DNA from: Ignavibacteriota bacterium
GTDB lineage: Bacteria > Bacteroidota > Ignavibacteria > UBA10030 > CAVZMI01
Reading direction: 5' to 3'
Assembly: GCA_963776275.1 (NCBI GenBank)
Contig: CAVZMI010000004.1
Span: 1 to 21,217, forward strand
DNA: 21,217 bases
Below, piece by piece: positions 1-21,217 of the stretch (the first letter of the stretch is position 1; each line of letters opens with the position of its first letter). The notes under the pieces are model-generated. The model was not told the DNA's origin and ran no database searches. It saw only the letters and a program-made list of their open reading frames with translations. The position numbers and the translations under genes were made by a program.

Positions 1-340
1 CCGAATGAGCCCGCCAAAAGATGAAGCACGGCGGGCAGGCGTGGTACGTTAAGCATGGCTTGTGAAGGGTTTTAGTTTTTATTAATATGTTCTTTGTACT
101 TCATAACTTTAGTATTAATTAATTTCGTTATCAGTATGAATCAGTTTCGGGTATTACATTTTGAAAGTTTTCACCTGCCTGCCGAAGTGCCTTCGGCACG
201 TAGGCAGGGTGCGGCAGCTCCCGCTTCAGCGGGATCCTCGATTCGACCACAATTTGTTTGGAAAACAACAAATTTGTCGAATCGGGATTATTTATCCGCC
301 GGAGTGTTATTTACGTAGGCGGAGCCGCCATCCGTTAGGC
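1..340 (+). repeat. attC site 1 (long family; left end outside window; carries palindromic inserts)
   Basis: Ends GCCGCCATCCGTTAGGC (core 334-340). Bases 1-59 nearly match 1111-1169 and bases 210-339 nearly match 3114-3270. Inserts at 10-39, 174-208 and 220-323. Confidence 0.8.
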
Positions 341-367
341 GGCTTCGCAAAGCCAAAGGATGGTACT

Positions 368-1039
368 ATGAGACATGTCATTGAATTATTTTTCAGGGTT
401 GCCCTTTTAGCGTTTATCTGGTTTATCTGGTGGTGGGTGTTAAACGCACCACTTTCAAATGTTATGAATCTATCTATCATTGTGGGAGGGGTATTGTTGA
501 CATTTCCTCTTGCTTGGCTCGGCAGGAAGATACTAGACCGACACCAAACAATAGGCCACGCCGTCTGGACAACGACATTTGTACATTTTGGTCTGGGTTT
601 TACATTTGGTGTTCCTATCGTTCGGGCAGTATCCACTTATCAAGATTGGTCTGGCTGGGTACTCCCAATACCATCTGAAATCGGCTTGGTTCTGGTCATT
701 ATTACTGGGGCAGCTTTTTTGCTGATAGTGGTAAACCTTGCCTTGAAAGGATTCGGTGCGCCCTTTTTCATTGCGCTCAGCGGAAATTGGCGGCAGATTG
801 GTTGTATGCCTGGACGCGTAATCCTATGGCGCTTGCAGGTCTGGCTTTTTTCCTGTCATTAGGCATCTGGTTTCAGTCAGCGCTGTTTGTGCTCTGGGTA
901 CTCATCGTGTTTGCACCGGCATATGTTTTCTTTGTGAAAGTGTTATGAAGAACGAGAGCTGGAGATTCGATTTGGAGCATCCTACCTGGAATACAAATCC
1001 AGAACGCCTATGTTTTTCCCAAGAAAACCAAGAGGTTAA
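368..1039 (+). CDS. Cassette 1: isoprenylcysteine carboxylmethyltransferase/PEMT-like membrane protein (two compensating frameshifts near 780 and 930-943)
   Basis: ATG at 368 after AAGGA; several hydrophobic helices. The shifted frame from 781 reads LYAWTRNPM, and the original frame resumes with YEERELEIRFGASYLEYKSRTPMFFP (family motifs RNPM and EE..L..RFG..Y..Y) to TAA at 1037-1039. Confidence 0.8.
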
Positions 1040-1049
1040 ACGATGTACC

Positions 1050-1357
1050 GCCCAACCAGCGGTTCCCCGCAAACAACACGGGGTTTCACACAAAACGTTC
1101 AACAAGCTGACCGGATGAGCCCGCCAAAAGATGAAGCACGGCGGGCAGGCGTGGTACGTTAAGCATGGCGCGTAGAGGTTTTATGAAACTTGAAAGTAAA
1201 TTACATGGAACCCGCCTTTGGCGAGGCTCGCCTTCGGCGGCTCGGTTCGTGCAGTGGTACATTTTAAGTTATCGGTGCCGCAGTCCGATCCCGCTTATGC
1301 GGGATCGAGATCTCGTCCCGACTTAGTCGGGACGGACTTAGCACCCATCCGTTAGGC
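1050..1357 (+). repeat. attC site 2 (long family, 308 bp, four palindromic inserts)
   Basis: GCCCAAC (1050-1056) ... CTTAGCACCCATCCGTTAGGC (core 1351-1357). Inserts at 1065-1102, 1120-1149, 1211-1240 and 1284-1336, defined by alignment with 2985-3272. Confidence 0.8.
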
Positions 1358-1386
1358 GGCAAAAACAATCAAGGAAGGAGCAGGTC

Positions 1387-2010
1387 ATGAAACGATTATA
1401 TGGTCTCTTTGTTTTATTTATCGTTCTTGTCTCATGTACCCAAAACGCCCCTAAAGTACTTCTCTTCGTACGGGATGGATCTCCACATTTAGAGTACATG
1501 CTCAATAAAGAAGTCGGTACCATGAAAGAATTACTCGAACAATCCGGTTTCGAAGTTACGATTGCGACAATATCCGGTGGAGTTTTAAAAACGGATTCGA
1601 TATCTGTAATGCCTAATATTAAGTTATGCAATGTAAATATTGCTGATTATGCGGGATTCATTTTACCATGCATGGCCAGCGATTCCACACATTCAGAAAC
1701 AGTATCTTTTATCAAAGAAGTGGTAAAACAAGGGAAACCCATAGCGGCTCAGTTCGGTTCAGTAGTGACTCTGGCCCGAGCAGGCGTTCTTCAGGGTAAG
1801 AAATTTGCCTTTCCTGAAGAGAAAGACATAAATGCGAATATGTATCCAGAGTTTAATGGTAGCATTTATAGTGGGAAAGGTGTTATTCAAGATGGGCTCA
1901 TTATTACCTCTGGAATCTGTCCCTGGATGGCGAAAATGCCGGGTTATCAGGATGGTACTGATGAACTTACTCGAGCATTAATCAATACGATAAAGGCAAC
2001 AACTAAATAG
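1387..2010 (+). CDS. Cassette 2: DJ-1/PfpI-family protein with lipoprotein signal peptide
   Basis: AGGAG RBS; MKR plus hydrophobic stretch plus LVSC lipobox; fold motifs GFEVTIAT, DYAGFILP, GKPIAAQ.GS..LARAGVLQGKK and VIQDGLIITSG. Confidence 0.8.
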   Translation: MKRLYGLFVLFIVLVSCTQNAPKVLLFVRDGSPHLEYMLNKEVGTMKELLEQSGFEVTIATISGGVLKTDSISVMPNIKLCNVNIADYAGFILPCMASDSTHSETVSFIKEVVKQGKPIAAQFGSVVTLARAGVLQGKKFAFPEEKDINANMYPEFNGSIYSGKGVIQDGLIITSGICPWMAKMPGYQDGTDELTRALINTIKATTK

Positions 2011-2073
2011 AAACAATTAATGTTTAATTCAGTTGACAAATATTTATTTACATCATTACTGATGTTTATTTAT

Positions 2074-2196
2074 GCCTAACACCCGCATCAAGGTGGACGC
2101 GACCCAACCTCGCGATTTTTAAAGTTGACAATACGCAGCCAAGAAAGTAACAGAATTTAACTTTGTGGGTCGCGCTACTTATGCTTATCGTTAGCC
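2074..2196 (+). repeat. attC site 3 (canonical, 123 bp)
   Basis: R'' GCCTAAC (2074-2080) and R' GTTAGCC (2190-2196). L'' GCATCAAG pairs with L' CTTATGC leaving one extrahelical base. Inner inverted arms GCGACCCA / TGGGTCGC. Confidence 0.9.
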
Positions 2197-2206
2197 CGCA
2201 GAAGGA

Positions 2207-3007
2207 ATGTTGACTGCAATGGATCAACAAGGAGCAAATAATCTATTAAAGCAATCATTTGATATCTGGTTCCGACCAGAAATCGAACGTCGAAAATCCG
2301 CAGGAGTACTTCCCACTGGTTTTTCAGTATGGGCTGCTCAAGTTATTATGGATTTAGATATCGAATCTCCAATTATCAGATTAAATGAAGAAGTTCATGG
2401 TATATTCAAAATGAAGGCGACTAAACCTGTCACAGCAGGAGAAATTGTTGATCTAAATGATTTTTCTAGCATTGAAGGAATGACTCTTGGCGATGAGTTT
2501 CCAAATGCTGGCCATTTGACTACAATGTTACATAAGAATATTTGGTACATAATTTTCGATTTCCAGTATAATGCAGGTCGAATTCAAACACAATTGTCAT
2601 CGGCTGATCAATTTTTAAAGGCATCACAATATTGCGTCGAGGCCAACATATCGATTCCAGCTATAGACAATTTGTATGATGCGGTTCAATTGATGGCTAA
2701 ATGTTTTTTACTAAGAGTTCCTGATAAAAATGTTCTTGAATCATCTAGCCATGGTTTTATAGAAACAAATTTTAATTTACAGGGTAGATATAAAAATGTT
2801 TCCGCGACTTCAGTTGATTTGCTAAATCGGCTCGCTCAACTTCGGCCAAAGACCCGATATGCTGCGGAGCCAATTCAGGTTTCTCAATCAGAACTTAAGC
2901 GGCTTTTTGATCTTGCACAAAAAATGAGAGACGAAATAGAAGTTGCAAGACCTAAAAGAGAAAAACCGTTAAAGCCTTCTGCCCGCCTAACCAGCGGCTC
3001 AAGCTGA
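2207..3007 (+). CDS. Cassette 3: protein with uncharacterised N-terminal region and C-terminal HEPN-like domain (start may be ATG 2219)
   Basis: 266-aa ORF. The C-terminal half has the HEPN pattern A...LY.A...AK..LL....SHG....F.....L..L..LR...RY. The stop codon lies inside the next attC. Confidence 0.65.
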   Translation: MLTAMDQQGANNLLKQSFDIWFRPEIERRKSAGVLPTGFSVWAAQVIMDLDIESPIIRLNEEVHGIFKMKATKPVTAGEIVDLNDFSSIEGMTLGDEFPNAGHLTTMLHKNIWYIIFDFQYNAGRIQTQLSSADQFLKASQYCVEANISIPAIDNLYDAVQLMAKCFLLRVPDKNVLESSSHGFIETNFNLQGRYKNVSATSVDLLNRLAQLRPKTRYAAEPIQVSQSELKRLFDLAQKMRDEIEVARPKREKPLKPSARLTSGSS

Positions 3008-3272
3008 CCGGATGAGCGCACTGCAAAATTCATGGTTTGCAACGGTCTGGTGGTAATTTGAAAGACATCTATTTGAAACTTGGTTCGTTTAGTACTATTT
3101 TGAAAATTATCAATGCGGCAGCTCCCGCTTTGCGGGATCCTCGATTCGACCACAATTTGATTGGACAACATCAAATTTGTCGAATCGTGATTATTTATCC
3201 GCCGGCTTGTCCGCCGGAGTGAAACGAAGGCGGAAGTGTTATTTACGTAGGCGGAGCCGCCATCTGTTAGCT
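2985..3272 (+). repeat. attC site 4 (long family, 288 bp, composite palindromic insert in L')
   Basis: GCCTAAC CAGCGGCTCAAGCTGACCG ... CGGCAGCT[insert 3124-3255]GCCGCCATCTGTTAGCT. The left arm pairs with the reconstructed right arm CGGCAGCTTAGCCGC with two unpaired bases. Confidence 0.85.
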
Positions 3273-3316
3273 GGCACAAAAAAGAGGGAACAATTATCAC
3301 AAAAAAGGAGCATCTT

Positions 3317-3895
3317 ATGCCAAAGAATATTTCTGCTCTTATATTTACTGCATTCGCGACGCTGTTCATCACGTTTGCTTCTGCGCAGGAGAAAAAACCG
3401 GCCGAACCTCCCAAGCCTGCGATGAATTCTTATCAGGAGTTGATGTATTGGTGGAATGATATCGGAGGAAGGGTAATCGCAATGGCGGAGGATTTTCCCG
3501 AAGACAAATATAACTTCAAAGCCCAGAAGGATGAGAGAACGTTCGGCGATAATCTCCTGCACGTTGCAGCAACTTACTATGTAATGATCAATCTCATCAA
3601 AGGGTCAGCGGTGGGATACACCGGGGACTACGATTCCTTGTGGAAAAAGTATCCGACAAAAACAGACATCGTGAAATACTTGAAGCAGTCGGTCGCCGAC
3701 GGCTTTGATCTAATCAAAGCACAAGGGGACAGCGGATTGACGCACGAGGTTAAATACCCATGGGCCAATCAGATGGTTCACGCTTCGTTTTGCTGGTGGA
3801 CCATTCTTTGGCATGCTGGCGATCATTACGGACAATTGGCGGTGTATTACCGTCTCAATGGAATGATACCGCCTGCATCTCGGCCGAGAAAATAA
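3317..3895 (+). CDS. Cassette 4: DinB-family protein with signal peptide
   Basis: AGGAG RBS; signal peptide ending ASA-Q; motifs PEDKYNFK....RTFG..LLHVA and H..DHYGQL.VYYRLNG..PP (DinB His triad). Confidence 0.85.
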   Translation: MPKNISALIFTAFATLFITFASAQEKKPAEPPKPAMNSYQELMYWWNDIGGRVIAMAEDFPEDKYNFKAQKDERTFGDNLLHVAATYYVMINLIKGSAVGYTGDYDSLWKKYPTKTDIVKYLKQSVADGFDLIKAQGDSGLTHEVKYPWANQMVHASFCWWTILWHAGDHYGQLAVYYRLNGMIPPASRPRK

Positions 3896-3914
3896 CAAGA
3901 AGTTTCATAGTGCC

Positions 3915-3976
3915 AGCTAACCAGCAGCTCAAGCTGACCGAATGAGCCCGCCACAAAGACGGCGGGCAGGCCCGCC
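3915..3976 (+). repeat. attC site 5, left half only (truncated)
   Basis: AGCTAAC CAGCAGCTCAAGCTGACCGAATGAG matches the left arms at 2985 and 1050, followed by a hairpin insert at 3947-3970. No L'/GTTAG right arm follows. Confidence 0.75.
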
Positions 3977-3978
3977 TT

Positions 3979-4779
3979 TTACGTCTCGGTTGGAGTTTTA
4001 TCCCAGCGATTCTTCGGCGCGTAACCGCAGAGCCAGTTGAATGTGTGATGACGTTCGAATGAAACGCAGCGTATGTTTGTCCATTCTTTGTCCGTCAGAT
4101 CGCGGTATGCTTTTTCAAAAGCCGGGAAATCGCCCTCGATGAGGGGTGGAAGTCGGCCCTCTTCAAAGTGTTTTGCAGCGGTGAACCTTACAACTTCATC
4201 CATTGTTGCAAAACGGGATTTCTTCGGCGGTATGACTCCCTGTTCTTCAAGCTCACGCGTCCGGCTGCGCCAGTGCCATAATTCCGCCGTGTCCCTCGCC
4301 TCATCGATTTCAGCTTCCTTTCGAAGCTTCGCCTGTTTGATCAATTGTAGTATGTGATCATGGTCGGGAGGAATTTTGACGATGATTTTTGGATCGGTTT
4401 CGGAATCATAGGGTGGAAGTTCCGAAATCATGCCCAATGCCCACATAAGACATACGGCAGCTTCAACCTTCCAGCCTGCATCGTAATAAATCTCCTGGTC
4501 AAGTTCATATGCCGACGTGGAGATAAATTGTTGCTCGCTCTGAGTCATTACATCCCACAGACCTGATACGCGGAGTGCTGCACAGAGAGAATTTCGCCTC
4601 TCATCCCATTCATGTATCGATTTTTTTCTGTCTGCATCGCTGGATTCCTGCAGTTGTTCCGCAAGATATGATGGTGGCGGATTGAGCACCGCATGAGCTA
4701 CCTGAGAACGTAAAATAATAAGTCGTTGAGCCGCTTCTTGAGCCGTCGGTCGTAAATTCTTTTTATTTCTAAATGCCAT
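3979..4779 (-). CDS. DUF4272-family protein
   Basis: 266 aa with motifs W..EA...LMWALG, LR...EI, LWHWR.R and ERH..FNWL, recognised from this family. Confidence 0.75.
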   Translation of the reverse strand: MAFRNKKNLRPTAQEAAQRLIILRSQVAHAVLNPPPSYLAEQLQESSDADRKKSIHEWDERRNSLCAALRVSGLWDVMTQSEQQFISTSAYELDQEIYYDAGWKVEAAVCLMWALGMISELPPYDSETDPKIIVKIPPDHDHILQLIKQAKLRKEAEIDEARDTAELWHWRSRTRELEEQGVIPPKKSRFATMDEVVRFTAAKHFEEGRLPPLIEGDFPAFEKAYRDLTDKEWTNIRCVSFERHHTFNWLCGYAPKNRWDKTPTET

Positions 4780-4867
4780 TATGAATCCTTGTCAGGATTA
4801 TTACTTAATCATATTAAGAAAATACCAAGTAAATATCAATTAAATATTAGGTGTCCGTGCACAGCAT

Positions 4868-5881
4868 TTATAATTTTCTTCGAATTCTAAGCAGCAGGTC
4901 GTTTGCTCCCAGCAACATTTTTATAACTATCGATGCCTGCCAGCGGATATCATAATAATTGACGAGCGTTCCGCCGAATGAGCGCTTGAATTCGACGATG
5001 CTGGGTGTATTCGCCCCCAAAAAGTCGAATTGGATCACACCCGATTTTGAAAGCCGCTCGAAAATCTCCCACAGCAACAGATGCGTCCCGTTTTCTTCCA
5101 TCGTTCCCGGATTGGAACCGGCGATCCAATCAAAAGCTTTCTGTCCGGCTATTACGACAGCACGCGAAGAATAAATGACCCCTTTCGAATCCCCAATTGA
5201 ATATATTTTCAATACTCCTTTTGAAAGTAGTGCCGAGCACAGGCTTCTGAATTGATAACGCTTCATAATCGGACGAAGCGCCGAACGGGCATAACTCTTT
5301 TCCTGCAGCGTCAGGAGAGTTTCGAGATCGCCCGATTCCGAAATGGCCAGCGATTTTTCGCGCGCACGATTGATTTTACGGCGAGCCGACTGGCTCAGCG
5401 ATTCCCATGCCTTCGGAAGATCTTCAAGAGAATTTCTGTAGGTGAATTGAACCTCTGTCTTCCATCCCTGCCACTGAAAAGGTCGGACGTCCGCGATCGC
5501 CGGAGAAAGCGAGAATTGTGCAAACCGGACATTCTTCTGAATTTCTTTTGAAAGAAGCTCCGTCACTTCAGCTTCATCAGTTTGTTTTTTCTGAGGTTTT
5601 CGTTCATGATCGGCAGCGTGAAGTATCCCATTATAGGACGTTAAGGGCGGACGGGCGGCAATCGGGACACCCATCTTCTTTTTATAATACAGCACAACGC
5701 CGCCGGCAATTTCATTTCCCTCTTTTACAACCATGATTCGAGGTTGAAGATGAAATTGTTCCGAGATGATCACGATCCAGCCGGAGGTCTGAAAGATTGA
5801 TCCCTGAGGGGAAGAATCGACAAACGAATCCCACAAGGGATAGTCTTCAACAGGAATAATTTCAACCACGCGTGTCGGCAT
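4868..5881 (-). CDS. GNAT/FemAB-like N-acetyltransferase
   Basis: WDSFV..SPQGSIFQ..GW, RRKINRA, LLLWE......G...FDF.GAN..SI..FK..FGG. Confidence 0.8.
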   Translation of the reverse strand: MPTRVVEIIPVEDYPLWDSFVDSSPQGSIFQTSGWIVIISEQFHLQPRIMVVKEGNEIAGGVVLYYKKKMGVPIAARPPLTSYNGILHAADHERKPQKKQTDEAEVTELLSKEIQKNVRFAQFSLSPAIADVRPFQWQGWKTEVQFTYRNSLEDLPKAWESLSQSARRKINRAREKSLAISESGDLETLLTLQEKSYARSALRPIMKRYQFRSLCSALLSKGVLKIYSIGDSKGVIYSSRAVVIAGQKAFDWIAGSNPGTMEENGTHLLLWEIFERLSKSGVIQFDFLGANTPSIVEFKRSFGGTLVNYYDIRWQASIVIKMLLGANDLLLRIRRKL

Positions 5882-5936
5882 TATTCTCTATTATTAAATC
5901 ACGTCGAGAGAGCGTACTCCAACCCGAAATCATAAA

Positions 5937-5965
5937 TCCGCCTGCACTTCGTTACGGCGGACAGG
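5937..5965. repeat. Isolated REP-like hairpin of the same type as the attC inserts
   Basis: TCCGCC-13 nt-GGCGGA-CAGG (reverse strand: CCTG plus 6-bp stem); compare 3206-3234 and 10-39. Confidence 0.65.
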
Positions 5966-5993
5966 TCAAAAATTATCTATTTACACTGCTTTC

Positions 5994-7374
5994 TCACAAG
6001 ATATATCTGCTCAGGTCTCGATTCTTTACGATCGTACTGAGCTTTTGCTGAACAAGCGCGCCGTTGATATGGAGCGCCGTAGATTTCACATTAGTCGGCG
6101 CGTCAAACAAAATGTCCTCAAGCAACGTTGTGAGGATCGTGTGCAATCTCCGAGCGCCGATGTTTTCAACCTGCTCGTTCACTTCGGTGGCGACTCGGGC
6201 GATTTCCCTGACGCCGTCGTCGGTAAACTCAAGGGTGATCCCATCGGTTGCAAGCAGTGCCGTATATTGTTTGATCAGTGCATTCTGGGGGATTGTAAGA
6301 ATCTTGACGAAATCTTCTTCTGTCAGACTGTTCAATTCGACGCGTATCGGAAAGCGGCCCTGAAGCTCGGGAATCAGATCGGACGGTTTGGTTGCATGAA
6401 ACGCTCCTGAGGCGATAAACAAAATGTGATCGGATTTCACGACTCCATATTTCGTATTGACGGTCGAACCTTCGACAATCGGCAGCAGATCGCGCTGGAC
6501 GCCTTCGCGTGATACATCGGGTCCGGATGTCTGTCCGCGTGTCCCGGCTATTTTATCAATTTCATCGATGAAGACTATGCCCGAGTTCTCGACGCGGCTT
6601 ATCGCTTCCCGCGTCGCTGATTCCATATCGATTAGTTTCTGTGCTTCATCGATAATCAGGAATCCGCGCGCTTCGGCAATTGTAACCTTGCGTTTCTTGA
6701 GTTTTTTCGGCAGGATATTCCCAAAAAGATCCTGAAGGTTGACGCCCATTTCTTCGAGACTGATCGGTCCGAAAACCTGCATTGCAGGAATCGAATCGGA
6801 CGGGACATCGAGCTCTATGATCCGTTCATCGAACTTTCCTGCTTTCAATTTTTCGCGGAATCGTTCGCGGGTCTCCTTGTTGGTTTCCTCGACAACAGAA
6901 TTCGATTCGTTGTTTTGAGATTCCGCTTGACGCCCTCGATGCACCGGCGGCAGGAGAATATCAAGTATACGTTCTTCAGCCATCTGCCGGGCTTTATCCT
7001 GCACCGCGGCTGTCCGCTCTGCCTTTACCATCGTCATTCCGTACTCTGTGAGATCGCGTATCATTGATTCAACGTCGCGGCCGACATAGCCGACCTCGGT
7101 GAATTTCGACGCTTCGACTTTAATAAACGGGGCATTGGCAAGTTTTGCCAGACGGCGGGCAATTTCGGTTTTTCCAACGCCGGTTGGGCCGGATCAGGAT
7201 GATGTTGTTCGGCATAATCTCTTCACGAAGTCCCTGCGGGACCTGCTGCCGGCGCCAGCGGTTTCGAAGCGCAATGGCGACGGATTTCTTTGCGTTATCC
7301 TGTCCGATGATATATTTATCTAGTTCACGGACGATCTCGTGCGGTGTGAGTTCAGTCTTGATATTGGAATTCAT
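5994..7374 (-). CDS. hslU: ATP-dependent protease ATPase subunit HslU (one extra base near 7191)
   Basis: N-terminal [28 protein letters not shown]; Walker A GPTGVGKT restored by deleting one base; [27 protein letters not shown]. Confidence 0.95.
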
Positions 7375-7914
7375 TTATAATTCTTCGATGACGATATTGC
7401 TGTTAGTATAGATGCAGATCTCGGCCGCCGTTTCGAGCGATTGCTGTACGATCTCACGGGCATTCTTGTCGGTGAATTTCACCAGTATTCGTGCGGCGGC
7501 GAGGGCATAGGACCGCCCGATCCGATTGCGATGATCCCGTCATCCGGTTCAATAATGTCGCCGGTCCCTGAAATAACCAGTGCGCGTTCATGGTCGAGGA
7601 CGCCGAGAAGAGCTTCGAGAACGTCTTAGGTATTTATCGGTGCGCCAATCTTTTGCGAGCTCGACGGCGGCACGGTCAAGATTGCCACGGTACTGTTCCA
7701 GTTTTTCTTCGAAACGCTCAAAGAGTGTAAATGCATCCGCCGCCGCACCGGCGAAACCGGCAAGGATTTTTCCGTTGTACAAACGACGGATTTTTCGGGC
7801 GTGGTGTTTCATGACAGTATTACCGATGGTAACCTGACCATCGCTACCGATGGCAGAAACGCCATTACGCGTTAGACCGACGACGGTCGTTGATCGAATT
7901 ATAAGGTCTGACAT
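7375..7914 (-). CDS. hslV: ATP-dependent protease peptidase subunit HslV (compensating indels near 7621 and 7510)
   Basis: TT N-terminal nucleophile, [28 protein letters not shown]. Shifted frames give LEALL...IAIGSGG and YALAAAR...ICIYTN...EEL, with the stop at 7375-7377. Confidence 0.93.
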
Positions 7915-8083
7915 ATCAACCTCCTCCGGAACACTAAAGTACGCAATGATGGGTCAAATTGCAATTTTTAGAACAGGCATAGTGCAAAATAAAAATCCAC
8001 CGCCAATGGCTGTGTCTATATTCGATTGGATTTACCGTTCAAAAGAAGAAGATGCAGAGAGGATATTTCTAAATTCAAAACTA

Positions 8084-9544
8084 TTAGCTGATTTTTCTTC
8101 TCAGCCGTGCCACCGGAATCATCATCGATTCGCGGTACTTGGCAACAGTGCGGCGGGCGATGTTATACCCCATCTGGTTGAGACGCTGGACCAGTTCGTC
8201 GTCACTCAGCGGATGAAGGTGGTCTTCGGCGTCGATCAACTCCTTCAGGATTTTCTTCACCTCTTTATTTGCCACATTCTCGCCCGATTGCGTCGATATA
8301 CCGTCGCTGAAGAAATATCGGAGCTCGTAAACGCCGTAATCGGTCTGGACATATTTTCCGTTCACCACACGGCTGATCGTTGAGATATCCATATTGATTA
8401 TTGAGGCAATGTCTTTATAAATAAGAGGTTTCAAACCTTCACCGTCGATAAAGAATTGTTTCTGCTTTTCGACGATTGCTCTCATCACGCGAAGCATGGT
8501 TTCGCGGCGCTGGTGAAGCGACGTGATAAACCATTTCGCAGCTTCAAAATTCTGACGAATAAAGTTTTTGGTCTCTTTCGATACTCCGTTTTTTTTCTTG
8601 CGTGAAATCAGGTCCCGATATGCCTTGTTGATGCGAAGCGGCGGAATACTCCGGTCGTTCAACAGCACCGTCGGTTCGCCCTCAACATCCTGCACAATAA
8701 AATCGGGGATAATGTAGTTTTCCTGTGCCGTGAATTCACCTTCACCCGGTTTCGGATTCAGTTTCTGTATGACATCAAGTACTGTTTTTAACTCGTCTAG
8801 AGTTATACAAAGCTTTTTTGCCAGATCTTCGAAGTGTTTCATCGTGAATTCTTCAAAGTACTTCTCGACGACGATCAATGTCAATTGGTGAACTCTGTCT
8901 TTCGACGGCATGGCATTGAGCTGTGCGAGCAGGCATTCCTGCAGCGTTCTCGATCCAATGCCGACCGGATCGAGACTCTGGATTTTCTTAAGTACTTTTT
9001 CAGCTGCTTCAAGGTTGATCTGGAAACCGTGCGTAAGGTTTAAGTCCTGCAAAATCAGGTTCAAGTCCCGCCTGAGATATCCATCTTCGTCAATATTTCC
9101 TATAATTTCTTCGCCGAGTAGGAATTCTTCCTCTGAAATATTTAGCATCCGGAGCTGGTCGAGAAGATGTTCGGCTAATGACGTGCGGGATGGCGAGGGT
9201 ATTTCGCCCTTGTCATCTTCATCATTTGTATTGATTGCCTCGGGGGCCTTATAGCCGGCGTTGTCATCGTTTATATAGTCTTCGAGGGAGTACAAATCTT
9301 CGGTTTTAGTGCTTGTTTCAGCTTCGGTTGCCGTTTCCGATTGCGGCTCATCGGCTGTTTCCGGCGATTCCTGGAGCATTTCGAGTTCTTCTTCTGTACC
9401 CTCTTCTAATAACGGGTTCAATTCGATTTCTGCTTTGATGCGTTGTTCGAGCACAAGTGCCGGCAGCTGGAGCAGTTTGAGATACTGCACCTGCTGGGGA
9501 GACAGCTTCTGCAGGAACTTTTGTTGTTGTGACAAATTTAACAT
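8084..9544 (-). CDS. rpoN: RNA polymerase sigma-54 factor
   Basis: Gln/Leu-rich region I, NPLLE, HTH STISRV..KY and RpoN box ARRTVAKYRE. Confidence 0.97.
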   Translation of the reverse strand: MLNLSQQQKFLQKLSPQQVQYLKLLQLPALVLEQRIKAEIELNPLLEEGTEEELEMLQESPETADEPQSETATEAETSTKTEDLYSLEDYINDDNAGYKAPEAINTNDEDDKGEIPSPSRTSLAEHLLDQLRMLNISEEEFLLGEEIIGNIDEDGYLRRDLNLILQDLNLTHGFQINLEAAEKVLKKIQSLDPVGIGSRTLQECLLAQLNAMPSKDRVHQLTLIVVEKYFEEFTMKHFEDLAKKLCITLDELKTVLDVIQKLNPKPGEGEFTAQENYIIPDFIVQDVEGEPTVLLNDRSIPPLRINKAYRDLISRKKKNGVSKETKNFIRQNFEAAKWFITSLHQRRETMLRVMRAIVEKQKQFFIDGEGLKPLIYKDIASIINMDISTISRVVNGKYVQTDYGVYELRYFFSDGISTQSGENVANKEVKKILKELIDAEDHLHPLSDDELVQRLNQMGYNIARRTVAKYRESMMIPVARLRRKIS

Positions 9545-9575
9545 AAGACGCTCAAAACAGAATTCTTACTTTTTC

Positions 9576-10151
9576 TTATATATTAGCGGTTCCATTGAAT
9601 TTTTTGCACACATCACAAAATTTTCCATACCATTGATTGCCGTAAGCACGTACAAGCGCATCCTTAGTAAAATCTGATAGAAGAATCCCTTCTTTCTTCC
9701 CTTTCAGTAAAGCTGCTTCACATCCCGAAAACTCTTCGAAATACAAAATATCACCGCCAAAATGTCTTATGCGGATCGGGAAAAGATGACAGGAAAGCGG
9801 TTTCTGCCAGAGAACTTCTCCCTGAAAAAATGCATGTTCAATTGCGCACCTTGCAATCCCATCGTTCATCATCACGAATACACATGCCTGGTGATTAAAG
9901 CAGGTTGTAACCCTGTCACCGGGCGAGCCTTCAAAAACCCCCTGTTGCTCGATGACCTTGAGATGATCAGCGTTGAGATACTTGCGGACGTATGGAAGGA
10001 CGGCTTCGAGTTCTACGATTTCGTGGTCGAGCAGCGGAGCCCCGCGTCCACCTTCAACGGTACAGCATGCACCCTTGCATCGAGCGAGGTCACAACGGAA
10101 TTGTGTACGTGCGACTGTATCTTCAATAACAACTTCTCCAATCACAAACAT
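9576..10151 (-). CDS. DUF3109-family Cys-rich protein
   Basis: F.CDL..CKGACC.VEG..GAPL, CVF, CAIE, KP.SCHLFPIR. Confidence 0.85.
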   Translation of the reverse strand: MFVIGEVVIEDTVARTQFRCDLARCKGACCTVEGGRGAPLLDHEIVELEAVLPYVRKYLNADHLKVIEQQGVFEGSPGDRVTTCFNHQACVFVMMNDGIARCAIEHAFFQGEVLWQKPLSCHLFPIRIRHFGGDILYFEEFSGCEAALLKGKKEGILLSDFTKDALVRAYGNQWYGKFCDVCKKFNGTANI

Positions 10152-10216
10152 AGGTGATTATCCACGCCGGTAAAATAATATAACAAAATAGAAAAAGCAA
10201 ATCCTCAATGGCCGAT

Positions 10217-11338
10217 TTATTGTTTTCGGAACATTTTACCTGGCAGCTGCTTTACCAACCCTTTGAATTCGAGTCCTAATAGGTGTACCAGGACGTCGGA
10301 AACCGAAAGTGTAGTTCTTTCGGCAATTGTGTCGACATGTAATGGATTATCGGACAGAATATCGAAAATCCTTTGTTCGAATAAAGTGAGCTCCGGCAAA
10401 ACCGGTTGATTGTCGCGCGTGGAAACGATCGGTTTCAGTTTGGATCCGAGGACGCCGATAATATCGTCAACCGATTGAAGTAATGTCGCCCGCCCTTCTT
10501 TTATCAGGAGATTTGTTCCGGTGCTCCGCGGCTCGGTGATATTTCCAGGAACCGCAAAAATTTCCCGATTCTGGTCGAGGGCGGTGGTGGCCGTGATCAT
10601 AGCTCCGCCCGATTCGGTAGTCTCGACGACAATTGTTGCCAGCGTCATTCCGCTGATGATGCGATTTCGTCGTGGGAAATTACCGGCATCGGGTGATGTT
10701 CCCATCGGATATTCTGAAACGAGGGCCCCGTTTTCGACCAATCTCTCGACGACCGGTTTATTTTCAGGAGGATAGATGACATCAATTCCAGATCCGATGA
10801 TTGCTATAGTACGCCCTTTGTTTTTGACGACGGTTGAATGGGCGATCGTATCGATACCGCGGGCGAGTCCGCTGACTACCGTCAATCCGAGTTGTACGAG
10901 TTGTGCGGCCAGCCGTTCAGTAATTGTCCTACCGTACTCCGAAGGCTTCCGTGTACCGACGATCGCAAGCGCGTAGTTGTCGATCTGATCGAAATTTCCA
11001 CGCACGAACAGAAAGGGTGGAGGATCATATATTTTTTTTAAAAGGAATGGATATGAAGCATCCCAGTATGTGCAGAGCCACCCGCCGGATTTTTTCAGTT
11101 TTGAAAGCTGTTCAGAGCTGAATCGATCTCCTCCCTTATGATGAGCTATAGTCACAGCGACTGTCCGGTTCATACCTTCAACAGATGCCAACGATTTTGC
11201 CGAAGACCGGAGTACGGTTTCAGCATCGCCAAAATGGTTGACGAGTGCTCTAATTCTTTGCGGCCCAACTCCGGGAATTGTCGATAGTCGAAGCAGCGCA
11301 GATAAATCCTGTGTTGTTTGTCGGGATGATGAATTCAT
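10217..11338 (-). CDS. dprA: DNA-processing protein DprA
   Basis: YP.LLK.IYDPPP, AIVGTR, VSGLARGID..AH, FPRRNRIISG, and a C-terminal winged helix. Confidence 0.97.
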   Translation of the reverse strand: MNSSSRQTTQDLSALLRLSTIPGVGPQRIRALVNHFGDAETVLRSSAKSLASVEGMNRTVAVTIAHHKGGDRFSSEQLSKLKKSGGWLCTYWDASYPFLLKKIYDPPPFLFVRGNFDQIDNYALAIVGTRKPSEYGRTITERLAAQLVQLGLTVVSGLARGIDTIAHSTVVKNKGRTIAIIGSGIDVIYPPENKPVVERLVENGALVSEYPMGTSPDAGNFPRRNRIISGMTLATIVVETTESGGAMITATTALDQNREIFAVPGNITEPRSTGTNLLIKEGRATLLQSVDDIIGVLGSKLKPIVSTRDNQPVLPELTLFEQRIFDILSDNPLHVDTIAERTTLSVSDVLVHLLGLEFKGLVKQLPGKMFRKQ

Positions 11339-11383
11339 GAGGTATTGTCGCTCTGGTAACTTTTAGAATGAAAATGTTTTTTC

Positions 11384-12739
11384 CTATAGTGATTGTAATT
11401 CTTTTATAAATTTTTCGACAACTTTCTGTGCCTCGTCCAGTGTATGTGCTTCTGCGATGATGCGGATGATGGGCTCGGTGTTCGATTTCCGCAAATGTAC
11501 CCAGTAATCGGCAGAGTCGATCTTCAATCCATCGTCGGTGTTGATTTTTTCGGAACTGTAGCGACTCTTGAACGCTTCGATTACATCATCGGGATTCCTG
11601 GAGCCGATTTCAATTTTACTTTTTACTATCGAATACTGCGGCAGGCTGGCCTTAAATGCCGACATCGTTCCATTAAATTCTGCCAAACCCTGGACAACGA
11701 GTCCGACACCGACCAGAGCATCCCGGCCGAGATGAACACTGGGTAGAATAACTCCTCCGCTTCCTTCACCTCCGACGAGAGCGCCGATTTCATGTATTTT
11801 CGTTGCCACATTGATTTCACCGACCGCAGTTCGGACGACCGTTGCCACAAACTGCCTGGCAATATCGTCGACTGCGCGGGTTGTCGAGAGATTGACTACG
11901 ACTTTTACCCCTTTTTGCTTATCTTTTAATAGCACAAGCCGGATTGCGCTAACAACTGTATATTCCTCACCTATAGGATTGCCATGTTCATCAACGAACA
12001 CCACCCGGTCGACATCGGGGTCGACCGCAATGCCAAAATCGGCCTTTTCAGCGACTACACGTTTTGATAGATCGGTAAGGTTCTCCGGGGTCGGTTCGGG
12101 TGCATGTGTAAATAGGCCGGTCACTTCACAATTCAAAGGAATGATTTCGCATCCAAGAGAGTTCAGGAGTTTCGGAATGACCAGTCCGCCGGCGGCGTTC
12201 ACACAGTCGAGAACGACGCGGAATTTTCGTTTCGCTATGACATTGATATCGATATAAGGAAGAGAGAGAACATCCCGAATATGCCGGTCGATAAAATCTT
12301 CTTTCACCGAGTAACGGCCGATTCGGTCCCATGATGCATATTTCGGAGTTTGTTCCGCCAGTTTCCAGAATTTTTTATTTTCTTCACCATTCAGGAACAT
12401 CCCGCTGCTTGCTAAAAATTTTAAGCCATTCCATTGTATCGGGTTATGACTTGCGGTGACGGCAATACCGCCGGCCACGTGAAGTTTTTCAACGGCGAGC
12501 TGGATGGTAGGGGTAGGACATATTCCCAGATCGATCACGTTGCATCCCATCGCGAGCAGTGTCGACGAGGCAATATCGGTAATAATTTTTCCGGTGATTC
12601 GTCCGTCGCGGCCGATCACGACGGATCCGCGGCTGCAATATTCGGCATATGCCGCGGTATATTTTACAATTACTTCAGGTGTTAGCGTTTCACCAGCGAT
12701 ACCGCGGATACCTGAAATACTTACCATTAATGATGACAT
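11384..12739 (-). CDS. glmM: Phosphoglucosamine mutase (alpha-D-phosphohexomutase family)
   Basis: TASHNP catalytic serine, DPDVDR metal loop and GGEGSGG sugar-binding loop. Exact substrate (GlcN vs Man/Glc) is inferred. Confidence 0.85.
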   Translation of the reverse strand: MSSLMVSISGIRGIAGETLTPEVIVKYTAAYAEYCSRGSVVIGRDGRITGKIITDIASSTLLAMGCNVIDLGICPTPTIQLAVEKLHVAGGIAVTASHNPIQWNGLKFLASSGMFLNGEENKKFWKLAEQTPKYASWDRIGRYSVKEDFIDRHIRDVLSLPYIDINVIAKRKFRVVLDCVNAAGGLVIPKLLNSLGCEIIPLNCEVTGLFTHAPEPTPENLTDLSKRVVAEKADFGIAVDPDVDRVVFVDEHGNPIGEEYTVVSAIRLVLLKDKQKGVKVVVNLSTTRAVDDIARQFVATVVRTAVGEINVATKIHEIGALVGGEGSGGVILPSVHLGRDALVGVGLVVQGLAEFNGTMSAFKASLPQYSIVKSKIEIGSRNPDDVIEAFKSRYSSEKINTDDGLKIDSADYWVHLRKSNTEPIIRIIAEAHTLDEAQKVVEKFIKELQSL

Positions 12740-12920
12740 AATAATTTGAATTCAATGGAATTCTCTTACTTGTGATTTCCTTGCGTGATCGCTAAAAAAT
12801 ATTTTCACTTTCCCATAATCTTCTTCACAATCCCATCAGTCTCGTTCAGCTCATCTTTCAATTGTTCGCGGACTTGAGAGCGCAAACGGCCGAGTTAACC
12901 CCGCGTTGCTTTATATGTGA

Positions 12921-13340
12921 TCAGATTAATAACCTGTTGAGATCCATTCGATGCGCTTCCTTCAAATGCCCGTCGCGCGACTTCAATTCCATCACAATAT
13001 CACCGGGATTGCATCGTATGTGCTTCCTCATTCCATGGAACATGCTGCCCGCTGCTATCTTGTATGTCGTGAATAATCCGATTTTTTTACCTTTGAGATC
13101 CGGTAATCTTTTTGAGAATTCAACCCAGACTTTTTCGGGATGCTGGAAGAGTATCATTAATCCGCTCGTCCAGCATCCCAGAAAGATATAATCTATATCT
13201 TTTATATCATCATCTCTGTAGTCATTAATCGAAATAAATTCCGATTCGATGTTGTTTCGATTCAGAAAATCACTGATCTCTTTGCCGAATGTTCTCGTTA
13301 TGCCTGTCTTACTATGATAAATGACCAGTGCCTTTTTCAT
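12921..13340 (-). CDS. Flavodoxin-like protein
   Basis: VIYHSKTG.T FMN-binding loop, DYIFLGCWT, LKGKKIGLF.T. Confidence 0.8.
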   Translation of the reverse strand: MKKALVIYHSKTGITRTFGKEISDFLNRNNIESEFISINDYRDDDIKDIDYIFLGCWTSGLMILFQHPEKVWVEFSKRLPDLKGKKIGLFTTYKIAAGSMFHGMRKHIRCNPGDIVMELKSRDGHLKEAHRMDLNRLLI

Positions 13341-13343
13341 TAT

Positions 13344-14005
13344 TTATAATCCGAATAGAATCCCGGCAATGATCTTTATATCCCGTGATTTATATTCGCT
13401 GTTGACACTGAAGTCACGTGATCCACCGATTTCTGTAAGGCCGAGGGAATATCGTCCGTCGATAAAAATAGCCCACTGGGAATCTGCTTCAAATAAAAGT
13501 CCACCCCCGAAGTCGAGGGCGAAGTCGGTTGATTTCGTATTTTCCTTGACGTTTTTCGAGTATGTTTTTCCCAAAGCCTCAGCTTCTAGTTCTGCAGAAA
13601 GCCTGATTCCGAGATTGGGTCCGGCGAAAATATATGGTTTGAAGCTGCCGGACCGAATTTTACTCCGATGACAATCGGGATCTCGAGATATTCAAACTTC
13701 GCCGTCATTGAACTGACATATTTAGGATCGGAAGCTGTTGCTCCGATACCTTTTTGAGTGTATCGTATCTCTCCACGAATGAAGGCCACGTTGTGAAATG
13801 ACAATTCTGCGACTCCTCCGAACGTTGGTACCGTCCGTGAGTTAAGAGTGATTGCGGATGGAACATTGGTAACAGAGGCATTGGCGAAATTCAATCCTCC
13901 ATCGATGCCGAGGCGAACCGACGCTTGAGCCGGTGCATACGAGGGAAGAAGAGAAATAAGGACGAAAAGTACCAATGCTCGAAAAAGCAAGGATTTTGTG
14001 CACAT
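13344..14005 (-). CDS. Outer-membrane beta-barrel (PorT-like) protein, frameshift near 13650
   Basis: Signal peptide, G..GGLNFA, Y.QKG, YLEIP. The other frame continues PYIFAGP.LG...D.RY.LGL and ends GILFGL. Confidence 0.75.
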
Positions 14006-14057
14006 AATTCCTCCGGTGAGATGGTAGTTATTACTTTATAGTGAGATCGATATGTAT

Positions 14058-16574
14058 TTATTCATGAACTGAAATTGTTTTTTTCAACCGTATGTCTCTT
14101 GATGAACTTCCGGCGAGAATTATAAAATCACCCGGTTCGATCACCCATTTCATTTTTTCAGGATCGAAATATTGAAACGCATCGGCATGGAGCGTGAAAT
14201 GCACCTCTTTGCTTTCTCCGGCTTTCAGCGCGATTTTTGCAAATTCCTTCAGCTCCTTCACGGGTCTTGGAAGAGAGGAAACCGGATCCCCCACATAGAG
14301 TTGAACCACCTCGGCACCGTCAACCTTCCCTGTATTTTTAACTGTCAATTGTACTTCCACCGGCTCGGACGGGGAAAAACGATCCTTGTTCACAATAATG
14401 TTAGAATATTCGAACGTGGTGTAGGAGAGTCCGAATCCGAACGGGAATTGCGGCTCGATATTATCCTTATCAAAATGTCTGTAGCCGAGAAAGATGCCTT
14501 CAGCATATTTCACGTGTTTGTCGCCGTCGTCATCGTAATAGCTTTTATAAGTTGCGTTATCCTCCCAGCGTTTTTCGAAACTTACCGGTAATCTTCCGGA
14601 AGGATTGGTAATTCCCAGGAGAATTTCGGCGAGCGCGATATTTCCTTCCCCTCCCGGATACCACGCGTGCACAAGTGCTTTGGTGTTACTCAACCATCCG
14701 TTCATATCCACGTTGCCACCGGCATTGAGCACCACAATAAAGTCTTTTCCGGTTTTCATGATTTCGTGGATCAATTTTTCCTGTTCCTTGGGTAACGAAA
14801 AACTTCTATCAATACCTTCCCGTTCTATTTCGTGATTGAAGCCGACACAGAGTATAGTAAGGTCGCTCTCAACAGCAAGTCGTACCGCCTTTTGGAGGGT
14901 AAGCGTTTCTTGTTGTTCGCACACTGCCGCTGCCTCGTATCCCATCCTGAGTACACCATGATCATCCCATTGTACATACTGCAGGACAACGGTGTTTTCA
15001 TTACCCCCTTCAAGTTTTACCATTGCAGAGTGAGCAGTTTCTCTTATGCTGCCCCACGATTCAAGCACCAGTTGGTCATTAATTATCAACCTGAATCCAT
15101 TCCGGGTAGACACAACAAAATGGTATGTGCCACCTTGATCAACTTTCAAGCGTCCGGAAAATTGTGCGGCAAAACGCTGTCTTGATATCCCTGGCATAGA
15201 ATCGCTGAAAACCTGATTTATTTTTGGGAAGGTCTGTTGATAATCCGGTGTACCCTCAGGCCACTTTTGTGAATAGAATTCGCCTTTCATTCCCGGGGTC
15301 TTTTTACCGTCGACGTAGCTATAAAAATCTGTCCGATTAAAAAACTCATCCGGCATTAAGTCATCCTCGTAGATACCCGATTCACACTTGATTTTAAGGT
15401 TGCTTCCGGCGATCTTTTGCATTGCTTCGTAGAATGAAAGAGAGTTGCGCGGATAAATAAGCGAACTTCCGCCGCCTCCTGTGACGGCAGGATCTGCATT
15501 CGGACCTATCAGCGCGATGGTTTTTATTTTCGATGTATTCAGCGGCAGGATATTTCCCTCGTTCTTCAGCAATACAATTCCTCCGCGGGCGGCATCAATG
15601 GCTGTTTTCCGCACCGAGGCGGAGTCGAGCAGATATCCTTTGCTGTTATCCGGATTTTCAAAAAATCCGAACCGTTCGTATTGACGGAGTATTCTTCGGA
15701 TCTTATCATCGATGGTTTTTTCTGAAACCCTTCCGTCTTTAATTGCCGGAATTAACATATCGCGGCACATGAATTTTCCGGAGGGCATTTCGAGATCGAG
15801 TCCTGCATTTGCGGAGGCAACTCCATCATACGTTGATCCCCAGTCCGACATTACTATGCCGTCGAACTTCCACTCGTCTTTCAGGATTTTGTTGAGCAGA
15901 TAATCATGTTGTGATGCATGCACACCGTTGATCAAATTGTACGATGTCATGATTGCCGCGATGTGTCCCTCGGTGACCGATGCGTGGAAGGCCGGGAGAT
16001 AGATTTCGCGCAATGTCCTTTCATCCATATCGGATGAAACATTATTGCGGTCGTATTCCTGGTTATTGGCCATATAATGTTTGGCGGTTGCCATCACGCC
16101 TTCTTGCTGCATACCTTTGATGTACATCGCGGCAATTTTGCCGGCCAGATAAGGATCCTCGCCGAGGTATTCGAAGTTTCTACCGCACATCGGCGCCCTG
16201 TGAATATTCATCGCGGGGCAGAGCATGATATGGACATTTTTTGCTCTTGCTTCCTTTCCGATCGCATTTCCAAACCTGGAAGCCAGAGCAGTATCCCATG
16301 AAGCCACCAGCGTGATGGTTGCCGGGAAAGCTGTCGCAGGGCCGTAGTTGCGGACACCGACCGGACCGTCGGCCATCCGGGTCTGTGGTACTCCCAGACG
16401 TGGAACAGCGCGGATGTTAAAATCCTCGAATCCGCCGATGAAGTCAATTTTTTCTTCCAGAGTCATTTTAGAAATGATGTCCTCAATTCTATTATTGGAT
16501 GAGGATGGCTGGCTTGATGCAGCCGAAATTGTTATCAACATGGTCATGATTAGAAATGAGATTATGTTTTTCAT
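14058..16574 (-). CDS. Secreted GH3 beta-glucosidase with PA14-like insertion and Fn3-like C-terminal domain
   Basis: Signal peptide, MTLEEKI, GRNFEY.GEDP, KHY, MSDW nucleophile, VLLKN, FPFGFGLSYT, EVVQLY. Confidence 0.93.
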   Translation of the reverse strand: MKNIISFLIMTMLITISAASSQPSSSNNRIEDIISKMTLEEKIDFIGGFEDFNIRAVPRLGVPQTRMADGPVGVRNYGPATAFPATITLVASWDTALASRFGNAIGKEARAKNVHIMLCPAMNIHRAPMCGRNFEYLGEDPYLAGKIAAMYIKGMQQEGVMATAKHYMANNQEYDRNNVSSDMDERTLREIYLPAFHASVTEGHIAAIMTSYNLINGVHASQHDYLLNKILKDEWKFDGIVMSDWGSTYDGVASANAGLDLEMPSGKFMCRDMLIPAIKDGRVSEKTIDDKIRRILRQYERFGFFENPDNSKGYLLDSASVRKTAIDAARGGIVLLKNEGNILPLNTSKIKTIALIGPNADPAVTGGGGSSLIYPRNSLSFYEAMQKIAGSNLKIKCESGIYEDDLMPDEFFNRTDFYSYVDGKKTPGMKGEFYSQKWPEGTPDYQQTFPKINQVFSDSMPGISRQRFAAQFSGRLKVDQGGTYHFVVSTRNGFRLIINDQLVLESWGSIRETAHSAMVKLEGGNENTVVLQYVQWDDHGVLRMGYEAAAVCEQQETLTLQKAVRLAVESDLTILCVGFNHEIEREGIDRSFSLPKEQEKLIHEIMKTGKDFIVVLNAGGNVDMNGWLSNTKALVHAWYPGGEGNIALAEILLGITNPSGRLPVSFEKRWEDNATYKSYYDDDGDKHVKYAEGIFLGYRHFDKDNIEPQFPFGFGLSYTTFEYSNIIVNKDRFSPSEPVEVQLTVKNTGKVDGAEVVQLYVGDPVSSLPRPVKELKEFAKIALKAGESKEVHFTLHADAFQYFDPEKMKWVIEPGDFIILAGSSSRDIRLKKTISVHE

Positions 16575-17198
16575 GGTTATTATTTTCTACGAGGTTTTTA
16601 TAAATATATTGGATTGAGTAAAGTCAAGAGGAAAAAATGGATAAGACCTGTTTCCTTTGATTAAATATACCAGAATTATGTATATGGGGCAAATATTTTC
16701 TAAGTTTTTTTAATACCGGTTCGTTAAGTTTATTAAAACTTAATGTCTCTATTCGCTGACCTCTCTCGATGGATCGAATAAATCCCGATATACTGGACGA
16801 TTTGCTAATTATCGGACGGCAGCTATTTTTGTGTAAAATTTTCTATCCTGATTGTATAGAAATATATTCCGCTGCTTAAATTCATTGCATTAAAAGAAAT
16901 AGTATTCTACCGGCGGTTTTTTCTTCGTTCACTAACGTAGTTATCTTTCTTCCGATGATATCATATATTTCGAGGTTTAGAAATGAAGTGTGAGGGATTT
17001 GAAAATAGATTTTAATTCATGGGAGGTGTCGTTTGAACCGTAAGAGAATTGTAAGTAATTGCATTATAATAAGCGACAAATAAAAGGATTAGATCGGTTT
17101 TCAAAATAATGAATTAGTGCTTTTCGCTCAACCCTGTTCTATTCTTTCTTGAAACTCTTACTTATTTTCATTATTATAAGTACAAATTTGGTCAAATC

Positions 17199-17756
17199 AT
17201 GCGTCTTACTGATGACGATAAACAACTCCTGCTCGATATAGCCCGAAAAGCTATCGAACGGGCCGTACAGGGTCAGTCTCAGCCCGAGATTCCACAGCAT
17301 TCAGAGGCACTCGATCAGCCATGCGGTGCTTTTGTAACACTGACAGAAAAGGGAGAGCTCAGAGGGTGCATCGGGTACACAGAGGCCGTACTTCCACTCA
17401 TTGAAACCGTCCGCGATGTGGCGCCCCGCTCCGCCCTCGAAGATCCGCGGTTTGCGTCTGTCGAACCCGAGGAAATCGGCGATCTCGAAATAGAGATTTC
17501 CGCTCTCTCGCCGATGCGGCAGATTGCAGATATTAATGAGATCGTTGTCGGAACACACGGCATCATGATGCAGCAGGGATATTCAAAAGGACTCCTGCTC
17601 CCACAGGTGGCAACCGAATATAATTGGGACCGGGATACTTTTCTGCGGCAAACGGCTCGGAAGGCCGGACTTCCGTACGATGCCTGGAAGAATCCGATGA
17701 CAAAGATTTTTATTTTTTCTGCCGATGTTTTTCATGAGCAGAAAAAGAAAAGGTAA
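17199..17756 (+). CDS. amrA: AmmeMemoRadiSam system protein A (AMMECR1 family)
   Basis: GAFVTL...G.LRGCIG, DPRF, GLLLPQVA.E..W, KAGL. Confidence 0.93.
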   Translation: MRLTDDDKQLLLDIARKAIERAVQGQSQPEIPQHSEALDQPCGAFVTLTEKGELRGCIGYTEAVLPLIETVRDVAPRSALEDPRFASVEPEEIGDLEIEISALSPMRQIADINEIVVGTHGIMMQQGYSKGLLLPQVATEYNWDRDTFLRQTARKAGLPYDAWKNPMTKIFIFSADVFHEQKKKR

Positions 17757-17762
17757 AGTTCA

Positions 17763-18599
17763 ATGTGCCCGATGATACGAAAGCCTGTTGTTGCCGGCAT
17801 GTTTTATCCCGGTTCACCAGCGCAGTTGTGGAGTGATGTCCGGTCTATGCTGGCAGAAATCCCCGGCCGTACCGGAGCGGGAAAGGTCATCGCTGCGATT
17901 GTGCCGCATGCCGGTTATGTGTACTCGGGAAAAACCGCCGCAGCTGCATATGCTGCATTACGCCAATCGGATGCTGAGACGATTGTGATTATTTCGCCGA
18001 GTCATCGCGAGTATTTTTTTGGTGCATCGATCTATGAGGGAGATGCATACGAGACACCGCTCGGTGTCGTAGAGATCGACACGGTATTGCGTTCACGTTT
18101 GGTAAAAAGTGATGAACACATTGTCAGCGGGGTCGAAGGGCACCGGGCCGAACACGCGATTGAAGTCCAGCTTCCTTTTCTGCAGGAAGTATTACCCGGG
18201 AAAAAAATTCTTCCGATCGTTATGGGGGATCAAAGACGCCAGCTTTGCTTTCTCCTTGCACAGAAACTCGCAGAGTGTTTGAAGGGAAAACCTGTTGTGA
18301 TGATTGCCAGTTCAGATCTCTCACATTTCTATCGCTATGAAGTTGCAAAACAGCTCGATCAGATCGTTATCGATGACATAAACCAGTTCGATTATGAAAA
18401 ACTCATGAGCGATCTTGAGTCCGAGAAAACAGAAGCATGTGGAGGAGGTCCGATTGTGGCGGTGTTGATGGCGGCTGGTCAGCTAGGCGGTACCAAGGCG
18501 AGCGTTCTGGCTCATTGTAATTCCGGAGATGTCACCGGCGATCGTGAGGGCGTAGTCGGTTATATGGCTGCTGTTGTTGAATCGGCGGTGGTACACTGA
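17763..18599 (+). CDS. amrB: AmmeMemoRadiSam system protein B (MEMO1 family)
   Basis: R.P.VAG.FYP, PHAGY.YSG, EHAIEVQLPFLQ, SSDLSH, CGGGP, VVGY. Confidence 0.93.
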   Translation: MCPMIRKPVVAGMFYPGSPAQLWSDVRSMLAEIPGRTGAGKVIAAIVPHAGYVYSGKTAAAAYAALRQSDAETIVIISPSHREYFFGASIYEGDAYETPLGVVEIDTVLRSRLVKSDEHIVSGVEGHRAEHAIEVQLPFLQEVLPGKKILPIVMGDQRRQLCFLLAQKLAECLKGKPVVMIASSDLSHFYRYEVAKQLDQIVIDDINQFDYEKLMSDLESEKTEACGGGPIVAVLMAAGQLGGTKASVLAHCNSGDVTGDREGVVGYMAAVVESAVVH

Positions 18600-18620
18600 T
18601 GGCTCGAAACTTACGGCCTT

Positions 18621-18907
18621 CCCTTCGACTCGTCCCGACAGAGTCGGGACTCGCTCAGGGTGCCACCCTTCGACTCGTCCCGACAGAGTCGGGACTCGCT
18701 CAGGGTGCCACCCTTCGACTTGATCTCGGCGAGGGCCTCGGGTGAACCTCGGCCGAATCCCTCAGTCGAGCTTCTCAGGGTAAACCCTTCGACAAGCTCA
18801 GGGTAAACCCTTCGACAAGCTCAGGGTAAACCCTTCGACAAGCTCAGGGTAAACCCTTCGACAAGCTCAGGGTAAACCCTTCGACAAGCTCAGGGTAAAC
18901 CCTTCGA
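18621..18907. repeat. Tandem cluster of CCCTTCGAC..CTCAGGG REP-like units
   Basis: Two identical 45-bp units (18621-18710), one 74-bp unit (18711-18784), five identical 23-bp units CCCTTCGACAAGCTCAGGGTAAA (18785-18899) and a partial unit to 18907. Confidence 0.95.
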
Positions 18908-18952
18908 TGAATTTGGAGTAGACTTTTTCTTTATATTAATAAAGAACAGACA

Positions 18953-19755
18953 TTGTTAATCGACTATCATACACATACAAAATTCTGTAAACACGGCGAT
19001 GGGCAACTGTTGACGATTATATTGAGTATGGAATTCAGTTAGGACTGAAAGAAATCGGTTCTTCCGAGCATATTCCGATGCCCGATCAATTCGATGTTCA
19101 GCATCGTATGAATATGGAAGAATTTCTTGGAATCTATAAGCCAAGCTTCTTTCGTGCGAAAGAAAAGTTCAGCAAACAGATAACCGTCAAATGGGGGATA
19201 GAGGCGGAGTTTTATCCGGGGACTGAATCGTACATCCGGCATTTTTCCGATACCCATTCGTTCGATTATGTCATCGGGTCTGTCCATTTCCTCGGAGAGT
19301 GGGGATTCGATAATCCGAAGTATGTCTGGAAATATGATATGCGGAATATCGATGAGATATATGAGGAGTATTTCTCCGCCGTGGTGGCATCTGCGCGTTC
19401 AGGACTATTCGATATCATCGGTCATTGCGATCTTGTAAAAAAGTTTGGTCACCGTCCGACCCGGAATTTCGAAGAAATTTATCGTGAAATAATGAATGTG
19501 ATCAAGAAGAACGATCTGTGCATTGAAATTAATACATCAGGACTGCGTAAGCCGGCTGTAGAGATTTATCCGAGCACGCCGATACTTGCGCTTGCGAAAG
19601 AATACCGGATTCCACTGACCCTCGGTTCCGATGCCCATCGACCAGAGGATGTCGGACGGGATTTCGATATAGCATATCCATTGCTCCTGGAATATGGAAA
19701 TGGAAAGATTGCGACATTTTCGCAACGGGAGCGGACGATGGTAAAACTGAAATAA
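18953..19755 (+). CDS. PHP-family histidinol-phosphatase-like protein (frameshift near 19000)
   Basis: TTG start gives MLIDYHTHT..C.H. The downstream frame has G..EIG.SEH.P, GIEAE, DYVIGSVH, IIGH.D, EINTSG and GSDAH. Confidence 0.85.
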
Positions 19756-19783
19756 TCCTTTTCCAAAGAAAAGAGCAGAATCC

Positions 19784-20851
19784 GTGAAAGCACTCATAGC
19801 AAGTGGTGGTCGGGGAACGCGGCTGCGTCCTATTACGCACACTCAAAATAAGCACCTTATCCCCATCGCAAACAAACCGATTCTTCATTATGCAATCGAG
19901 GCGGCACGTAATGCGGGAATCAAGGAGATCGGTATTGTTCATAATTCCGATAGCAGGGAGGTTCCGTTGGCCATCGGCGATGGAAGCCGGTGGGGAGTGA
20001 AAGTCACATACATCCAGCAGGAAAAACCGGGAGGACTGGCGCAGGTTGTTGCAATCGCTGAACCTTTTATCGGTAAAGAGAATTTCGTATTTTATCTCGG
20101 CGATAATATGGTGGTCGGAGGAATTCGGAGATTTATCGACGAGTTTGAAAAAAGTAAATGTAATTGCTTCCTCACGCTTGCAAAGGTCAAAGATCCGGAA
20201 CGTTTTGGAGTGCCGGAGATTGTGAATAACCGGATTGTCGGAGTTGTCGAAAAGCCAAAACAACCCAAAAGCCAGTTTGCAGTTGCCGGCATCTATATTT
20301 ACGATTTCCATATCTTTGAAGCTGTAAAGAACCTGAAACCGAGTGATCGAGGTGAACTTGAAATCTCCGATGCTCATCAATATCTTATTGATAAGGGGTA
20401 TGCTGTAGGGTACAGCGAGATTACCGGCTGGTGGAAGGATACCGGAAAACCGGTCGATCTCCTCGAAGCAAATCGGCTTGTACTCGACAACATAGCACCG
20501 GCAATCCATGGTGAAGTTGACACCCATTCCACTATCGCGGGTAAGGTAATCATCGAAAAAGGGACAAAGATTATCAATAGTGTGGTACGGGGTCCGGTCA
20601 TTATCGGAAAGAACTGCATTATCGAAAATAGTTATATCGGACCATTCACAGCGATTGGCGATCAAACGGTTGTTAAGTCCAGCGAAGTGGAATTCAGTAT
20701 TGTACTGCGAGATTGTAAAATTCTCCATGTAGGGATTAGGATTGAGGGAAGCATCCTCGGTAATGATGTCGAAATAGTTGAGGCGAATGGAAAGCCTCAC
20801 GTGCACCGTTTCATGATCGGCGATCAGAGCAGAGTCGAAATAGCAAGCTAA
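19784..20851 (+). CDS. rmlA: Glucose-1-phosphate thymidylyltransferase, long form
   Basis: GG.GTRLRPITHT..K.LIP.ANKP, YLGDN, S.RGELEI, WWKDTG, and a C-terminal beta-helix repeat. Confidence 0.9.
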   Translation: MKALIASGGRGTRLRPITHTQNKHLIPIANKPILHYAIEAARNAGIKEIGIVHNSDSREVPLAIGDGSRWGVKVTYIQQEKPGGLAQVVAIAEPFIGKENFVFYLGDNMVVGGIRRFIDEFEKSKCNCFLTLAKVKDPERFGVPEIVNNRIVGVVEKPKQPKSQFAVAGIYIYDFHIFEAVKNLKPSDRGELEISDAHQYLIDKGYAVGYSEITGWWKDTGKPVDLLEANRLVLDNIAPAIHGEVDTHSTIAGKVIIEKGTKIINSVVRGPVIIGKNCIIENSYIGPFTAIGDQTVVKSSEVEFSIVLRDCKILHVGIRIEGSILGNDVEIVEANGKPHVHRFMIGDQSRVEIAS

Positions 20852-20911
20852 GTGTACACTCAGTGTTCTATGCAGACTCATTGCTACTTCAGCCATAGAG
20901 GAAGTTTGGCT

Positions 20912-21217
20912 ATGGAATACAAAAATATTATCGTCAATATCCATGATCGTCTTGCTACCGTAACAATCAATCGTCCGGATAAGCTCAATGCATTGAACGA
21001 GGAGATCAAAACTGAGCTTGAGGAGGTTTTCATATCGTTTGTTGAAAATAAGGATGTCGGTGCAGTTATTCTGACGGGTGCTGGCGAAAAGGCTTTCGTG
21101 GCGGGGGCCGATATCGTCGAATTGGCTTCTCTTACCGTCGAATCGGGAAAAGAATTCGCACGGAAAGGACAGGAATTATATTCGCTCATTGAGAACCTCG
21201 GGAAACCGGTGATTGCC
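20912..21217 (+). CDS. Enoyl-CoA hydratase/crotonase family protein (runs off window end)
   Basis: ATG at 20912 after GAGG; translates ATVTINRPDKLNALN...VILTGAGEKAFVAGADI...KPVIA. Confidence 0.92.
   Translation, partial: MEYKNIIVNIHDRLATVTINRPDKLNALNEEIKTELEEVFISFVENKDVGAVILTGAGEKAFVAGADIVELASLTVESGKEFARKGQELYSLIENLGKPVIA

What the first reader, a model, noticed from the sequence alone, without database searches (positions are those of the whole stretch)
1050..3272. attC sites colonised by short palindromic elements: 308- and 288-bp sites collapse to matching 157/158-bp cores
Seen: removing four hairpin inserts from attC2 (38+30+30+53 bp) leaves 157 bp, and removing 130 bp from attC4 leaves 158 bp. 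The cores align end to end, each supplying the empty site for the other (e.g. TGGAA[1211-1240]CTCGGTTCGT vs TGAAACTTGGTTCGT). The restored arms GCGGCTCAAGCTGACCG / CGGCAGCTTAGCCGC pair with extrahelical C and A (G and T on the bottom strand), the canonical attC signature. Several inserts fall in or beside the L''/L' boxes, and I saw none in the cassette ORFs. Established: known attC-targeting elements are IS1111-attC and group IIC introns, which are far larger. Inference: 24-70 bp non-autonomous hairpins accumulate in attC sites. They either lock cassettes in place or fold out as side arms in ssDNA and tune excision. I know of no description of this but could not search the literature.
Basis: partly seen in the sequence, partly recalled or inferred. 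Interest (0 to 1): 0.85.

Follow-up and report, generated by a model that had tools for sequence, protein, structure and literature searches.

The report
Integron attC sites stuffed with hairpin repeats
The recombination sites between gene cassettes in this peat-bog bacterium are two to three times the usual length, because small hairpin-forming DNA repeats have been inserted into them, which may slow or block cassette shuffling.

Summary
Window 1-3995 is the end of an integron cassette array in an Ignavibacteriota MAG. No integrase was found in this assembly. Against a natural 158-bp attC from a related family (G005), attC2 carries inserts of 38, 29, 31 and 53 nt. attC4 carries one 130-nt block. 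I found 15 filled/empty site pairs with conserved flanks across four genomes, some on 100%-identical backbones.

The inserts are of two kinds.
- Genome-wide REP-like palindromes (families F_R1, F_D, F_H). They also lie in ordinary intergenic DNA, and R1-like REPs flank a RAYT transposase gene. 8 of 27 attCs hold one, against 34 loci among 1745 other intergenic regions (about 15-fold).
- attC-specific modules. The main one, E1, is a roughly 68-nt two-hairpin unit. It always sits at or opposite the extrahelical-G junction, always in one orientation. It occurs in 12 of 201 genomes of the order, and its hairpin is supported by covariation.

The effect on recombination is untested. The predicted probability of the recombinogenic fold of attC4 falls about 9-fold with the inserts. 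Six literature searches found no description of this. Verdict: a new variant of known kinds (REPs and attC sites), of moderate to high interest.

The parts
1..340 (+). attC1, cut at its 5' end by the contig start. R' is GTTAGGC at 334-340.
   Evidence: It has the family backbone and the 3' arm AGCCGCCATCCGTTAGGC.
9..40 (+). F_H palindrome (GCCCGCC..GGCGGGCAGGC) at hot spot B, just after GAATGAGC.
   Evidence: 7 copies in the genome, 2 in attCs and 5 elsewhere; this position is empty in C23:148815-149007.
174..208 (+). F_D palindrome (CCTGCC..GTAGGCAGG), 35 nt, at hot spot D.
   Evidence: 11 copies, 5 in attCs; copies at 86-94% identity in 6 other genomes of the order; the position is empty in the other family attCs.
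220..288 (+). E1 module, made of a small CCCGC..GCGGG hairpin plus a long ATTCGAC..GTCGAAT hairpin. It lies at hot spot E, between GCAGCT and the L' arm.
   Evidence: 7 of 7 copies in this genome are in attCs; covariation supports the long hairpin.
295..322 (+). E2, a REP-like hairpin (TCCGCC GGAGTGTTATTTACGTA GGCGG) directly 5' of AGCCGCC.
   Evidence: 14 copies, 12 in listed attCs. The other two (C25:34065, and C23:336250 in a cassette array) were not confirmed as attC sites.
368..1046 (+). Cassette 1 coding region. No Pfam match. It looks frameshifted compared with its relatives.
   Evidence: Orthologues of 223-228 aa are seen; four metagenome runs lack one base at 942/943.
1050..1357 (+). 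attC2, 308 bp, with degenerate L arms.
1065..1102 (+). 38-nt insert at hot spot A, at the extrahelical C of L''. It is a CCCCG..CGGGG hairpin plus a tail.
   Evidence: the same insert at the same position in C23:336799-336857 and C6:152371-152419.
1119..1150 (+). Second F_H copy, at hot spot B. The surrounding 55 nt are identical to attC1.
1210..1240 (+). Hairpin insert at hot spot C (CCCGCC TTTGGCGAGGCTCGCC TTC GGCGG).
   Evidence: empty site in G002 (L036); a longer relative at the same position in C30:3502-3913.
1284..1336 (+). E1' two-hairpin module (GATCCCGC..GCGGGATC, GAGATCTC, GTCCCGAC..GTCGGGAC) at hot spot E.
   Evidence: 6 copies, 4 in attCs; the same module at the same position in G005 (L032); the second hairpin recurs in 8 other genomes of the order.
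1387..2010 (+). Cassette 2, a DJ-1/PfpI family protein.
   Evidence: it recurs behind three different attCs, in the window, at C30:422-1281 (96%) and in G001 (97%). The shared sequence starts around the R' G|TT; the matches themselves begin up to about 12 nt upstream of it, where the 3' arms are alike.
2074..2196 (+). attC3, 123 bp, a different attC family with no inserts.
   Evidence: 0 GC hairpins.
2207..3007 (+). Cassette 3, with a weak HEPN-like match below the Pfam cut-off.
2985..3272 (+). attC4, 288 bp.
   Evidence: an orthologue in G001 (L029:11597-11980) has a core that is 100% identical over 122 nt.
3124..3191 (+). E1 module at hot spot E.
3198..3254 (+). E2 REP-like hairpin, split by a nested insert.
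3205..3234 (+). F_R1 REP, 30 nt, nested in the loop of E2.
   Evidence: empty at C30:4573/4575; an identical 34-nt copy at C8:3331-3364; 32 copies in the genome. R1-like REPs flank the RAYT gene on C12.
3317..3895 (+). Cassette 4, a DinB family protein.
3915..3993 (+). attC5, reduced to its 5' arm plus an F_H-like hairpin (3946-3971). The 3' arm is missing, so the array ends here.
   Evidence: the G005 orthologue of cassette 4 has a complete attC (L032).

Best explanation
The window holds the distal end of an integron cassette array in an Ignavibacteriota genome. Its main attC family has a backbone of about 158-190 bp with canonical R and L boxes and extrahelical T and G. That backbone has become a mosaic through two processes.

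1. REP insertions (shown).
- Short GC-rich palindromes of genome-wide REP-like families have been inserted recently and repeatedly at several backbone positions, and inside one another.
- These families are most likely moved by the genome's RAYT or IS200-type Y1 transposases, which act on single-stranded hairpin DNA. That step is inferred.
- They are about 15 times more frequent per site in attCs than in other intergenic regions.

2. attC-specific modules (shown).
- Older modules, above all the two-hairpin E1 unit, sit exactly at the junction of the extrahelical G, either in the 5' arm (site A) or opposite it in the 3' arm (site E).
- This turns that bulge into a three- or four-way junction.
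- The modules travel with the attC lineage across genera.

Why attCs (inferred). attCs attract and keep these elements because they are hairpin-prone, non-coding DNA where side arms are tolerated. With no integrase detected in this assembly, selection to keep the sites clean may also be weak.

Likely consequence (inferred). The recombinogenic fold becomes less probable, so cassettes are excised less often and become more fixed in place.
For: The array is a real cassette array.
- Four tandem same-strand ORFs are each followed by an RYYYAAC..GTT site.
- Cassette 2 recurs at 96-97% identity behind three different attCs, with the shared sequence starting around the R' G|TT.
- A bona fide IntI is present in the same-family genome G002 (484 bits against a cut-off of 265). 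An IntI fragment lies on the same contig, about 3 kb from the attC array, in G005.

The inserts are real.
- Their sizes were measured against a natural 158-bp attC.
- An alignment of 17 family attCs shows five recurrent insertion positions, A to E, with different contents. It includes two uninterrupted sites (C23:148815, C23:297711) and one nearly so (C23:334888).
- There are 15 filled/empty pairs. Three of them are REP indels between window attC4 and its G001 orthologue, with flanks of 94-100% identity (one flank 100% over 122 nt).
- Metagenome contigs of run X1 hold the two G001-type filled alleles.

Some inserts are genome-wide REPs.
- The same modules occur as nested clusters in ordinary intergenic DNA.
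- F_R1 has 32 copies (5 in attCs), F_D has 11 (5) and F_H has 7 (2).
- There are nine Y1_Tnp matches in the genome. Two score above the NCBIfam REP-associated tyrosine transposase cut-off of 80 bits: C12:68567-69103 at 117.7 bits and C38 at 83.8 bits.
- R1-like REPs lie within about 330 bp on both sides of the C12 gene.

They are enriched in attCs.
- GC-rich hairpins: 62 in 5,896 bp of attC, against 547 in 464,907 bp of other intergenic DNA.
- TCCGCC..GGCGGA hairpins: 1.70 per kb in attCs against 0.084 per kb elsewhere.
- 8 of 27 attCs hold a genome-wide REP copy, against 34 loci among 1745 other intergenic regions.

E1 is attC-specific and structured.
- 7 of 7 copies in this genome are in attCs, all in one orientation.
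- The pattern occurs in 12 of 201 genomes of the order, and its reversed control occurs in none.
- 23 of 25 matches are at site A or E of an attC.
- Among 20 distinct copies, 93.3% of cells are paired and 10 of 21 pairs changed on both sides. No shuffle out of 500 reached these values. Slid controls paired at most 51%.

Folding. The predicted probability that the bottom strand of attC4 takes the recombinogenic fold is 0.068 for the native site. It is 0.61 without the 130-nt block.
Against: - The attC list used for the densities was picked by hand from sites I had already looked at. Paralogous attCs share inserts by descent, so the counts are not independent events.
- Exact 12-mers repeated at least 5 times outside the arrays cover 4.0% of the intergenic DNA in the C4 array and 3.5% in C30, against 3.0% of other intergenic DNA. 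Pooled over all held-out array regions they cover 1.4%. So there is no enrichment of the commonest repeat families. GAGCTTGTCGAA has 0 of 40 copies in attCs.
- No target-site duplication or common target motif was seen at the 15 junctions.
- The GTAG tag lies inside the hairpins, not outside them as in classical REPs.
- The R1-like REPs around the C12 RAYT gene are direct repeats, not inverted.
- Nothing shows that any transposase moves these elements.
- For E1, E2 and F_B, the fixed positions and the separate A-type and E-type sub-lineages conserved across families fit inheritance with the attC lineage as well as they fit insertion.
- No integron integrase passes the cut-off in this genome or in G001. 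The accumulation could therefore be neutral decay of dead sites.
- No public run holds the window's own array, so the assembly itself could not be checked against reads.
Confidence: 0.7

Rival explanations
1. Neutral REP spread. The hairpins are ordinary genome-wide repeats that land anywhere non-coding. attCs only look enriched because one loaded attC was copied many times when cassettes were made or duplicated.
For: - Many attCs share the same insert at the same position. E2 is in 12 listed attCs, and attC1 and attC2 share 55 identical nt around F_H.
- The commonest repeat k-mers show no enrichment.
- The attC list was hand-picked.
Against: - Copies of the genome-wide families sit at different positions within and between attCs: sites B and D, inside E1, and inside E2.
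- Insert presence differs between attC copies with 100%-identical backbones.
- 8 of 27 attCs against 34 loci among 1745 other intergenic regions is a per-site count, not a per-copy count.
Confidence: 0.12
2. Ancestral branched attC. The long form, with E1 and the E2/B hairpins, is the original architecture of this attC family, a large branched variable terminal structure. The clean 158-190 bp sites are deletion derivatives made by slippage across hairpins.
For: - E1 is attC-specific, fixed in position and orientation, conserved across families f1, f4, f5, f8 and f9, and under structural selection.
- In G005 a short attC consists only of R''-L'', E1 and L'-R', so E1 can be the whole apical structure (L059/L063).
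- Branched variable terminal structures are known for VCR sites (passages of PMC2727003 and PMC5371416).
Against: - The uninterrupted arms GCGGCT(C)AAGCTG(A)CCG and CGGCAGCTTAGCCGC form a perfect canonical bulged stem, as expected of the original state.
- F_R1, F_D and F_H have most of their copies outside attCs, including a 34-nt identical copy on C8.
- At window 3140 the empty state is the one seen in most genomes, and the filled state only in G001 and in one C30 site.
Confidence: 0.13
3. Assembly artefact. The long attCs are chimeric joins of repeats in a metagenome-assembled genome.
For: - The genome is a 38-contig assembly with 5.3% contamination.
- Contigs C4 and C30 both start inside an attC.
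- No public run holds the window's array.
Against: - The same architecture, with the same modules at the same positions, is present in several independently assembled genomes. These include a 6-contig genome (G002) and genomes of other families.
- The module junctions are reproducible to the base.
Confidence: 0.03

Closest known systems
REP / BIME elements and their RAYT (TnpA-REP) transposases (REPtrons)
   Same: - They are 20-40 nt imperfect GC-rich palindromes in tens of copies, in clusters and in both orientations in extragenic DNA.
- RAYT genes are present, and R1-like REPs lie beside one of them.
- REPs inserted inside other palindromes are described in a passage of PMC3733652.
   Different: - A large share of the copies lies inside integron recombination sites.
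- The GTAG motif is inside the hairpin rather than at its outer end.
- The copy number is modest.
- The REPs around the RAYT gene are direct repeats.
- My searches found no paper that places REPs in attC sites.
IS1111-attC insertion sequences and group IIC-attC introns
   Same: They are mobile elements that lodge inside attC sites in a fixed orientation. I know them from search listings and abstracts only. E1 shares the fixed position and fixed orientation.
   Different: Those elements are larger than 1 kb and encode a DEDD transposase or a reverse transcriptase. The elements here are 17-70 nt and encode nothing. The two IS110-family genes of this genome share no detected similarity with the inserts; one search found no hits at those loci.
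Branched variable terminal structures of long attC sites such as the Vibrio cholerae repeats
   Same: Extra stem-loops are carried in the folded attC beyond the L box (passages of PMC2727003 and PMC5371416).
   Different: - The attC lengths quoted there are 56/57-141 bp. Here the full sites reach about 410 bp.
- The extra arms here also sit at the extrahelical-G junction inside the L region, not only at the tip.
- Some of the extra arms here are polymorphic mobile repeats.
Small dispersed nested repeats of cyanobacteria
   Same: Very short palindromic units that insert into each other.
   Different: They come from a different phylum and have no known link to integrons.

Membership tests
Integron attC site (cassette array / CALIN) | Inverse core R'' (RYYYAAC) and core R' (GTTRRRY) at the two ends, complementary to each other. 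| tested here: met
   GCCCAAC/GTTAGGC in attC2, GCCTAAC/GTTAGCT in attC4 and GCCTAAC/GTTAGCC in attC3. The last three bases of R' vary, as expected after recombination.
Integron attC site (cassette array / CALIN) | Paired L''/L' boxes with extrahelical bases on the bottom strand. | tested here: met
   The constrained bottom-strand fold of the clean G005 site gives CGG(T)CAGCTT(G)AGCCGC with bulged T and G. The same arms are present in attC4 once the 130-nt block is set aside. attC2's own arms pair poorly.
Integron attC site (cassette array / CALIN) | Sites follow promoterless ORFs in a same-strand tandem array, and cassettes move as units cut at G|TT. | tested here: met
   Four ORFs on the + strand are each followed by a site. 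Cassette 2 is found behind three different attCs, with the shared sequence starting around the R' G|TT.
Integron attC site (cassette array / CALIN) | Recombined by an integron integrase. | not testable with these tools
   No TIGR02249 match over the cut-off in this genome or in G001. IntI is present in G002 and a fragment in G005.
Integron attC site (cassette array / CALIN) | Length within the described range (56/57-141 bp in the passages read). | tested here: not met
   288 and 308 bp in the window, and up to about 410 bp on C30. The range is from PMC5371416.
REP elements (RAYT-associated) | Short imperfect palindrome in many extragenic copies, in both orientations, often clustered. | tested here: met
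   F_R1 has 32 copies, F_D 11 and F_H 7. Clusters are seen in ordinary intergenic DNA.
REP elements (RAYT-associated) | Conserved GTAG or CGTC tetranucleotide at one end of the palindrome. | tested here: inconclusive
   GTAG is present in F_D (CACGTAGGCAGG) and E2 (ACGTAGGCGG), but inside the hairpin next to the 3' stem arm. F_R1 has GAAGGCGG instead.
REP elements (RAYT-associated) | A RAYT gene in the genome, flanked by its REPs. | tested here: met
   NF047646 scores 117.7 bits (cut-off 80) for C12:68567-69103. R1-like REPs lie on both sides of it, in direct orientation.
REP elements (RAYT-associated) | Cleavage or mobilisation by the RAYT. | not testable with these tools
   This needs biochemistry.
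MITE | Terminal inverted repeats plus a target-site duplication. | tested here: not met
   At the 15 filled/empty junctions the flank overlap is -6 to +3 nt, and no consistent duplication is seen.
IS1111-attC / group IIC-attC intron | Encodes a DEDD transposase or a reverse transcriptase, and is longer than 1 kb. | tested here: not met
   The inserts are 17-130 nt and have no ORF.

The most novel reading that the evidence does not exclude
E1 and its site-A twin define a new attC architecture. In it, the extrahelical-G bulge of the L box is replaced by a multi-way junction carrying a dedicated, structurally conserved hairpin. The integrase or a partner protein reads that hairpin. Separately, RAYT-type transposition prefers folded single-stranded attC DNA. 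Cassette arrays would then act as nurseries for REPs, and the REP load would set the excision rate of each cassette. This would be a mechanistic link between two systems that both work on single-stranded hairpins.
Probability: 0.2. Interest if true: 0.8.

Novelty: new variant of a known kind. Interest (0 to 1): 0.6.

Why it matters
- **Length range of attC sites.** Sites of 290-410 bp would be missed or split by such a cap, so cassette arrays in Ignavibacteriota, and perhaps elsewhere, are probably under-counted.
- **A natural experiment on attC folding.** The filled and empty versions of otherwise identical sites test how side arms at defined positions of the folded attC affect recombination. 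This includes the extrahelical-base junction that the integrase reads.
- **A concrete target class for REPs.** For REP biology, the finding offers hairpin-prone recombination sites as a class of insertion target, with polymorphic insertions to follow over time.
- **A candidate accessory element.** If E1 is a protein-binding arm, it would be a new accessory element of integron recombination.

Tried and rejected
**Methods that led nowhere**
- A crude palindrome scan for attCs (RYYYAAC/GTTRRRY with arm alignment) found nothing or was unspecific. It missed the interrupted sites.
- Anchor regexes for the arms gave too many chance hits.
- blastn-short with the clean attC found only 9 loci.
- I therefore defined the attC sites by hand from printed intergenic regions.
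- Unconstrained minimum-energy folds of the AT-rich clean sites were uninformative.

**Negative or unhelpful results**
- The Rfam scan of window 1-4100 gave only a chance miRNA-like hit on the E1 hairpin, 20 bits against a gathering score of 55.
- The two tyrosine recombinases nearest to TIGR02249 in this genome (C23:235648-236583 and C22:9512-10336) are about 311 aa. Their matches skip model positions 181-234. I therefore do not count them as integron integrases.
- The region beside the IntI of G002 holds no attC of this family, so it could not show whether loaded attCs work with a live integrase.
- Sequencing runs: no run held half or more of the stretch's words; the best held 0.24. The laid contigs come from relatives, not from this strain. 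Read support for this assembly is therefore untested. Parts without cover there mean nothing.
- The 813-bp stretch between the arms of C23:336797-337785 has no Pfam match.

**Literature**
- Six full-text searches found no paper placing REPs or other short palindromes inside attC sites.
- I read passages only of PMC8266576, PMC3733652, PMC5371416, PMC2727003, PMC4889954 and PMC9024848. For all other papers I saw only listings and abstracts.
- Supplements were not available.
- The 200-bp default size cap of IntegronFinder is recalled, not seen.

Full report
**What is in the window**

Bases 1-3995 hold four same-strand ORFs.
- Cassette 1 has no Pfam family.
- Cassette 2 is a DJ-1/PfpI protein.
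- Cassette 3 has a weak HEPN-like match.
- Cassette 4 is a DinB protein.

Each ORF is followed by a site that starts with RYYYAAC and ends with GTT plus a variable tail.
- attC1 is 1-340 and is cut by the contig start.
- attC2 is 1050-1357.
- attC3 is 2074-2196.
- attC4 is 2985-3272.
- attC5 starts at 3915 and keeps only its 5' arm, so the array ends there.

The window is the start of contig C4 of a 3.70-Mb, 38-contig genome. Record titles of close relatives name Ignavibacteriota or "Bacteroidota bacterium" MAGs. Integrons in Ignavibacteriae are on record (passage of PMC9024848).

**These are real cassettes**

Cassette 2 with attC3 recurs at C30:422-1281 (96%) and in the same-genus genome G001 (97%). 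Each copy lies behind a different upstream attC, and the shared sequence starts around the R' G|TT.

No integron integrase passes the TIGR02249 cut-off in this genome or in G001. G002, of the same family, has one at 484 bits. G005 has a fragment on the same contig, about 3 kb from its array. So the window's array is a cluster of attC sites with no integrase detected in this assembly.

**The observation**

A natural, uninterrupted 158-bp attC exists in G005, a different family of the same order. It lies directly upstream of the orthologue of cassette 1.

Aligned to it:
- attC2 shows inserts of 38, 29, 31 and 53 nt, with a backbone identity of 82%.
- attC4 shows one block of 130 nt, with a backbone identity of 89%.

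The clean site folds on the bottom strand into a stem with single bulged T and G, six pairs apart. That is the canonical attC signature. attC2's own L arms are degenerate and its minimum-energy fold does not form the R/L stem.

**The pattern across the genome**

I aligned 17 attCs of this family from contigs C4, C30, C23 and C6. They share one backbone:

R''-GCGGCT |A| (C)AAGCTGACCGGATGAGC |B| GTGGTACGTTAAGCATGGC .. AT-rich .. ATGAA |C| CTTGGTTCGTTTAGTACATTTTGAAAGTTATCA |D| GTGCCGCAGCT |E| TAGCCGCCATCCGTTAGGC

There are five positions, A to E, where different hairpin sequences are present or absent.
- Two sites are uninterrupted (C23:148815-149007, C23:297711-297900). A third (C23:334888-335075) is nearly so, with a short degenerate stretch at B.
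- Full-length sites range from about 130 to about 410 bp.
- The attC lengths in the passages I read are 56/57-141 bp (PMC5371416).

**Filled and empty sites**

An automatic search compared the arrays of G000, G001, G002, G005 and others. It looked for pairs of ungapped matches that are adjacent in one sequence and 15-150 nt apart in the other. It gave 15 distinct events.

For the window:
- 1215-1240 is filled against an empty site in G002.
- 3205-3234 is filled against an empty site at C30:4573.
- G001 is filled at window positions 3021 (33 nt) and 3140 (34 nt), and again at position 297 (37 nt).
- The G001 orthologue of attC4 shares 122 nt at 100% identity with the window and still differs by three hairpin indels.

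Contigs of a peat metagenome run (X1) carry exactly the two G001-type inserts. That run may be G001's own source, so it is not independent support.

**Two kinds of insert**

*Genome-wide REP-like palindromes.*
- F_R1 (window 3205-3234 and flanks) has 32 copies, 5 of them in attCs.
- F_D (window 174-208) has 11 copies, 5 in attCs.
- F_H (window 9-40 and 1119-1150) has 7 copies, 2 in attCs.
- Outside the arrays they form nested clusters in ordinary intergenic DNA, for example C7:32190-32340, C8:3280-3520 and C20:91425-91570.
- Copies at 86-97% identity occur in many other families of the order.
- The genome has nine Y1_Tnp matches. Two pass the NCBIfam cut-off for REP-associated tyrosine transposases: C12:68567-69103 at 117.7 bits and C38:31286-31921 at 83.8 bits.
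- R1-like REPs lie within about 330 bp on both sides of the C12 gene.

*attC-specific modules.* The main one is E1 (window 220-288 and 3124-3191).
- It is a small CCCGC..GCGGG hairpin followed by a long hairpin. The long hairpin has an invariant ATTCGAC/GTCGAAT stem, an asymmetric CAC/T internal loop and a variable distal stem.
- In this genome 7 of 7 copies are in attCs, 5 at site E and 2 at site A. All are in the same orientation.
- The pattern is present in 12 of 201 genomes sampled from the order. Its reversed control is present in none.
- 23 of the 25 matches lie at site A or E of an attC. The other two are coding-sequence chance matches.
- On 20 distinct copies, 93.3% of cells pair and 10 of 21 pairs changed on both sides (34 cells). 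No shuffle out of 500 reached these values. Slid controls paired at most 51%.
- An exact-pattern scan of one genome from each of 185,579 species found it only in five Ignavibacteriota-type records.
- Site A is at the extrahelical C of the top strand, which is the G of the bottom strand. Site E is directly opposite. E1 therefore turns that bulge into a three- or four-way junction.
- In G005 one short attC consists only of R''-L'', E1 and L'-R'.

Other modules:
- E2 has 14 copies, 12 in listed attCs. F_B has 8 copies, 6 in attCs. Both are REP-like in sequence but nearly confined to attCs.
- E1' (window 1284-1336) occupies site E in attC2 and in a G005 site.

**Enrichment**

- GC-rich hairpins (stem at least 6 bp, at least 5 G/C, loop 3-30) number 62 in 5,896 bp of listed attC, or 10.5 per kb. 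They number 547 in 464,907 bp of other intergenic DNA (1.18 per kb) and 1,726 in 3,227,890 bp of ORFs (0.53 per kb). With stems of at least 7 bp the densities are 2.71, 0.34 and 0.08 per kb.
- 8 of 27 listed attCs hold at least one F_R1, F_D or F_H copy. The 38 other copies lie in 34 loci, among 1745 other intergenic regions of at least 60 bp.

Against this:
- The attC list was hand-made.
- Paralogous sites share inserts by descent.
- Exact 12-mers repeated at least 5 times outside the arrays cover 4.0% of the intergenic DNA in the C4 array and 3.5% in C30, against 3.0% of other intergenic DNA. Pooled over all held-out array regions the figure is 1.4%, below background.
- The GAGCTTGTCGAA family has 0 of 40 copies in attCs.

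So the excess is specific to certain families.

**Mechanism**

- Shown: the insertions exist, they are polymorphic on identical backbones, some families are genome-wide, and RAYT genes are present.
- Inferred: RAYT or IS200-type enzymes move them. Hairpin-prone attC DNA is a favoured or tolerant target. The load lowers recombination.
- The only computation on the last point is a constrained-ensemble estimate for attC4. The probability that the bottom strand has paired R and L boxes is 0.068 for the native site, 0.016 without the nested F_R1 alone, and 0.61 without the 130-nt block. The intermediate value shows the effect is not monotonic.
- A passage of PMC5371416 says that large variable terminal structures can favour non-recombinogenic folds.
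- No target-site duplication or shared target motif was seen.

**Comparison with what is known**

- REPs, RAYTs and REPs nested in palindromes are known (PMC8266576 and PMC3733652, passages).
- Branched terminal structures of long attCs are known.
- attC-targeting IS1111-attC elements and group IIC-attC introns are known (listing). They are far larger and they encode proteins.
- Six searches found nothing on short palindromes inside attC sites.

I file the finding as a new variant of known kinds. The E1 module is the part most likely to be new.

**Limits**

- The assembly could not be checked against its own reads.
- Earlier scan notes were unavailable.
- Supplements of papers were closed.
- Nothing here tests recombination.

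Noticed in passing
window 368-1118: The cassette 1 ORF stops at 862 and continues in other frames (787-948, 945-1118). Its orthologues in G001 and G005 are single ORFs of 223-228 aa. Contigs of all four metagenome runs lack one base at 942/943 relative to the window. This suggests a frameshifted copy here, or an assembly error.
   Followed up: partly
window 3915-3995: attC5 has only its 5' arm and one hairpin. It runs straight into the stop codon of a reverse-strand DUF4272 gene (3979-4779). The G005 orthologue of cassette 4 keeps a complete attC. The array is therefore truncated here.
   Followed up: partly
G000:C23:127500-151000: A second kind of repeated intergenic unit of roughly 110-130 nt (GGCAGCTC..GTTAGGGCTGCCGTTTGATTATTAG .. 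CATCCGACAACCAGCGTTGTA ..) recurs between genes of this region. A 'GGTTCCATCA(C/T)TTTAATCCATACATC' unit recurs there too. Their nature is unknown.
   Followed up: no
G000:C23:336797-337785: The 5' arm and 3' arm of one attC are separated by 813 bp holding a 270-aa ORF with no Pfam match. This could be a larger insertion into an attC.
   Followed up: partly
G000:C23:235648-236583 and C22:9512-10336: Two nearly identical tyrosine recombinases match the integron-integrase model only outside its specific middle part. Each has attC-like palindromes of about 115-135 bp nearby (C23:228-234.7 kb, C22:12.8-14.3 kb).
   Followed up: partly
G000:C7:21361-21801 and C23:223068-223499: Two IS110-family DEDD transposase genes are present. 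The C23 copy lies next to a palindromic site (C23:222831-222929) and about 5 kb from the palindrome cluster above.
   Followed up: no
G002:C5, about 840 bp beside intI (L074 reverse complement, 1162-2004): The only full integron integrase found (484 bits) is followed by a long run of roughly 30-nt units ending in CATTTC or CATTGC. There are no attC sites of the family studied here at that place.
   Followed up: no
G000 genome-wide: There is a CRISPR array of about 120 repeats (the 13-mers of GTTTCAATTCCACTTTGGTCCGATTCAAAC occur 119-125 times). There are also several other short repeat families, such as GAGCTTGTCGAAGG and CGAATCTCTTTGCCGGGAC.
   Followed up: no
window 3121 joined to 1299, in runs X3 and X4: Freshwater-sediment metagenome contigs join the attC4 backbone at 3121, through 15 other letters, to sequence matching attC2's E1' hairpin from 1299 on. 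If real, site E carries alternative modules on one backbone in other populations.
   Followed up: no
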